A stretch of DNA of 64,000 nucleotides. It comes from Candidatus Atabeyarchaeum deiterrae (GTDB taxonomy: Archaea; Asgardarchaeota; Atabeyarchaeia; Atabeyarchaeales; Atabeyarchaeaceae). Location: the NCBI GenBank assembly GCA_037310415.1, contig CP147780.1, forward strand, positions 384,001 through 448,000. Reading direction: 5' to 3'. Under the pieces are notes generated by a model, which had not been told where the DNA came from, did not search any database, and was given only the letters and a program-made list of their open reading frames with translations. Position 1 is the first letter of the stretch, and every line of letters begins with the position of its first letter. Below, piece by piece: positions 1-64,000 of the stretch. Both the position numbers and the translations under genes were made by a program.

Positions 1-31
1 GGAAAACAGAATCAAGAAAAGAAAAATATGA
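1..31 (+). CDS. 3' end of probable RNase P protein Rpp29 (partial)
   Basis: Frame 2 reads ENRIKKRKI-stop, like the Rpp29 C-terminus (RPEDRIKK); canonical position upstream of uS17. Confidence 0.45.
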   Translation, partial: ENRIKKRKI

Positions 32-62
32 TTGACGGAGCGACGTTGAATAGAAGCGCGTA

Positions 63-78
63 CGAAAGTCTTTTATAG
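63..78 (+). promoter_or_regulatory. BRE-TATA promoter upstream of uS17
   Basis: CGAAAG-TCT-TTTATAG. Confidence 0.55.
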
Positions 79-220
79 AAAAGGTCTCATCTTGCCGTTT
101 TCAAGTGACCAAGAAGACCTATTGATTCAGAGTAATTCAGCTCAGGAACAGTTCGCACGCAGAATCCTGGACTCAAATCGGACAACAGCTAATAATGTCA
201 ACAAGGAGTAGGAAGACAAG

Positions 221-547
221 ATGAAGGAAAACATCGGGCTTGATGTCACTCCACCGAAAGCCAAATGTGATGATGAATTGTGTCCTTTCCACGGAACACT
301 CTCAGTTAGAGGAAGAGTGTTTGAAGGAACGGTGGTAAGCGAGAAGATGGCAAATACTGTTGTCATCAGAAGAGAGTACTTGCACTACGTGAAGAAATAC
401 ATGCGGTATGAGAGGAGAGGAAAGCATCTGCATGCTCATAATCCCTCATGTATTGCCGCTGAAGAAGGAGACTTGGTCAAGATCGCTGAGTGCAGACCAT
501 TGAGCAAAACCGTCTCATTTGTAGTTATCGAGAAGAAGTCAAAGTAG
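221..547 (+). CDS. rps17: 30S ribosomal protein uS17
   Basis: CPFHG...[17 protein letters not shown] motifs. Confidence 0.97.
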
Positions 548-600
548 GATATTATTCATCTGAAAAGAGAATATCGGTTGCAGGTTAGGAGGTCTGTGTT

Positions 601-1020
601 ATGGCAAAGCGGGTAAAGATAGTTATTGGTAACAAGCCGAAAATCTGCCGAGGATTACCCGTCGGCACCTATATCTCTTGTGCAGACAACAGTGGCGCTA
701 AGGTCCTCAAGATCATTGCAGTCACCGACTACAGAGGTAGGCTGAACAGATTTCCTGCTGCAAGTGTAGGGGACATGGTTGTCACAAGCGTTAAGAAAGG
801 TACTCCCGAGATGAGGAGAAAGATTGTGAGAGCCGTCGTCATTAGACAGAGAAAATCTTACAGAAGACCCGATGGAACTTGGATCATGTTTGAGGATAAC
901 GCAGGCGTGGTCGTCAGTCCTGAAGGAGAGCCTCAGGGAAGTGAGTTACGAGGACCTATAGCAAAGGAAGCAGCAGAGAGATGGTCAAAAGTGGCGACCA
1001 TTGCAAGCATAGTTCTGTAG
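601..1020 (+). CDS. rpl14: 50S ribosomal protein uL14
   Basis: [26 protein letters not shown]. Confidence 0.97.
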
Positions 1021-1085
1021 CAAGAGTAAGACAGGTACGTGGACTTGACTAGTTCGCTTAACCAACATTAACGGAGGATGTAACT

Positions 1086-1472
1086 GTGTCAGACTCGAAG
1101 AGTCCGAGAAAGCAGAGGAGAGCCATATACAGGGCACCGCTTCACAGAAGAAGAAAAGCTCTCGCAGCTCAACTGTCACCAGAACTCCGAGAGAAATATG
1201 GTGTTAGGAACATACCAGTGCGGAAAGATGATGAAGTTCTGATCAAGGACGGAGCTTTTTCTGGCATTCAAGGCAAGGTGCTTAGTGTTGATTTGAAGAA
1301 GCATACTATTTCCGTCGACGGAGCGGCAGGAGAAAAGACCAGTGGACAATCATATACTGCTCCGATCAGACCCAATCACGTGACTATAGTGAAGTTGAAA
1401 CTAGATGACTGGCGTAACAAGATCCTCAAACGTAAGGGAGCTTCGTTGAAGGAGGAGAAAGAAGTTGGCTAG
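1086..1472 (+). CDS. rpl24: 50S ribosomal protein uL24
   Basis: PRKQR...APLHRR, KOW motif; GTG start. Confidence 0.96.
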   Translation: MSDSKSPRKQRRAIYRAPLHRRRKALAAQLSPELREKYGVRNIPVRKDDEVLIKDGAFSGIQGKVLSVDLKKHTISVDGAAGEKTSGQSYTAPIRPNHVTIVKLKLDDWRNKILKRKGASLKEEKEVG

Positions 1473-2238
1473 GAAAGGACCTAGAAAGCACTTGAAGAGA
1501 CTTGCCGCTCCGAGGGATTGGAGAATATCGAGGCATGAGCATTATTGGGCCGTTCGTCCGCGTTGTGGACCACATCCATTAGAGAAATCAATGCCGCTTC
1601 TCAATATTGTCAGGGAGACATCTACACCGCCTTACGCTGCAAGAGAGGCAAAGCGTGCGCTGTTTGAGGGCAAGGTACTTGTAGATGGAGTGATTAGACG
1701 AGACCACAAGTTGCCAATAGGCTTGATGGATGTCATATCAATTCCTGCAACTGGCAAAGTCTTCAGGGTTCTTCCATTTGAAAGACGAGGACTTGGCCTC
1801 CATCCGATAGACAAGTCAGAGTCAGGATTCAAATTATGTCACCTAATCAACAAGACCATAGTAAAAGGAGGAAACATACAACTCAACCTTCATGATGGAA
1901 GGAACATAATAGTAAAGAAAAATGAAGCTGGTGAAGAGTTCGCAAACATAAGAACCCATGACACCTTGAAAATCGAACTACCAACCCAGAAGATCATGAA
2001 CGTTGTAAAATTCGAGATCGGCACGATTGTCTTGATAAGCGATGGCAAGAACATCGGATTGAGCGGACGCATTGACGAGATTCGCAAACCCAAAGGTACC
2101 AGCTTGGTAACCAATGTCGTAGTGAAAAACGATGAAGGCACTGAGATCGAAGTTCCCCTAAATTATGCTTTCGCCATTGGAAAAGAGCAAGCATTGATTT
2201 CTTACCCCAAATCACAACATAGTGAAGCTGGAGCATAA
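1465..2238 (+). CDS. rps4e: 30S ribosomal protein eS4
   Basis: KHLKRLAAP, GLMDVISI, QLNLHDGRN; TTG start. Confidence 0.96.
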   Translation: MARKGPRKHLKRLAAPRDWRISRHEHYWAVRPRCGPHPLEKSMPLLNIVRETSTPPYAAREAKRALFEGKVLVDGVIRRDHKLPIGLMDVISIPATGKVFRVLPFERRGLGLHPIDKSESGFKLCHLINKTIVKGGNIQLNLHDGRNIIVKKNEAGEEFANIRTHDTLKIELPTQKIMNVVKFEIGTIVLISDGKNIGLSGRIDEIRKPKGTSLVTNVVVKNDEGTEIEVPLNYAFAIGKEQALISYPKSQHSEAGA

Positions 2239-2634
2239 AAAGAAGACACAACTCAGGTAGAGTTCTCTTAAAGAACAAAGTGAGCCAAAAACAGAATAAC
2301 TAGGAGAGCTTCTCAAAACCCAACTTGACTGCAACTTCTCTGAAACAACGACGACACAAGTTTAGTTTGTAGCGCCTGATTATTGCTTGATGAGAACCGC
2401 AACGTGTGCATCGTCTGCTACCTCTTCCGAGTCTAACCTTAACCAAAGAGATACCTCCTGCTCTTCACCTAGTCGATTGACTTTGTTGGAGGAGAAATAA
2501 AGGCAGCCATTCATATTAAAGCTTTATGTGATCTAAACCTTTGCTGCTTACTTAAAACCTGAAAAGGGCGAACTGGATGATTCAAAACAAGTGAACAAGC
2601 TGTAATCAACAAACTCATGGAGGACAGTCGAAGA

Positions 2635-3183
2635 ATGAGTAGCGTCGAAGAGATCGTGAAGAAATGGGAGGCAAACCCCATGTTGAGACCGGTAACGCGC
2701 CATGTTGTAGTCAACTGTTCAGTAGGCAAGTCTGGAGAACCTCTTCAGAAAGCAATGAGGATCCTGGAAACCATAACCGGTCAGAAACCCGCTCAATGCA
2801 AAGCCAAACAGACTGTCAGAGAATTTGCCATTAGAAAGGACGAACCCATTTCCTGCAGAGTCACTTTGAGAGGAAGCCGCGCAATGGAATTCCTGAAAAA
2901 GGCATTGAGTGTAGTGGATTTCAAACTCAGAGAAACAAGTTTCGATGATCAAGGCAACGTATCATTCGGGATAAAGGAACATATACAGATGCCTGGTGTT
3001 AGGTATGACCCAGACATAGGCATAATAGGATTCGACGTTTGTATCAAAGTGGAAAGACCAGGCTATAGAATCGCAAAGAGAAGAAGAATGAGAGCGAATG
3101 TCCCAGTATCGCAGCGCGTTGGGAAAGTCGAGGCCAAGGCTTTCTTGCAGCAAACGCTTGGAGTGAAACTTGTTGAGTCGTAG
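2635..3183 (+). CDS. rpl5: 50S ribosomal protein uL5
   Basis: NPM, VTLRG, SFGIKEHI, YDPDIGI; start chosen by SD GGAGGA. Confidence 0.96.
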   Translation: MSSVEEIVKKWEANPMLRPVTRHVVVNCSVGKSGEPLQKAMRILETITGQKPAQCKAKQTVREFAIRKDEPISCRVTLRGSRAMEFLKKALSVVDFKLRETSFDDQGNVSFGIKEHIQMPGVRYDPDIGIIGFDVCIKVERPGYRIAKRRRMRANVPVSQRVGKVEAKAFLQQTLGVKLVES

Positions 3184-3346
3184 TGACTCTTTACCGACTA
3201 AGCGCACAATGCTAATCTGTGGTTCGTTAGGTTACCAAAACATTTAACTTAATATTCATTTCATTTCAGATGGAATCCAACAATTAACCAAAAACAAGGT
3301 CAATCCATTGCAGTTGGTAATCAATCTAGTCGTTCAGGTGAGATAA

Positions 3347-3739
3347 GTGACAAGGCTTGACTTACTTTCAGATGCGCTGTCCAATATCTGGAACCATGAA
3401 ATAATCGGCCACAGAGAAGTAGTCATTAAACCAGCTTCAAAGCTTATAGGCTCCGTATTGCGAGTCATGCAGAGAACTGGATACATAGGTGAATTCGAGT
3501 TCATTGACGACGCCAAGACGGGCATCTTCAAAGTTCAGCTGTTGGGCAGAATAACCAAATGCCGCGTGGTAAAACCTAGGTTTCCGGTCAAGAAAGACGA
3601 CTATGAGGCTTGGGAGAAGAGGTATCTTCCATCAAGGGAATTCGGGCTACTTATAGTCACAACACCTCAGGGGGTAATGTCCCATCAAGAAGCAAAGACT
3701 AAGGGATTAGGAGGTCGTCTACTCGGGGTGGTGTACTAG
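3347..3739 (+). CDS. rps8: 30S ribosomal protein uS8
   Basis: [26 protein letters not shown]. Confidence 0.97.
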
Positions 3740-3811
3740 CTATACACAAGTAGATTGATTGTTCCAGCATTCGTTATCCGTAAGAAGGTAGACATTAAGA
3801 AGGGAGACATT

Positions 3812-4375
3812 ATGAGCACTGTGAGTGAAGAGATCAGAGTATCACCGGGAGTCTCAATAGAGGTAGACGGCAAGAAGGTCTTGGTGAAGGGCCCGAAAGG
3901 CGAAGTTCAACGTGACCTCTCACACATTTCCGCGATTGAAGTGAAGAAGTCAGGTGATAAACTGACTATTCGACCGCTCTTAAACAGAAAACACTATAGA
4001 TCTCTTGCAACAACCTTGAAGACAGAGATCAATAACATGATTTTGGGTGTCACCAAAGGTTTCACTTACAAGTTGAAGGTGGCACATTCACACTTTCCAA
4101 TTACCGTCAAAGCCGATAAGGGTAAGCGGCTCGTACTTATTGAAAACTTCATTGGTGAGCGGACTCCTAGGATCGCTTCTATCGAAGGGAACGTTGAGGT
4201 GACAGTAAAAGGAGACGAAGTCCTAGTCTCAGGAGCCGACAAGGAAGAGGTCGGTCAAACTACAGCAAACATAAGAAAGACATGCAAAATAAAGGACAAG
4301 GATCCTAGAGTGTTCCAAGATGGGATATACTTAAGCGAAATGTACTGTGGAGACGAACTGCTAAAGAAGATTTAG
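3812..4375 (+). CDS. rpl6: 50S ribosomal protein uL6
   Basis: HFPI, NFIGER, DPRVFQDGIY. Confidence 0.96.
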   Translation: MSTVSEEIRVSPGVSIEVDGKKVLVKGPKGEVQRDLSHISAIEVKKSGDKLTIRPLLNRKHYRSLATTLKTEINNMILGVTKGFTYKLKVAHSHFPITVKADKGKRLVLIENFIGERTPRIASIEGNVEVTVKGDEVLVSGADKEEVGQTTANIRKTCKIKDKDPRVFQDGIYLSEMYCGDELLKKI

Positions 4376-4395
4376 AAAACTACGAGGCGTCAACG

Positions 4396-5016
4396 ATGGG
4401 CGAAGAGAAGTCGGATCGTAGGGCTATACGGATAAGGAGCAAGCTGAAATCAAAGAAGCCTGAATTTATCAGATACGAAAGCTGGCGTTATGTAAGACTT
4501 GGCAAGTCTTGGAGAAATCAGAGAGGTCTGGACAACAAGGCACGCCTGAAATTGAAAGGATGGGAAGTTAGCCCGAATGTTGGTTACCGAGGACCGCGCA
4601 GAACTCGGGGCTTGCACCCGTCAGGATATCGTGAGGTCATCGTACATAACACGGATAACTTGGAGAAAATCGATCCAAAAACATATGCCATAAGGATCGC
4701 ACATCAGGTTGGCACTAGAAAGAGAATGTTGATCATTGGAAAAGCAGAAGAACTCGGATTGACGATTCTTAATCCGGTTTCTGAGATATTGCCTCCCTCT
4801 GCTGAAGCCGAGACTAAGAAAGAGGAGACAGAAGTTAACAAGAAGAGGACCCTCAAAGAGAAAGAGGAGAAAGTTGAAAAGGCAAAGGAAGAGAAAGAGC
4901 CCGAGAGAGAAGAAGAGAAAAGGATAGAGACGAAGGAAGCGAAACAGAAGAAGCAAAAAGAGAAAAAAGCAGAAAAGAAACCCGCAAAGAGGAAGAAAAC
5001 GACCGCTAGCAAGTGA
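4396..5016 (+). CDS. rpl32e: 50S ribosomal protein eL32 with long K/E-rich C-terminal tail
   Basis: RGLHPSGY, IRIAHQVG, ILNP, then about 75 aa of low-complexity tail. Confidence 0.95.
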   Translation: MGEEKSDRRAIRIRSKLKSKKPEFIRYESWRYVRLGKSWRNQRGLDNKARLKLKGWEVSPNVGYRGPRRTRGLHPSGYREVIVHNTDNLEKIDPKTYAIRIAHQVGTRKRMLIIGKAEELGLTILNPVSEILPPSAEAETKKEETEVNKKRTLKEKEEKVEKAKEEKEPEREEEKRIETKEAKQKKQKEKKAEKKPAKRKKTTASK

Positions 5017-5049
5017 ACATGGAACACGGAGAACAGGGAGGAATAATCG

Positions 5050-5499
5050 TTGAGTTTAAGGGCTCAGAGAAGGCTCGCGTCTGAAATCATGAAAATTGGT
5101 GAGAACAGGGTCTGGATTGATCCAGCAAGAATTGACGACGCAGCCATGGCTATCAGAAGAGAAGATGTCAAGAGACTGATAAACGATGGCGTGATTAGAG
5201 CTTCACCTAAGACCGGGGTGAGTAGGGGTAGAGCTAGGATCCTCCATCTGAAGAAGAAGAAAGGTCTGAGAAGGGGACCAGGAAGTCGCAAAGGATCCAA
5301 GCATTCGACCATTTCAAAGAAGACTACTTGGATGCTGACAGTTCGCCATCTACGCAAGCACTCGAAGCAACTCAGAGACAGAAAAATGATTAACAGGCGA
5401 ACATACCGAATGCTTTATGGGTTGATCAAAGGAGCGTTTTTCAAGAGCATTGCCCAGATCGACAGCTACTTGGATGAACATAAACTGATAAAGAGGTAG
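5050..5499 (+). CDS. rpl19e: 50S ribosomal protein eL19
   Basis: [21 protein letters not shown]. Confidence 0.97.
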
Positions 5500-5507
5500 A
5501 ACAAGAA

Positions 5508-6113
5508 TTGGCGAGAGGCCCAAGGTACAGAGTTCTATTCAGAAGAAGAAGAGAGGGAAAGACGGACTACTATGCCAGAATGAAACTGCTGAGGTCAAGC
5601 AAGCCGAGGCTTATAGTCAGAAAGACACTAAATAACATGATAGTCCAAGTGGCTGACGCCAAGCCTGAGGGTGACCATGTCATTGTATCAGCTTTTTCCC
5701 AAGAGCTGCGTAAGCAGGGGTGGATGGGCGAGTTTGGAAACGTGCCCTCCGCGTATTTGACAGGCTATCTTGCAGGCACAAGAGCAGTCAAGAAGGGTCT
5801 GAAAGAAGCAGTTTTAGATATAGGGCTTAGCGCCCCAAGCAAAGGTTCAAGATTATTTGCTGCATTGAAAGGATTTGTTGATGCAGGAGTAACCGTAAAT
5901 CACGGCGAATCGATACTGCCTTCAAACGAAAGGATAAGAGGAGAACACATAGCCAACTATGCTAAGGCTTTGTCTGACACGAATCCAGAGTACTATCAGA
6001 AGAGGTTCTCGGAGTATCTAAAAAGAGGACTCGAGCCGCAACGGCTACCAAAACATTTTGACGATGTAAAGAAGAAAATCAGTCCACCAGGGGGTAAGCA
6101 AGCTGAGCGGTGA
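5508..6113 (+). CDS. rpl18: 50S ribosomal protein uL18
   Basis: [26 protein letters not shown]. Confidence 0.97.
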
Positions 6114-6759
6114 TCAGACAGCACAACGAGAAAGAAGAGCTGAGGAAGGATGGATTCCAAGAACAAGGATAGGCAAACTCGTCAAAGAAGGGCACATCAC
6201 GTCAATCGAGGAGATCTTTAAATCGTGCGACATAATCAGAGAAGCAGAGATGGTTGATCTTCTTGTTCCAGATCTTGAGGAAGAAGTCGTAGACATCAAT
6301 CTTGTTCAGAAACAGACAGATGCGGGAGAAAAATCCAAGTTCAAAGCGACTGTAATAGTCGGAAATGGAAACGGTCTGGTAGGGCTAGGGGAAGGAAAAG
6401 CAAAGGAAGTTGGTCCCGCAATAAAGAAAGCAGTTAAGCAGGCCAAATTGAAGATAATCCCGGTTAGAATGGGATGCGGATCCTGGGAATGCAAGTGCGG
6501 GGAGAAACACTCACTACCCTTCAGAATTGGCGGGAAATCTGGAAGTGTGAGAATTACGCTTATTCCAGCTCCCAAAGGAATAGGTCTCGCCATAGCGGAT
6601 ACACCCAAGGTTGTGCTGCGCCTCGCAGGAGTAAAGGACGTATGGTCTCTGACAAAGGGTCACACCCGCTGCACAGTCAACTTTGCAAAAGCCACATTTA
6701 ATGCATTGAGAAAAACCCACAGTATCGTCTCGCCACGCGACTGGGCAGGAGGATTGTAG
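6103..6759 (+). CDS. rps5: 30S ribosomal protein uS5 (probable CTG start)
   Basis: Conserved [11 protein letters not shown] lies upstream of the first ATG (6250) in the same frame; CTG at 6103 follows GGGGT; QKQTDAG and GCGSWEC motifs. Confidence 0.93.
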
Positions 6760-6764
6760 ACGGT

Positions 6765-7244
6765 ATGAGTACTAATAGCAAGTTGTTGGTCATTAGAATC
6801 AGGGGAGATGTTGACGTCAGAGATGAGATAAGGCAGACGCTCAAAATGCTTAGGTTACACAAGGTTAATCATGCTACACTGATAGATAGAAGGCAAAGCT
6901 ATTTGGGCATGCTTCAGAAGGTGAAGGATTATACCACATGGGGGGAGGTTAATGTCGATGCGCTGGAAGGAATTCTGGCAAAGAGAGGAAGAGCTCAGGG
7001 TAATAGACGCATTGATGATGAATATGTCAAGAATAACTCAAAGTTCAAATCAGTGAAACAATTCGCTGAAGCGCTTATCACCTCCAAAGCAACCTTCGAT
7101 GATGTGCACGGGCTGAAACCCGTCTTCAGACTCCATCCGCCAAAGGGTGGCTTTGAGGGAAAGAAAAAGAAACCCTTTAAGGTTAAGGGAGAGCTTGGTT
7201 ACAGAGGAGAGAGCATCAATAATCTGATATCGAAGATGGTCTGA
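6765..7244 (+). CDS. rpl30: 50S ribosomal protein uL30
   Basis: [18 protein letters not shown]. Confidence 0.96.
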
Positions 7245-7281
7245 AACTAGACTCGAAAGCGTAGGAGACGGTGTCTCTAAA

Positions 7282-7719
7282 ATGCCACCAAGATTTGTGA
7301 GAAAAGTCAGAAAGTTCCGAGGTTCGAGGACCTGCGGCTGGGGAAGAGTAGCCCAGCACAGAGGCTCCGGGCAACGCGGAGGATTCGGCAATGCCGGAGG
7401 TCATAAATATCTGTGGACGCAGTTTGTCGTTGAAGATCCAGACTACTTCGGGAAGAGCGGCTTCAGACCTCACAGAGTTATGCGAAAACCTAAGACGATA
7501 GACTTGGAAGGGATAAGCAGAGTTTTAGGAGAGCTGCCAAAGAAGGGTGAAGCTGCAGACAAAAGAATCAAGATTAACATAGTTGAACTGGGGTACGAAA
7601 AGGTGCTTGGAAGTGGCAAGATTGGCAAACCTGTTGTCGTGGAGGCACTTAGTTTCAGCAAAACTGCCAAAGAGAAAATAGAGTCGGCTGGAGGCAAAGC
7701 AGTAGTAGTAGAGCAGTAG
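7282..7719 (+). CDS. rpl15: 50S ribosomal protein uL15
   Basis: [22 protein letters not shown]. Confidence 0.96.
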
Positions 7720-7766
7720 TCGTTTGCGGGTTCTTGCATGGTTAGACAGAGAACTGAGGATGGTTA

Positions 7767-9224
7767 TTGACAATGGTGCGCTTCATAGACGTATTCGGAG
7801 CCCAGGCTAGAGTAATCCCGACAATAAAATCACCCGACAGGAGAGTCGCGTTCAGAGAGAAACTAGGTTGGACGGTAGTAATACTTCTGCTCTTCTTACT
7901 CATGAGTAACATTCCCATTTTTGGGGTAAACCAGCAGACTGCAATAGACTACTTGTATTGGATGCGGGTAATACTCGCCTCAACCCATGGAACACTCATG
8001 GAACTGGGAATAGGACCCATAGTCACTGCAGGACTGATAATGCAGCTTCTTGCTGGCTCTAAGATAATCAAGATAGATCTATCTGACCCTGATGACAGAT
8101 CCAAGTTCACAGCATCCCAGAAATCACTTGCATTGTGGATGACCGGCATACAAGCGGCAGCTTACATCATAAGCGGAGCATATGGAACCTTATCACTTCT
8201 GAATTCGATCATTGTCTTCCTTCAACTGTTCTTCGCCGGACTCATAGTTGTGTTACTAGATGAAACGGTGCAGAAGGGATGGGGTCTAGGTAGTGGCGTA
8301 AGTTTATTCATTGTTGCAAACGTGTCGCAACAGATCTTGTGGAGAACATTTTCACCGATGCTCGACTCAGGTGATGGATTATTCATCGGAGCGGTGCTAG
8401 CTACGATCCAAGCAGGACTAGGTCAAGGACTCGCCGGATTGGCACGAGTCTTTTTTGTAAGGCCTCTTGCCACGTATGATGCTGGAACAACTTTCGGATT
8501 GATAGTTACTGTAATTGTCTTTGTAGTCGTCGTGTACTTTGAAACGTATAGAGTGAATATTCCTCTGCAATATGCGAAGTTCAGGGGATACCGAGGATCA
8601 TACCCCATAAAGTTGCTATATGTGTCAAACATTCCCGTTATTCTTGTCCAGTCCCTATTTGCAACACTTCTCTTCTGGGTGCAGATAGTCGCGCGTGGGA
8701 ATATTGGTGGAGTGAACCCGTGGTTGGATCTACTTGGCGTGTTCACGTATGATTCTAAGGCCAACGCATATAGGCCAATAGGAGGACTTGTGTATTTCAT
8801 TACGCCTCCCAAAGATCTTTTGACAATATTCAGCAGTACACTTGGTATGATTCAAGCCCTTGTATACGGGCTTTTGATGGTTGGTCTGTGCGCCATGTTT
8901 GCCAAGATCTGGGTTGATCTATCTGGGATTGCACCCAGAGACATAGCTGAACAACTGCATGGCTCGGGCATGCAAATTCCAGGGTTTAGACGCTCACCTG
9001 TGATCATGGAAGAGGTACTTAATCGTTACATTCCCGTAGTTGCGCTTCTTGGCGGAATGATTGTTGGTCTGCTTGCCGTCGTTGCAGATATCTTCGGAGC
9101 TCTTGGAACAGGGATGGGGGTACTCCTACTCGTTGGTATAGTATACCAACTATACCAGACAATTGCTCAGGAACAAATGGCGGATATGCATCCCGCTATG
9201 CGCGGAATGCTTGGCTTGGGATAA
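7767..9224 (+). CDS. secY: Protein translocase subunit SecY/Sec61alpha
   Basis: GTLMELGIGPIVT, GSGVSLFI, IPGFR; multiple TM helices. Confidence 0.97.
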   Translation: MTMVRFIDVFGAQARVIPTIKSPDRRVAFREKLGWTVVILLLFLLMSNIPIFGVNQQTAIDYLYWMRVILASTHGTLMELGIGPIVTAGLIMQLLAGSKIIKIDLSDPDDRSKFTASQKSLALWMTGIQAAAYIISGAYGTLSLLNSIIVFLQLFFAGLIVVLLDETVQKGWGLGSGVSLFIVANVSQQILWRTFSPMLDSGDGLFIGAVLATIQAGLGQGLAGLARVFFVRPLATYDAGTTFGLIVTVIVFVVVVYFETYRVNIPLQYAKFRGYRGSYPIKLLYVSNIPVILVQSLFATLLFWVQIVARGNIGGVNPWLDLLGVFTYDSKANAYRPIGGLVYFITPPKDLLTIFSSTLGMIQALVYGLLMVGLCAMFAKIWVDLSGIAPRDIAEQLHGSGMQIPGFRRSPVIMEEVLNRYIPVVALLGGMIVGLLAVVADIFGALGTGMGVLLLVGIVYQLYQTIAQEQMADMHPAMRGMLGLG

Positions 9225-9287
9225 CGGAAACCCTTTCATACTAGAAAGACGATCTTAACTCAAGAATATGATATAACAGATCAGAGG

Positions 9288-9878
9288 ATGAGAAGGGAAA
9301 TTTTAATGGATCCAGTTGATGTGTTAAGGACGCCACCACTATCGGCAATATTCGTCATCCTAATAACGCTCACCATGTCTCTCGCCACTGCACTCATAAC
9401 AAGGAAAGTCACTGACCAACCGAAACTCCAGAGATATAGAAGAGAAATAGCAGAATGGAGACGAATGATGAACGAAGCCAAGAAAACCGGAAACGAAAAA
9501 CTGGCCCTTGAAGTTCGCAGAAGAAGTAAGATCGTTGAACATATGCAGAAGCAAATGGCCTCACAATCAATAAGACCACTCCTGATATACATTATCCCAT
9601 TCTTCATAGTATTTGCAGTTTTGAACGGCTTCTTTGGTGTGAATACGGTTGCGGCTATTCCTTGGAATCTAGGATTGCTCAAGCCCATACCTCTTCTTGG
9701 GACCTTCATAATGGGTGTCTCATCAGGAATGGGCAATGGTGGGTCAATTTACGGTTTGACTTACTTTGGCTGGTACCTTTTCTGCAGCTTCTCATTTGGA
9801 ATGATGGTAAACAAACTGCTCGGCGTCAATGTAACTGGAACAGGTATAGGTGGACCAACCGGACTGGGCACAAGATAG
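9288..9878 (+). CDS. EMC3/TMCO1 (DUF106, Oxa1 superfamily) membrane protein
   Basis: TM-coiled coil-TM layout, WYLFCSF motif, conserved position after secY. Confidence 0.85.
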   Translation: MRREILMDPVDVLRTPPLSAIFVILITLTMSLATALITRKVTDQPKLQRYRREIAEWRRMMNEAKKTGNEKLALEVRRRSKIVEHMQKQMASQSIRPLLIYIIPFFIVFAVLNGFFGVNTVAAIPWNLGLLKPIPLLGTFIMGVSSGMGNGGSIYGLTYFGWYLFCSFSFGMMVNKLLGVNVTGTGIGGPTGLGTR

Positions 9879-9904
9879 AATACAGTGTGATATGTGAGGA
9901 ATGA

Positions 9905-10219
9905 TTGTTGCCAAGACCTAGTTTGAGAACGCGCAGCGTGAAGCGCAAGAATCTAAGAACACCTGGCTCAAGAAATGTAACGCACTATTATAGGCCTCTC
10001 AGATCAGGCGTAGCTAAATGTAGCGCCTGTGGCGCAAGACTTTCAGGAGTTCCAAAGCTGGGACCTTCAGAAATGAGCAACATCGCTAAGAGTAAGAAAA
10101 GACCCAGCAGACCTCACGGAGGGTTCTTGTGCCCGAGATGCTTGTCATCGAAGGTTAGAGCCAAGGTATTTGAGGAAATGGCTACCCCCGAAAAGGGAAA
10201 ACAAAAGAAACAATCTTAG
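9905..10219 (+). CDS. rpl34e: 50S ribosomal protein eL34
   Basis: RTPG, CSACG, RPHGGFLC. Confidence 0.95.
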   Translation: MLPRPSLRTRSVKRKNLRTPGSRNVTHYYRPLRSGVAKCSACGARLSGVPKLGPSEMSNIAKSKKRPSRPHGGFLCPRCLSSKVRAKVFEEMATPEKGKQKKQS

Positions 10220-10357
10220 AACATCGACCAACACCCATTTTCTTCCAAAGGCGGACATATCATACTAGGTCCATCACGGGTTCCCGCATGTTTTCTAGTA
10301 TTGGTGAGCCTTTCCTCGCCACGAAGATATAGATGGAACAGGGGGGAAGCTATCAAA

Positions 10358-10909
10358 ATGAGTCAAGGGATCGTAATAGTGATAGGAGGTTTACATGGAA
10401 CAGGCAAGAGTACTTGCGCAAGAATACTGGCCAAAGAACTTAAGCTAAGGTACGTTTCATCCGGTGAGTACTTTAGGACAATGGCTAGGGAGAGAGGAAT
10501 GACGATTGAGGAATTCAGCCATCATGCTGAGAAGCATCATGACGTGGACGAGAAGGTGGATTCCGAGATGGTTCAAGCCTCGAGAGCCAGAAAAGTTGTC
10601 ACTGAAGGGCAGATTGCCGCTCATTTAATAGAGAAACCCGACATCACTGTCTTTTTGACTGCGCCGAAAGAAGTCAGAATCAAAAGGCTGTCGCACCGAG
10701 ATGGCAAAAGCATCAAGGAATCCCTTAGAGAAACTGAGGCACGAGAAAACAGTGAGAGAAAGCGTTACATGAGGTTATACGGAATCGACGTGCGCGATTA
10801 TTCAGCTTACAACTTGATCATAGACACTTCCAAGTGGTCAGCCGAAGCAGTCGCGAAGATCATCAGGATGGCCACTGAGGAGTACCAGAAGGAAAAACTT
10901 AATACTTGA
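10358..10909 (+). CDS. cmk: Cytidylate kinase
   Basis: P-loop GLHGTGKST, SSGEYFR, RYMRLYGID; synteny. Confidence 0.92.
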   Translation: MSQGIVIVIGGLHGTGKSTCARILAKELKLRYVSSGEYFRTMARERGMTIEEFSHHAEKHHDVDEKVDSEMVQASRARKVVTEGQIAAHLIEKPDITVFLTAPKEVRIKRLSHRDGKSIKESLRETEARENSERKRYMRLYGIDVRDYSAYNLIIDTSKWSAEAVAKIIRMATEEYQKEKLNT

Positions 10910-11041
10910 GACTCCTTTAAACGCACTAATTGATCCAGCACCCTTAGTTAAGGGGGCAACGCAAAGTGTCTCCCACTGGATCGTATTTACCTTAGATATT
11001 GGAAAACAAAAGGCACTGTGCTGCTGGAGGTGACACATCGA

Positions 11042-11317
11042 ATGGTAGCCATTGAAGTAGGTAGAATCTGTGTCAAGACGACAGGAAGAGAAGCAGGACG
11101 TAAATGTGTGATGGTTGATATCGTCGACGACAGCTTTGTCCTCATAACTGGTCCCAAAGATGTTAATGGAGTCAAGAGACGTAGAGTGAATGTGAGACAT
11201 ATTGAAGTTACGAATGACAAGATAATCGTTAAGAAAGATGCCAGCGACGACGAAGTCAAGAAGGCACTGGAAAAAGCAGGTAAACTTGAGAGCATGAAGG
11301 AGACAGTCAAGATATAG
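11042..11317 (+). CDS. rpl14e: 50S ribosomal protein eL14
   Basis: IEVGRICVK..GREAG, VKRRRVN. Confidence 0.95.
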   Translation: MVAIEVGRICVKTTGREAGRKCVMVDIVDDSFVLITGPKDVNGVKRRRVNVRHIEVTNDKIIVKKDASDDEVKKALEKAGKLESMKETVKI

Positions 11318-11447
11318 GCTTCAAACAGGTTTGCATATACTTGACTGGTTTTCTCATGAGTTCTCTTCGCAACGGATTTCACTGCCCATCACTTTATTTC
11401 AAATCCTCGATTATTGACTAGATGATTATCGGAGGGTCAATCAAGCA

Positions 11448-12490
11448 ATGAAAGAAGCTAAGCTACCATATGACATAAAGAGAAGCTTTCGAGACAAATC
11501 TCATGATGTTACAGACGACAGATTTGGCTGCAATCCATCGAAACGTCCCATAGCTGAACATATCGACAAGGGCGTAATCAACTTGGACAAGCCAGCAGGC
11601 CCGACGAGTCACGAAGTGGTCGCCTGGGTAAAGAGGATATTTGGAATCGAGAAGGCTGGTCATGGCGGGACTCTAGAACTGACCATCGTTACCTGACACA
11701 TGTATGGCGGCAGAGTAATCCCCGAGTAACTGGTCTTCTGCCTGTAATGCTGAGTAACGCAACTAAACTCGTCCAAGCAATCTTGCCCGCAGGTAAGGAA
11801 TACATATGCATTATGAGGCTGCATAGCGACGTTTCGGACCAGGAACTAAAGGAAGTCTGTGAAGAGTTTGAAGGCCCGATACACCAAAGACCGCCTTTAA
11901 GATCTTCTGTCAAGCGCATCTCTCGCATTAGAACGATTTACTATCTTCAAGTTCTCGAGAGAGACGGCAGAGACATATTAATGAGGATTGGGTGCCAAGC
12001 GGGCACATACATAAGGAAACTCTGTCACGATATCGGTGAGGCCATCGGCGGTGGTGCTCACATGAAAGAATTAAGGAGAACCAGAACGGGGTCCCTAAGA
12101 GAAGATGAGTCCATGATGATCCTCCAAGACATTGTAGATGCAGTTCACTTCTGGAAGAACGATGGAAATGAAGACCCTGTTCGGAAGGTTGTCCGGCCTA
12201 TGGAGGAGGCAATTGAACACCTCCCAAAGATCATTATTCGAGATTCGGCGGTCGACGCGATATGTCACGGAGCTCAACTTGCAGCCCCTGGCATACTCAA
12301 GACCCATACTGGCATAGCAAAGAACGCCTTAATCGGAATCTTCACATTGAAAGGAGAAATCGTTGCGTTGGGACGGGCACAGCTTGATACGGAGAACATA
12401 ATCTCAGCTGATAAGGGTATAGTCGCTGCTATCGAACGCGTGATTATGGAACCGGGGGTATACCCAAAGCACGAAAAGCAGAACAGTTAA
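11448..12490 (+). CDS. cbf5: H/ACA RNA-guided pseudouridine synthase Cbf5, split by an intron (exons 11448-11676 and 11718-12490)
   Basis: [12 protein letters not shown]; splicing restores [15 protein letters not shown]; GTYIRKLC; C-terminal PUA domain. Confidence 0.95.
11677..11717 (+). other. 41-nt BHB pre-mRNA intron in cbf5
   Basis: GGGA/UCCC outer helix, CUCU/AGAG central helix, AGA and UAA 3-nt bulges; removal restores the frame and the GAU codon. Confidence 0.9.
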
Positions 12491-12532
12491 CTGCAGAATC
12501 ATGGTTGCTCGGATGGTTGGGATTTAAATAAT

Positions 12533-13165
12533 ATGCCTGAACATTACTTTACCGCTGAACCAACATCTGAACTGAAGCTAAGATCGCTGACTTTTGCTGT
12601 ACTTGGAATAGAACTGCGATTTCTGACAGCTTCCGGAGTTTTTTCGCACAGAAGGGTTGACACAGGAACTAGAGTGCTTCTTAAGTCCATGAAGATACCC
12701 AACAGAGGGCAGATTCTAGACCTAGGCTGTGGATGGGGGGCCATTGGAGTATTCATAGCTATGACACATCCAGAAGCGCGTGTCGTAATGACCGACATAA
12801 ACAAGAGGGCAGTTCGACTTGCTGTAGAAAACGTTAAGCTCAACAAAACAAGTGCTGAAGTAAGATGTGGTGACCTCTATGAGCCAGTCAGCCGCATGAA
12901 GTTTGATGCCATCGTCTCTAATCCGCCCATATCTGCAGGGTTCAGCTTGATAATCAGGCTAATCAATGAAGCATATGACCATCTTAATCGGGGAGGCTCA
13001 ATTCAACTTGTTGCTCGCAAGAGAAAAGGCGGCAGGACTATATCGAAGATTCTGTCAAAAGCCTTTGGTAATGTCCAAGAGATCGAGAAGAAGAGCGGAT
13101 ACACTGTATATTTATCACGTAAAGAGAATGAAATCGGTTCTGAACAGCCAGACAAAAGGGTTTAA
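12533..13165 (+). CDS. Class I SAM-dependent methyltransferase (RsmC/MTS-like)
   Basis: EHYF, GVFS..RVDTGT, LDLGCGWG, NPP. Confidence 0.9.
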   Translation: MPEHYFTAEPTSELKLRSLTFAVLGIELRFLTASGVFSHRRVDTGTRVLLKSMKIPNRGQILDLGCGWGAIGVFIAMTHPEARVVMTDINKRAVRLAVENVKLNKTSAEVRCGDLYEPVSRMKFDAIVSNPPISAGFSLIIRLINEAYDHLNRGGSIQLVARKRKGGRTISKILSKAFGNVQEIEKKSGYTVYLSRKENEIGSEQPDKRV

Positions 13166-13167
13166 AT
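13151..13167 (+). promoter_or_regulatory. BRE-TATA promoter of tRNA-Ser
   Basis: GACAAAAGGG-TTTAAAT about 30 nt upstream of the tRNA 5' end. Confidence 0.55.
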
Positions 13168-13195
13168 GGATCTGGAAACCCTAGAAAAAAGAAGA

Positions 13196-13313
13196 GCCGT
13201 GGTAGCCAAGTTCGGTTAAGGCGCGGGATTGGAGATCCCGTTCCCTTTATGGGAGCGCCGGTTCAAATCCGGCCCAATCCACTCGGACAATCTCCGCGTG
13301 GAGGCTAACGGCG
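13196..13313 (+). tRNA. tRNA-Ser(GGA), long variable arm, intron at 68/69
   Basis: Acceptor GCCGTGG; anticodon arm CGGGA-TTGGAGA-TCCCG; variable arm TTCCC/GGGAG; T arm GCCGG-TTCAAAT-CCGGC; 3' strand CCA|CGGC-G interrupted. Confidence 0.92.
13277..13308 (+). other. 32-nt BHB tRNA intron in the acceptor stem
   Basis: CC-GGCC-CAA-UCCAC pairs with GUGGA-GGCU-AAC-GG; cutting after the 2nd nucleotide of each bulge regenerates CCACGGC. Confidence 0.85.
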
Positions 13314-13487
13314 CCTCAATCTATTAGAATGTGAGACTGGCCTCCCAATGGGGACAACAGCAAGAACTGGAATTACGCCAAACCTACTTCTGCCACTTTA
13401 CTGTCCCAGAGAAACTAGTCCTACGCAGACGTACGAGGGGAGTTTTAATGGTTTCGCAAAGAATCGTTATCGGAGGATCGCTCACAC

Positions 13488-14519
13488 ATGAATTTGATCA
13501 CAAAATACCGATTGGCAAAAGCAATTCGAAGAGGTCTGAGACTCATAACTATTCAGACGGCTATAGAAGAAGGGTACCAAAGAATACTCTCGAAACCCTT
13601 GACGATCGATGGGCTTTGTGACGCAGCTAACTACAATCCAAGTATGAAAAGCAAAGTGAAACTATTTCTTGACGCGCTAGCCTCATATGCCGTGGTAAGA
13701 CAAGAAGACGGTTCAGATGGAGTCACTCACTACAGATGGTCGCGGCGCTCGGGTCATGCTGAGGAAGCAAAAGATATCAAAACAAAGACAGATGAACTCC
13801 TGTCTCGCAAGTATTGTGGCGAACTACTCAGAGGGCAGCACATAGAACTTGCTAGGAATTGGAGACGTATGGTTCGTGGCGAGCCTGAAGATGAGTTGAC
13901 AAGAGCAAGAGAAATGATTGCAATATCGATAGGTCTCCGTGCTGAATTGATGCAAGAAGGAAGAAAAAGAGCATTGGGGATTATCGGCATAAAGCCCGGA
14001 ACAAACGCTATTGACATAGGATGCGGAGCAGGCACGAGCACAATCCAACTTGCCGAAGCAGTGGGACCACAAGGACATGTCTCGGGTGTCGAAGTTGATG
14101 AGAATCTGTACTCGGAAGCAGTTGTCAGGTATCAAGAGTTGTCTTCGAGTTACCGGAAGAGCATTGCAGAAATTGACTTTGTAATGGCCGATATTAGAGA
14201 CGAAGCTCTGCGTGCTCTCGGAGGAGATTTCGATGCTGCAACTACTTTCCTATTCTGGCACTATATCAAAGAAGATGACTATGTCAAGGTATTGATGAAC
14301 ATAAACGAAGGTCTTAAGCAGAATGGAAGAATTGGTGGAATACAGCCTATGCATCTCAGAAGTGATGATGTTTTTGATGGTGAGTGGGCGGGCACTGCCA
14401 TCTCAGAGTTCACGTATTACCCTTTCATTCAGAAGTTCAGGAACACACTCAAAGAATGTGGTTTTGGGAAATTCAAGTTCTCAAAGATGGTATTGACTTT
14501 CCGTGCCGACAAAGACTGA
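13488..14519 (+). CDS. Class I SAM methyltransferase with N-terminal HTH/dimerisation-like domain
   Basis: IDIGCGAG, GHVSGVE, FDAAT..LFWH; own TATA and SD GGAGG. Confidence 0.8.
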   Translation: MNLITKYRLAKAIRRGLRLITIQTAIEEGYQRILSKPLTIDGLCDAANYNPSMKSKVKLFLDALASYAVVRQEDGSDGVTHYRWSRRSGHAEEAKDIKTKTDELLSRKYCGELLRGQHIELARNWRRMVRGEPEDELTRAREMIAISIGLRAELMQEGRKRALGIIGIKPGTNAIDIGCGAGTSTIQLAEAVGPQGHVSGVEVDENLYSEAVVRYQELSSSYRKSIAEIDFVMADIRDEALRALGGDFDAATTFLFWHYIKEDDYVKVLMNINEGLKQNGRIGGIQPMHLRSDDVFDGEWAGTAISEFTYYPFIQKFRNTLKECGFGKFKFSKMVLTFRADKD

Positions 14520-14591
14520 TTCCCCATCTGAGACAGAGGGATAGCGAATCCAACGTTTCCTCAAACGTGTCACTAGGGCGACAAGAGGAGA

Positions 14592-14605
14592 GAAAATGTT
14601 AAATA
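14592..14605 (+). promoter_or_regulatory. BRE-TATA upstream of uS13
   Basis: GAAAAT-GTTAAATA. Confidence 0.45.
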
Positions 14606-14736
14606 GTTACTAGTATTTCTCTCGTTAAATCAACTACGTTCTATGAGAACTGACCAGGAGACCTTATTCACCTGCATTCATGTGTCAATTTACTGTCGTT
14701 TGAGTGAACAACAACTAGCTCAAAGGGTGTTCCAGC

Positions 14737-15198
14737 ATGACAGAGGCGTACAGACACATCGTGAGAATAGTTGGAACTGATCTTGATGGCTCAGCGAAGC
14801 TGTCCTACGCATTGGCCAAAATCGAAGGAGTAGGCATAAGAACCGCATACGCAGCGATAAAGATAGCAGGATTGGATCCCGAGATAAGAACAGGTAATCT
14901 ATCCGATGTTCAGGCCAAGGAACTCGAAAAAGTAATTCAAGATCTGTCAAAAATCGGGATACCAAGCTGGTTACTCAATAGACGTAAGGACGTCGCAACT
15001 GGCAAAGATATACATCTTCTAGGACCTGATTTAAAACTGACGACTAGAATGGATATCGAAAGAATGAAAGCCACAAAGAGCTGGAAAGGAATAAGACATT
15101 CACTTGGTTTGAAAGTGCGTGGCCAACACACAAGAACGACTGGAAGAACGGGTCAGAGCGTGGGAGTCAGCAAGAAGAAAGCAAGAGCAGTGAAGTAG
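14737..15198 (+). CDS. rps13: 30S ribosomal protein uS13
   Basis: WLLNRRKD, GLKVRGQHTRTTGR. Confidence 0.97.
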   Translation: MTEAYRHIVRIVGTDLDGSAKLSYALAKIEGVGIRTAYAAIKIAGLDPEIRTGNLSDVQAKELEKVIQDLSKIGIPSWLLNRRKDVATGKDIHLLGPDLKLTTRMDIERMKATKSWKGIRHSLGLKVRGQHTRTTGRTGQSVGVSKKKARAVK

Positions 15199-15242
15199 AT
15201 GAGGATCGCTAACACTGAAACTCAATTCAGAGGTTGAACCAA

Positions 15243-15842
15243 TTGGGAGACATCAAGAAACTAAGGAAGAAGTACGTCAAACCAGGTCACCCTTGGCAGA
15301 AGGAGAGAATCCGGTCAGAGATAATTCTTGTCGGCAAGTATGGATTAAGAAACAAGAGAGAAGTCTGGATCTCGCGGACACTTCTTGGAGACTTCCGCAA
15401 GCGGGCAAGAGAAATCCTCTCGTTGCCACCAGAAGAAAAAGAAAAGGAAGAAAAGAGGCTCGTTGGAAGATTACACAGAATGGGACTGGTGCAGGAAAAT
15501 TCAACAATAGACGATGTACTAAATCTGAATCTAACTAACACTCTTGAAAGAAGACTCCAAACAGTAGTCTACAAGTTGGGGTTGGCAAAATCAATTCACC
15601 AAGCCAGACAACTAATCGTGCACGGGCACATCGCCATATCGGGCAGCGTCGCAAGATCACCAGGAAGAATCACGAAACTCGAAGAAGAATCAAAGATAAG
15701 CTATGCACCGAACAGCCCATTCGCAAGCCAGAAACCATTAGCAATGGAAGAGAAAAAGCAGACAGAAGAGACGAAGAAAAGTTCGAGCAAGTCAGGAGCG
15801 CATTCGCCAAAACCGGCGAATAAGGAGCACACCGAAGGCTGA
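15243..15842 (+). CDS. rps4: 30S ribosomal protein uS4 with charged C-terminal tail
   Basis: YGLRNKREVW, LERRLQT, ARQLIVHGHI. Confidence 0.96.
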   Translation: MGDIKKLRKKYVKPGHPWQKERIRSEIILVGKYGLRNKREVWISRTLLGDFRKRAREILSLPPEEKEKEEKRLVGRLHRMGLVQENSTIDDVLNLNLTNTLERRLQTVVYKLGLAKSIHQARQLIVHGHIAISGSVARSPGRITKLEEESKISYAPNSPFASQKPLAMEEKKQTEETKKSSSKSGAHSPKPANKEHTEG

Positions 15843-15911
15843 TAATTGGTATTTATTTTTAATTCGCCACACCGACCGAAGTTTTGGCAAGTATGTGGAG
15901 GCTAGCTGAGA

Positions 15912-16532
15912 TTGAGTGAGCGGAAAAAGAAGAAGAGCAGCAAAGAGAAGACAAAAGAAGTAGCAAAAGAAGCTGGAAAACAAGCACCAAAACAGACTAC
16001 GAAGCAGGCTCCCAAAGACGTCACTAAGGAAGCACCAAAGCAGGCTACAAAAGAAGTGAAGAAAGCAGAGGAAGTACGAGGAGAAATCTCCGAAGAGGAG
16101 ACAAAGAAGAAGGAGAGAACGAGAGAACCAGTAGTAGATGACGGGCGGAGAATGAGATGGGGAGTAGCTCATATCTTCAGTTCATATAACGACACGATAA
16201 TACATATTACAGATTTGACAGGGGCTGAAACGATGGCAAGGGCATCGGGTGGAATGATAGTTAAAGCTGATCGAGATGAAGCGACTCCCTATGCTGCCAT
16301 GCAGGCATCATTCAGGGCTGCACAAGAAGCGATGGACAAGGGCATCAGAGGAGTTCATATTAAGGTCAGAGCGCCAGGAGGGCACGGACCTAAGACTCCT
16401 GGTCCAGGCGCCCAAGCTGCCATCAGAGCATTAGCAAGAGCTGGTCTGAGAATAGGCAGAATAGAAGAATGTACTCCAATCCCGCACGACGGAACAAGAC
16501 GACCAGGTGGAAGACGAGGTCGGCGCGTCTAG
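15912..16532 (+). CDS. rps11: 30S ribosomal protein uS11 with about 75-aa repetitive N-terminal extension
   Basis: [28 protein letters not shown]. Confidence 0.96.
15942..16073 (+). repeat. Degenerate 12-bp tandem repeat encoding K-(E/Q/D)-x-x tetrapeptides (11 units)
   Basis: [44 protein letters not shown]. Confidence 0.8.
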
Positions 16533-16693
16533 GGAGGATCACCTTTCCACGTTTACTCGAAGAATCACATAAGAATGTCAGCAAGTTGGTGTTGCGAGTG
16601 TCATTAGAGAAAAATTAAAATAACAACGGGCTTATCTGCTTCTTTCATGACTCGGTTCGTTCTGCGTCTTAATTTTGTGTACAGGTGTGATTA

Positions 16694-17515
16694 ATGGAGA
16701 TTGAAATCTTAGAGAAAGATAACGTACACATGAAGTTTCTGTTGCGGGGTGTTCGTGCTTCACTTGCGAATGCCTTGAGACGGATAATGATTAGCGAAGT
16801 ACCCTCCTTGGCGATAGAGGATGTCATAATAGTTGAGAATACATCACCAATGTATGACGAGGTACTTGCACACCGGCTGGGTTTAATCCCGATAAAAACC
16901 GATCTGAAGATGTTCTCCAAACCTGAAGAATGCGAATGCAAAGGAACTGGATGCCCCCGGTGCCAAGTTGTATTCACTCTCGATAAGAAAGCTGTTGATG
17001 GACCTGTGACAGTGTACTCGGGCGACCTTAAGTCGCAGGTGCCGCAGGTTGAGCCATCTACACCGAGAATTCCTTTGGTCAAACTGAGCAGAGGTCAGCA
17101 TGTAGTTCTCGAAGCTTATGCTCGATTAGGAACCGGAAAGGAACACATGAAATGGCAAGCATCCATAGCCAGCTACAAATACCTTCCGATTCTTGAATTG
17201 AACAAGGAGAAGTGTGAGAAGTGCGGTGACTGTGTTGAAGCTTGCCCTCGCAACATAATCCAGATGAAAGGGGACACAATTGAATTTGTCAACGAACTCA
17301 GTTGTTCGTTATGCAGGACCTGCGAAGAAGTATGCAGATACGATTCAGTCAAAGTCCGCTGGGATGAGACAACTTTCATATTCTATGTGGAATCAACTGG
17401 AGCCATACCTCCTGAGAAGATAGTCGAGCATGCAAGCCAAATGCTATTAAGCAAATCACAAGAATTAGTCAAACAACTTGAGGAAGCTAAGGCTACCATA
17501 GCAGTACAAAGGTGA
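16694..17515 (+). CDS. rpoD: RNA polymerase subunit Rpo3 (D) with ferredoxin-like Fe-S domain
   Basis: ANALRR, AHRLGLIP; CEKCGDCVEACP and CSLCRTCEEVC. Confidence 0.96.
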   Translation: MEIEILEKDNVHMKFLLRGVRASLANALRRIMISEVPSLAIEDVIIVENTSPMYDEVLAHRLGLIPIKTDLKMFSKPEECECKGTGCPRCQVVFTLDKKAVDGPVTVYSGDLKSQVPQVEPSTPRIPLVKLSRGQHVVLEAYARLGTGKEHMKWQASIASYKYLPILELNKEKCEKCGDCVEACPRNIIQMKGDTIEFVNELSCSLCRTCEEVCRYDSVKVRWDETTFIFYVESTGAIPPEKIVEHASQMLLSKSQELVKQLEEAKATIAVQR

Positions 17516-17522
17516 TAATATA

Positions 17523-17888
17523 ATGCCTAAGAGAACGGGTTCCACAGATCCCAATGTCGTGCAACTGACAAGGGAACTGAAGAAGAAATCAAACGAACAG
17601 AAAGCTGAAATCTGGCGCTGTGTGTCTGAGAAAATACAGAGATCAAAACGAAGAAGGTCAGAAGTCAATCTTTCCAGAATAAACAGGTATACAAAGGCAA
17701 AAGACACCGTACTCGTTCCGGGTAAGGTTCTCGCATCAGGAGAAATCAATCATGAAGTCTCGGTAGCCGCCCTCTCGTTTTCCAAAGCAGCAAGAGAGAA
17801 AATCGAAAGAGCTAAGGGCAAAGTGTTGACCATATCCGAGCTAGTTTCAAAGAATCCCAAAGGTACGAAAGTGAAAGTTATGGAGTGA
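17523..17888 (+). CDS. rpl18e: 50S ribosomal protein eL18
   Basis: VNLSRINR, VPGKVL. Confidence 0.96.
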   Translation: MPKRTGSTDPNVVQLTRELKKKSNEQKAEIWRCVSEKIQRSKRRRSEVNLSRINRYTKAKDTVLVPGKVLASGEINHEVSVAALSFSKAAREKIERAKGKVLTISELVSKNPKGTKVKVME

Positions 17889-17889
17889 G

Positions 17890-18354
17890 ATGCTAATGAT
17901 CAAAGCAACTGGCCACCAAGCATTCATCGATGCCGATGGACACATACTAGGAAGATTGGCAAGTAGAGTTGCCAAGAGACTTCTGTGCGGCGAGAAGATC
18001 ACCATAGTTAATGCTGACAAGATTCTCGTATCTGGAAGTTACGGCAACCTCATTCAAGAGTATAAGGAAAGACTTAGAATAAGAACACTAGTCAACCCTG
18101 CCAAAGGTCCCTTCCACCAAAGAAGACCAGATGGAATACTGAGAAGGACAATACGCGGCATGCTACCTTGGGACAGAGTTCGAGGAAAAGAGGCATTCAG
18201 ACGCCTTGCTGTTTTCATAGGCGTTCCACCCGAACTCAAGAGCACTAAGTTTGAATTGCTGCCCGAGGCTCGAATGGAGAGACTCAGAGGTAGGTTCGTG
18301 AGACTCGAAGAGATCTCAAAGGAATTGGGCTGGAGACCTTTGTCGCAGAAATAG
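17890..18354 (+). CDS. rpl13: 50S ribosomal protein uL13
   Basis: ILGRLAS, RRTIRGMLP. Confidence 0.96.
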   Translation: MLMIKATGHQAFIDADGHILGRLASRVAKRLLCGEKITIVNADKILVSGSYGNLIQEYKERLRIRTLVNPAKGPFHQRRPDGILRRTIRGMLPWDRVRGKEAFRRLAVFIGVPPELKSTKFELLPEARMERLRGRFVRLEEISKELGWRPLSQK

Positions 18355-18360
18355 AACCGG

Positions 18361-18771
18361 GTGAGAAAAATGAAGATCCTCTTGACCAGTGGCAAAAGAA
18401 AAACTGCAATAGCAAGAGCCGTAGTAAAAGAAGGAAAAGGTAGGGTTAGGATTAACAACATCCCAGTTGAAATCGTAACACCTGAGCTTGCCAGGCTGAA
18501 GATGATGGAGCCTCTGCTTCTGGCAACAGATGACAGAGTAAAGAAAATAGATATTGACGTGGATGTCCACGGCGGAGGATTCATGGGCCAAGCGGAAGCC
18601 GCTCGAACATCGATCGCGAGGGGACTGGTTAGATGGCACAAAGATGCTAAGCTTAAGAAAAGCTTTACGGAATATGATAGAACGATGTTAGCAGGCGATT
18701 CAAGGAGAACTGAACCAAAGAAGTTCGGAGGACATGGGGCGAGAGCCAGAAAGCAGAAGTCTTATAGATGA
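18361..18771 (+). CDS. rps9: 30S ribosomal protein uS9
   Basis: [22 protein letters not shown]. Confidence 0.97.
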
Positions 18772-18820
18772 AGTTAGGGTTAATTTGTCACTTCTCAGTC
18801 TAAGAACGGTGAGAACAAGA

Positions 18821-19030
18821 ATGATGATTCCAGTCAGATGCTTCACTTGTGGAAAACCCATAGGAGACAAGTGGGAAGAGTTTATACGTAGAACCAGACA
18901 AGGAGAAGAGCCCAAGAGGGTCCTCGATGAATTAGGAGTGAAGAGATATTGCTGTAGAAGAATGCTGTTGTCTCAGGTCGATCTATTGGAGGACATAATG
19001 ATCTTTACGCCGGGTCAAGAGGAGTCATAG
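18821..19030 (+). CDS. rpoN: RNA polymerase subunit Rpo10 (N)
   Basis: [16 protein letters not shown]. Confidence 0.97.
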
Positions 19031-19086
19031 CCTAAATTAGGAATAAAAGGACACTATAGTTCAATCGTATGTGTGGAGAGAAAGCT

Positions 19087-19704
19087 ATGTCCATGGAGAT
19101 TAAAAGCGAAGAGTTATTGATACCCTTAGACGACTATCTCGCAGCGGGAATGCACATCGGAACTCAAGTTCGAACTGAAAGCATGTCGCCTTTTGTGTAC
19201 CGGGTTCGTTCAGACGGACTCTATGTTCTTGACATCAGAAAAGCCGATGAACGCATACGGGTCGCTGGAAAACTAATAGCGAGATACGAACCATCTAAAG
19301 TCATCGCGGCCTCCTGCAGACAGTATGGTCAGAGACCTGTTCAGAAATTCAGTGAGTTAGCAAGAGCAAAGCCCGTGATCGGAAGAATAGTACCAGGAAC
19401 ACTTACAAATCCTTTTCTTGATACCTACATGGAGCCAGACATCATTATTATCACTGATCCTAGGGCTGACGTTCAAGCACTAGAGGAAGCACTTGTTATT
19501 GGAATTCCAGTCATTGCGCTATGTGATACCGACAATGTCGCGACAAACATAGACTTAGTAATACCGACGAACAATAAAGGAAGAAGAGCCCTCGCCCTGG
19601 TATACTCGTTACTTGCTCGCCAAGTTCTCAGGGAAAGAGGAGAGCTTCCGATGGGCAAGGAGATGGGAGTTACGGTAGACGAATTCGAATCTAAACAGGT
19701 TTAG
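19087..19704 (+). CDS. rps2: 30S ribosomal protein uS2
   Basis: YLAAGMHIGT, PGTLTNP, IPTNNKGR. Confidence 0.97.
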   Translation: MSMEIKSEELLIPLDDYLAAGMHIGTQVRTESMSPFVYRVRSDGLYVLDIRKADERIRVAGKLIARYEPSKVIAASCRQYGQRPVQKFSELARAKPVIGRIVPGTLTNPFLDTYMEPDIIIITDPRADVQALEEALVIGIPVIALCDTDNVATNIDLVIPTNNKGRRALALVYSLLARQVLRERGELPMGKEMGVTVDEFESKQV

Positions 19705-19883
19705 TCGACGCTTATTGAGCTCATAGCCCGAGAAAGCATAATGTCGAGGCAAACCCAGTGCGCTAATTTCTTTTATTATCTTGCGCATTTTTACAGAAAG
19801 AGATATCTCCATGATGGAGTGGGAGTTTGGACTATTTAGGAGGGTAATACCGCATCCAACACCATCCGAGTCACAGGAAAACT

Positions 19884-20306
19884 CTGGAGAGTGGCGTTAT
19901 TGCCACAGCGCCTGGCAAATTGATAATCGCGGGAGAACACGGAGTTGTCTACGGTAAACCAGCCTTGGCAGTGGCGATAGACAGGAGAAGCTATGTTAGA
20001 GTAGATGAGAGAAAAGACAAGAAGATAGTCATAGAGTCTGCCTCTCTGCATGTAAGAGGCGAATACGAAGACGGAAGATTCCAGACGCTCCTGGGAAGAG
20101 AGGCAACCAAAAAGATACTGGATCCAATTCATTTTGCCATCACAGAAGTATTGGAGAATGCAACTCAAAAAAGAGGGATAGATCTAAGAATAGACTCTCA
20201 GATCCCTGTTGGAGCAGGACTTGGATCGTCGGCTTCAACGATTGTTGCCACGGTAGCTGGAACCGCAAGACTCTTGGAAGTCAAGTTATCTCCCAAGGAG
20301 AGATAG
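19884..20306 (+). pseudogene. mvk: Truncated resident mevalonate kinase, N-terminal part (probable CTG start)
   Basis: APGKLIIAGEHGVVYG and GHMP motif IPVGAGLGSSAS, then a stop before HG.PSG.D; canonical position after uS2. Confidence 0.85.
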
Positions 20307-20340
20307 GTTGACTACAATATTAGTATGGAGGAAAACAGAA

Positions 20341-21279
20341 TTGGGAAAAGGATATGGCTACGGTAAGACTATCCTTTTCGGGGAACACTTTGTGGTCTAT
20401 GGTTTGCCAGCGTTGGCATCAGCGCTTGGTGCAAAAACCACAGCCATAATCGATAGGATCCCACGCAAAGGGTATGAGTTGATTGACAACCGTCCCGAGG
20501 TTCCAGGATACAAGAAAGATAAGTACGAGGAACAACAGATTTCCATCAAAAACGTTCTCAAATTTATGGGAGTCGATACCGAAAAGCAGGGTCTGCGTAT
20601 CACTCTTGGTGGGGATCTAATCTGCTCAAGTGGAGTGGGGGCTTCAGCTGCTAGCTGTGTTGCGATAGCGCGAGCAATAACTGATGAATTCAAGCTCAAT
20701 TGGAATGATACAAGGATAAACGATGCGGCCTATGAAGGGGAGAAGGGGTATCATGGAACCCCCAGCGGAATTGATAATACTGCTTCAACATTTGGGGGAT
20801 TGGTGTATTTTGTCAAGAACATGAAGGGCGGTCCAAACACAATGGACACCACCAAATTGAAGAACGTCGTGGAACTTGTTATTGGCAGCTCCGGGATCAC
20901 CTCGGATACCAAAGAGGTGGTTGATGCTGTTAAAAAGTTGAAAGACAAGGATCCCAAATGGTTTGACGATATTATCGGGGAATATTCAAAATTGGTCGCT
21001 CAGGGGCGACAGGCTCTGGAGAATTTCGACTTGCCGCTAGTTGGAAAGTTAATGGACAAAAACCACACACTACTTCAGAAGATCACAGTATCGAATGAGG
21101 TTCTTGACTCAATGGTTGTGATCTCCAGAAAAGCAGGCGCTTTGGGAGCGAAAGTAACTGGAACAGGCCGTGGCGGAAACATGATTGCTTTAACACCCAG
21201 CGTGAAGCTACGAGACAAGGTTGCCAGCGCACTTCAAGCTGCTGGGTATGAAGTTTGGAAAACAACTATTGGCGCTTAG
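20341..21279 (+). CDS. mvk: Mevalonate kinase (second, complete, divergent type)
   Basis: GKTILFGEHFVVYG, SSGVGASA, HGTPSGIDN, GAKVTGTGRGG. Confidence 0.92.
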   Translation: MGKGYGYGKTILFGEHFVVYGLPALASALGAKTTAIIDRIPRKGYELIDNRPEVPGYKKDKYEEQQISIKNVLKFMGVDTEKQGLRITLGGDLICSSGVGASAASCVAIARAITDEFKLNWNDTRINDAAYEGEKGYHGTPSGIDNTASTFGGLVYFVKNMKGGPNTMDTTKLKNVVELVIGSSGITSDTKEVVDAVKKLKDKDPKWFDDIIGEYSKLVAQGRQALENFDLPLVGKLMDKNHTLLQKITVSNEVLDSMVVISRKAGALGAKVTGTGRGGNMIALTPSVKLRDKVASALQAAGYEVWKTTIGA

Positions 21280-21306
21280 CATGTGACATGGTGGTGGAAG
21301 TGAGAA

Positions 21307-22617
21307 ATGGATTTTCGGCAATATGTTGACAAACTAGAGAGAGAGGGAAACCTCTATAGAATAAGGAAAGTAGTTTCAGGTGATGTGGAGGCAGCTGCTG
21401 TTTTGAAGGCGGCTGAGCCGACACCTGTGCTGTTTGAGAGTATTAAGGAAAACAAAGGATTTCGGGTAGCTGGAAACGTCTTTTGTACAAAAGAAAGCAT
21501 CGCCAAGTACTTCGGAATCACAACTGCTGACCTAATCCCAAAACTCACAAAGGCGATTGACCAACGCAGCCAACCAGAGGAGACCAAGAACGCTCCGTGT
21601 CAAGAAGTCGATATGGGGACTGTCGACCTCAACAAGTTGCCCATTCTAATGCACAATAAAGCAGATGGAGGAAGGTACATCTCTTCGGCAGTGGTTATTA
21701 CAAGAGATCCTGAGTATGGACAGAACTTGGACTTCCACCGAGCTATGCAGATCTCCAACAATAAGATGAGTACTAGGATTATTCAGGGCAGAGATTTTTA
21801 CAAATTCCTTGAGCGAAATGAAGAAGTTGAGGCGGCATTCTGCGTTGGCAATACTCCTAATGTCCTGGTCGCTGCTGCGACCTCTGTTCAGACTGGAATT
21901 GATGAACTCTACATCGCAAACGCCCTTGAGAAAATGCGAGTTACAAAAGCGAAATCGGTGAATCTCATGATTCCCGCTGATTGCGAGGTAGTGCTCGAGG
22001 GTAGGGTTTTTATGAAAGAAAGAGCCGCTGAGGGGCCATTCGTCGACTTAACCGAGACCTTCGATATTATTAGGCAGGAGCCCGTTTTCGAAGTCCGTAA
22101 GATCACTCATAGGAGAGACCCTATATGGCAAGCTCTTCTCCCTGGTGCCCTAGAGCATAAATTACTTATGGGAATGCCTCGAGAGCCAACGATTTTCAAG
22201 AAGGTTACAGAGTCGGGTGTCAGATGCCTTGATGTCAATGTGAATCCTGGAGGATGTTCATGGCTCCATGCAATAGTCAAGATCGACAAGAAAAACGAAG
22301 ACGATGGGAAGAAAGCAATTCTTGCAGCCTTCGCTGGTCATTCGAGCTGTAAACATGTATTCGTAGTCGATAAGGACATTAACATCTATGATCCACTCCA
22401 AGTGGAGTGGGCGATGGCCACAAGGTTCCAAGCAGACCGGGGACTAATAAACAAAGGGAAGGAACCGGGATCCAGTCTGGATCCGAGTGCCGATCCGCAG
22501 ACCAAAATGACCAACAAGGTAGGGTTTGACCTGACAGCGCCACTAGTAACGAAGGGAAAGAACTTCGCTCGCGTTGAATTCCCCAAAGTTGATTTGAAAA
22601 AGTATATCGAGGAATGA
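21307..22617 (+). CDS. UbiD-family decarboxylase, probable anhydromevalonate phosphate decarboxylase
   Basis: EGPFVDLT, EHKLLMGMPREP, GGCSWLH, VEWAMATRFQAD; flanked by mvk and AcnX genes. Confidence 0.88.
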   Translation: MDFRQYVDKLEREGNLYRIRKVVSGDVEAAAVLKAAEPTPVLFESIKENKGFRVAGNVFCTKESIAKYFGITTADLIPKLTKAIDQRSQPEETKNAPCQEVDMGTVDLNKLPILMHNKADGGRYISSAVVITRDPEYGQNLDFHRAMQISNNKMSTRIIQGRDFYKFLERNEEVEAAFCVGNTPNVLVAAATSVQTGIDELYIANALEKMRVTKAKSVNLMIPADCEVVLEGRVFMKERAAEGPFVDLTETFDIIRQEPVFEVRKITHRRDPIWQALLPGALEHKLLMGMPREPTIFKKVTESGVRCLDVNVNPGGCSWLHAIVKIDKKNEDDGKKAILAAFAGHSSCKHVFVVDKDINIYDPLQVEWAMATRFQADRGLINKGKEPGSSLDPSADPQTKMTNKVGFDLTAPLVTKGKNFARVEFPKVDLKKYIEE

Positions 22618-22620
22618 TCT

Positions 22621-23796
22621 ATGAAACTAACTACTGAAGAGAAGAAGATGGCTGATGGCGAGTACGGCTATGCCACTCAGAAAGCGATGGAGATACTAGT
22701 TACCTTGGGGGAGATCTATGAAGCCGAACGGATGATTCCCGTTAGTTCAGTCCAAATCTCTGGTGTAAGTTATGCAAATCTTGAAGAAGCGGGGCTTGAG
22801 TGGCTGGCTGAGATGGCTAAAGATGGGAAGGTTCGTGTACTTACTACGTTGAATCCAGCAGGTATGGATCTTGAAGATTGGAAGAAACTTGGGATAAGTG
22901 AGGATTTCGCCAGAAATCAACAGCGTGTAATCGATGCGTTCTTCCGAATGGGGGTTATCACAACATGTACATGTACCCCTTATCTTGTCGGAAACGTACC
23001 CCACTTTGGTGAACACATATCATGGGGAGAGAGCAGCGCAATCTGCTATGCTAACTCGGTACTGGGAGCCCGAACCAACCGTGAGGGGGGGCCCAGTGCC
23101 CTTGGTGCAGCATTGACTGGAAGAACACCGGAATATGGTTTTCATCTGGACAACAAGAGACAACCACAAGTGAAAGCCCAAGTACAGGCAAAACTGAATG
23201 GGACATACGAATTTGGCGCTTTAGGAAAGGTTCTGGGCGAAAAGTTGGGGGAAAAGATTAGTTATATCACAGGAATCCCAAGCGCATCAGTCGAGGAACT
23301 CAAATCCCTTTGTGCTTCCTATGCTACCTATGGGGGAGTTGCCCTCTTCCACATTGAGGGGATCACTCCCGATAGAGTCAGCCAAATTCCTGTTGAAACA
23401 GTTACGGTTACGGATGAGGACATTAAAGCTGCGATCAATGCTTTGAATCAAGAAACATCTATCGATTTTGTCAGTATTGGTTGCCCACACGCGACATTGG
23501 CTGAACTCGAATACATTGCCAACAAATTGAAAGGAAAACAAGTGAAGAAAGAGGTCTGGATAACGACTGCACGCCCTACGAAGCAAATGGCAGACCGGAT
23601 GGGTTTCACCAAAATGATCGAAGGAGCTGGAGCCAAGGTTGCTGCAGATACTTGCTGTGTCGTGGCTCCCATAAAAGGGAGATTTGTTGGATTAGCCACC
23701 GACTCAGCTAAGGGCTGCTATTACGGATCAGGGAAAAACAGGTTCAAGGTAAAATTGATGTCCATCGATGAATGCATTGAGGAGGCGCTTAGGTAG
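22621..23796 (+). CDS. Aconitase X (type 2) catalytic subunit, probable phosphomevalonate dehydratase large subunit
   Basis: ISGVSY, TTLNPAG, TCTCTPY, ESSA..YANSVLGARTN, IGCPH, DTC. Confidence 0.9.
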   Translation: MKLTTEEKKMADGEYGYATQKAMEILVTLGEIYEAERMIPVSSVQISGVSYANLEEAGLEWLAEMAKDGKVRVLTTLNPAGMDLEDWKKLGISEDFARNQQRVIDAFFRMGVITTCTCTPYLVGNVPHFGEHISWGESSAICYANSVLGARTNREGGPSALGAALTGRTPEYGFHLDNKRQPQVKAQVQAKLNGTYEFGALGKVLGEKLGEKISYITGIPSASVEELKSLCASYATYGGVALFHIEGITPDRVSQIPVETVTVTDEDIKAAINALNQETSIDFVSIGCPHATLAELEYIANKLKGKQVKKEVWITTARPTKQMADRMGFTKMIEGAGAKVAADTCCVVAPIKGRFVGLATDSAKGCYYGSGKNRFKVKLMSIDECIEEALR

Positions 23797-24186
23797 ATGC
23801 AGCTAAAAGGAAGAAAAATCTACAGAGGCAAAGCAGAAGGGGAAGCACTCGTAACGAAACAAAGCATCTCATTCTACGGTGGTGTTGATCCGTCAACTGG
23901 AACGATTGTGGAACGGGGACATGAGCTAGAGGGAAAATCGATCACGGGGAAGATCCTTGTATTCCCGACGGGAAAGGGATCGACTGTTGGCTCCTATGTA
24001 CTTTATCAAATGTCTAAGAATGGCAAAGGACCGAAAGGACTCGTCCTAAAAGAGTGTGAGGCAATTGTGGCAGTCGGATGCATCATTGGCGGAATCCCAT
24101 GCATTGACCACATAGACATCGAGAAGCTAACCACGGGTAAACACCTCATCCTAGATGCGAACAAATCTGCTTTGGAGTTCAAGTGA
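23797..24186 (+). CDS. Aconitase X swivel subunit (DUF126), probable phosphomevalonate dehydratase small subunit
   Basis: ISFYGGVDP.TG, GKGSTVGSY. Confidence 0.9.
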   Translation: MQLKGRKIYRGKAEGEALVTKQSISFYGGVDPSTGTIVERGHELEGKSITGKILVFPTGKGSTVGSYVLYQMSKNGKGPKGLVLKECEAIVAVGCIIGGIPCIDHIDIEKLTTGKHLILDANKSALEFK

Positions 24187-24322
24187 AAACCCTCAGATAA
24201 CCTACAGTTCCGAGGAATCCAAAAGTAGGAAAGAAATTCGCACCGCTGACCAATGGGCATCAATGCCTGTACGGGACTAACACGTAACCTTTCAGCTTTG
24301 TTCGAGACACCGATTTGAATAA

Positions 24323-24480
24323 GTCAACTACCACCTATTGAAGTAGGTGGTTTGTGCTCGTGGTGAGGAGCATTGTTGCTAACTAGTGCTTGCTCACCGT
24401 CATGGCACCGGACGGGCTGGTTGACAGCAGCCTCACTCTGGGAAAACTGGACGGGATAAGGTGTTTGAGCACGTTGTTTG
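24323..24480 (-). ncRNA. Putative TnpB omegaRNA (reRNA) scaffold overlapping the tnpB 3' end
   Basis: Inferred from family behaviour and the right-end hairpin; 5' boundary approximate. Confidence 0.55.
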
Positions 24481-25592
24481 GTGGTCCGCTCCCAGAGCAG
24501 TTTAGCGATGTTCACCGACGCGTTTCTATCCGCGTTGGCGGCGAACCCGCAACCGCATTTGAACCGGCTTCCGTTCCTAACGCCTCGTGCACCGCACTTC
24601 GAGCATACCTGCGACGTGTTCCGTGGACTGACCAGGCTAACCTCAACGCCTTCCTGCCAAGCTACGCTCTGAATCGCCTGCCTAAACATCGAGTAGGGCA
24701 TCCGCTTCACCTTCCGGTTCGACTTTCGACTGAGCTTCGTGCTCTTCGACCCCTTGAGGTCTTCTACGGCGATAGTGCCGCCGTGTTGTTTGGCGAGGAC
24801 GACTATCCTATGCGCTTCTTGGTAGCACCTCGTCTTGGCGAAGTTGTGCTCATATCCTCTGAGTTCTCCGAGGACGCGCCGCGCCCTTCTAGAACCCGTA
24901 GAGGCGTGAGCCTGAAGCTTGGAGCGACGGACGCCAAGGTCGCGCTTAACCCGCCACACATCGCGCCCAAAGTACAGCTGCCGTCCAGCTCTCCCGGCGT
25001 TGAAGACCGTCACGGCAGCGAGGGTGCCGACCCCGACATCCACGCCGACAGCCACACGACTTGTCGTGGGTTCGGCGACCGCGAATGTTCGCTTAAGCGT
25101 GACCCTGGTCAACTGCGAGTCGAGCAGTTTAAACTCGGTGAATGTCCAGCCGCCTTGGAGCAGCTGCCCGAGTCTTCGCCACGCGCCATCTTTGGCGACG
25201 GGTAGACCGAGCCTTCCATTGAGCGTCGCCACACTCAGAACCGGATTGCAGCGCTTTGTCTGGGTAAGCGAGGCGCTTCGTGGAACGTTGTAGGAGACTG
25301 GCAGGCGCCTGAACCCAGAGATCTTGTGCTTCCGCTTCGCCCAGACCTCGCGTCGAGCTGCGCATACGAGTTGGGCTGGAAGCTCGGACTTCTCGCACAT
25401 TTTCGTGTAGGTGAGGTGGTGGAGCTGGTTTTCCGTGTGTGGCTTCTCGGACTTGAGAGTGGAGAGGACTTCGTTGGCGACGCCAACGTATTCGGAAAAT
25501 AGAGAGAAGAGTTTATTCTGCTTCACCCTCGTCAAGGGGAGTAGGTTCAACTCTACGGACCTGATAACCTCTCTCCACACACTCAAACACAA
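24324..25592 (-). CDS. tnpB: RNA-guided endonuclease TnpB
   Basis: RuvC-I GVDVG, RuvC-II VEDL, Zn finger CSKC..CGC, RuvC-III ADRNASVNI; exact start uncertain. Confidence 0.93.
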   Translation of the reverse strand: MCLSVWREVIRSVELNLLPLTRVKQNKLFSLFSEYVGVANEVLSTLKSEKPHTENQLHHLTYTKMCEKSELPAQLVCAARREVWAKRKHKISGFRRLPVSYNVPRSASLTQTKRCNPVLSVATLNGRLGLPVAKDGAWRRLGQLLQGGWTFTEFKLLDSQLTRVTLKRTFAVAEPTTSRVAVGVDVGVGTLAAVTVFNAGRAGRQLYFGRDVWRVKRDLGVRRSKLQAHASTGSRRARRVLGELRGYEHNFAKTRCYQEAHRIVVLAKQHGGTIAVEDLKGSKSTKLSRKSNRKVKRMPYSMFRQAIQSVAWQEGVEVSLVSPRNTSQVCSKCGARGVRNGSRFKCGCGFAANADRNASVNIAKLLWERTTKQRAQTPYPVQFSQSEAAVNQPVRCHDGEQALVSNNAPHHEHKPPTSIGGS

Positions 25593-25688
25593 AGCATAAT
25601 GTTGCCGCTAGTGTCTTAAGAACTCCCAGAAGGAAGGAGCAATTCCTTCACCGTTTGAAAACGGTGGTCTCCTTGCTCCAACGACCAT

Positions 25689-25772
25689 GATGTTGGGAGA
25701 GAAATCGAAAAGGCTGGAGGAACAGTGATACAAACTAGCAAGACTGAAGGAGGGGTAGCGACAGAAGGCTAG
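25689..25772 (+). pseudogene. Probable C-terminal remnant of the resident mevalonate kinase
   Basis: DVGREIEKAGGTVIQTSKTEGGVATEG-stop resembles archaeal MVK C-termini (V...IE.AGG.......EGV). Confidence 0.55.
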
Positions 25773-25788
25773 ACCGGAATGCCGCAGA

Positions 25789-26643
25789 TCAAGGTAAAAT
25801 CGAAGTACCCACTTTCTCGCCTCTTAGAGCCTTTAAGATGTTACCTTCTTGGAGAGCATTAATCACCATTGATGGGATCCCCAGCCTCGCGATAGACATT
25901 AGCTCTTTGAACTTTCTGCCCATGCCCCCGTCGACATCCAGACTAGAACTCTCCCTCGGACTGAACTTATCTTTCTCAGACAGGGTTATTGTCTCGACGA
26001 GCTTAGCTCTGGAATTCTTCTTCGGGTCATCCGTAAAAATCCCTTGAACATCTGTACCTGCAATTACGAGATCCACGTCCTTCAGCTCTCTTGCGCACAG
26101 GTAAAGTATGGTATCACCTGAAAGGACGCTCGCATCTCCATTTTGATCAAAAACAATGTCCCCGAAGAGAACAGGCGTGTAATGTTCAACTAATCGCTCT
26201 AATCTGGGACAGTCAAACAATGCATCAATACCAACCCACGGTCGTTCTGTGTCCCTGCTAGTGACAGTAAACAATGAATGAGGAGGAATGCTGACCGCCG
26301 GAATACCACTGCTGAGCATCTCATTCATGAAAATGGTGTTCTCTAGCTGAACAGAGTACAGAGTCAAAGGCCATCCGACTAGTCTCTGTTCGAGAGGATC
26401 TACTTCAAGGAAACTACTGACTGGGAAATGACCAAATATCCCTGCTCCATGGACTACGATCAAATATCCAAGGTTAGGAAGGCAAGTTTTTATTTCTTGG
26501 CAAATTCTCCTAACTACTTCAGTATTCATAAATCTGGTCGCATTATCCCATATTCCCTTTGGGCTGAGCGGGAAATTCGTGGAGCCCTTGTACGTAACTA
26601 TGCTACCGCCCAGTTTCAGTAGAACATTCTTTCTCTTCGCCAT
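25789..26643 (-). CDS. ipk: Isopentenyl phosphate kinase
   Basis: LKLGGS, VHGAGIFGH, LSGD, DVDGGMGRK; next to fni. Confidence 0.88.
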   Translation of the reverse strand: MAKRKNVLLKLGGSIVTYKGSTNFPLSPKGIWDNATRFMNTEVVRRICQEIKTCLPNLGYLIVVHGAGIFGHFPVSSFLEVDPLEQRLVGWPLTLYSVQLENTIFMNEMLSSGIPAVSIPPHSLFTVTSRDTERPWVGIDALFDCPRLERLVEHYTPVLFGDIVFDQNGDASVLSGDTILYLCARELKDVDLVIAGTDVQGIFTDDPKKNSRAKLVETITLSEKDKFSPRESSSLDVDGGMGRKFKELMSIARLGIPSMVINALQEGNILKALRGEKVGTSILP

Positions 26644-26813
26644 AGCCTGGGGCACCAGCCTCAACATTAATAATGAAATCGAAGATTAGATTCTTCAAGA
26701 GGCAAAACTACAATATAATACTACTGCGTTCTCGTTTCCAACTAGGGTTGATCTGAGATTAACTGATGTTCTGATCCTCGCTTAGAGATTGGATTTCCTG
26801 GAGGTAGAAAAAG

Positions 26814-27986
26814 TTGAGAAAAAGTGCCGCAAAACCGAGGGAAAAAGAACAGATACCTCCGAACCGCCTCACAAGTGAGAGGAAACTCGACCATATTCGT
26901 ATATGTTTAACCAAAGATGTGCAAGCGTTGCAGAAGAAAACCGGATTCCAGGATGTTGAACTGATTCACAATGCCATTCCCGAAATAGATATGAGTGAAG
27001 TGAAGACGGAGACAGAACTATTCGATAGGAAACTGGCTTTTCCCTTGATTATTGCTGGAATGACTGGCGGACACCCAACAACCAAGAGAATCAATGAGAC
27101 TCTGGCAAGGGTTGCACAGGAAACAGGGATTGGCATGGGTGTGGGAAGCCAGAGAGCAGCCATTGAGGACGCTTCGCTCGTGGAGACCTTTTCAGTAGTC
27201 CGAAAAGTCGCTCCAGACATACTTGTCATAGGTAACTTAGGCGCTCCTCAGCTTTCCAGAGGATATGGAGTCAGAGAAGCCAAGAAAGCTGTCGAGATGA
27301 TAGATGCTGACGCATTAGCGATCCATCTCAATCCACTTCAGGAAGCAGTTCAACCAGAAGGGGAAACAAGCACCAAGCAGACATTCAAGAAGATTGCTGA
27401 TATCGCCGACCAACTTGAGGTCCCCGTCATAACAAAAGAAACAGGATGTGGAATCGCTTACGAACAAGCTCTCAGATTCGCTGAAATCAACGTAAAAGGT
27501 GTTGACGTCGGCGGAGCTGGCGGAACTAGTTGGCCTGCAGTGGAAGCCTACCGACAGCTTGGCAAAGGAACTAATAATTGTGACGCTATCCCTCTAGGTT
27601 TCACTTTCAGAGATTGGGGAATCTCGACTGCCGCCAGCATCGTTGAAGTCTCGACTGTTGAGGGGTTAAAGACAATAGCGACTGGCGGAGTAAGAAATGG
27701 AATAGATGTGGCAAAAGCGATCGCGTTAGGGGCAGATGTTGCAGGAGTAGCACTACCTTTTCTGAAGCCCGCATACATGGGTGATGAAGAGACTCTCAGA
27801 GCTATGGTTCTCAGAATAGCAAAAGAGCTGAGGACTGTAATGTACTTGACAGAGTCGCGGAATACAGATGCCCTAGGAGAAGCAAATCTGGTGCTGGGAG
27901 GAAAACTGTCGGAGTGGCTCACGATGCGAGGATTCGAACCGAGGCAGTATGCTAAACGGAGAAGGTGGATACAAAGAATGAAGTGA
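26814..27986 (+). CDS. fni: Type 2 isopentenyl-diphosphate delta-isomerase
   Basis: RKLDHI, MTGG, GVGSQR, HLNPLQE, KETGCG, GAGGTSW. Confidence 0.96.
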   Translation: MRKSAAKPREKEQIPPNRLTSERKLDHIRICLTKDVQALQKKTGFQDVELIHNAIPEIDMSEVKTETELFDRKLAFPLIIAGMTGGHPTTKRINETLARVAQETGIGMGVGSQRAAIEDASLVETFSVVRKVAPDILVIGNLGAPQLSRGYGVREAKKAVEMIDADALAIHLNPLQEAVQPEGETSTKQTFKKIADIADQLEVPVITKETGCGIAYEQALRFAEINVKGVDVGGAGGTSWPAVEAYRQLGKGTNNCDAIPLGFTFRDWGISTAASIVEVSTVEGLKTIATGGVRNGIDVAKAIALGADVAGVALPFLKPAYMGDEETLRAMVLRIAKELRTVMYLTESRNTDALGEANLVLGGKLSEWLTMRGFEPRQYAKRRRWIQRMK

Positions 27987-28085
27987 CAAGCCATGACCTG
28001 AAAAGTGCATCAAACACATTTCGAGCACAAGCCTTTTATGTGAATCTGCTTTACGAAGATACCACCAGTCCTGACATGAATCGGA

Positions 28086-28108
28086 GATGATCCTCTGATA
28101 AGGGGTGA
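28086..28108 (+). promoter_or_regulatory. Putative kink-turn in the l7ae leader overlapping the SD
   Basis: GAU-GA-U-CCUC-loop-GGGG-U-GA gives tandem G.A, U.U and 4 bp; the canonical stem is weak. Confidence 0.5.
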
Positions 28109-28116
28109 TGTATCTT

Positions 28117-28497
28117 TTGTCTAAGAAGTTTGAGGCTCCGAAGGAGCTTGTTGATAAGGCATACCATGCGATCGAGCTTGCAAGGAAAAGTGGAAAAGTC
28201 AAGAGAGGAACAAATGAGGCCACCAAGACTATTGAAAGAGGCATAGCAAAACTGGTAGTTATTGCTGCAGACGTTGATCCGCCCGAAATCGTTGCTCCAA
28301 TACCGTACATCTGCGATGAGAAGAAGATACCGTTCATTTTCGTTCCAAGTAAGGAAAAACTCGGGAACGCTTGTGGAATAGACGTACCTGCTGCTGCAGT
28401 GGCGATCACGGAAGGTGGCGAAGCAGAGAAAATCGTCAAGGAAATCGTAGAGAAATTGAAGGAAATAAGAGAGACTGGAAAACCGAAGAAAGAATGA
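28117..28497 (+). CDS. rpl7ae: 50S ribosomal protein L7Ae (eL8)
   Basis: GTNEATKTIERG, DVDPPEIV, LGNACG. Confidence 0.96.
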   Translation: MSKKFEAPKELVDKAYHAIELARKSGKVKRGTNEATKTIERGIAKLVVIAADVDPPEIVAPIPYICDEKKIPFIFVPSKEKLGNACGIDVPAAAVAITEGGEAEKIVKEIVEKLKEIRETGKPKKE

Positions 28498-28609
28498 TTA
28501 ACTAGAGGGTAGCGTTTTCGGAAAGGAGCCGAACGTACCCCAAGAAACGGATCTTGAGAATCCTTCTTTCATTACATGCAAAGATGATGCTTGTAGGTGA
28601 ATGGGTAGT

Positions 28610-28837
28610 ATGTCAAGGGGACCCGGAACGGAGGATCTGTCTATACCTGCGGAAGTTATACAGGTCGTGGGAAGAACAGGCGTCACAGGGGAGATAACAC
28701 AGGTAAAGGTTAGAGTCCTCGAAGGCCGAGACAAGGGAAGAATACTCACAAGAAATGTCAAAGGTCCTGTCAGAGTTGGAGACACTCTCATACTACGAGA
28801 TACCGAGAGAGAAGCAAGAAAACTTAGGACTTCATGA
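28610..28837 (+). CDS. rps28e: 30S ribosomal protein eS28
   Basis: [24 protein letters not shown]. Confidence 0.97.
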
Positions 28838-28885
28838 GCAGAAAACCAAGGACAAAAGAGCAACTTGCAGCAGTAGGTGATGCTA

Positions 28886-29131
28886 ATGGTAAGGGAGACA
28901 AGGTGCCTGTTCTGCGGATCAAACATCAAAGCTGGCACAGGGATTATCTACGTCAAAAATGACGGCGTCGCAATGAATTTCTGCTCATCAAAATGCAGAA
29001 AAAGCATGATTGTGCTAAAAAGAGATCCTAGGAAGCTAAAATGGACAAAAGTACACTCAGAGAAACTCAGAGAAGCACAGAAAGCCAAGGAGACGAGAGC
29101 AGCTAAGAAATCTAAGGCGACTAGGAGATAG
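28886..29131 (+). CDS. rpl24e: 50S ribosomal protein eL24
   Basis: CLFCG, FCSSKC, PRKLKWT. Confidence 0.96.
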
Positions 29132-29147
29132 CCTCGGAGATCTGCGC

Positions 29148-29849
29148 TCACTTCTTTCTTCGATCCATAAGGCAAGTTTCGAGGACTGCATCCGAAAAGC
29201 CCTTCAGGTATTTTTTGTCTGCATCTTGGATTTCTGAAGCAAGGAGTCTTGATAAAGTATTCCGACCAGTCTCCTCTTTGATCCTACCTTCAACGATTCC
29301 CATACAAGCAGAGCGAAGTTCTCGGGTGTGATCAGTGTAAGGTTTGGATTCATAGAGTTCGATGTAAGCATCTATTTGTTTGGCTACAGTTTTCTGAGGA
29401 TTTCTACTTAGACCTACTTCGCTTTCCCAAAGCCCAATCTCTTCTAATGAGGTCTTGTCACTATCCGATGCATGCGCAACATTGACCCCTCCATATATTC
29501 CATATTTCCCTCTCAAGGACTCGGGCTCAGCTTTGTGCGCAAATGTTGAGCCCAGCATCTTCCTTATTTCTTGAATTACCCCTTCGCTCTCAACCCGCAT
29601 TGCAAGAACAGGACCAGAGGTGATGAACTTGATTAGCCACTCATAGAATGGCTTGCTCTCATGAATTGAATAGTGTTTTCTGGCAAGTTCAGAAGAAACC
29701 AGCATCTCCTTAAATGCTCGGACTCCAAACCCTCTTGACAGAAGAATTTTTAACGCTTCCACGCTTACAAATCTTCTAACGATGGCGTCAGGTTTTAATA
29801 CCAATAAGGTCTCTTCAATCAATTTCATCACCTGCACTGGAAAAGTCAT
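29148..29849 (-). CDS. ndk: Nucleoside diphosphate kinase with C-terminal extension
   Basis: LKPDA, HY..H..KPFY, SGPV, NVAHASDS. Confidence 0.9.
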   Translation of the reverse strand: MTFPVQVMKLIEETLLVLKPDAIVRRFVSVEALKILLSRGFGVRAFKEMLVSSELARKHYSIHESKPFYEWLIKFITSGPVLAMRVESEGVIQEIRKMLGSTFAHKAEPESLRGKYGIYGGVNVAHASDSDKTSLEEIGLWESEVGLSRNPQKTVAKQIDAYIELYESKPYTDHTRELRSACMGIVEGRIKEETGRNTLSRLLASEIQDADKKYLKGFSDAVLETCLMDRRKK

Positions 29850-29939
29850 TTAGCATCGGAAGCACATAATTCGCTGATTTGCGTCACCAACTCTCGTCTT
29901 AAATCATTATCTATGCATCTTAAGAGGGGCGGATAAATC

Positions 29940-31721
29940 TTGCCTATCAGGCAGCCAATAGTCGCAGTTCTAGGGCATGTAAACGCTGGCAAAACCACGT
30001 TACTTGACAGAATTCGCGGAACAGCAGTAAGTCTACGCGAAGCTGGTGGGCTCACGCAACACATAGGTGCTTCGTATCTTCCAGTCTCCACGATCGAAAA
30101 GATCTGTGGAGATCTTCTCCAGAAGTTCAAGATCAAGCTTACGATTCCGGGTCTCCTGATAATAGATACCCCGGGTCATGAGATCTTCATGAATCTAAGG
30201 AGAAGAGGAGGGGCTGTAGCGGACATGGCTATTCTTGTGGTTGATTTTACCAAAGGACTCGAAGCTCAGACTTACGAATCCGTAAGCATTCTAAAAGCAA
30301 GGAAGACTCCATTCCTGATAGCTTACAACAAAGTTGATAGAACTGAAGGCTGGAGACCTAACGAAAATGCTTCATTTACAGATACTATTAATAGACAAGA
30401 CAGCTTCGCGAAGCGATACGTTGACGAAAGAGTGTATGAATTGATGGGCGAGCTCTCAAGAGAGGGATTCACTTCCGATCGCTTTGATCGAGTTGAAGAC
30501 TTCACAAGAACTGTGACGATAATTCCAACCAGTGCCAAGACGGGTGAAGGTATTCCCGAGCTTCTTGCCATACTTGCCGGACTCACTCAAAGCTACATGA
30601 TGGGTAGGCTTCAGGTAGAGGAAGGCCCAGCTAGGGGAACAATCCTCGAAGTCAGGGATGAACCCGGCTTTGGAACTACCATAGATGTGATAGTGTACAA
30701 TGGGATTCTCAAAAAAGGAGACACGATTATTGTCGGAGGGAAAGACAGGGCGATAGAAACCAAAGTACGGGGTCTTGTACAGCCGAGACCCTTGGTTGAA
30801 ACAGGTGAATCACGTGACAAGTTTATTCACGTTGACGAAGTTACTGCTGCCGCAGGCGTCAAAGTTATCGCTCCCGAACTTGAGCATGCTGTAGCCGGAG
30901 CGCCACTTATTGTTGCTGCATCCGACGCCGATGTTAAACGTGTGATGGCTGAAGTCACCTCGGAGATAAATCGGATCAAGATTAATACCGATAAGACGGG
31001 AATCATCCTGAAGGCTGACACACTAGGGGCGCTCGAGGCAACAGTCTCATACTTGGAGGAACGAAAGATACCGATCAGAATTGCTGATGTTAGCGAAGTA
31101 TCAAAGAGAGATGTTACTGAAGCCTACGTTGTGAAAAACGAAGCACCTCTATCTGCAGTCATACTCTGTTTTAATGTTAGAGTTCTCCCAGAAGCGAAAG
31201 ATGAAGCTGAGAGGCTGGGAGTACCCATCTTCAAGAATGATGTCGTCTACAGATTGGTACAGGAGTATGAGGAGTGGGTAATCCAGAAAAGGGAGGAAGA
31301 AAAGAAGAAGACGCTAAGTTCAGTCGTCATGCCTGCAAAATTCAGAATACTACCAGGATACGTCTTCAGAAGAAGTCATCCAGTTATAGTGGGGGTCGAA
31401 GTCCTTGCAGGAGTAGTGAAGCCAAAAGTGACACTAGTGAACAAGGACGGAGATGATGTAGGGGAGATCGCCCAGGTTCAAGACGAAGGAAAAACAGTCC
31501 TCCAAGCTACCAAAGGAAGTTCAGTGGCGGTGTCAATAAGAGGCAATATCCTCGTCGGTCGGCAAGTAAATGAAGGAGACATATTGTATGCAAACGTTCC
31601 TGAAGGAGATATTAGGATAATGCGAACAAAGCTCGAAGGGGAGTTATCGCCTGAAGAACTTCAGACCCTATCTGAATTAATCGAAATAAAGAGAAAAAAG
31701 AACCCTATCTTCGCCTTTTGA
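29940..31721 (+). CDS. infB: Translation initiation factor aIF5B (IF-2)
   Basis: RQPIV.VLGH..GKTT, EAGGLTQHIGA, DTPGHE, NKVD. Confidence 0.97.
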   Translation: MPIRQPIVAVLGHVNAGKTTLLDRIRGTAVSLREAGGLTQHIGASYLPVSTIEKICGDLLQKFKIKLTIPGLLIIDTPGHEIFMNLRRRGGAVADMAILVVDFTKGLEAQTYESVSILKARKTPFLIAYNKVDRTEGWRPNENASFTDTINRQDSFAKRYVDERVYELMGELSREGFTSDRFDRVEDFTRTVTIIPTSAKTGEGIPELLAILAGLTQSYMMGRLQVEEGPARGTILEVRDEPGFGTTIDVIVYNGILKKGDTIIVGGKDRAIETKVRGLVQPRPLVETGESRDKFIHVDEVTAAAGVKVIAPELEHAVAGAPLIVAASDADVKRVMAEVTSEINRIKINTDKTGIILKADTLGALEATVSYLEERKIPIRIADVSEVSKRDVTEAYVVKNEAPLSAVILCFNVRVLPEAKDEAERLGVPIFKNDVVYRLVQEYEEWVIQKREEEKKKTLSSVVMPAKFRILPGYVFRRSHPVIVGVEVLAGVVKPKVTLVNKDGDDVGEIAQVQDEGKTVLQATKGSSVAVSIRGNILVGRQVNEGDILYANVPEGDIRIMRTKLEGELSPEELQTLSELIEIKRKKNPIFAF

Positions 31722-31812
31722 GAAGAAATAGATATAAAAATCCATGTGTCATTACCTACTGAGACGTGAGAAAGAGCTGTGTTAGTCCAAAGACGGGAGG
31801 CATGAGTTCAAA

Positions 31813-32223
31813 ATGCCAGGTGTGAAACTAGTCGTATCCGATCCTGATGCAAAAAGAGCATATCAAATGGAACTAAGTGAAGACAAGGCAAGAAGCATCC
31901 TAGGCCGGAAAATAGGAGAGACTGCTAACGGCGATGCCCTGGGATTGAAAGGATATGAAATACTGATCACGGGCGGAAGTGACAAAGACGGTTTCCCAAT
32001 GCGGGAAGATCTGCATGGAGAAGGAAGAAAAAAGATCCTCCTTGCAAGCAGCCCCGGCTACCACCCTAAGGAAAAGGGTGTGAGAAGAAGAAAAATGATA
32101 AGAGGTAGCACCCTCACTCGTGAAATAGTCCAAGTAAACGCGAAAGTGACGAAAAAGGGAGAAAAAACGTTAGAAGAGATAATCGGTAGCAGTGGAGTTG
32201 CGAAGAAGGAAGAGGAGAAGTAG
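31813..32223 (+). CDS. rps6e: 30S ribosomal protein eS6
   Basis: ITGGSDKDGFPM, RRRKMIRG. Confidence 0.97.
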   Translation: MPGVKLVVSDPDAKRAYQMELSEDKARSILGRKIGETANGDALGLKGYEILITGGSDKDGFPMREDLHGEGRKKILLASSPGYHPKEKGVRRRKMIRGSTLTREIVQVNAKVTKKGEKTLEEIIGSSGVAKKEEEK

Positions 32224-32273
32224 TTTCATTCAGACTTCTTGATCAGAAGGATATCTTGTTGAGGTGACCAGAG

Positions 32274-33551
32274 ATTAAGAGAAGTGCCGATAAAGAGAGT
32301 GATGAGGATATATCACGCCAGGCTGAAATCAACATAGGTACCACTGGTCATGTTGATCATGGCAAGACAACCCTTGTCAAGACTCTTTCAGGCGAGTGGA
32401 CGATACGGCATTCAGAAGAACTCAGAAGAGGTGTCACCATAAAGTTAGGATATGCCGACGCAACCATAATGAAGTGTTCTAAATGCTCAGCGCCAGATTG
32501 CTACACGACTGACGCAATCGCTGGAGGGAAATGCCCGCATTGCGGGGGAGATCTGGAAATCCTTCGCAAGGTCTCCTTTGTCGATTCCCCCGGTCATGAG
32601 ATACTGATGGCAACCATGTTGTCAGGGGCGGCAATTATAGACGGAGCGGTTCTGGTGATTGCGGCGAATGAGCAATGTCCACAGCCCCAAACCAGAGAAC
32701 ACCTCGTGGCCCTGAAAATAATCGGGATAAAGAACATCGTAGTCGTTCAGAACAAAATCGAGTTGATCCCAAAGGAGAAGGCATTGGAGAATTACAAACA
32801 GATTACCCAGTTTATCAAGGGGATCATTTCGGATAGTGTACCTATCATACCCATATCAGCCATACATGGTGCTAACATCGACTATGTTATAAAAGCCATC
32901 GAAGAGAGGATACCGACTCCAGAAAGAGACCTTAGCAGGTCTGTCCGAATGTTTGTGGCACGATCTTTCGACGTCAACAAGCCTGGAACCGAACCAAAAG
33001 ATCTGCTGGGAGGAGTAGTTGGAGGCTCCATAATTCAGGGGGTTCTGAAAGTCGACCAGGAAATCGAGATACGGCCAGGCGTAAAGGTAAGTGAAGGGGG
33101 GAAGGAGAGATATACGCCCATATTTACGAAGATCACAAGTCTCTCTGCAGGCAAACAGGTCAGAGTAACCGAAGCGACGCCAGGCGGTCTGATAGGTGTA
33201 GGAACACTCCTGGATCCATCTCTGACCAAGGCAGACGGACTTGTAGGGAACGTCCTCGGGAAGCCAGAGACATTACCGCCTATATGGGATCAGACTACAA
33301 TACACTTCTCGCTGATGGAAAGAGCAGTCGGAACCGTAGGACAAGAAATTGTAACCCCAATACGCACTAATGAGCTACTGATGCTCAATGTTGGCACCGC
33401 AACCACTGCCGGTCTAGTAACCAGTGCCAGAAGTGATGTGGCTGACATCAAGCTGAACAGGACGGTCTGCGCTGAGGAGAATTCGAGGGTCGCCATAAGC
33501 AGGAGGATTTCGGGTAGATGGAGATTGATCGGCTGGGGTAAGATCAGCTAA
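32274..33551 (+). CDS. eif2g: Translation initiation factor aIF2 gamma (probable ATT start)
   Basis: [18 protein letters not shown] lies upstream of the first ATG (32469); in-frame TGA at 32265; SD GAGGTGA 6 nt before ATT; [23 protein letters not shown]. Confidence 0.95.
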
Positions 33552-33584
33552 CTGATCTAGCGACAGCCATGGAGCTACAGCCTC

Positions 33585-34073
33585 ATGTCAAGAAAAGAGA
33601 CAGAGCATAGTTGGCCGATTGTGTTATTCGATTCAAGTATACTAATAAGCTTACCTGAGTGTAACATAGATCTGACAACCGAAATAGAAAGAGTCTTGAC
33701 TGTAAGGTTTATACCAACAGTCCTCTCTGGAACATTGTCGGAGCTTCGGGATGTTCTGTCACGCTCGAAAGGAGAGAAAAGAAAGAAGAAGTTGGTGCTG
33801 GCTCTGAAGGTTGCCGAGAGATTCAAGAAACTAGACTATGATTCCGTAAACAACGAAGAAATGGATGATGTAATTGTCAGAGCCGCAAAGGAGATCAATG
33901 CGGTTGTAGCAACTGATGATGGTAGATTACGTAGGACTCTGGTCAGGACAGGCGTACCGGTACTGTTTGTAAGGGAGAAATCTCATTTAGAAATGGAAGG
34001 CTATCTGAACGACTCGGGATATAGTCTAACAGATGAATCTGGTCCTTATGATTACTGGAGAAACCGCGATTAA
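33585..34073 (+). CDS. PIN-domain protein (Fcf1/Utp24-like)
   Basis: VLFDSS, DDVI, VATDD..LR; conserved between eif2g and rpoE. Confidence 0.85.
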   Translation: MSRKETEHSWPIVLFDSSILISLPECNIDLTTEIERVLTVRFIPTVLSGTLSELRDVLSRSKGEKRKKKLVLALKVAERFKKLDYDSVNNEEMDDVIVRAAKEINAVVATDDGRLRRTLVRTGVPVLFVREKSHLEMEGYLNDSGYSLTDESGPYDYWRNRD

Positions 34074-34109
34074 GAGAATCCTATGACCATTTTGGAGGAA
34101 AGAACCGCT

Positions 34110-34796
34110 ATGTACAAGGTAGTAACCGTCAGAGACATTATTAGGATACCTCCCAACCGTCTCGGAGAGGATATTGCCAAAGTGGCAACGGATATGTTGG
34201 TCAAAGACTACGGTGGGATATCTGACCCTGACATAGGATTTGTGATAAGCATCGTTGATGTCATCGATGTAGGAATTGGAAAGCTGATACCAGGAGACGG
34301 TGGAGCTTACCACAATGTCACCTTTAAGGTACTCACTTTCAAGCCTCAAGTACAAGAAGTACTGGAAGGAGAAGTCGTGGAGATTGTTGAGTTTGGCGCG
34401 TTCATAAGGTTGGGACCGACTGACGGACTCTGCCACGTAAGCCAAGTGACTGATGACTTCATATCATACAACATGAAAAAATCTCAGCTATTCGCAAAGG
34501 ACTCAAAGAAGATATTAAGCGAAGGAGATAAGGTCCGAGTCAGGATCATCGCTATTTCGCTCGGCGAGGGCAGCAGACGAGGAAAGATCGGTCTCACAAT
34601 GAGACAACCATTCTTAGGAAGAATCGATTGGTTCCAGAAAGAGGAGAAGGGAGAGAAAGAAGAGAAAGAAACCAAGAAACCGACGGAAGAAGAGAAGGAA
34701 CAGAAGGAAGAGAAAGAGAAGAAAAAGAAGACTAAGGAAAAAGAAGAAGCGAAGGAGAAGGAGCAAGTCGAAGAATCTAAGCAACCAAGCGAATAG
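34110..34796 (+). CDS. rpoE: RNA polymerase subunit Rpo7 (E') with K/E tail
   Basis: IRIPP, PGDGG, FGAFI.LGP.DGL.HVSQ, LTMRQPFLG. Confidence 0.96.
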   Translation: MYKVVTVRDIIRIPPNRLGEDIAKVATDMLVKDYGGISDPDIGFVISIVDVIDVGIGKLIPGDGGAYHNVTFKVLTFKPQVQEVLEGEVVEIVEFGAFIRLGPTDGLCHVSQVTDDFISYNMKKSQLFAKDSKKILSEGDKVRVRIIAISLGEGSRRGKIGLTMRQPFLGRIDWFQKEEKGEKEEKETKKPTEEEKEQKEEKEKKKKTKEKEEAKEKEQVEESKQPSE

Positions 34797-34876
34797 AGTG
34801 AGACTTCACCGAAATGTTTAAGGGTTTCTTTATTTTAGTCTGCGAACAAGAATTCTAAGGAGAACACAGATCATCA

Positions 34877-35071
34877 ATGAAAGGAAAAGCTTGCAGAAAC
34901 TGTCATCTGATTGCAAGTAGAAGCAGCAGACAGTCATGCGAAGGATGCAAGTCTTCTGACTTCTCCACAGACTATCAAGGCTTCGTCATAGTGATGGATC
35001 CAAATGGATCTACGGTGGCTGGGAAACTTGGTGTAACGAGGAAAGGATGGTATGCCATCAAGGTTAGGTAA
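34877..35071 (+). CDS. spt4: Transcription elongation factor Spt4 (RpoE'')
   Basis: ACRNC...CEGC, GWYAIKVR. Confidence 0.92.
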   Translation: MKGKACRNCHLIASRSSRQSCEGCKSSDFSTDYQGFVIVMDPNGSTVAGKLGVTRKGWYAIKVR

Positions 35072-35594
35072 CAAGACACTAAGGCTACCCAAAGAGCTCA
35101 GAGATGAACTGAGCAAGCCACGCGGAACCCTAATAAAGGGAAAGGAGCATGAAGCCGCAACCAAGGCCGCTGAATTCGTAAAGAAATCAAGACCACCTAA
35201 GCTTATAACCGTAGGAGACATTGTGACCCGCAGTATGATCTGGGCCGGAGTAAAACCAGATCTTTCAATCATAGACGGGAAAACATTGAGAGGCCCCGAA
35301 CAAAAAGTGGAGTATGATACTGAAAAGAAATACACACTAGTGAACCCCGCGGAGTTGATAACCGCAACCGCATGGAAAGTTATCAACAAGGCACTCAAAG
35401 AAAGCAAAAGGACTCTGATAGTTGTAGAAGGAGAAGAAGACCTACTTGGCATTCCCGTAACATTACTCGCCCCCCTAGGTAGCCTGCTGCTATACGGACA
35501 ACCAAATGAGGGCGTCGTAATCGTGACCGTGAATGATGAAATCAAAGAGTTTGCCAATAGCGTGTTGAGCCGAATGGAGGAAGAGACAACATGA
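35052..35594 (+). CDS. GTP-dependent dephospho-CoA kinase (DUF359)
   Basis: VGDIVT, IIDGKT.R, VEGEEDL, YGQPNEG. Confidence 0.9.
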   Translation: MPSRLGNKTLRLPKELRDELSKPRGTLIKGKEHEAATKAAEFVKKSRPPKLITVGDIVTRSMIWAGVKPDLSIIDGKTLRGPEQKVEYDTEKKYTLVNPAELITATAWKVINKALKESKRTLIVVEGEEDLLGIPVTLLAPLGSLLLYGQPNEGVVIVTVNDEIKEFANSVLSRMEEETT

Positions 35595-35971
35595 GCTTCC
35601 AAATCGAAGTAATATCAGATCAAGAGGACAAACTTATCGAAAGAAGACGGATCAGTTTCAAGGTCACACACCAGAAAACCGCAACACCCAAACGTGTCGA
35701 AATCAGAAAAAAACTGGCTGAGACACTCAGAGTTGAGCCAGAAGCTGTCTTCCTAAGACCACTGCAGCAAAAGTATGGAAGAAATGAAGCGAACGGAACC
35801 GCCTTGATATATAAGTCCGCAGAACGGGCAAAACTAATTGAACCAGAGCATCTCATTAGCCGACTGAAGCCAAAGCAGGAAAAGAAAGAGGAACAGCAGG
35901 AGCAGAAGAAGCCAGAGAAGAAAGAGGAGAAGAAGGAAGAGAAGAAACAAGAGAAGAAAGAGGAGAAGTGA
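35591..35971 (+). CDS. rps24e: 30S ribosomal protein eS24 with K/E tail
   Basis: LIERR, TPKR, G.ALIY, EPEH. Confidence 0.93.
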
Positions 35972-35972
35972 G

Positions 35973-36200
35973 ATGTCAGCGGAACAACCAAAAGGCAAGA
36001 CCTCACCTGAACAGCCAAAAAAGAAGGAGAAGAAGAGCACTATAGTACCATCCTATTACAGGATCTCTGCAGAAGGCACCTTGCAGAGGAAACTGAAATC
36101 CTGCCCCAGATGCGGCCCCGGAACCTTCTTAGCCGAACACTACGACCGCTTCTCGTGCGGCAAGTGCGGATACGCCGAATTCCGCAAGAAGAGTAGTTGA
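35973..36200 (+). CDS. rps27ae: 30S ribosomal protein eS31 (S27ae)
   Basis: [20 protein letters not shown]. Confidence 0.96.
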
Positions 36201-36429
36201 TTTTATTGATCTGAGCGGTTTCGTTGTTCGAATCGGCTCCATCTCATTCTGTAGGGTTTTTTGGGTATAGTTTGCTACCTCAAGCCTGGGACCAGTGCGC
36301 GTTCGGTCGGAGGTTGTAGTCAAACGACGGCTTGGGAAAGCTAATTAATGGTCCAAGCTGAGGTGTAGTTCAAGAGAAAAAGACGCGCGTTTCGAAACTG
36401 CAACTGGACCGTGTTGTGGATGGACTCTT

Positions 36430-37452
36430 ATGTCGGGACCATCTAAGCCTTTGATTTGCCTTGGTATTGAGGGTACTGCTCATACGATTGGGGTTGGAAT
36501 CGTAGAAGGCGATGGAAAGGTTCTAGCCAACAAGCGGAGCGAGTATGTTCCGAAGAATGGAGGAATACACCCTCGGGAGGCAGCTGAACATCATGCAGAT
36601 GCTGTACCTAAGCTGATAGCAGAAGCACTCAGCGTTGCGAAGCTGAGCGTAAACAAAGTTGACGTGGTATCGTTTTCAATGGGTCCAGGACTAGGACCTT
36701 GTCTTCGAGTTGTTGCAGTAGCCGCAAGAACGCTTGCATGCCTACTAGGAAAACCCCTTGTTGGTGTCAACCACTGTCTAGCACACATTGAAGTGGGTAA
36801 GTTAGTTACGGGGGCGAGGAACCCATTGGCGTTATATGTTAGCGGTGGCAACACAATGGTCGCAGCTTTTGAATCAGGGCGCTACAGGGTTTTTGGGGAG
36901 ACACTTGATATTGCTGCTGGGAACATGTTAGATGTTTTTGCAAGAGAAGCTGGGTTGGCACATCCTGGGGGGCCCAAGATCGAGCAACTTGCTGCAAGGG
37001 GGAGGAACTTCGTAAGTTTGCCTTACACCGTCAAAGGAATGGATCTCTCTTTCTCAGGTTTGTTGACTGCAGCTACTGGTATCTTGAATGGGGGCAAGCG
37101 ACGCCTAGAAGATATATGTTACAGTCTTCAGGAAGTGGCATTTTCCATGCTTTCAGAGGTCACAGAGAGGGCTTTGGCGCATACTGAGAGAAAGGAGGTA
37201 TTGTTGACTGGTGGTGTCGCCGCGAATAGAAGGTTGCAAGAAATGATCTCGATGATCTCAAAGGAGCATTCAGCGCAATTTTACGCAGTTCCATTTGAGT
37301 ATGCCGGCGACAATGGGGCTATGATAGCTTGGACAGGATTGAAATCTTGCAAGGCTGGGATAACTGTCAAAGTGGAAGAGAGTTTCGTTGAGCCAAAGTG
37401 GCGTCTTGACGATATTGAGATTGCTTGGGGGGTTGTTGATGGAGACGCATGA
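36430..37452 (+). CDS. kae1: KEOPS t6A transferase Kae1
   Basis: GIEGTAHT, GIHPREAA, VNHC.AHIE, DNGAMIA. Confidence 0.97.
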   Translation: MSGPSKPLICLGIEGTAHTIGVGIVEGDGKVLANKRSEYVPKNGGIHPREAAEHHADAVPKLIAEALSVAKLSVNKVDVVSFSMGPGLGPCLRVVAVAARTLACLLGKPLVGVNHCLAHIEVGKLVTGARNPLALYVSGGNTMVAAFESGRYRVFGETLDIAAGNMLDVFAREAGLAHPGGPKIEQLAARGRNFVSLPYTVKGMDLSFSGLLTAATGILNGGKRRLEDICYSLQEVAFSMLSEVTERALAHTERKEVLLTGGVAANRRLQEMISMISKEHSAQFYAVPFEYAGDNGAMIAWTGLKSCKAGITVKVEESFVEPKWRLDDIEIAWGVVDGDA

Positions 37453-38098
37453 TGTTCTCCCATTCAAAAAAGGAGCTGAGGCTTACCTGTTCAAGGAAGA
37501 ATGGTACGGCGTGGATGTCGTAAGGAAACGCAGAGCCCCCAAAGAATACAGGGTTCCCGAACTTGACCGTGAAATCAGAAGAGCCAGAACAGCATCGGAA
37601 GCACGTTTGATGTTTGAAGCATGTAGAGTCGGGGTTCCAACCCCGAGCTTGTATTTCGTCAGTTTGGAGGACTCAACGATAGTAATGCAGTTCGTTGAAG
37701 GAGAGAAAGTGAAGGATATACTGGATTCTCTTGGGGATGAGGAACGAAGGAAAGTCTGCTGTACTATCGGGCAACAAATCGCTATGCTTCATAAAAGCGA
37801 CATAGTCCATGGTGACTTGACCACTTCAAATATGGTCTTGACAAAGTCAGGCAAAGTATTCTTCATTGACTTCGGACTTGGGGAGTTCTCTTCATCCGTC
37901 GAAGATAAGGGTGTTGACTTGCATCTGATGCGAAGGGCTCTGCAGAGTGCCCACTACAAACACTCTGTTGATTGCTTTGGATCGATCCTCGAAGGATACA
38001 GAGCTACTCTTGGAGAAAGTCAAACCGAGGAAATCCTTCGGAGAATTCGCGAGATCGAGTTAAGAGGTAGGTATTTCAAACGTACAAGCAATAAGTGA
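37439..38098 (+). CDS. bud32: KEOPS kinase Bud32
   Basis: KGAEA, K.YR..ELD, HGDLTTSN, IDFGL, RGRY. Confidence 0.96.
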   Translation: METHDVLPFKKGAEAYLFKEEWYGVDVVRKRRAPKEYRVPELDREIRRARTASEARLMFEACRVGVPTPSLYFVSLEDSTIVMQFVEGEKVKDILDSLGDEERRKVCCTIGQQIAMLHKSDIVHGDLTTSNMVLTKSGKVFFIDFGLGEFSSSVEDKGVDLHLMRRALQSAHYKHSVDCFGSILEGYRATLGESQTEEILRRIREIELRGRYFKRTSNK

Positions 38099-38121
38099 AG
38101 CAACAAGAGGAATACCATACA

Positions 38122-38697
38122 ATGCAAACGAGTCTGATTGAGATCAACTTCGCGTCGAAGAACCCACACAAGATAGCTGAAGCCACTGGAGTATTAAGGA
38201 ACTTTGGCATCAAAGTAAATCCAATTAGTTCTAAGGTCCGAGAGATCCAAGCCAGTAGTTTGAAGGACGTTGCCGCTGATTCTGCTAGAACTACTGCCGA
38301 CAAGATAGGCAGGAATGTTGTAGTTGAAGACGCTGGTCTGTTTATAGATTGGCTGAAGGGTTTCCCCGGGCCATACTCTTCGTATACCCATCAAACCATC
38401 GGATGCAAAGGAATATTGAGGTTGCTGAAAGACATTTCCAAGAGGAGTGCGTTATTCAGATCTGCAGTCTCATATTGCGAACCCAACCGTGAGCCCAAAG
38501 TATTTATCGGAGAGATACGAGGGAAGATCTCGATATCGGAAAGAAGTGGAATACAATTTGGCTTCGACCCGATTTTCGTGCCAAATGGATCTACACGGAA
38601 GGCTTTCTCGGAGATGAGTCTTGAGCAGAAGAATAGTATTTCACATCGATCCCAAGCCTTCACCAAGTTTGCGGTATGGTTTCTGAAAGAGAGATAG
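38122..38697 (+). CDS. rdgB: Non-canonical purine NTP pyrophosphatase (Ham1/RdgB)
   Basis: N.HK, EDAGL, GFPGPY, FGFDPIF, SHR. Confidence 0.94.
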   Translation: MQTSLIEINFASKNPHKIAEATGVLRNFGIKVNPISSKVREIQASSLKDVAADSARTTADKIGRNVVVEDAGLFIDWLKGFPGPYSSYTHQTIGCKGILRLLKDISKRSALFRSAVSYCEPNREPKVFIGEIRGKISISERSGIQFGFDPIFVPNGSTRKAFSEMSLEQKNSISHRSQAFTKFAVWFLKER

Positions 38698-38750
38698 CTT
38701 TTGATACATCCTACGAATTTGTCGATGCAAAAGAACCCTTTCTTCAAGAC

Positions 38751-38768
38751 CGAAAAGGTTTATAAAAA
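38751..38768 (+). promoter_or_regulatory. BRE-TATA upstream of uS15
   Basis: CGAAAAGG-TTTATAAA. Confidence 0.7.
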
Positions 38769-38858
38769 AACGCATTTAATCCTACTCAACAAGTGAGCTG
38801 CAAAATCCGAGAAGAATACTAGACATTCATGAGACGCTATAAAGACTGGTGATTAAGA

Positions 38859-39314
38859 TTGGCTAGAATGCATAGCAGGGCGCACGGAAAATCTGAGTCA
38901 AAGAGGCCTATAAGAACTAAGGCCCCAGAGTGGGTCAAAATAGGATCAGAGGCAATCACCGACAAGATCGTTGAACTAGCTAGAAAAGGCGTTTCCCAAT
39001 CAATGATAGGGATGATTTTGCGAGACCAATACGGTATTCCCCTCACAAAGCAGACAATAGGCAAGAAAATATCGGAGATACTCAGGGAGCATGACGTCGC
39101 GCCACCGCTTCCACAGGACTTGTTTGACTTAGTGAGGACTGCAGTGAATCTCAGGAGGCACCTCGAGAACTATAAGAAGGATCTGCACGGCAAGCAAGGA
39201 TTGCAGAGGATCGAAAGCAAGATTCATCATTTGTCTGGTTACTATATTAAAGAGGGAGTACTTCCGAAGGATTGGAAATATGTTCCTGAAAAGATGGTCT
39301 TGCTAGTCAGGTAG
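38859..39314 (+). CDS. rps15: 30S ribosomal protein uS15
   Basis: MARMH, IG.ILRDQYGIP, IESKI. Confidence 0.97.
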   Translation: MARMHSRAHGKSESKRPIRTKAPEWVKIGSEAITDKIVELARKGVSQSMIGMILRDQYGIPLTKQTIGKKISEILREHDVAPPLPQDLFDLVRTAVNLRRHLENYKKDLHGKQGLQRIESKIHHLSGYYIKEGVLPKDWKYVPEKMVLLVR

Positions 39315-39515
39315 AGAGGTTACACCTTACTCTTTCTTCCCCATAGTTTGCTCAGAGACTCCGATTTCTCCTTCATGCCGCGATGTTCTCATTGTGGAGA
39401 TGTGACTTTATAATTGTGATTAGTAACCTCATTATATGATGAAACACTGAGCGTTCTGGTAGGTTCATGGAACGAGTTCCAAGATTTGCACAAATGGTGG
39501 CAACTGGTGAATCAA

Positions 39516-40961
39516 ATGGAACAACATGATTACGAGAAGTTCAAGGCGAAGATAAACGATGCTGCTTCGAAACTACTGAACGAAGCACGAGAGAACACAA
39601 AGATACGAGTAATATCTCATCTTGACGCAGATGGTCTGTCCGCCGCGGGAATCATGTGTTCCGCACTGCATAGGCTTGGGGCAAGATTCCACTTGAGAAT
39701 TCTGAGGCAGCTAAGAAGAAAGAAGATTGAGGAATTGGCAGATGAGATGGAAAAAGATTATGTTTTCCTTGACCTTGGAAGTGGACAGATCGACCACATG
39801 ACTGAATATATGACCAAATCAAGAGTATTCATATTCGATCACCATCCTCCAAAAGCCCTTGGTTCTCCCCTCTTTGTACACGTAAATCCTCATTTTTATG
39901 GCATTGACGGAGCAAATGAGATCAGCGCGGCGGGCATAGCTTACCTCGTTGCGAACGCCATGAGTCCAAGCAATGGCGACTTATCTGCACTCGCTGTCGT
40001 CGGTGCTATTGGAGACCAACAGGACAAGGGTGAACAGCGTTCTGTAACTTCTTTGAATGCTGAGATAGTCAAAGATGGAGAGAAAGCTTCCGTAATCGAG
40101 GCGACCAAAGACATCAGATTGTTCGGAAGAGAAACCCGTCCAATACACACTACGCTAGAATACACAACGGAACCATATATCCCAGGTCTTACTGGCAATG
40201 GAGATGCTTGCGCGAAATTCATTTTGAACCTTGGCATCCAACTGAAGGATGGAGAAAACTGGAGAACCATATCATCACTAACCCAAGAAGAGAAAACAAG
40301 GCTAGTATCAGAACTTGTGAGGAGAATGATCTCAAGAGGGATGGACTCCAAGGATGCTGAGAGTATAATCGGAACTGTCTACAATTTAACAAGGGAGGAC
40401 AAAGGCACCTCCCTTCACGATGCCAGAGAATACTCTTCCTTGCTTAACGCCTGCGGTAGGATGGGTTTTCCTGGACTCGGGGTTGCTGTATGCATGTCTG
40501 ACAGGGGAGAGATCTTGAAAGAAGCACAGAATGTGCTATCGCAGTACCGACGGAAGCTTGCGGAATACCTAGAATTGTTGGAGAGACCTAATTTTGTCAA
40601 GGAAACAGAGCATCTCCAGTATTTCAACGGAGAGAGCCTTATGGATGACAGGATGATAGGGCCAGTTACCTCGATAGCAATATCCTCCCGTATGCTGAAG
40701 GCTGATAGACCCGTCGTGGCACTTGCATACTCTGAAGATAACCTGACAAAGGTATCCATCCGAGCAACTGATGACTTGGTCAGAAAAGGAATCGATTTAG
40801 GCAATGCGATACAAGAAGCAATTCAGCAGATTGAAGGAGAGGTAGAAGGAGGAGGGCACAACATAGCGGCAGGAGCATTCATAACCAAGGGAAGCGAGGA
40901 AGTGTTCTTGGTCAGATTGGAAGATGCAATCAAAAGACAGCTGGAGAAGAAGGGATCCTAA
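39516..40961 (+). CDS. RecJ/Cdc45-like DHH phosphoesterase (GAN-like)
   Basis: SHLDADG, DLGSG, DHH, LLNACGR, GGGH..AAGA; between uS15 and eS1. Confidence 0.9.
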   Translation: MEQHDYEKFKAKINDAASKLLNEARENTKIRVISHLDADGLSAAGIMCSALHRLGARFHLRILRQLRRKKIEELADEMEKDYVFLDLGSGQIDHMTEYMTKSRVFIFDHHPPKALGSPLFVHVNPHFYGIDGANEISAAGIAYLVANAMSPSNGDLSALAVVGAIGDQQDKGEQRSVTSLNAEIVKDGEKASVIEATKDIRLFGRETRPIHTTLEYTTEPYIPGLTGNGDACAKFILNLGIQLKDGENWRTISSLTQEEKTRLVSELVRRMISRGMDSKDAESIIGTVYNLTREDKGTSLHDAREYSSLLNACGRMGFPGLGVAVCMSDRGEILKEAQNVLSQYRRKLAEYLELLERPNFVKETEHLQYFNGESLMDDRMIGPVTSIAISSRMLKADRPVVALAYSEDNLTKVSIRATDDLVRKGIDLGNAIQEAIQQIEGEVEGGGHNIAAGAFITKGSEEVFLVRLEDAIKRQLEKKGS

Positions 40962-41097
40962 GCACTGAATCTTCTGTTTTTTCGCTCAAGACTATCCCAA
41001 AAGAGTTAAATCCTTTTCATATCATCATTTTTCAAAACCGCAGAGTACCCAAAAAAGCGCTTTTGCGTTACTCTTTTGTACCAGGAGGATTAACAGC

Positions 41098-41664
41098 TTG
41101 TCAACTTGGAGAACTAAGACTTGGTTCACAGTTGTTGCTCCGTCTTACTTCGGAAATGTCGAGATAGGCCTTACTCCGGCCAGCTCCGACGAGAAACTCA
41201 TTGGCCGCCTAATAGAAACCTCATTATATGACCTCACAGGCGATTTCTCTCTAGCCCATGTAAAGTTGTATTTTCGGATAAAGGACGTCAAGGGAAGCAA
41301 GGCGCTGACGACGTTTAAGGGACATGATTTTGCACGCGACTATCTTAGGAGTCTAGTCAGACGAGGAAGTAGCCGAATAGGCGGCATCTTTCAAGTGACC
41401 ACAAAAGACGGATATACATTAATGGTAACAGATATCGCATTCTCTGTTGGAAGAGCAAGAACCAGCCAGAAAAAGATCGTCCGAGACATAATGAAGAACG
41501 TTACAGCGAGAAAAGCCAAGGAACTGAACTTCGAAGGCTTCGTACAAGAGGCTGTCCTAGGCAAGATAGGGTCAGAAATCTATAACGAAGCAAAGAGAAC
41601 CCTTCCCCTCCGGAAATGTGAAATAGTGAAAACCCGCCTCATGAAGGAACCCGCGGCAGCCTAG
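41098..41664 (+). CDS. rps3ae: 30S ribosomal protein eS1 (S3ae)
   Basis: W..K.WF.V.AP, DYLRSLVRR, PLRKCEI.K. Confidence 0.95.
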   Translation: MSTWRTKTWFTVVAPSYFGNVEIGLTPASSDEKLIGRLIETSLYDLTGDFSLAHVKLYFRIKDVKGSKALTTFKGHDFARDYLRSLVRRGSSRIGGIFQVTTKDGYTLMVTDIAFSVGRARTSQKKIVRDIMKNVTARKAKELNFEGFVQEAVLGKIGSEIYNEAKRTLPLRKCEIVKTRLMKEPAAA

Positions 41665-41690
41665 TAGCATGTAAGTGCGCTCATGCGAGC

Positions 41691-42608
41691 TCAGAATAGT
41701 CCTCCAGAAATCGAAGTTCTTATCTTGCAGTAATTCTCTCTTATCTGCGGGATCTCTTTCTCAAGAACTTGCTTCTTTATCTCGTCGACAGTTCTCAATG
41801 ATTGGGAACTGTCCGTAGTATAGCCCGCAGTCAACCCTTGTATGATGAACCTCGTTAAGAACAGTTCATCGAAGCCTGGGGATATTATGGCGCCAGGTGT
41901 AAGCATCATGTACTCTCGGGCACTACTCACCAATTGCCGTATCTCAGGGGGATCAGTGTACTTCGACACTTTCCGTTTCGCTAGTTCTTCAAGTTCCTTG
42001 CCAACAAGCATTCTATTCATGAACTCAACGTGAGAACTGAGTATCTTGAGACCATGTTGCTTTGGAAACGCGGATGTATCGGAGCAACGTGCATCAAGCT
42101 CCTTGAAAGCGTCCTTGAACGGGGTGAAAACCTTCATAGCCAAAACCCCCCTCTCGTACTCTTGAACACTCAGCGGCTTGTCGATTATTGAGAATGGTAG
42201 CTCTGCCACATGTTCATTTAGGACGAGATCTGTCTCGCCTCGATACTCTTGCCTAGCGGAACCGATAAGTTCCAAGAGGTGAGGCGACAATACCATCCCT
42301 GTTATCTCTTTCGTATCCGCCACTAGTCCTCCTCGAACTTTGAAAGTGCTGTGGAACAATCCTGGACCGATGAGAAGCAGATTGATATCTTCACCTGAAA
42401 GACCGACCACATGAATAGAGTTTACTAGTGAGATCACCCAGTTTCTGGTTACGGTCTCAACATCAGTTCCGCGATACTGCCATAGACGATTGTTAATGTC
42501 CATTAGGTTGTTCCAGTCTTTGATCAGAAGCAGTAGGTTAACATATCTTGAGAACGAACCTTTGGCAATCAATTCGTTTAGGTACGCTTTTGATAAGAAA
42601 CCAACCAT
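41691..42608 (-). CDS. Hypothetical protein (305 aa)
   Basis: Long ORF filling the gap, SD GGAGGA, upstream TATA-like TTAAAT; no recognised motif. Confidence 0.75.
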   Translation of the reverse strand: MVGFLSKAYLNELIAKGSFSRYVNLLLLIKDWNNLMDINNRLWQYRGTDVETVTRNWVISLVNSIHVVGLSGEDINLLLIGPGLFHSTFKVRGGLVADTKEITGMVLSPHLLELIGSARQEYRGETDLVLNEHVAELPFSIIDKPLSVQEYERGVLAMKVFTPFKDAFKELDARCSDTSAFPKQHGLKILSSHVEFMNRMLVGKELEELAKRKVSKYTDPPEIRQLVSSAREYMMLTPGAIISPGFDELFLTRFIIQGLTAGYTTDSSQSLRTVDEIKKQVLEKEIPQIRENYCKIRTSISGGLF

Positions 42609-42823
42609 CTTTTGATCCTCCTAACGCGCGCCTCTCCCACGCCATAGAATCAGTCTAAGCCGACCTTCCCTTACGATTAGCAAGAAATAACCGTTCACTA
42701 AAAGATTTAAGTCTTCCCTCCAGTTGCTAGTTAGGAACCAGCTTTTATCTCTGGGAGACATCCTAAGAAGATCGGTCATTCATCTTTCAATCGCTGATTT
42801 CAATTCTCTAGATGTGGGGTTAT

Positions 42824-44455
42824 TTGGAGAAAGTGTTTGAGACGAATATAGTCAAGAAGGATCATAGGAAAGTCAATCTTAAGATGGCGCTTTGCTACCC
42901 GGGACCCTACAGAGTCGGAATGTCTTCTTTGGCTGTTCACACGATCTATGGAATGGCCAATTCCCTTAGAGAGGTCGCATGTGAACGAGCATTCATGCAG
43001 TCGACTCCTGGGACTCCTGTTCATACACTCGAATCCAACGCCCCGTTAAGAAAGATGGATATTATTGGATTTTCACTGCAGTACGAGACCGACTATGTCA
43101 ACTTGCTGAGAATATTAATTGACTCTAACATTCCACTATTCTCCAAACACAGAAAGGTCGAAGATCCACTAGTCATCGCTGGGGGCCCTTGTGCGACGGG
43201 CAATCCTGAACCATTGTCAGACTTCGTTGATCTGTTTGTCATAGGCGAAGCCGAACCTGTTCTTCCAAAACTTCTCGACTTAGTAATGGGGATTAAGAAA
43301 CCACGCAACCACCTAGAAGAACTCCTAGATATTGAAGGACTATACATACCGTCGATGGATCAAGATTCAATTAAGCGTGTCTGGGCCAGCGATCTTGACG
43401 CCGCACCACACCCGACAAGGCAAGTCATCACGCACACTGCCCAAAGGAGCGAACATTCACCGATCTTTGGGGAGACTTTCCTGACAGAAGTCACCCGAGG
43501 TTGCAGTCAAGGGTGTAGATTCTGCTACATCGGGTATATTGCGAGACCAAACAGAGAGCGAACGTCAAGCAACATCAGAGAAATCATCGAGCAAGGCACC
43601 GCTCATACAGGTGTCGGTAAGGTCTCATTGGTTGGTTCGAGTCTGTCAGATTGCGCTCATCTCGCAGACACATGTAGTTGGATCGTTAATGATCTTGGAT
43701 TGAAGGTCTCACTCTCATCCATGAGAGCAGACTCGGTCCCTATCGAGCTGCTTAAGACCCTTGCCAAGGGAGGAGAGAGAACTCTGACAATAGCGCCAGA
43801 GACAGGCTCAGAGAGCCTCCGCAACTCTATTAACAAGAAGATCACAGATGATGCAATAGTACAAACAGCAGAGAATGCACTCGAAGCTGGTTTAAGAAAT
43901 GTGAAACTTTATTTCATGATAGGGCTGCCCCATGAGAGAGACGAGGACATTGCAGCCATAAATGGTCTAGTTCAGCGTGTTGCAAAGTTAGGGTATCAAT
44001 CGAGATCCATTAGGCTGAGCATTGTTCCCTTCACTCCAAAACCGCACACGCCCTTCCAGTGGTTCCAGCAAGCACCTAAACAAGACTTGCAGACCAAACT
44101 TAGAATAATTCACTCAGGTCTACATCTGAACAACAGAGTAGATATAGAGTCATTAGACCTGCGATGGGCTAGAATACAGGCAATTCTATCCACTGCAAAT
44201 AGAGGCATGGGCAGAATACTAGAGCAAGTAGCAAGAGAGGGTGGAACCCTGGGCACGTGGAGAAGAGCAATGACTATGGCTGCAAGCTCATTATCGACCT
44301 TCGAGATGGAACGCACAACTGAAACACCCTTACCATGGGACAAGATACAGATTGGGATAAACAAAGGATTTCTGAAAACTGAGATGGAAAAGTCAGTGAC
44401 TGGAATACAATCTCCTTCATGCCTTACGAAATGCTCAAACTGTGGGGTCTGTTAG
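42824..44455 (+). CDS. B12-binding-like radical SAM protein
   Basis: YP..Y..GMS, GGPC...NPEP, RGCSQGCRFC, PKPHTPFQ, C-terminal CxxxCxxCGVC. Confidence 0.88.
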   Translation: MEKVFETNIVKKDHRKVNLKMALCYPGPYRVGMSSLAVHTIYGMANSLREVACERAFMQSTPGTPVHTLESNAPLRKMDIIGFSLQYETDYVNLLRILIDSNIPLFSKHRKVEDPLVIAGGPCATGNPEPLSDFVDLFVIGEAEPVLPKLLDLVMGIKKPRNHLEELLDIEGLYIPSMDQDSIKRVWASDLDAAPHPTRQVITHTAQRSEHSPIFGETFLTEVTRGCSQGCRFCYIGYIARPNRERTSSNIREIIEQGTAHTGVGKVSLVGSSLSDCAHLADTCSWIVNDLGLKVSLSSMRADSVPIELLKTLAKGGERTLTIAPETGSESLRNSINKKITDDAIVQTAENALEAGLRNVKLYFMIGLPHERDEDIAAINGLVQRVAKLGYQSRSIRLSIVPFTPKPHTPFQWFQQAPKQDLQTKLRIIHSGLHLNNRVDIESLDLRWARIQAILSTANRGMGRILEQVAREGGTLGTWRRAMTMAASSLSTFEMERTTETPLPWDKIQIGINKGFLKTEMEKSVTGIQSPSCLTKCSNCGVC

Positions 44456-44527
44456 AGGAGATCTCACTCTCAAAGCAGAAAAACTGATTAATATCGCCAT
44501 TGATAAGTTGATCATGAAGTGAGAGGA

Positions 44528-44908
44528 ATGGCGTACGACAAGGAATCGTTCAAGAAAAGGTTCCCTCATCTATACGAAGAAATCGAAGATCCAAAAGAAA
44601 ACAACGTACAGCAACCCACCGACGAAAGCGGCGAAGTCGACTCTCTTAGTGGGTTTGTGCCCGAGGCTACCTCTTACATCAGGAGAGCTCACACTGACGA
44701 TGAGGCGATAGAGATCGTAAGCTACTTGATGAAGAGAACAGAGATATCGAATGAGTATGCGAAAAGCCTAGTTCAGCAAATTCAAGAGAAGGGTGTTAGA
44801 TCGTTTGGAACCCTTAAGACGTGGGGGCATTATGAAAAGACTTACAGAAGAAAGCCGTTGCGAAGCAATAATGACGAAGACGATAACGAGGACGAGAAAC
44901 TTGATTGA
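44528..44908 (+). CDS. DUF2095-family protein
   Basis: FKKRFPHL, IRRA.T..EA, GVRSFG..K..G.Y. Confidence 0.8.
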   Translation: MAYDKESFKKRFPHLYEEIEDPKENNVQQPTDESGEVDSLSGFVPEATSYIRRAHTDDEAIEIVSYLMKRTEISNEYAKSLVQQIQEKGVRSFGTLKTWGHYEKTYRRKPLRSNNDEDDNEDEKLD

Positions 44909-44986
44909 GAGCTTCACGCAACTGACAATGAAAGCTCTCTTTGTACGGCACACAGCATGATACGTCCGAGCCTGGAGGTTAGCTAT

Positions 44987-46204
44987 TTGGCTGGAATAGG
45001 AATAGTTGGGAAGCCATCATCTGGAAAGACAACCTTCACAAATGCCGCCTGCATGACTTCCTACAAAGTGACAGGCGTTCCGTTCACGACAATAGGCGCC
45101 CAATTTGGGGTGACTTATGTTCGGGTCAAGTGCGCCTGCAAGGAGCTCGGTATTGTAGATAATCCGAACAACTCTAGATGTGTGGATGGCGTGAGATACG
45201 TACCTGTGAAGCTAGTTGATGTAGCTGGTCTGATACCTGGTAGCCACCAAGGAAAGGGGCTCGGAAACCAGTTCTTGACAGACATGGCTGAACAATCTTC
45301 AGCGCTTATCCATGTTGTTGATGCCTCGGGCTCTCGTGATTTTGAAGGAAAGATAATCGGTCCCGGAGCGCAAGATCCACTTGAAGATGTCAGGTTCCTT
45401 GAGAGGGAATTAGATCTGTGGTTTCTTCAGATTATTCAAAGAGATTGGGGAAGGATCGCAACAAGGACCGAGGCTGAGCGAAAGCCCCTTGTAAGCCTTC
45501 TGGGGGAGAAACTCTCCGGTCTTGGCGTCACGACACGTAACATCATTGAGGGCATGACAAAGTCAGGGGTCAAGTCTGAGAAACCAAAGAGTTGGAGTGC
45601 AGAAGATCTCCAGAAGTTCGCTTCGAACCTGAGAAAGGTATCCAAACCCATGGTCATAGCCGCCAACAAGATAGACCTTAGACCAGCGGACGCCAACTTT
45701 CAGCGCATGAAGGAATCACTGAAGGAGTACTCAGTCATTCCAACTACTGTACTCGGAGAATATGCGCTGAGGAAACTTGCTGACGATGGTATTGTCGCTT
45801 ACAATCCAGGTGATCCCGATTTTCAAATTCTGAAGCCCGAGAAACTCTCAGATAAAGACAAGGACTCGCTCACGAAATTGAAGAAAGAAGTGCTGGAGAA
45901 ATATGGCTCGACGGGTGTGCAAGATGTTATTGACAAAGTGGTCTTCGGATTATTAGACATGATCTATGTGTTTCCAGTCGAAGACCAAAACAGCTACACG
46001 GACCACGAAGGAAGAGTGCTACCAGATGTGTATTTGGCGCCTCGAGGAACGACACCCCGGCAGCTAGCTTATATGGTACACACAGAATTGGGCGACTCAT
46101 ATATCGGCGCAGTTGATGCAAGACGAAAACAAAAAATAGGTGAAGACTATGAGTTGAAAAACGGCGATGTGATAAAAATCATAGCCGCTGCTGCCAAGAA
46201 GTAA
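44987..46204 (+). CDS. ychF: Obg-family ATPase/GTPase YchF (archaeal type)
   Basis: GKP..GKT, PFTTI, DVAGL.PG...GKGLGNQFL, C-terminal TGS domain. Confidence 0.92.
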   Translation: MAGIGIVGKPSSGKTTFTNAACMTSYKVTGVPFTTIGAQFGVTYVRVKCACKELGIVDNPNNSRCVDGVRYVPVKLVDVAGLIPGSHQGKGLGNQFLTDMAEQSSALIHVVDASGSRDFEGKIIGPGAQDPLEDVRFLERELDLWFLQIIQRDWGRIATRTEAERKPLVSLLGEKLSGLGVTTRNIIEGMTKSGVKSEKPKSWSAEDLQKFASNLRKVSKPMVIAANKIDLRPADANFQRMKESLKEYSVIPTTVLGEYALRKLADDGIVAYNPGDPDFQILKPEKLSDKDKDSLTKLKKEVLEKYGSTGVQDVIDKVVFGLLDMIYVFPVEDQNSYTDHEGRVLPDVYLAPRGTTPRQLAYMVHTELGDSYIGAVDARRKQKIGEDYELKNGDVIKIIAAAAKK

Positions 46205-46300
46205 GAACAGAATAAAAAAGAGTCATTTTATCAAACTTAAAGCTTAATAGGAGCATTATGAAATTCAGATTCATATCAAGAGAAGATGGAGAAATGATCT

Positions 46301-47662
46301 ATGAAAATAGTTATTATTGGTGCAGGAGCCGCTGGAACAAGTGCCGCAACTGAGGCAAGGAAGATTAACAGAGAAGCAGAGATTACTGTTATCAACAGTG
46401 AAGGGTACCCAGAGTATTCAAGATGTGGGCTGCCATACGCCATCTCAGGTGAGATCAAAGCATTCGAGAACCTCATACTTCATGGAGAGAGCTGGTATGA
46501 CAAGTTTGGCAAAGTGAAGTTAATGCTAAGCACGGAAGTAATGCAGATTCAACTGGACTCGAACACAATAAAGGTCAAGCATCACGATGGATCATCTGAA
46601 GACTTACAATACGATAGTCTTGTGTTAGCCACCGGCTCAAAGCCTAGCGTGCCGCCGATCCAAGGCTTGGAGAAGAAAGGAGTTTTCACTCTGAGAACGA
46701 TCGGTGATGGAAAGAACATTATGAACTTCGGAACACATGGAAAAAGGGCCGTTGTCGTGGGAGCCGGACTAATAGGTCTGGAGCTAGCTGAGGCGCTACA
46801 CTCGAGAGGCGTGAAAGTGACCGTAATAGAATTCCTTCCCAATGTTCTTCTTGCCATGGTTGATGATGACATCGCTGAAGTAGTAAGAAAGAAGATAGAA
46901 GAAGAAGGTGTAAAGCTGATACTAAACACTAAGGTCGACGAAGTGGTCGGCAAGGAGAAAGTTGAGGGAGTTGTGGCTACCAACAGAGAAAACAATGAGA
47001 AGGTGACCGTTGAGGCAGACATGATTGTTTTGGCTGCGGGAATAAAGCCAGATACCAGTCTCGCCGAGAAAGCAGGAATCAAATTGGGTCCAGCAAAGGC
47101 AATCAAGGTTAACGAACACATGAGAACTAGTATCGAGAACATCTATGGCGCTGGGGAATGCACAGAGTATATTGACTTTGTCACTGGAGAATCTACGAGA
47201 GTTGGACTTGGAACTATCGCAGTCAGACAAGGAAAGGTCGCAGGCACAAATGCTGCTGGAGGCAACATTGCGCTGGAACGTCTTCTCAACTGCAGGGTAA
47301 CAAAACTATTTGGAGTAGAAGTTGCTGGCGTTGGGCCAGTCAGTGATGCTGCTACAAAGGCTGGCATCAAACTGATATCAGCAAAGTTCCGTGGATCAAC
47401 CCTACCAGAGTACATGCCAGGCGGGAAGGAGATAGCGGTCAAGGTTCTGGCAGACGAGAAAGGCAAAATCGTAGGCGCCCAGATCGTTGGTGAAGAAGAG
47501 GTTGCACAGAGAATAAACATCTTTGCTGCCGGCATCTTGAAGGGAATCAACGTTGAGGAATTCTCCTATCTCGAGACTTGTTATGCTCCCCCGATCGCGC
47601 CAACTTGGGATTCCATAACAATAGCTGCAGAGTCCGTAGCGAAAAAACTCAAAAGGAGATAG
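46301..47662 (+). CDS. CoA-disulfide reductase/NADH oxidase family flavoprotein
   Basis: GAGAAG, YSRCGLPY redox Cys, GAGLIG, YAPP. Confidence 0.9.
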   Translation: MKIVIIGAGAAGTSAATEARKINREAEITVINSEGYPEYSRCGLPYAISGEIKAFENLILHGESWYDKFGKVKLMLSTEVMQIQLDSNTIKVKHHDGSSEDLQYDSLVLATGSKPSVPPIQGLEKKGVFTLRTIGDGKNIMNFGTHGKRAVVVGAGLIGLELAEALHSRGVKVTVIEFLPNVLLAMVDDDIAEVVRKKIEEEGVKLILNTKVDEVVGKEKVEGVVATNRENNEKVTVEADMIVLAAGIKPDTSLAEKAGIKLGPAKAIKVNEHMRTSIENIYGAGECTEYIDFVTGESTRVGLGTIAVRQGKVAGTNAAGGNIALERLLNCRVTKLFGVEVAGVGPVSDAATKAGIKLISAKFRGSTLPEYMPGGKEIAVKVLADEKGKIVGAQIVGEEEVAQRINIFAAGILKGINVEEFSYLETCYAPPIAPTWDSITIAAESVAKKLKRR

Positions 47663-47680
47663 ATCCTCATTATTCGCTCG

Positions 47681-48622
47681 CTACTTTTTTTGCAGTAACT
47701 CCATTATTTTTGCTGATATTATTTCTCCGGCTGCTTCCTGAGCTTCATTAGTCTGCGCTCCGATGTGTGGAGTACAAACCACGTTTGGAAGTCTGACCAA
47801 GTTCAGGTTCTTCGGAGGCTCTTCTTCAAAGACATCGAGTCCTGCACCGCCAATCTTTCCATCCTTGATTGCTTTTGATAGCGCTGATTCATCAATCACG
47901 CCTCCTCTAGAAGCGTTGATCACTACGGCATTCCTTTTCATCAATGCAAACTCCTTTTCCCCAAACATATGGTGCGTCTCCGGCAGAGCTGGGACGTGAA
48001 TCGTTATGTAATCGGAGGTTCTGACAAGTTTTTCTAATGCGGTCCGGTTGGACCCAACAGCTTCGACTCCCATTCTACTTGCGCTCTCAAGAGAAGCTGA
48101 CAATACATCGTAAGCTTGTGCTTTCATTTCAAAAGCAATCGCTCTCCTTGCCACCTCTCTGCCTATCCTTCCAAATCCGACGATACCAAGAATCTTCCCT
48201 CTCAACTCAGAGCCAACCAGTGTATGCTTCAGCCATTTGCCTTCTTTCAAGGCAGCGTCAGCAATGCTAATGCTACGGGCCAAGGATAGCATGAATCCGA
48301 AAACAAGCTCGGCAACCGAGACTGAGGGTGCTTCTGGCGAGTTCAAAACAGTTATTCTCTTGAGCTTTGCTGCGTTTACATCAACATTGTCAAGCCCGAC
48401 ACCCGCCCTTGCGATAACTTTCAGCTTTGTTCCAGCTTCTATGATCTCTTTGGTTACTTTGGTTCGTGATCTGACTACCAGCACGTCAAAATCTTTTATG
48501 GTTTTCAGGAGACCATCTTGACTAAGCTCATTTACAGTCACATCGTAACCGTTGTCCTGCAATTGCTTAATAGCTCCCTTGCTAATTGGATCCGTAACTA
48601 AGATCCTGACTTTCTTATCCAA
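47681..48622 (-). CDS. serA: D-3-phosphoglycerate/D-2-hydroxyacid dehydrogenase (no ACT domain)
   Basis: VRSRT, RAGVGLDN, GFGRIG, TPHIGAQT. Confidence 0.85.
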   Translation of the reverse strand: MDKKVRILVTDPISKGAIKQLQDNGYDVTVNELSQDGLLKTIKDFDVLVVRSRTKVTKEIIEAGTKLKVIARAGVGLDNVDVNAAKLKRITVLNSPEAPSVSVAELVFGFMLSLARSISIADAALKEGKWLKHTLVGSELRGKILGIVGFGRIGREVARRAIAFEMKAQAYDVLSASLESASRMGVEAVGSNRTALEKLVRTSDYITIHVPALPETHHMFGEKEFALMKRNAVVINASRGGVIDESALSKAIKDGKIGGAGLDVFEEEPPKNLNLVRLPNVVCTPHIGAQTNEAQEAAGEIISAKIMELLQKK

Positions 48623-48674
48623 GGTTCAACACCACAGACCAGTTAATTGGGCGTATTTTACTTAGCTTCCAGGC

Positions 48675-48717
48675 TATTTATAAAAGGTTTGCTGGACGAA
48701 AGGGAGAAAAATTTAAG
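48675..48717. promoter_or_regulatory. Divergent BRE-TATA pair (serA / eL15)
   Basis: Minus strand GCAAACC-TTTTATAAATA; plus strand GAAAAA-TTTAAG. Confidence 0.55.
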
Positions 48718-48849
48718 TGCATTTGACCACTTGAACCTATGACGTTGTCTTACTAGGCTACATCGACTGCATGTTTTCTTCTCAAGTCTTAAATGGTCTA
48801 TAGGACTATTGGACTAAATCATGCTGGAAATCCAAAGTGAGGGAGTACA

Positions 48850-49440
48850 TTGACTTCAATATACGGCCATATTGCAGAGTACTGGAGAGAAAGGGAGAAG
48901 AACCCTGAATTCACCCGTCTGATGTGGGAGCGGCTGATAGAGTGGAGACGCGAACCGACAGTTACGCGAGTCGACAGACCATCAAGATTAGATCGTGCAA
49001 GGCGACTTGGGTACAAGGCCAAGCAGGGCTACATGATAGCGAGAGTTAAGACCAGAAGAGGGTCGCTGAATAGAATAAGACCCGTGGCGGGCAGAAAGCC
49101 AGGAAAGCTGGGCGTTCAGAAGATTACGCTACTGAAGAACTACCGTTGGGTTGCAGAGGAAAAAGCTGCAAGAAAGTTCCCAAACCTCACAGTTCTGAAC
49201 TCCTATTATGTGGCTGAGGATGGGAAATATAAGTGGCATGAAGTCATCCTGGTTGATCCTCATCACCCATCAATCATTAACGATCTCAGCATCAACTGGG
49301 TATGTAACCCCGTTCAGCACAGCCGAGTGTTCAGAGGAACTACAAGTGCAGGTAAGAAGTCAAGAGGATTACGAAGAAAAGGTCGCGGTGCAGAAAAACT
49401 GAGACCTTCGTTGCTTGCCCACGGGCACCGTGGGAAATGA
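48850..49440 (+). CDS. rpl15e: 50S ribosomal protein eL15
   Basis: RLDRARRLGYKAKQG, EVILVDP, TSAGKKSRGL. Confidence 0.97.
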   Translation: MTSIYGHIAEYWREREKNPEFTRLMWERLIEWRREPTVTRVDRPSRLDRARRLGYKAKQGYMIARVKTRRGSLNRIRPVAGRKPGKLGVQKITLLKNYRWVAEEKAARKFPNLTVLNSYYVAEDGKYKWHEVILVDPHHPSIINDLSINWVCNPVQHSRVFRGTTSAGKKSRGLRRKGRGAEKLRPSLLAHGHRGK

Positions 49441-49522
49441 TGTGAAGTGTCCGCATCATTCTCCGTTTTTACTTTTCCCGCTGCAAGTCACGGACCTGAC
49501 GAAGAAAGGAGAAAAAGAAACT

Positions 49523-49978
49523 TTGAACGAAGTACATGTTACAGAAATAAGTATGGAAGTCTTTAGCCATGCTACTGAAGAATCCACTAGAGTCTTGAAG
49601 GCACTATTCTCGCTTATACCTCCCAACTGCAGAACCAAGGTCGAAGTAAAGGAAGAGGCAGTCAGAGGATACTTCAAAAACCCAATAATAGTCTTCCGTG
49701 CAAAGTTGTCGAGGAGACAAGAAGCGGAAGACATGTTCCAGTTTCTAGCTCGTGAAGTTCCTGATGATGACAAGGATCGTCTAGGAAAAGAAATCGGGCG
49801 CCGAATCGATGACTCAGGCAAACTCTTTTTAAGATTTGACAAACAGGCAGCATACAATGGGACCATGTCATTGCGCCAAGATGATGACACAATCAAACTA
49901 GTCCTGCGTTTCTCTGGTTACCCTGCAAGAAGAGAGCAGGTAACGGATCTCTGTAAGGTAAGCGGACTAATCCGTTGA
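49523..49978 (+). CDS. DUF54 RNA-binding protein (exosome superoperon)
   Basis: HATE...V..AL, G.F.NPI, LRFDKQAA. Confidence 0.85.
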   Translation: MNEVHVTEISMEVFSHATEESTRVLKALFSLIPPNCRTKVEVKEEAVRGYFKNPIIVFRAKLSRRQEAEDMFQFLAREVPDDDKDRLGKEIGRRIDDSGKLFLRFDKQAAYNGTMSLRQDDDTIKLVLRFSGYPARREQVTDLCKVSGLIR

Positions 49979-50019
49979 CGATGCCTCTTTTTGTGAATGG
50001 AATTTGAAGTTGAAGGAAA

Positions 50020-50388
50020 ATGAAAAACGTGAGACACCGATATGTCGCATTTGAAGTTGGGAGTGTTTCAACGGACAGAGATGGTAAGTCGGCAATAGCG
50101 AGGGCCATTTTGAACAAGATTAAGGAAAGGTCAAACATGGCTCAACAAGGCAGGTTTGAGTTCCGAGTCATCGACTATGACAGTTCGAAATCGAGGGGGA
50201 TTATAAAAGTAATTCCTCACAGTGCCATCGAAGAGATAAAGAAACTTGTTCTGTCGATAAACGAAATCAACAATCATCCAACTGAGCTGCGCATTCTGGG
50301 TGTTAGTGGAACCATCAAATCGCTAAGAGGAAAATACATGAGTGACAGAGTTCGATTCAGACCAAAAGTGATAAATCCAGCGGATTGA
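50020..50388 (+). CDS. rnp2: RNase P protein Pop5/Rpp14
   Basis: RHRYVAF, GII, LGVSGTIK. Confidence 0.85.
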   Translation: MKNVRHRYVAFEVGSVSTDRDGKSAIARAILNKIKERSNMAQQGRFEFRVIDYDSSKSRGIIKVIPHSAIEEIKKLVLSINEINNHPTELRILGVSGTIKSLRGKYMSDRVRFRPKVINPAD

Positions 50389-50888
50389 ATGTATTCAATC
50401 GGAGGGATGATCCAGCCGTCCCAGGATGAGCAGCAAAGCGATGAATTTCTCGCGACGAAGAGACCTCCACTATTCTTGATCTCAGCTGTTTTCCATTTTC
50501 TGTCATACCATTTCCGTTTCCCCTTGAGAAAGGTAATAGGTTAAGAATCTTCATTTTCTTCCATATGCTCGCCTCATGGGCAGCTCAGATGCATTTCTTT
50601 TTCTGCGCTATTAGGAGAGAAACCGATCTACAGAATGCCAAGCTTCACTGTAATTGGCACTTCTCTCAACTGAAGATAAGCAGACAAAGCACCACCTCAG
50701 AGTCCAAGAAATTGAAGATTATCCAAACGACTGGGCTCAACCTCACATATGCTAGATCAGTGTTTGACGGGAAGTACGCCTCGGGTGTAAATAGAAGATA
50801 ATATGCTGTGCTCTGGCTTTCCAAGCGACTACTCGTTTGACTTAACAGCAAGCCATTCTCGATTTGCCTCTCCAAGATCAACTAACTA

Positions 50889-50900
50889 GAAAGGTTTATT
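50889..50900 (+). promoter_or_regulatory. BRE-TATA upstream of membrane protein/psmA
   Basis: GAAAGG-TTTATT. Confidence 0.5.
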
Positions 50901-50978
50901 TCATTGTAGTATTAACAGAGAAGCCATCAATCTTCAGGCGGTTATCGAATAGATTATTGATGGTTATGAGTGGTCTGA

Positions 50979-51374
50979 ATGGGCAAAGACAGCGCTGCTG
51001 AGCCAGATCGGAGGCTGATTGTGAGAACTATCGCCGTCTCTATCATTGTCGCCGTTGTAGCGTTGTCAGTAACGGTGTTTGTTAGGTTGACTCCTTTGTG
51101 GAGTACTTTCAGTTCTCAGCTCGTTACAATGCTGATTCTAGTCTTCCTTCTATGGCTATTCTTCGTGGCGTTTTTGGTTGGTTTCGCAAATTACAGGGAG
51201 TTGGGGAGAAGTGTCTCAGGCTGGCTGGATGTCATAGTTCTTTTGGTTGTTCAAGGAGTCTTATCCTTTTTGATTCTTGCGGATTTGGTATATTTTTCAG
51301 TAGTTATTCTCTTGTGCCTGGCGTTTATCGTGTATCTTCATGCTGCGCAGCCATCATCGAAGACATCGACTTAA
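50979..51374 (+). CDS. Hypothetical 4-TM membrane protein
   Basis: Four hydrophobic stretches; upstream promoter. Confidence 0.7.
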   Translation: MGKDSAAEPDRRLIVRTIAVSIIVAVVALSVTVFVRLTPLWSTFSSQLVTMLILVFLLWLFFVAFLVGFANYRELGRSVSGWLDVIVLLVVQGVLSFLILADLVYFSVVILLCLAFIVYLHAAQPSSKTST

Positions 51375-51562
51375 CAGTTGTTTTATATGCATGGAATCGG
51401 TATCTGGGTCTAGCAAATCATTAGTTCTAAGAACGAAAGGTAGAGGGAAAAGAATAAGAATAGTAGATGGTTTCTTTCCCCCCCAACTAAACAATCTGCT
51501 TGATGAACATTGTCATTGTCTGCTGAATCGCTGGACTCAGTGATTTAGGAGGATGGTTATGC

Positions 51563-52282
51563 TTGTTTGCTCCACCCGGTACTGGTTATGATCGTGCGAT
51601 TACGGTCTTCAGCCCAGATGGCAGATTATTCCAGGTTGAGTATGCGTTGGAAGCTGTGCGACGCGGAACTACGGCAATTGGCATCAAAAGCAAAGATGGT
51701 GTGGTTCTTGCTGTTGAGAAGAGAGTACTAGGCCTCCAAGAACCCAAGAGTGTTGAGAAGGTATTCATGGTTGACGATCACATGGGAGCAGCAATTGCTG
51801 GTCTGACTGCAGATGCGCGGGTTCTTGTGGATCAGGCGAGATTGGACGCTCAAATCAATAGGCTTACGTATGATGAACCCATCGGAGTTGAGGCGTTAAC
51901 GCGGCAGATTAGCGATCTGAAGCAATGGTGCACACAACATGCAGGCGTACGTCCTTTTGGAGTTTCGCTTCTAATGGCTGGAGTAGATGACTTAGGAACT
52001 CACCTGTACTTGACTGACCCAAGCGGAACATATTGGAGCTATAAGGCTGGAGCAATAGGCGCAGGAGGACAAAATGCAAAGGAGATGCTACAGAAGGAGT
52101 ACAGGGATGACATTTCGGTGGAAGAATGCATAGTACTGGCTTTGAAGATCCTTTCTCAAGTTATCGAAGAAGGGTTTGATCCTTCTAAGGTTGAAGTCGC
52201 GGTGATAAGAAAAGAGATCAGGAAATTCGAGTATCTGACACTCGAGGAAATTGGGAGTTACTTAGAAAAAGTGCAGAAGTGA
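51563..52282 (+). CDS. psmA: Proteasome subunit alpha
   Basis: GYDRAITVFSPDGRLFQVEYA, RPFGVSLL. Confidence 0.98.
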   Translation: MFAPPGTGYDRAITVFSPDGRLFQVEYALEAVRRGTTAIGIKSKDGVVLAVEKRVLGLQEPKSVEKVFMVDDHMGAAIAGLTADARVLVDQARLDAQINRLTYDEPIGVEALTRQISDLKQWCTQHAGVRPFGVSLLMAGVDDLGTHLYLTDPSGTYWSYKAGAIGAGGQNAKEMLQKEYRDDISVEECIVLALKILSQVIEEGFDPSKVEVAVIRKEIRKFEYLTLEEIGSYLEKVQK

Positions 52283-52339
52283 GTCAGAAGAGAGAATTTG
52301 GTGTTCCCACGGACACCTTCCTAGTGGACGAGATACATC

Positions 52340-53059
52340 ATGGGCACGTCAATGCGAGGAGAAAAGTGGCTCGACTTAGGTAATGCTGTAATAGCGAAGC
52401 TGGAAATGAAGGGAAGTAGATTCGAGATCTTAGTCGACCCAGATAAAGCATTAGCTTTCAAAAAGGGTGCGACCATAGACATGCATGATGTCTTGGTCGG
52501 GTACGTAATATTCGAAGATGCGCATAGAGGTAAGAAGGCTTCCGAAGAGAAGTTGAAGGCCACCTTCGAAACCGACGACGTCTTTGCAATCGCAGCACTA
52601 ATCATCAAGAATGGTGAAGTTCAGCTTACTGCCGAACAAAGAAGAAAGGTGATAGAGGATAAGAGGAAACGTATTATTGATATACTAGCTAGAAATTGCT
52701 TGAACCCGCAAACTGGACTTCCTCATCCAGCCACAAGAATCGAGGCGGCCATGGAGCAGGCCAAGGTGTCGATTAACCCTTTCAGAGATGCGGAGGAGCA
52801 GGCCAAGGAGATTGTTCAGGCATTGCAGTCAATCATACCGATAAGGATGGAAACATTGAGAATAGCTGTCAAGGTTCCGTCGCCATACGCGGCAAAGGCG
52901 TACAGTGTAATTGAGAGATTCGGTACTATATCGAAGGATGAGTGGGGCTCTGATGGATCGTGGATTTGTGTAATCGAGATACCGGCGGGTCTCAAAGTGG
53001 AGTTTATGGAGAAAGTTAATGAATTCAGCAAGGGGAAGACTCAGATCAAGACGTTGTAA
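52340..53059 (+). CDS. Ribosome maturation factor SBDS/Sdo1
   Basis: FEILVDP, GEVQLTAEQR, PHP.TRIE. Confidence 0.95.
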   Translation: MGTSMRGEKWLDLGNAVIAKLEMKGSRFEILVDPDKALAFKKGATIDMHDVLVGYVIFEDAHRGKKASEEKLKATFETDDVFAIAALIIKNGEVQLTAEQRRKVIEDKRKRIIDILARNCLNPQTGLPHPATRIEAAMEQAKVSINPFRDAEEQAKEIVQALQSIIPIRMETLRIAVKVPSPYAAKAYSVIERFGTISKDEWGSDGSWICVIEIPAGLKVEFMEKVNEFSKGKTQIKTL

Positions 53060-53113
53060 GAAATCCGATTAGTTAGTAATGCCTATGTTAGCAGGTATAC
53101 GGAGGTTGATTCT

Positions 53114-53824
53114 TTGAGCGTTAATTTCGGAAAGCATCAGGTAGTTGTTCCAGGCGAGTTGCTCGCTGTAGGTAGGAAATTCAGGATTGGAACAGGGACA
53201 TTCAGGGAGGGTGAGAATGTTCTTGCTTCCGCAGTGGGGCTTGCTGACTTGAACGGGGATGTGATCGAAGTAATAGCTCTCGAAGGAGGCTATTTCCCGA
53301 AAATAGATGATGATGTTATAGGTAAAATAGTTAACGTCACACTCTCATCATGGAGGGTGGACATTAAATCACCCTATTATGCCACTCTGCAGGCGTCCAA
53401 CTTCCTGAAGAAGAGAACAGACGTGGTCATGGATGATTTGAGAAGATACTTGGACATGGGAGACGCTGTCTTTGCTAAGATCATAGAATTCGACAGAACC
53501 ACAGCGCCTCTATTGACGGCCAAAGAAAAAGGCTTAGGTAAATTGAAAGGAGGAACGATAATCGACGTTATGCCAGCCAAGATCCCACGCCTTATAGGTC
53601 GAAGAGGATCCATGATCAACATGATAATAGAAGAGACCAAGTGCAGAGTACTTGTAGGGCAGAACGGGAGGGTTTGGATCTCAGGCGAAAGGTTTGAGGT
53701 AGAAGATCTTGTCGTGAAGATCATAAGAAGAGTCGAACGCGAAGCTCACACCGCAGGTTTGACTGATCGAATAAGAGATATGATTAGAATTGAAATGGCC
53801 AACAAAGGAGTGTCAAAAAGTTGA
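53114..53824 (+). CDS. rrp4: Exosome subunit Rrp4
   Basis: VVPGE, S1 domain, [26 protein letters not shown]. Confidence 0.95.
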
Positions 53825-54615
53825 TGAGTTTATTGAAACAATCGATACCAACTAGACTTATCGATGATAACGGCATTAGAACTGATGGAAGAAAGCTAGA
53901 TGAGCTCAGACCTATCAAGCTCGAGATAGGCACATTAAAGAGAGCAGACGGCTCGGCCTACATCGAACAAGGAAAGAACAAGATTCTCGTAGCAGTTTAC
54001 GGCCCAAGGGAGCTGCATCCACATCATTTGGCGCTTCCAGACAGATGCCTATTGAGATGTGTCTATCGCATGGCATCCTTCTCCGTTGAAGAAAGAAAAA
54101 GTCCAGCGCCTGGTCGTCGCGAAATAGAATTGTCAAAGGTAATAAGGGAAGCTATCGAACCGGCAGTCTTTCTCGAGGATTTTCCTCGTGCGGGTATCGA
54201 TGTCTATATTCAGATACTTCAGGCGGACGGAGGAACCAGATGCGCCAGCATTACCGCTGCATCACTAGCCTTGGCAGATGCAGGTATTCCAATGCGAGAC
54301 TTGGTTGCCGCTTGTGCTGCCGGTAAAGCAGGAGGTCAAGTAGTTCTTGACATTAATGATGCCGAGGACAAATACGGAAGCGGTGACATGCCTCTTGCTA
54401 TGATGCCGAGAAGAAAAGAAGTGACTCTACTTCAACTTGATGGCATCCTCACACCAGAGGAATTCAAGAAAGCATTTGAGTTCGCGCAGCAAGGATGCCA
54501 ACAGATTTACGAATTGCAGAGAAATGCCATCAAAGACAAATACAAGACTATCCGAGAAGAGGTCTCCGTCGAAGAAAAGAAGGTTACTGAAAAGGAAGGT
54601 GAAACGAAGCAATGA
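53821..54615 (+). CDS. rrp41: Exosome subunit Rrp41
   Basis: DGR...ELR, YGPRE, QADGGTR. Confidence 0.97.
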
Positions 54616-55418
54616 TGGGCGAGAGAATCATAACTGAGATAGAGCGCAACTACATCATGTCCATCGTCGAGAAAGGGAAAAGAATTGACAACAGAGGATT
54701 CGAAGACTATAGAGACATAAAGATAGAAATAGGTCTCATCAAGAAAGCAGAAGGATCTGCCCTGGTAACGTTAGGGGACACAAAGGTGCTGGTAGGCGTC
54801 AAAGCAGATATAGGCGCTCCTTTCCCTGACACACCTGAGAGAGCAGTTCTTACTGTCAACGCTGAGTTCACTGCAGGGGCTTCGCCAACATTTGAACCTG
54901 GCCCTCCTGATGAAGAGGCTATCGAATTAGCTCGCGTGGTGGACAGAGGCATCAGGGAATCTGAGGCAGTCGATTTGCAGAAGCTTTGTCTAATACCTGG
55001 AAAGAAGGTATGGGTCATATTCGTCGATGTATATGTACTTGACCACGGCGGTAATCTAATTGATGCATCTGAGCTAGGTGCCATGGCTTCGCTTCTTACA
55101 ACCCAAATACCAAGAGCAACTGTGCATGGCGATGAGATCAAGCTTGAGAACAAGAGACAAGCACTACCAACGAAGACTAGAGCTGTCTCAGTCACGTTCG
55201 CCAAACTAGGAAAACATATATTTGTCGACCCTTCAGTTGATGAAGAGAATGTCATGGAATGCAGACTAACTCTTGCGACTGATGAGGAAGGACATTTCGT
55301 TGCTGCTCAGAAAGGTGGGACGGGAACATTTAGTCCAGAGCAGATCTTGAAAGCTGTCGAAATCACACAAAGGAAAAGTACAGAGCTGCGCAATTTGCTA
55401 CCTATGCGATCAGACTGA
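54612..55418 (+). CDS. rrp42: Exosome subunit Rrp42
   Basis: [25 protein letters not shown]. Confidence 0.97.
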
Positions 55419-55496
55419 GGTCATGAACCCCAACCGGGGTAATGAAAACAGTTACTTGCCTCACAGAAAGCATTGAGAATGGAGATGTGTCTTGAA

Positions 55497-55736
55497 ATGG
55501 GACGTACGAAGAAAGCTGGCACTGCAGGAAGGTTTGGTTCAAGATATGGCGCTACAGTAAGAAAAAGAGTCATGGAGATTGAGACTGAAGAAAAAGCCCT
55601 CCACAAATGCCCCAACTGCGAAACTCTGGCACTCAAGCGCGTTGCAGTAGGGATCTGGGAATGTAAGAAATGCAGGATGAAGTTCGCAGGTGGCGCGTGG
55701 AAACCGTTCCCCATGGAGAAACTACGAAAAGTGTAA
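55497..55736 (+). CDS. rpl37ae: 50S ribosomal protein eL43 (L37ae)
   Basis: GRFGSRYG, CPNC, GIW.C..C, AGGAW. Confidence 0.96.
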   Translation: MGRTKKAGTAGRFGSRYGATVRKRVMEIETEEKALHKCPNCETLALKRVAVGIWECKKCRMKFAGGAWKPFPMEKLRKV

Positions 55737-55785
55737 GGGTAAAAGTCAGCCAATCTAAGTGCTTTTTCTTTGGGATGAGGGACAA

Positions 55786-56379
55786 GTGATTCTGATCACA
55801 ACATCTCGGCGTCCCTCACCCAGAACACGTTCGCTCTGCAATGATCTGGCTTGGCTATTGCCGGATTCTTTCCGTATTAACCGCGGCAATGCAAGTAGTG
55901 ATGAGCTACTAGTATTGGCCTCAGTCAAACGCGCGAAAACTTTGATCGTGATCGACTCCAAAATGGGAAATCCTAGCGCTATTAGTCTTTATTCGATAGG
56001 TGAAGAGGCAGGAAGGAGTGCCTCCATTAGATTTCGTGTTTCTCAAGTTCGTCTTCAACGTGAAGTCGGGAAAAAGACAGCGAAGATACGCCTATTCAAG
56101 AGACTCGTGGTCAGATTGAGAGAAGGGAGAATGGAAACAGCTACCTTTGCCAGAGTGCTTGCAAGGTTTCTTCAAGGAGAGTTTGCACAGTGCGTATGTG
56201 CAGAGAGATCATACGACATGCCAACGAATGCATGCCTGGTATTGAAAGTGGAGGAAATAGAGGACGAGATTACTCTTAGATTCACTGATATGGATTCCAT
56301 TGTGGAATACGGTCCTCAAATAAAAATCAGGATAAGAGACATCTCAAATCTCAACTTGGAGGGGATTTCGCATGATTAA
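55786..56379 (+). CDS. Brix/Imp4-domain ribosome biogenesis protein
   Basis: ITTSRRPS.RTR, NRG, GNP, GPQI. Confidence 0.85.
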   Translation: MILITTSRRPSPRTRSLCNDLAWLLPDSFRINRGNASSDELLVLASVKRAKTLIVIDSKMGNPSAISLYSIGEEAGRSASIRFRVSQVRLQREVGKKTAKIRLFKRLVVRLREGRMETATFARVLARFLQGEFAQCVCAERSYDMPTNACLVLKVEEIEDEITLRFTDMDSIVEYGPQIKIRIRDISNLNLEGISHD

Positions 56380-56668
56380 ACATCCTGCCATCCAAGCCAT
56401 AAGCGCTGTGATCGAAATAGAAGCGGAGCCGGAGATCCAAAAACTAATCCGTTCGGTACTTTCCCCCGAATTGTCTCAGAGTGTATCTTCAAGGTCCTCA
56501 GTTTCCATCAGCAGCATCAACAACAGACTAAACATTAGGGTTGAAGGGAGGGATTTAAGTAGTTTTAGAGCATCTGCTACCTCAATATTGAGGCTACTTA
56601 GCGTTATAGCCGAGATTCATGAGACCATCGATAATGATTCGCCGCAAGCAAGGAGGTTAGATGTTTGA
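56372..56668 (+). CDS. pcc1: KEOPS subunit Pcc1
   Basis: L.PE, RS, D...FRA...S.LRL; position before pfdB. Confidence 0.82.
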   Translation: MIKHPAIQAISAVIEIEAEPEIQKLIRSVLSPELSQSVSSRSSVSISSINNRLNIRVEGRDLSSFRASATSILRLLSVIAEIHETIDNDSPQARRLDV

Positions 56669-57030
56669 GCCAAGAAATACCGCCTCAGTTGCAGCAGGAA
56701 CTTGTCATGCGAGAACAGATAAGACAGAAGCTAATTGAATTGCTTGAACGAAAGCAACAGTTCGATATCCTGCTTCACGAAACAGAGGGCGCACTCTCAG
56801 AACTCGAGAAAGCAGACGCTAATACGGCCATCTACAAGAGTGCAGGACCGCTCCTTATTCGTACTGAAAAAGATAAAGCCAAACAAGAGTTGAGTGAGCA
56901 CAAGGAGACTCTTACAATCCAGATAAAAACCCTAGAAAAGCAAGAAGATAGGACAAGGAAACAACTCGAAGAGAAGGATGCTAAGCTGCAGAACGAATTG
57001 AAAACACGTGGCATACTTAGTTCTCCATAA
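56665..57030 (+). CDS. pfdB: Prefoldin beta subunit
   Basis: IPPQLQ, coiled coils, IYKSAG.LL. Confidence 0.95.
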   Translation: MSQEIPPQLQQELVMREQIRQKLIELLERKQQFDILLHETEGALSELEKADANTAIYKSAGPLLIRTEKDKAKQELSEHKETLTIQIKTLEKQEDRTRKQLEEKDAKLQNELKTRGILSSP

Positions 57031-57088
57031 ACAACAACATGAGCGCACAGCACTTAACCCCTTCCGAGCTGTCGAAGGTGGGAGTAGC

Positions 57089-57358
57089 TTGCTAACTGAA
57101 GATCAGATTGAAAAACTGGTCAAAGCTGGCGAGAGCGCGGCGCGCGTGTATATCACATCAAAATTACATAGACATGAAATCGAGGATCTTGACATAACAG
57201 TGGAAGTCGAAGTCAATGATGACTTGGCAATTAGCGTCGAAGTCAATGTTGATTCGCTTCCGAGTAGGGAAAACTGCCAAGAGCTAGTCGACGGAGCGGT
57301 TGAAGCTGCACATGCAGCCATTAAACAAGAGTTAGATAAATCCAGATCTCGGAGCTAG
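57089..57358 (+). CDS. DUF3194-like protein
   Basis: LT..QIE.L....E..AR..I, I.DLDI.V; typical position after pfdB. Confidence 0.7.
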   Translation: MLTEDQIEKLVKAGESAARVYITSKLHRHEIEDLDITVEVEVNDDLAISVEVNVDSLPSRENCQELVDGAVEAAHAAIKQELDKSRSRS

Positions 57359-57418
57359 GGGTTAGTCGCGTACCGCGCTTAGTCAAAATCTCCAGTCGTT
57401 CGTGGATGATGAGAGTAT

Positions 57419-58429
57419 ATGAAATTCTGGGAGGAGATCGTAAGTCTCTTCGAAAGGAGAAATGTAAGAAGCGTAGTAGTTCTTTGTCATAGTAACGCTG
57501 ATCCTGATGCTGTGAGTAGCGCCCTAAGCTTGAGGGCACTAATTCACCAACTTTGTGCCACCATTGTTCGAGTCGAAGTAGTGGCCGAAGGAGTAAGTGA
57601 AGCATCAAGTAGGTTGATTGAAGCTTTTGCCGATATCGAAGTGAATGATGAGATCAATGGTGAACCTGATGCCTTTATCTTGGTTGATGCTAATAACGTT
57701 GAACATGTTGGGAAATTCAAGTACATGATTCGGGAAAGCGAAAAGCCTCTCATAGTAATCGACCACCATGTTGCTCAAAGTTCTATCTTCAAGAAAACGG
57801 CTATCACGTACATCGATGAAGATGCTTCATCAACTGCTGAGATCATATCCTTACTGAATGAATCTGTAGGCAGACGTCCCTCAGTAATCGAAGCAACCAT
57901 TCTGCTGATTGGGGTCATCTATGACTCAAAACGCTTCTTGATTCTTGGCAGAAACACATTTCACGCCGCAAACTTTCTTATTACTGCTGGCGCAGATTAT
58001 GATCGCGCTCTCTTGGTTCTGAGTTATCCGATTGGAAGATCGGAAAGAATAGCCCGCCTGAAAGCGGCTCAAAGGACAAGATTGCTTGAATCGAACGGAT
58101 GGATAATCGCTTCGTCAATTGTCAGCTCTTTTGAAGCTAGCGCCTGTAGAGGTCTCATTGAGTTGGGAGCAGACGCAGCAATAGTATCGTCTGACAGAAG
58201 AGACGAGAAAAGGATAAGCACCAGATCAACCAAGGCCTTCCACGATAGGACTGGAATTAACCTGGCCAAAATAATGGAAAAAGTTGGTGAAGAACTAAAC
58301 GGGAGTGGCGGGGGGCATGCAACTGCAGCGACGGTTTCAGGGATTAGTGACATTGAGAAAGGGGAAAGATTAACTGTCAAATACATTGAAGAATGTGTGC
58401 GAAAAGGAAAAGTAGAATCAATGAAATGA
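57419..58429 (+). CDS. DHH/DHHA1 phosphoesterase (NrnA-like)
   Basis: H.NADPDA, IDHH, SSTAE, GGGH..AA. Confidence 0.9.
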   Translation: MKFWEEIVSLFERRNVRSVVVLCHSNADPDAVSSALSLRALIHQLCATIVRVEVVAEGVSEASSRLIEAFADIEVNDEINGEPDAFILVDANNVEHVGKFKYMIRESEKPLIVIDHHVAQSSIFKKTAITYIDEDASSTAEIISLLNESVGRRPSVIEATILLIGVIYDSKRFLILGRNTFHAANFLITAGADYDRALLVLSYPIGRSERIARLKAAQRTRLLESNGWIIASSIVSSFEASACRGLIELGADAAIVSSDRRDEKRISTRSTKAFHDRTGINLAKIMEKVGEELNGSGGGHATAATVSGISDIEKGERLTVKYIEECVRKGKVESMK

Positions 58430-58513
58430 AACTGCTGTCTTGTCGCATCCATTAGGACAACTCTAGGGACGTTGAAGCGGTAAGCTGCATTGTGAGCGAG
58501 AGGATGACCCAGT

Positions 58514-59344
58514 ATGACAACAATAGTTTGCTCAGAGAACTTGGCATTTGCCTACTCGGGAGTCAGAAGACCTGCTATTAAAAACATTAACCTACAGATT
58601 GAGAAAGGGGAGTATGTCGTAGTGACTGGTCCGACAGGATGTGGAAAAACAACCTTATGCAGATGTTTCAACGGACTCATACCTCACTTTCACCAAGGGA
58701 GGATGACAGGCAGGGTAACGATTAACGGCATCGACACACTTGAGAGGAAAGTTTCAGACCTATCCCAAACGGTCGGACTTGTTTTTCAGGATCCTGAGAA
58801 TCAACTGGTCGCTCTTAATGTTGAAAGAGAACTTGCCTTTGCCCCCGAGAATCTTGGACTTCCTGTAGAGGAAGTCAAAGCGAGAGTTGAGGAAGCAGTA
58901 GAGTTGGTCGGATTAGAACGTCTGAGGTCAAAGGCGCCTTATGAGCTTTCAGGAGGAGAACAGCAGAGGGTTGCTATCGCCTCTGTCTTAACTCTTAGAC
59001 CAAGTCTTTTGGTACTAGACGAACCAACTTCCAATTTGGATCCCGTTGGCGCCAAAAGAGTTCTGAGTCTACTCGGAGACATAAATAAGAACCGCAAGAT
59101 AACAATCATACTCATCGAACATAGACTTGATTTGGTGGCCTCCTATGCAAACAGAATCTTGATAATGAATAGGGGAGAGATCGTAGTCGAAGGGGAGCCA
59201 CGCGTAGTGCTTTCAAATGATTATGTTGAAGAACTGGGTGTTGGTATCCCAAAGATCCTCAAACTCTTCAAGAATCTTCAGATCGAATCGAGAGAACGTG
59301 GTCTTCCGTTGACTCCTGAAGAAGCTGTTGATCTATTAACATGA
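58514..59344 (+). CDS. ecfA: ECF transporter ATPase A1
   Basis: GPTGCGKT, FQDPENQ, LSGGEQQR, LDEP. Confidence 0.92.
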   Translation: MTTIVCSENLAFAYSGVRRPAIKNINLQIEKGEYVVVTGPTGCGKTTLCRCFNGLIPHFHQGRMTGRVTINGIDTLERKVSDLSQTVGLVFQDPENQLVALNVERELAFAPENLGLPVEEVKARVEEAVELVGLERLRSKAPYELSGGEQQRVAIASVLTLRPSLLVLDEPTSNLDPVGAKRVLSLLGDINKNRKITIILIEHRLDLVASYANRILIMNRGEIVVEGEPRVVLSNDYVEELGVGIPKILKLFKNLQIESRERGLPLTPEEAVDLLT

Positions 59345-59350
59345 AAGAGG

Positions 59351-60187
59351 TTGGATTCCGTGATCACGGTGGAAGAGATTTGGTTTACTTATCAGGATGG
59401 ACCAACTGCTTTGAGAGGGGTCTCCGTAGGGATCAGAGATGGAGAGCTTGTCGCTATCATGGGTGAGAACGGTGCCGGCAAAACTACACTAGTCAAACAC
59501 TTCAACGGACTCCTGAAGGCTCAGAGAGGAAGGGTCGTGGTCAATGGATTGGATACTCGTAGAGCTACAATTGCTCAACTTGCTCGGGAAGTTGGATTTG
59601 TTTTTCAAAATGCTGATCATCAGCTGTTTTCTGAGACAGTCTACTCTGAAGTGTCATTTGCGCTTAGAAACCTAGATTTTCCTAAGAAGGAACTGCGGAG
59701 AAGAGTTCAGAATGTTCTCCGTTCCCTGGATTTAGAGAAGTACAGTGGATCGTCACCTTTCTCACTCAGTGGAGGTGAAAGGAAGAGAGTAGCCCTGGCG
59801 TCGACCCTTTGCTTCGATCCAAAGATCCTAGTCTTGGACGAACCCACCATCGGGCAGGATGCTTCTCAGAAGAAGAAGCTGGGAGAGCTAATCCGAACAA
59901 TGAATCTTGAAGGAAAGACTGTGATAGTGGTAACACACGACGTTGAATTTGCTGTAGAGTACTTGAATAGGATCATAGCAATGGCAAAGGGCGAGATAAT
60001 CGCAGATGGATCTTCGAAGAGAGTCCTAACAAATCACCGTGTACTGAATGAATGTGCACTACTGGCTCCGCAGATGACACAGCTTGCTGGCAAGATATCC
60101 GAACGAGTCAATGGTTTTCCAACAGATATCATAACTGTGGATGAAGCAACCTTGGCAATAAGAGAATTTCTTCGGGGGCAGCAATAG
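59351..60187 (+). CDS. ecfA: ECF transporter ATPase A2
   Basis: GENGAGKT, FQNADHQ, LSGGERKR. Confidence 0.92.
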   Translation: MDSVITVEEIWFTYQDGPTALRGVSVGIRDGELVAIMGENGAGKTTLVKHFNGLLKAQRGRVVVNGLDTRRATIAQLAREVGFVFQNADHQLFSETVYSEVSFALRNLDFPKKELRRRVQNVLRSLDLEKYSGSSPFSLSGGERKRVALASTLCFDPKILVLDEPTIGQDASQKKKLGELIRTMNLEGKTVIVVTHDVEFAVEYLNRIIAMAKGEIIADGSSKRVLTNHRVLNECALLAPQMTQLAGKISERVNGFPTDIITVDEATLAIREFLRGQQ

Positions 60188-60191
60188 AGAA

Positions 60192-60962
60192 GTGTCGATA
60201 TTCCAGGCTTTCAAGTTCAAGAAAAAAGATACCGTGATCCATAGACTTGATCCAAGGACGAAGCTTTACACAGCCATCATGTTATTCGTCTTGAGTTTCA
60301 TATTTGGTGAAGTTGTTCTTCTGTCATTGATCTTATTGTTCTCAATGTTGCTGCTTGCGACGGCGAGGTCACTCGGCCAGTGGTTCAAGACCTTAAGAGG
60401 ACTGTCATTTCTACTGATATTCATAGTTGTTGTTAATACCTTACTCGTCAATACACCCTTTGCGCTTGGCAATGCCATGACCATGGTTATAAGGCTGCTA
60501 GATATAATGGCAAGCTTCTCAATATTCTTTCTTACCGTTCATCCAGATGACTTGGCTCAGGCTCTAATCCAACTTCATGTGCCATTTGATTTTGCATTTA
60601 CTCTTTCGATGGCAACACGCTATGTGCCGACTTTGGCTCAGGAAACTCAAACGATAATGGATGCCCAGATGTCACGAGGATTAGAACTACAGAAAGGGAA
60701 TGTGATTAGACGAATAAGGAATTACATTCCAATCTTGATACCTTTGATAGTTAGCTCCATTCGCCGCGCGATGTCGATTGCAGAAAGTCTGGAGTCCCGT
60801 GCTTTCGGCTCCACAAAGAATCGAACCTACTTGTATCGACTCAGAATGGCTAAGAAGGATTACTTTGTGGTACTTATGATGACTTTGGCGATTGCTCTGA
60901 GCATATACCTCAAGTTCTTTGGAGGACTTCCTCTATGGACCAGATGGCAGATCCCACTGTAG
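60192..60962 (+). CDS. ecfT: ECF transporter transmembrane T component
   Basis: IHRLDPRTK, AQMSRG, LESRAF. Confidence 0.92.
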   Translation: MSIFQAFKFKKKDTVIHRLDPRTKLYTAIMLFVLSFIFGEVVLLSLILLFSMLLLATARSLGQWFKTLRGLSFLLIFIVVVNTLLVNTPFALGNAMTMVIRLLDIMASFSIFFLTVHPDDLAQALIQLHVPFDFAFTLSMATRYVPTLAQETQTIMDAQMSRGLELQKGNVIRRIRNYIPILIPLIVSSIRRAMSIAESLESRAFGSTKNRTYLYRLRMAKKDYFVVLMMTLAIALSIYLKFFGGLPLWTRWQIPL

Positions 60963-61109
60963 TCTTATCACAGGAAATTGTCAAATTGTGCCCCATGAGA
61001 ATGCTGGTCGGGCGAGTAGCATACTGCTGTAATGCGAATAACTTACACTGTTAGTATTTGTTATGAATATCTTTAGTGTGAAATGCATGATTTATGAGCA
61101 GGTGTCCTC

Positions 61110-61691
61110 ATGAAGATCGTGCGCCTATCATGGGAAGATATTGAACGGGCGTGCAGAATTGTTGCAAGGAAAATGTTAAGGAGCAATTTCACACCAGACC
61201 TGTGTGTCGCGATCAGCAGAGGTGGCTTTCCTCCCGCTCGAATTCTGTGCGATCTTCTTAGTATAAACAACTTGGCTTCTATCAAGATTGAGAACTATTC
61301 CAACATTGATGAGCGCCTAGTGACCCCAAGGTTGGTGTATCCACTGAGCGCTGATACCAAGGGCAAGAGAGTCCTGATTATTGATGATGTAGCTGACCGT
61401 GGTGACAGTTTGATCTTGGCGAGAAAGCATGTTGTTGAGTTGGGCGCGAGAGAGGTAAGGGTAGCGACCCTTCACTACAAACCATGGAGCAAGATCAAGC
61501 CAGACTACTATGCACTAGAGTATAGGAGTTGGATAGTTTATCCTTGGGAAATAACTGAAACTGTTAGGAAGCTTGTCTTGAGATTACTTAAAGAGGGAAA
61601 AAGTATGGATGAGATAAAGAGGAGGTTGCTCAAGCTCAAGATCACCGATACTGAAATCAGCAAGTATGTTAGAGAGTTGGGGCAAAATTGA
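61110..61691 (+). CDS. Type I phosphoribosyltransferase (purine PRT-like)
   Basis: ISRGG, LIIDDVADRG, WIVYPWE. Confidence 0.9.
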   Translation: MKIVRLSWEDIERACRIVARKMLRSNFTPDLCVAISRGGFPPARILCDLLSINNLASIKIENYSNIDERLVTPRLVYPLSADTKGKRVLIIDDVADRGDSLILARKHVVELGAREVRVATLHYKPWSKIKPDYYALEYRSWIVYPWEITETVRKLVLRLLKEGKSMDEIKRRLLKLKITDTEISKYVRELGQN

Positions 61692-61727
61692 CCTAATCGG
61701 GCAACAATAACCCAGAGGATCAATAAC

Positions 61728-62333
61728 TTGAAGCAATTCACAATAGATTTCGATGGGAAGGAGTCTTTGAAGCATTATGTGAGCATTTGTGGTTTCAGGG
61801 GATGTCATGCGCAGAAAGACATAGGGAAGCTGATTGGCAGGATGAAGATGATTGAGCGTGATGAGGAATTATCGGCTCTGCAACTTTTCGATGCTGATAG
61901 AATAGCTACTCATCTTCACCTTTTGGTGAGTGTTTTCTGCGCACTTCATGCTTTCAGGTTCTCGAAGAACATATCGAAGACGATAGGCACCGAGACTCTA
62001 CTTTATGCTTCGGCCCAACGGCAAATAATCGATGCAATAGACAAGGTAGGCGTTCAGTTACTTTCCCATAACATTGCAGTCGTCGCAGTAAGCCAGGGAC
62101 ACGAGAACATGGTCGCGCTGATGCGAAAAGTGAACCAAAATCTTGGAGGAGAAATGGATGATAGTGTACTTGATGTAGCTGAGCAAGGAAAAGCAGAAAT
62201 CGTCAAGAAAACGTTTGGATTAACTGAAGTAGAAATAGAAGCCGCGAGAATTGGCACCAATAGGAAGGACATTGAATCGACAATCCGTAATAGGGTAGTA
62301 AGCAAGATATCGGTTATGGGGATTTCCAAGTGA
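61728..62333 (+). CDS. cgi121: KEOPS subunit Cgi121
   Basis: QLFDAD, HL, E.LLYASAQRQI..AI..VG. Confidence 0.9.
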   Translation: MKQFTIDFDGKESLKHYVSICGFRGCHAQKDIGKLIGRMKMIERDEELSALQLFDADRIATHLHLLVSVFCALHAFRFSKNISKTIGTETLLYASAQRQIIDAIDKVGVQLLSHNIAVVAVSQGHENMVALMRKVNQNLGGEMDDSVLDVAEQGKAEIVKKTFGLTEVEIEAARIGTNRKDIESTIRNRVVSKISVMGISK

Positions 62334-62374
62334 TGAAAGGCTTTGTCAACAAGTTTCTACGACCATTGTCTCTC

Positions 62375-62902
62375 CTATTTGCACAGTGAAAGAGTATCAC
62401 TAGGTCCTAACACTGAAAGACCAGTCCATTCCCCAACTACTTCAACTTGAAGAACTTTCTTGGGCTTCTCTAGATCAACTTTTCTATCTATTATCGCCGC
62501 AACTGACTTTATTATGTCCGTGCAGTGCAACTGAGAATGTCTCTTGTTGCAGGTTATTCTGAAAGTGTCATCCTCCAATATACAGTGAACAATCCCTCCT
62601 GATGCTTCGACAATTCGATTCATTTCCGTTGGCACGACTACGTCGAGCGGAACATATTTCAAAGTGTACTGAAAACGCCAAGGATCATCAATTGCAAGAG
62701 TTCTCAGTTTTCCAATCACTGTCCGAGGTTCTAGAGAACTCCTGGCGGCAATCAGACTCCTCACCCCAGTAAGGGCGACTTCGACCAAACTATCGCCTAT
62801 CGTGCTGCCTATAAGATCTTCAGCCTCCATCACGGCGTTTCGTTCCCTGTCTCGGATGCATGAAATAAGCAGATTATAATCTATTTCATCCAATGGCATC
62901 AT
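62375..62902 (-). CDS. Stand-alone THUMP domain protein
   Basis: YNLLISC, TFRIT..KR, VDLEKP..V.QVEVVG. Confidence 0.85.
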   Translation of the reverse strand: MMPLDEIDYNLLISCIRDRERNAVMEAEDLIGSTIGDSLVEVALTGVRSLIAARSSLEPRTVIGKLRTLAIDDPWRFQYTLKYVPLDVVVPTEMNRIVEASGGIVHCILEDDTFRITCNKRHSQLHCTDIIKSVAAIIDRKVDLEKPKKVLQVEVVGEWTGLSVLGPSDTLSLCK

Positions 62903-63055
62903 AAGCAGGAATCACCATTTGCCAGCAATCAGACCAACTTGAAAACCAGATAACTGAGCATCCTAAGAGTGCTAATCTGGGCGACGTGAGATCATTGACA
63001 AAGGATTCTTCCATGAAAACTGAATCGGGTCACCAAAAAGGAACTGATCCCTGTT

Positions 63056-63199
63056 CTATTTTGATTTGACCTTCTTTACTATCGGGGGCCTTGTTTTGTA
63101 AAGAACACGGTATCCGCAGAACGGGCATTTCACCCCTGGAAGAGATTCGAGACCCTGCAATGAAACTGCCTTCCCACACTTGCCACAAGCGTACGGCAT
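63056..63199 (-). CDS. rpoP: RNA polymerase subunit Rpo12 (P); not in the ORF track
   Basis: MPYACGKCG...KCPFCGYRVLYKTRPPIVKKVKSK (47 aa); SD GGGTGA. Confidence 0.93.
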   Translation of the reverse strand: MPYACGKCGKAVSLQGLESLPGVKCPFCGYRVLYKTRPPIVKKVKSK

Positions 63200-63256
63200 G
63201 TCGATCACCCTAAATTCTCTGAATCGGTTAGACTTCCTACTAAGGCAGGTGGCTGA

Positions 63257-64000
63257 TTAAAGCATTTCGCCTCCAACCAGGCGATCAGACACAGTTTCTG
63301 TTATTTGAACTTTTAGCCTCTTTCCTGGTTCGATATTCTTCTCACGTATTAAAACAACTGGTCCATCCGAAACTGGATAAGTGACAGTCCCCTTTCTTTC
63401 TCCTTGACTGATGTATTTGAACGCCATAACGTCAAGCGTCTTTCCTATGAGCCCTCTTTTCAACTCCATATTCAGTCGGCGAGCGACCTTCTCGATTGTC
63501 TTACTCTCTCGGCTCTTTCTCGCAGGGGGAGCAGGTGGGAATCTCTCGAAGGCAGATAGAGGCAGCGGCTTAAATCGGTATAAGGTTATCTTCTCCGCGC
63601 CCTCATTTGCGATTTCTATCATTGCCTCTACCGTTCTCCTTGCTGTCTCAGCTGTTTGCTCTGGGAGACCGTGAATGAAATATACATAAGGTCTCAGTCC
63701 GTGTCTCACAGCGCTTCTGACTGCATTCAGTGTCTGAATCGGGCTTGATGGTCGTCCAAGTCTGAAGGAGTGTTCCTCGGAGCCAGTTTCGCAACCTAAG
63801 TGTATGGTTGAGTTAGGAAGGTGCTCAGCGATCACAGAAGCAACTTCGTCGTCAAATAGAGAGGGTTTAATATTCTCGGCAGAAAAGTACACATAATCTG
63901 TTTTGGGGACACCAATCATGGGTGGGATCGACGTCAACTTAGATAGAAGACTCTCGATCTTTCCTATGTTTGGTCCCGGATGATTTGGATCTGACAAAGG
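63257..64000 (-). CDS. Radical SAM protein with TRAM-like C-terminus (5' truncated by window edge)
   Basis: LGCETGS, YFIHGLP, YRFKPLP, V.I......LVG; the CxxxCxxC motif lies outside the window. Confidence 0.7.
   Translation of the reverse strand, partial: PLSDPNHPGPNIGKIESLLSKLTSIPPMIGVPKTDYVYFSAENIKPSLFDDEVASVIAEHLPNSTIHLGCETGSEEHSFRLGRPSSPIQTLNAVRSAVRHGLRPYVYFIHGLPEQTAETARRTVEAMIEIANEGAEKITLYRFKPLPLSAFERFPPAPPARKSRESKTIEKVARRLNMELKRGLIGKTLDVMAFKYISQGERKGTVTYPVSDGPVVLIREKNIEPGKRLKVQITETVSDRLVGGEML

Follow-up and report, generated by a model that had tools for sequence, protein, structure and literature searches.

A probable AUU start codon behind a strong Shine-Dalgarno sequence in the aIF2-gamma gene of an Asgard archaeon and its possible link to start-codon stringency

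Introduction

Where does the translation of an initiation factor begin when its reading frame offers none of the usual start codons ahead of its first conserved motif? This question is raised by the gene of aIF2-gamma in Candidatus Atabeyarchaeum deiterrae, located near the middle of the window, i.e., the whole stretch of 64,000 nucleotides that was analysed. The initial annotation proposed that this gene initiates at an AUU codon placed behind a perfect Shine-Dalgarno (SD) sequence, and that such a start could belong to a circuit sensing the fidelity of initiation. The control of start-codon stringency through the start sites of the factor genes themselves is textbook knowledge for bacteria (infC) and for eukaryotes (eIF1, eIF5). 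To our knowledge, eIF2-gamma has not been reported to be under this kind of control. Our literature search on aIF2 autoregulation and on AUU starts of archaeal initiation factors found no description of either, and neither AUU starts nor the autoregulation of initiation-factor genes are mentioned in two reviews of archaeal initiation.

Results

Identity of the gene and reality of its bases

The features of the locus are given below in the coordinates of the window; all of them are on the forward (+) strand.

31813..32223 (+): rps6e (ribosomal protein S6e), the upstream cistron, with an ATG start and a TAG stop 50 nt 5' of the ATT
32261..32267 (+): Shine-Dalgarno sequence GAGGTGA, the last three bases of which are the in-frame TGA closing the upstream frame
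32268-33551 (+): open frame of aIF2-gamma, which opens directly 3' of the in-frame TGA (32265-32267)
32274..33551 (+): predicted coding sequence of aIF2-gamma, 425 codons plus the stop, single copy (PRK04000, E 3e-195; TIGR03680, E 8e-191)
32274..32276 (+): ATT, probable initiation codon, 6 nt 3' of the SD, with a homologous ATT or ATC in relatives
32346..32372 (+): G1 (P-loop) motif GHVDHGKTT, read from the translation
32469..32471 (+): earliest in-frame ATG, which encodes an internal Met (open-frame residue 68)
32475..32543 (+): Cys4 zinc-knuckle (CxxC...CxxC), read from the translation, its Cys columns being invariant in a 16-sequence alignment (A1)

The frame scored above the curated cut-offs of two NCBIfam equivalog profiles, with 649 bits against 315 for PRK04000 and 635 bits against 514.5 for TIGR03680. 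Both profiles were covered from position 2-5 through their end, and the alignments set in at open-frame residues 16-17, position 5 of PRK04000 corresponding to residue 16. The G1 motif GHVDHGKT, the DxPGH motif of switch 2 and the Cys4 knuckle are all present in the translation and occupy invariant columns of alignment A1. No second copy was found in the 2.76-Mb single-contig genome, where the next-best matches are paralogues that are 36% and 30% identical. As the only match of full length and high score, the frame is the functional copy of aIF2-gamma and not a SelB- or EF1A-like paralogue.

The initial annotation had called for a confirmation of the ATT, which was obtained. No difference was found at positions 32261-32276 in the contigs of four sequencing runs, which belong to three studies (region compared, 32100-32600). 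None of the listed runs containing this stretch is recorded as RNA. The bases are unchanged in the probable source run, at a depth of 101, and identical in an independent run from freshwater sediment (2022). A soil run (2024) carries SNPs at 32130, 32250 and 32282 and therefore represents a different strain, yet its bases 32261-32276 are the same. This agreement of three studies, a variant strain included, stands against an assembly or sequencing error, and the intact full-length frame, its single copy and its top equivalog score stand against a decaying pseudogene. With the same arrangement present in four relatives, either explanation has a negligible probability.

The start site and its Shine-Dalgarno sequence

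The coordinates and the content of the frame were as first described: the TGA and the G1 motif are separated by 26 codons, none of which is ATG, GTG, TTG or CTG, and the ATT at 32274 follows GAGGTGA by 6 nt. The first ATG (32469) is situated 41 codons 3' of the beginning of the P-loop motif and behind both the P-loop and switch 1, so that a start at this codon would delete the P-loop, as had been pointed out. The 3' end of the genome's own 16S rRNA reads GGAUCACCUCCU, to which GAGGTGA is complementary over 7 nt; the description of this SD as perfect was therefore justified.

In a set of 2389 ORFs classed as coding by codon usage, the distance separating the AGGAGG core and the start codon peaks at 9-13 nt for ATG genes and at 9-12 nt for TTG genes, and the ATT at 32274 lies at 9 nt. 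An SD of at least 7 nt at proper spacing was found in 48 ATG, 25 TTG and 7 GTG genes, i.e., approximately 80 of the 2389 ORFs (3%). The SD of aIF2-gamma is among the strongest of the genome, a top-3% site.

Conservation of the site in close relatives

The site was compared within a clade of five members, composed of this genome, two family-level relatives (species genomes) and two metagenome contigs of 82-83% protein identity. All five have the sequence (C/T)TGAGGTGA followed by six variable bases and then by the start codon, which is ATT in this genome and at loci L005, L006 and L053 and ATC at L052. In the spacer between S6e and aIF2-gamma, no block other than TGAGGTGA is invariant across the five members, and the residues encoded past the start are variable until a conserved QAE(I/L)NIG. 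No canonical start precedes the P-loop in any member of the clade, save a TTG inside the ELNIG of one relative. The initial annotation would have been contradicted by relatives varying freely between ATG and near-cognate codons at this place; ATT or ATC was found in five of the five members and ATG in none.

Between the lineages of the clade, four-fold degenerate sites are only 27-40% identical, hence close to saturation (the pair L052/L053 is closer), and the 40 nt 5' of the SD are 30-50% identical. Since the neutral sites are nearly saturated and the flanking spacer is scrambled, the SD, its spacing and the AU(U/C) codon appear to be held by selection. The third base of the codon taken alone gives weak statistics, the lack of a G in four saturated lineages having p ~0.3 under neutrality. 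We consider it probable, from the conservation of the whole site, that the AUU start is maintained by selection and not by drift.

No conserved RNA structure was found in the spacer: the alignment of the five members gave no conserved fold (-5.4 kcal/mol), the fold of the single sequence was no more stable than those of shuffled sequences (z-score -0.07) and a search of the spacer against Rfam matched no family.

Other possible starts

The true start could be placed elsewhere, namely at ATA 32310, at AAG 32277, at a codon of the INIG segment, at a start spliced in from upstream or by reinitiation after the mini-frame TTG-AGG-TGA. The ATA named by the initial annotation as an alternative is indeed in frame, as is AAG 32277, which was omitted there although it is also one base away from ATG, and in this genome the mini-frame does stand 5' of the aIF2-gamma frame. 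These observations are outweighed by the SD, the only conserved block of the spacer, and by the lack of a conserved helix in the latter, and a start elsewhere is quite improbable.

The individual candidates were rejected as follows. The ATA (32310..32312, + strand) is replaced by TCA, GTC or GCC in three of four relatives and has a GAGG only 2 nt upstream. Reinitiation after TTG-AGG-TGA does not agree with the relatives, in which CTG, not TTG, precedes AGG-TGA. A tRNA-type intron supplying the start was discarded, the spacer being devoid of a conserved helix. A frameshift from the out-of-frame ATG at 32302 or GTG at 32264 was also discarded, both frames being stopped within 4-11 codons. Finally, a reading of TGA 32265 as selenocysteine was set aside, the upstream frame being unconserved and the TGA being part of the SD, although the genome does encode selenoproteins.

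Among the genes of the last kind, an AhpC/TSA-like ORF (G000:C1:2423047-2423385, - strand; G000 designates this genome) is preceded by an in-frame TGA, yielding a U-P-Y-C redox motif, and is a probable selenoprotein, as is an HdrA-like ORF (G000:C1:828766-829317, - strand) in which a TGA replaces the Cys of a CxCG motif. The gene of serine hydroxymethyltransferase (G000:C1:652737-653900, + strand) is interrupted at its conserved AEG-x-PGKR segment by an in-frame TGA, which could mark a pseudogene, be read through or encode Sec.

Among the codons of the aIF2-gamma frame, the candidate AUU is the sole one that is both positioned by the SD and conserved in the relatives, and very probably the AUU at 32274 is the real start of the gene.

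Near-cognate starts in the genome and the family

The significance of an AUU start depends on how common such starts are. In the whole genome TTG is an unusually common start, SDs of at least 6 nt at proper spacing being followed by 160 ATG, 101 TTG and 34 GTG. Away from canonical starts, near-cognate codons were observed 33 times behind SDs of at least 6 nt, for 18.5 expected. ACG is the most enriched of them genome-wide and a clear outlier, and the genome-wide test for an enrichment of ATT behind strong SDs was negative (4/456).

A comparison of orthologs was performed on 308 pairs between this genome and the first 400 kb of its sister genome G001, hence on a sample, a near-cognate start being called when at least 10 conserved codons were found 5' of the first canonical start. 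A canonical start was missing only in G000 for 8 pairs, only in G001 for 5 and in both for 1. Direct replacements between G000 and G001 were ATG/ACG, ATT/ATG and ACG/ATG. Near-cognate starts seem, from these alignments, to be used by roughly 2-4% of the genes of the family and to be mostly ACG. Carried by a small share of the genes, they imply that AUU is not unique to aIF2-gamma; this percentage also indicates a generally permissive machinery, so that a weak start on aIF2-gamma need not mean regulation. According to the ortholog comparison, the predicted near-cognate starts of the family are real but evolutionarily labile. The neighbours of aIF2-gamma stay canonical, and the other near-cognate-start genes of the family flip to or from ATG.

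Several genes with unusual starts were recorded on this occasion. The uS5 gene (window 6070-6759, + strand) has no ATG, GTG or TTG before the conserved archaeal N-terminal segment, its first canonical codon being codon 61; its frame opens right after an ATG-TAA and overlaps the end of uL18, and its candidate start is a CTG at 6103, approximately 8 nt past GGGGGT, for which the sister genome G001 has a TTG upstream. A TldD/PmbA protease, encoded outside of the window (G000:C1:1070833-1072215, + strand), has its first domain 5' of any canonical start, and a CTG placed 4 nt past a 10-nt perfect SD, GAGGTGATCC, is the candidate start. An FAD oxidoreductase (G000:C1:22619-24022, - strand) starts, in G000 as well as in G001, at an ACG behind GGGGGT. 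The gene at 12490-13165 of the window (+ strand) has an ATG here, the homologous codon of G001 being ACG, and a Ras-like GTPase (G000:C1:151221-151832, - strand), with a conserved N-terminal domain 5' of any canonical start, has an ACG here and an ATG in G001. A conserved N-terminal domain is likewise located 5' of any canonical start in a P-type ATPase (G000:C1:1473876-1476452, - strand), and 5' of the canonical starts in an adenine deaminase (G000:C1:517084-518883, - strand), which has an ATT behind GGAGG.

The start of aIF2-gamma in other archaea

The survey was widened to a set of 100 aIF2-gamma loci from 30 genomes of the same phylum and 80 metagenome contigs, limited to the loci found by a motif search and classed according to the codons available from the upstream stop to the NIG motif. 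An ATG is possible in 48 of the 100 loci, the choice is restricted to GTG or TTG in 35, mostly a TTG behind GGAGG, and 17 have none of the three, many of the metagenome contigs being near-duplicates. On a maximum-likelihood tree obtained by a quick search, not a full one, the 17 loci without a canonical start require five changes, at least four of which are forced by well-supported branches. They are distributed as follows.

Group 1, the present Atabeyarchaeia clade: ATT/ATC
Group 2, a single genome from a different order: GGGAGGTG-TAG-ATT
Group 3, eight GC-rich metagenome contigs forming one clade (L061-L063, L067, L074, L080, L097 and L100): ATC three bases after GATCC, with the same 9-nt core spacing
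Groups 4 and 5, two separate lineages: ATA behind GGTG or GGGTGA

Following this tree, predicted non-canonical starts of aIF2-gamma (ATT, ATC, ATA) are present in at least 4-5 independent clades. In the ATC clade, aIF2-gamma is preceded by a TATA-like box of its own and by a gene in divergent orientation, and the PIN gene that follows it starts at GTG or TTG. Given this promoter-like box and this divergent neighbour, the weak codon would not be only a device for balancing the S6e operon.

In a sample of named genomes, the search pattern GHVDHGKT, which also matches bacterial EF-Tu, gave at least 14 usable archaeal aIF2-gamma loci. Among the matches listed, a Poseidoniales MAG (L165, CAXEUS010000004.1) has an aIF2-gamma gene without a canonical start and with an apparent CTG start behind a G-rich SD, after GGGGGGAT-GAGAA; a related MAG (L167) has a TTG start instead.

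Two neighbouring genes served as controls. Among 42 complete loci, the homologous position of S6e is an ATG in 39 and a GTG or TTG in the other 3, a canonical codon being present in every case, and the downstream PIN-domain gene has an ATG in 65 of 81 loci, a GTG or TTG in 15 and none of them in a single one. In this genome the genes of aIF1, aIF1A, aIF2-alpha and aIF2-beta start at ATG, and that of aIF5B (window 29940) at TTG. With an ATG in 48 of the 100 aIF2-gamma genes, an AUH start is not required for the function of the factor.

These comparisons bear on a neutral explanation, according to which the choice of starts is relaxed and a change from ATG to ATT drifted to fixation in the ancestor of the clade and was not reverted. 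The genome-wide excess of near-cognate codons behind SDs is in agreement with such a by-product, and so are the approximately 14 of the 308 ortholog pairs in which at least one member lacks a canonical start. However, starts of this type change readily between G000 and G001; that of aIF2-gamma was kept in four saturated lineages, and its AUU is paired with a top-3% SD. AUH or CUG starts were, moreover, gained independently on aIF2-gamma elsewhere, for none of 42 on S6e and 1 of 81 on the PIN gene. Since the start is stable in all the lineages of the class that were sampled and reappears in distant archaea, drift is hard to invoke, and we regard the neutral explanation as improbable.

Discussion

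Taken together, we propose that the weak AUU is a selected throttle, which ties the output of aIF2-gamma to the start-codon stringency of the cell, and we give this reading a probability of roughly 0.55 on the basis of the sequence comparisons. The initiator Met-tRNAi would read AUU with a mismatch at the third position, at low efficiency, and the strong SD would hold the 30S subunit long enough for initiation to succeed. The initiation of aIF2-gamma would then be inefficient, and its output would follow the permissiveness of the initiation machinery toward near-cognate codons, the start acting as a throttle and potentially also as a stringency sensor.

Several published results concern the acceptance of such codons. 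The S. solfataricus 30S complex binds an AUU mRNA in the absence of aIF1 but rejects it once aIF1 is present (PMC4705826), and mutants of eIF2 permit initiation at non-AUG codons (PMC6412873). In H. volcanii, the loss of KsgA raises the proteins started at non-AUG codons as a class (PMC7897474), and approximately 30% of the novel initiation sites detected by ribosome profiling are near-cognate (PMC7261190).

A more ambitious hypothesis is a closed autoregulatory loop, in which the level or activity of aIF2 (or the aIF2:aIF1 ratio) would set the acceptance of AUU on its own gamma mRNA, giving homeostasis of the initiator-tRNA carrier much as IF3 does for infC. Whatever speaks for a selected AUH start, its convergent recurrence on aIF2-gamma included, also lends the loop indirect support, and aIF2 belongs to the machinery that checks the start codon (PMC6412873, PMC4705826). 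One conceivable route, which is speculative, is that scarce aIF2 would leave initiation to a less discriminating path assisted by aIF5B, accepting AUU more often. Against the loop, aIF2-alpha and aIF2-beta start at ATG here, so that only one subunit would be controlled; furthermore, mass action could give the opposite sign, and there is no known mechanism for a decrease in AUU initiation with rising aIF2. The closed loop is rather unlikely. A broader view, slightly more tentative still, is that in archaea, the Asgard lineages included, the genes of the factors that select the start codon were repeatedly placed under near-cognate starts, forming a homeostatic circuit that would both sense and set stringency.

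Beyond the regulatory question, the locus has a practical consequence. Gene finders that accept only ATG, GTG and TTG truncate the essential aIF2-gamma behind the P-loop or mis-call it; Prodigal was the gene caller in the paper describing these genomes (PMC11291895). Surveys in which AUH, ACG and CUG are allowed behind SDs would mend many archaeal gene models. The conserved and convergent AUU, AUC and AUA codons on the carrier of Met-tRNAi also offer a testable entry point, in-vitro systems being available for P. abyssi and S. solfataricus, and the present case is found in the lineage closest to eukaryotes.

Three known systems can be compared with this start. In E. coli, pcnB is one of the rare bacterial genes started at AUU, and its weak start limits a protein that is needed in low amounts. 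It has no link to start-codon fidelity and is the model for a plain throttle.

The bacterial gene infC, encoding IF3, combines an AUU start with translational autorepression, as mentioned in PMC4705826. The likeness is close, i.e., an initiation-factor gene with an AUU behind an SD, a codon conserved in orthologs and a product belonging to the machinery that judges such codons. It differs in that infC is bacterial and encodes an unrelated protein: IF3 is a proofreader, whereas aIF2-gamma is the GTPase carrying Met-tRNAi, its archaeal proofreading partner being aIF1. In addition, feedback has been demonstrated for infC, whereas for aIF2-gamma it would be a candidate property.

In eukaryotes, eIF1, with an AUG in poor context, and eIF5, via a uORF, autoregulate through start-codon stringency (PMC3326321; Ivanov 2010, as cited in PMC6237735). 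Here the machinery is homologous (eIF1/aIF1, eIF2/aIF2), and in both cases a fidelity factor would be made sensitive to stringency by a suboptimal start site. The eukaryotic loops operate on scanned mRNAs, by way of uORFs or of an AUG in a weak Kozak context, whereas the site of aIF2-gamma is an SD-led non-AUG codon on a polycistronic mRNA of prokaryotic type; with no AUG at the site, and neither a suboptimal AUG nor a uORF in a scanned leader, the likeness is one of logic only. If true, an archaeal circuit of this kind would be the counterpart, and perhaps the forerunner, of the eIF1 and eIF5 loops, convergent with that of the bacterial infC.
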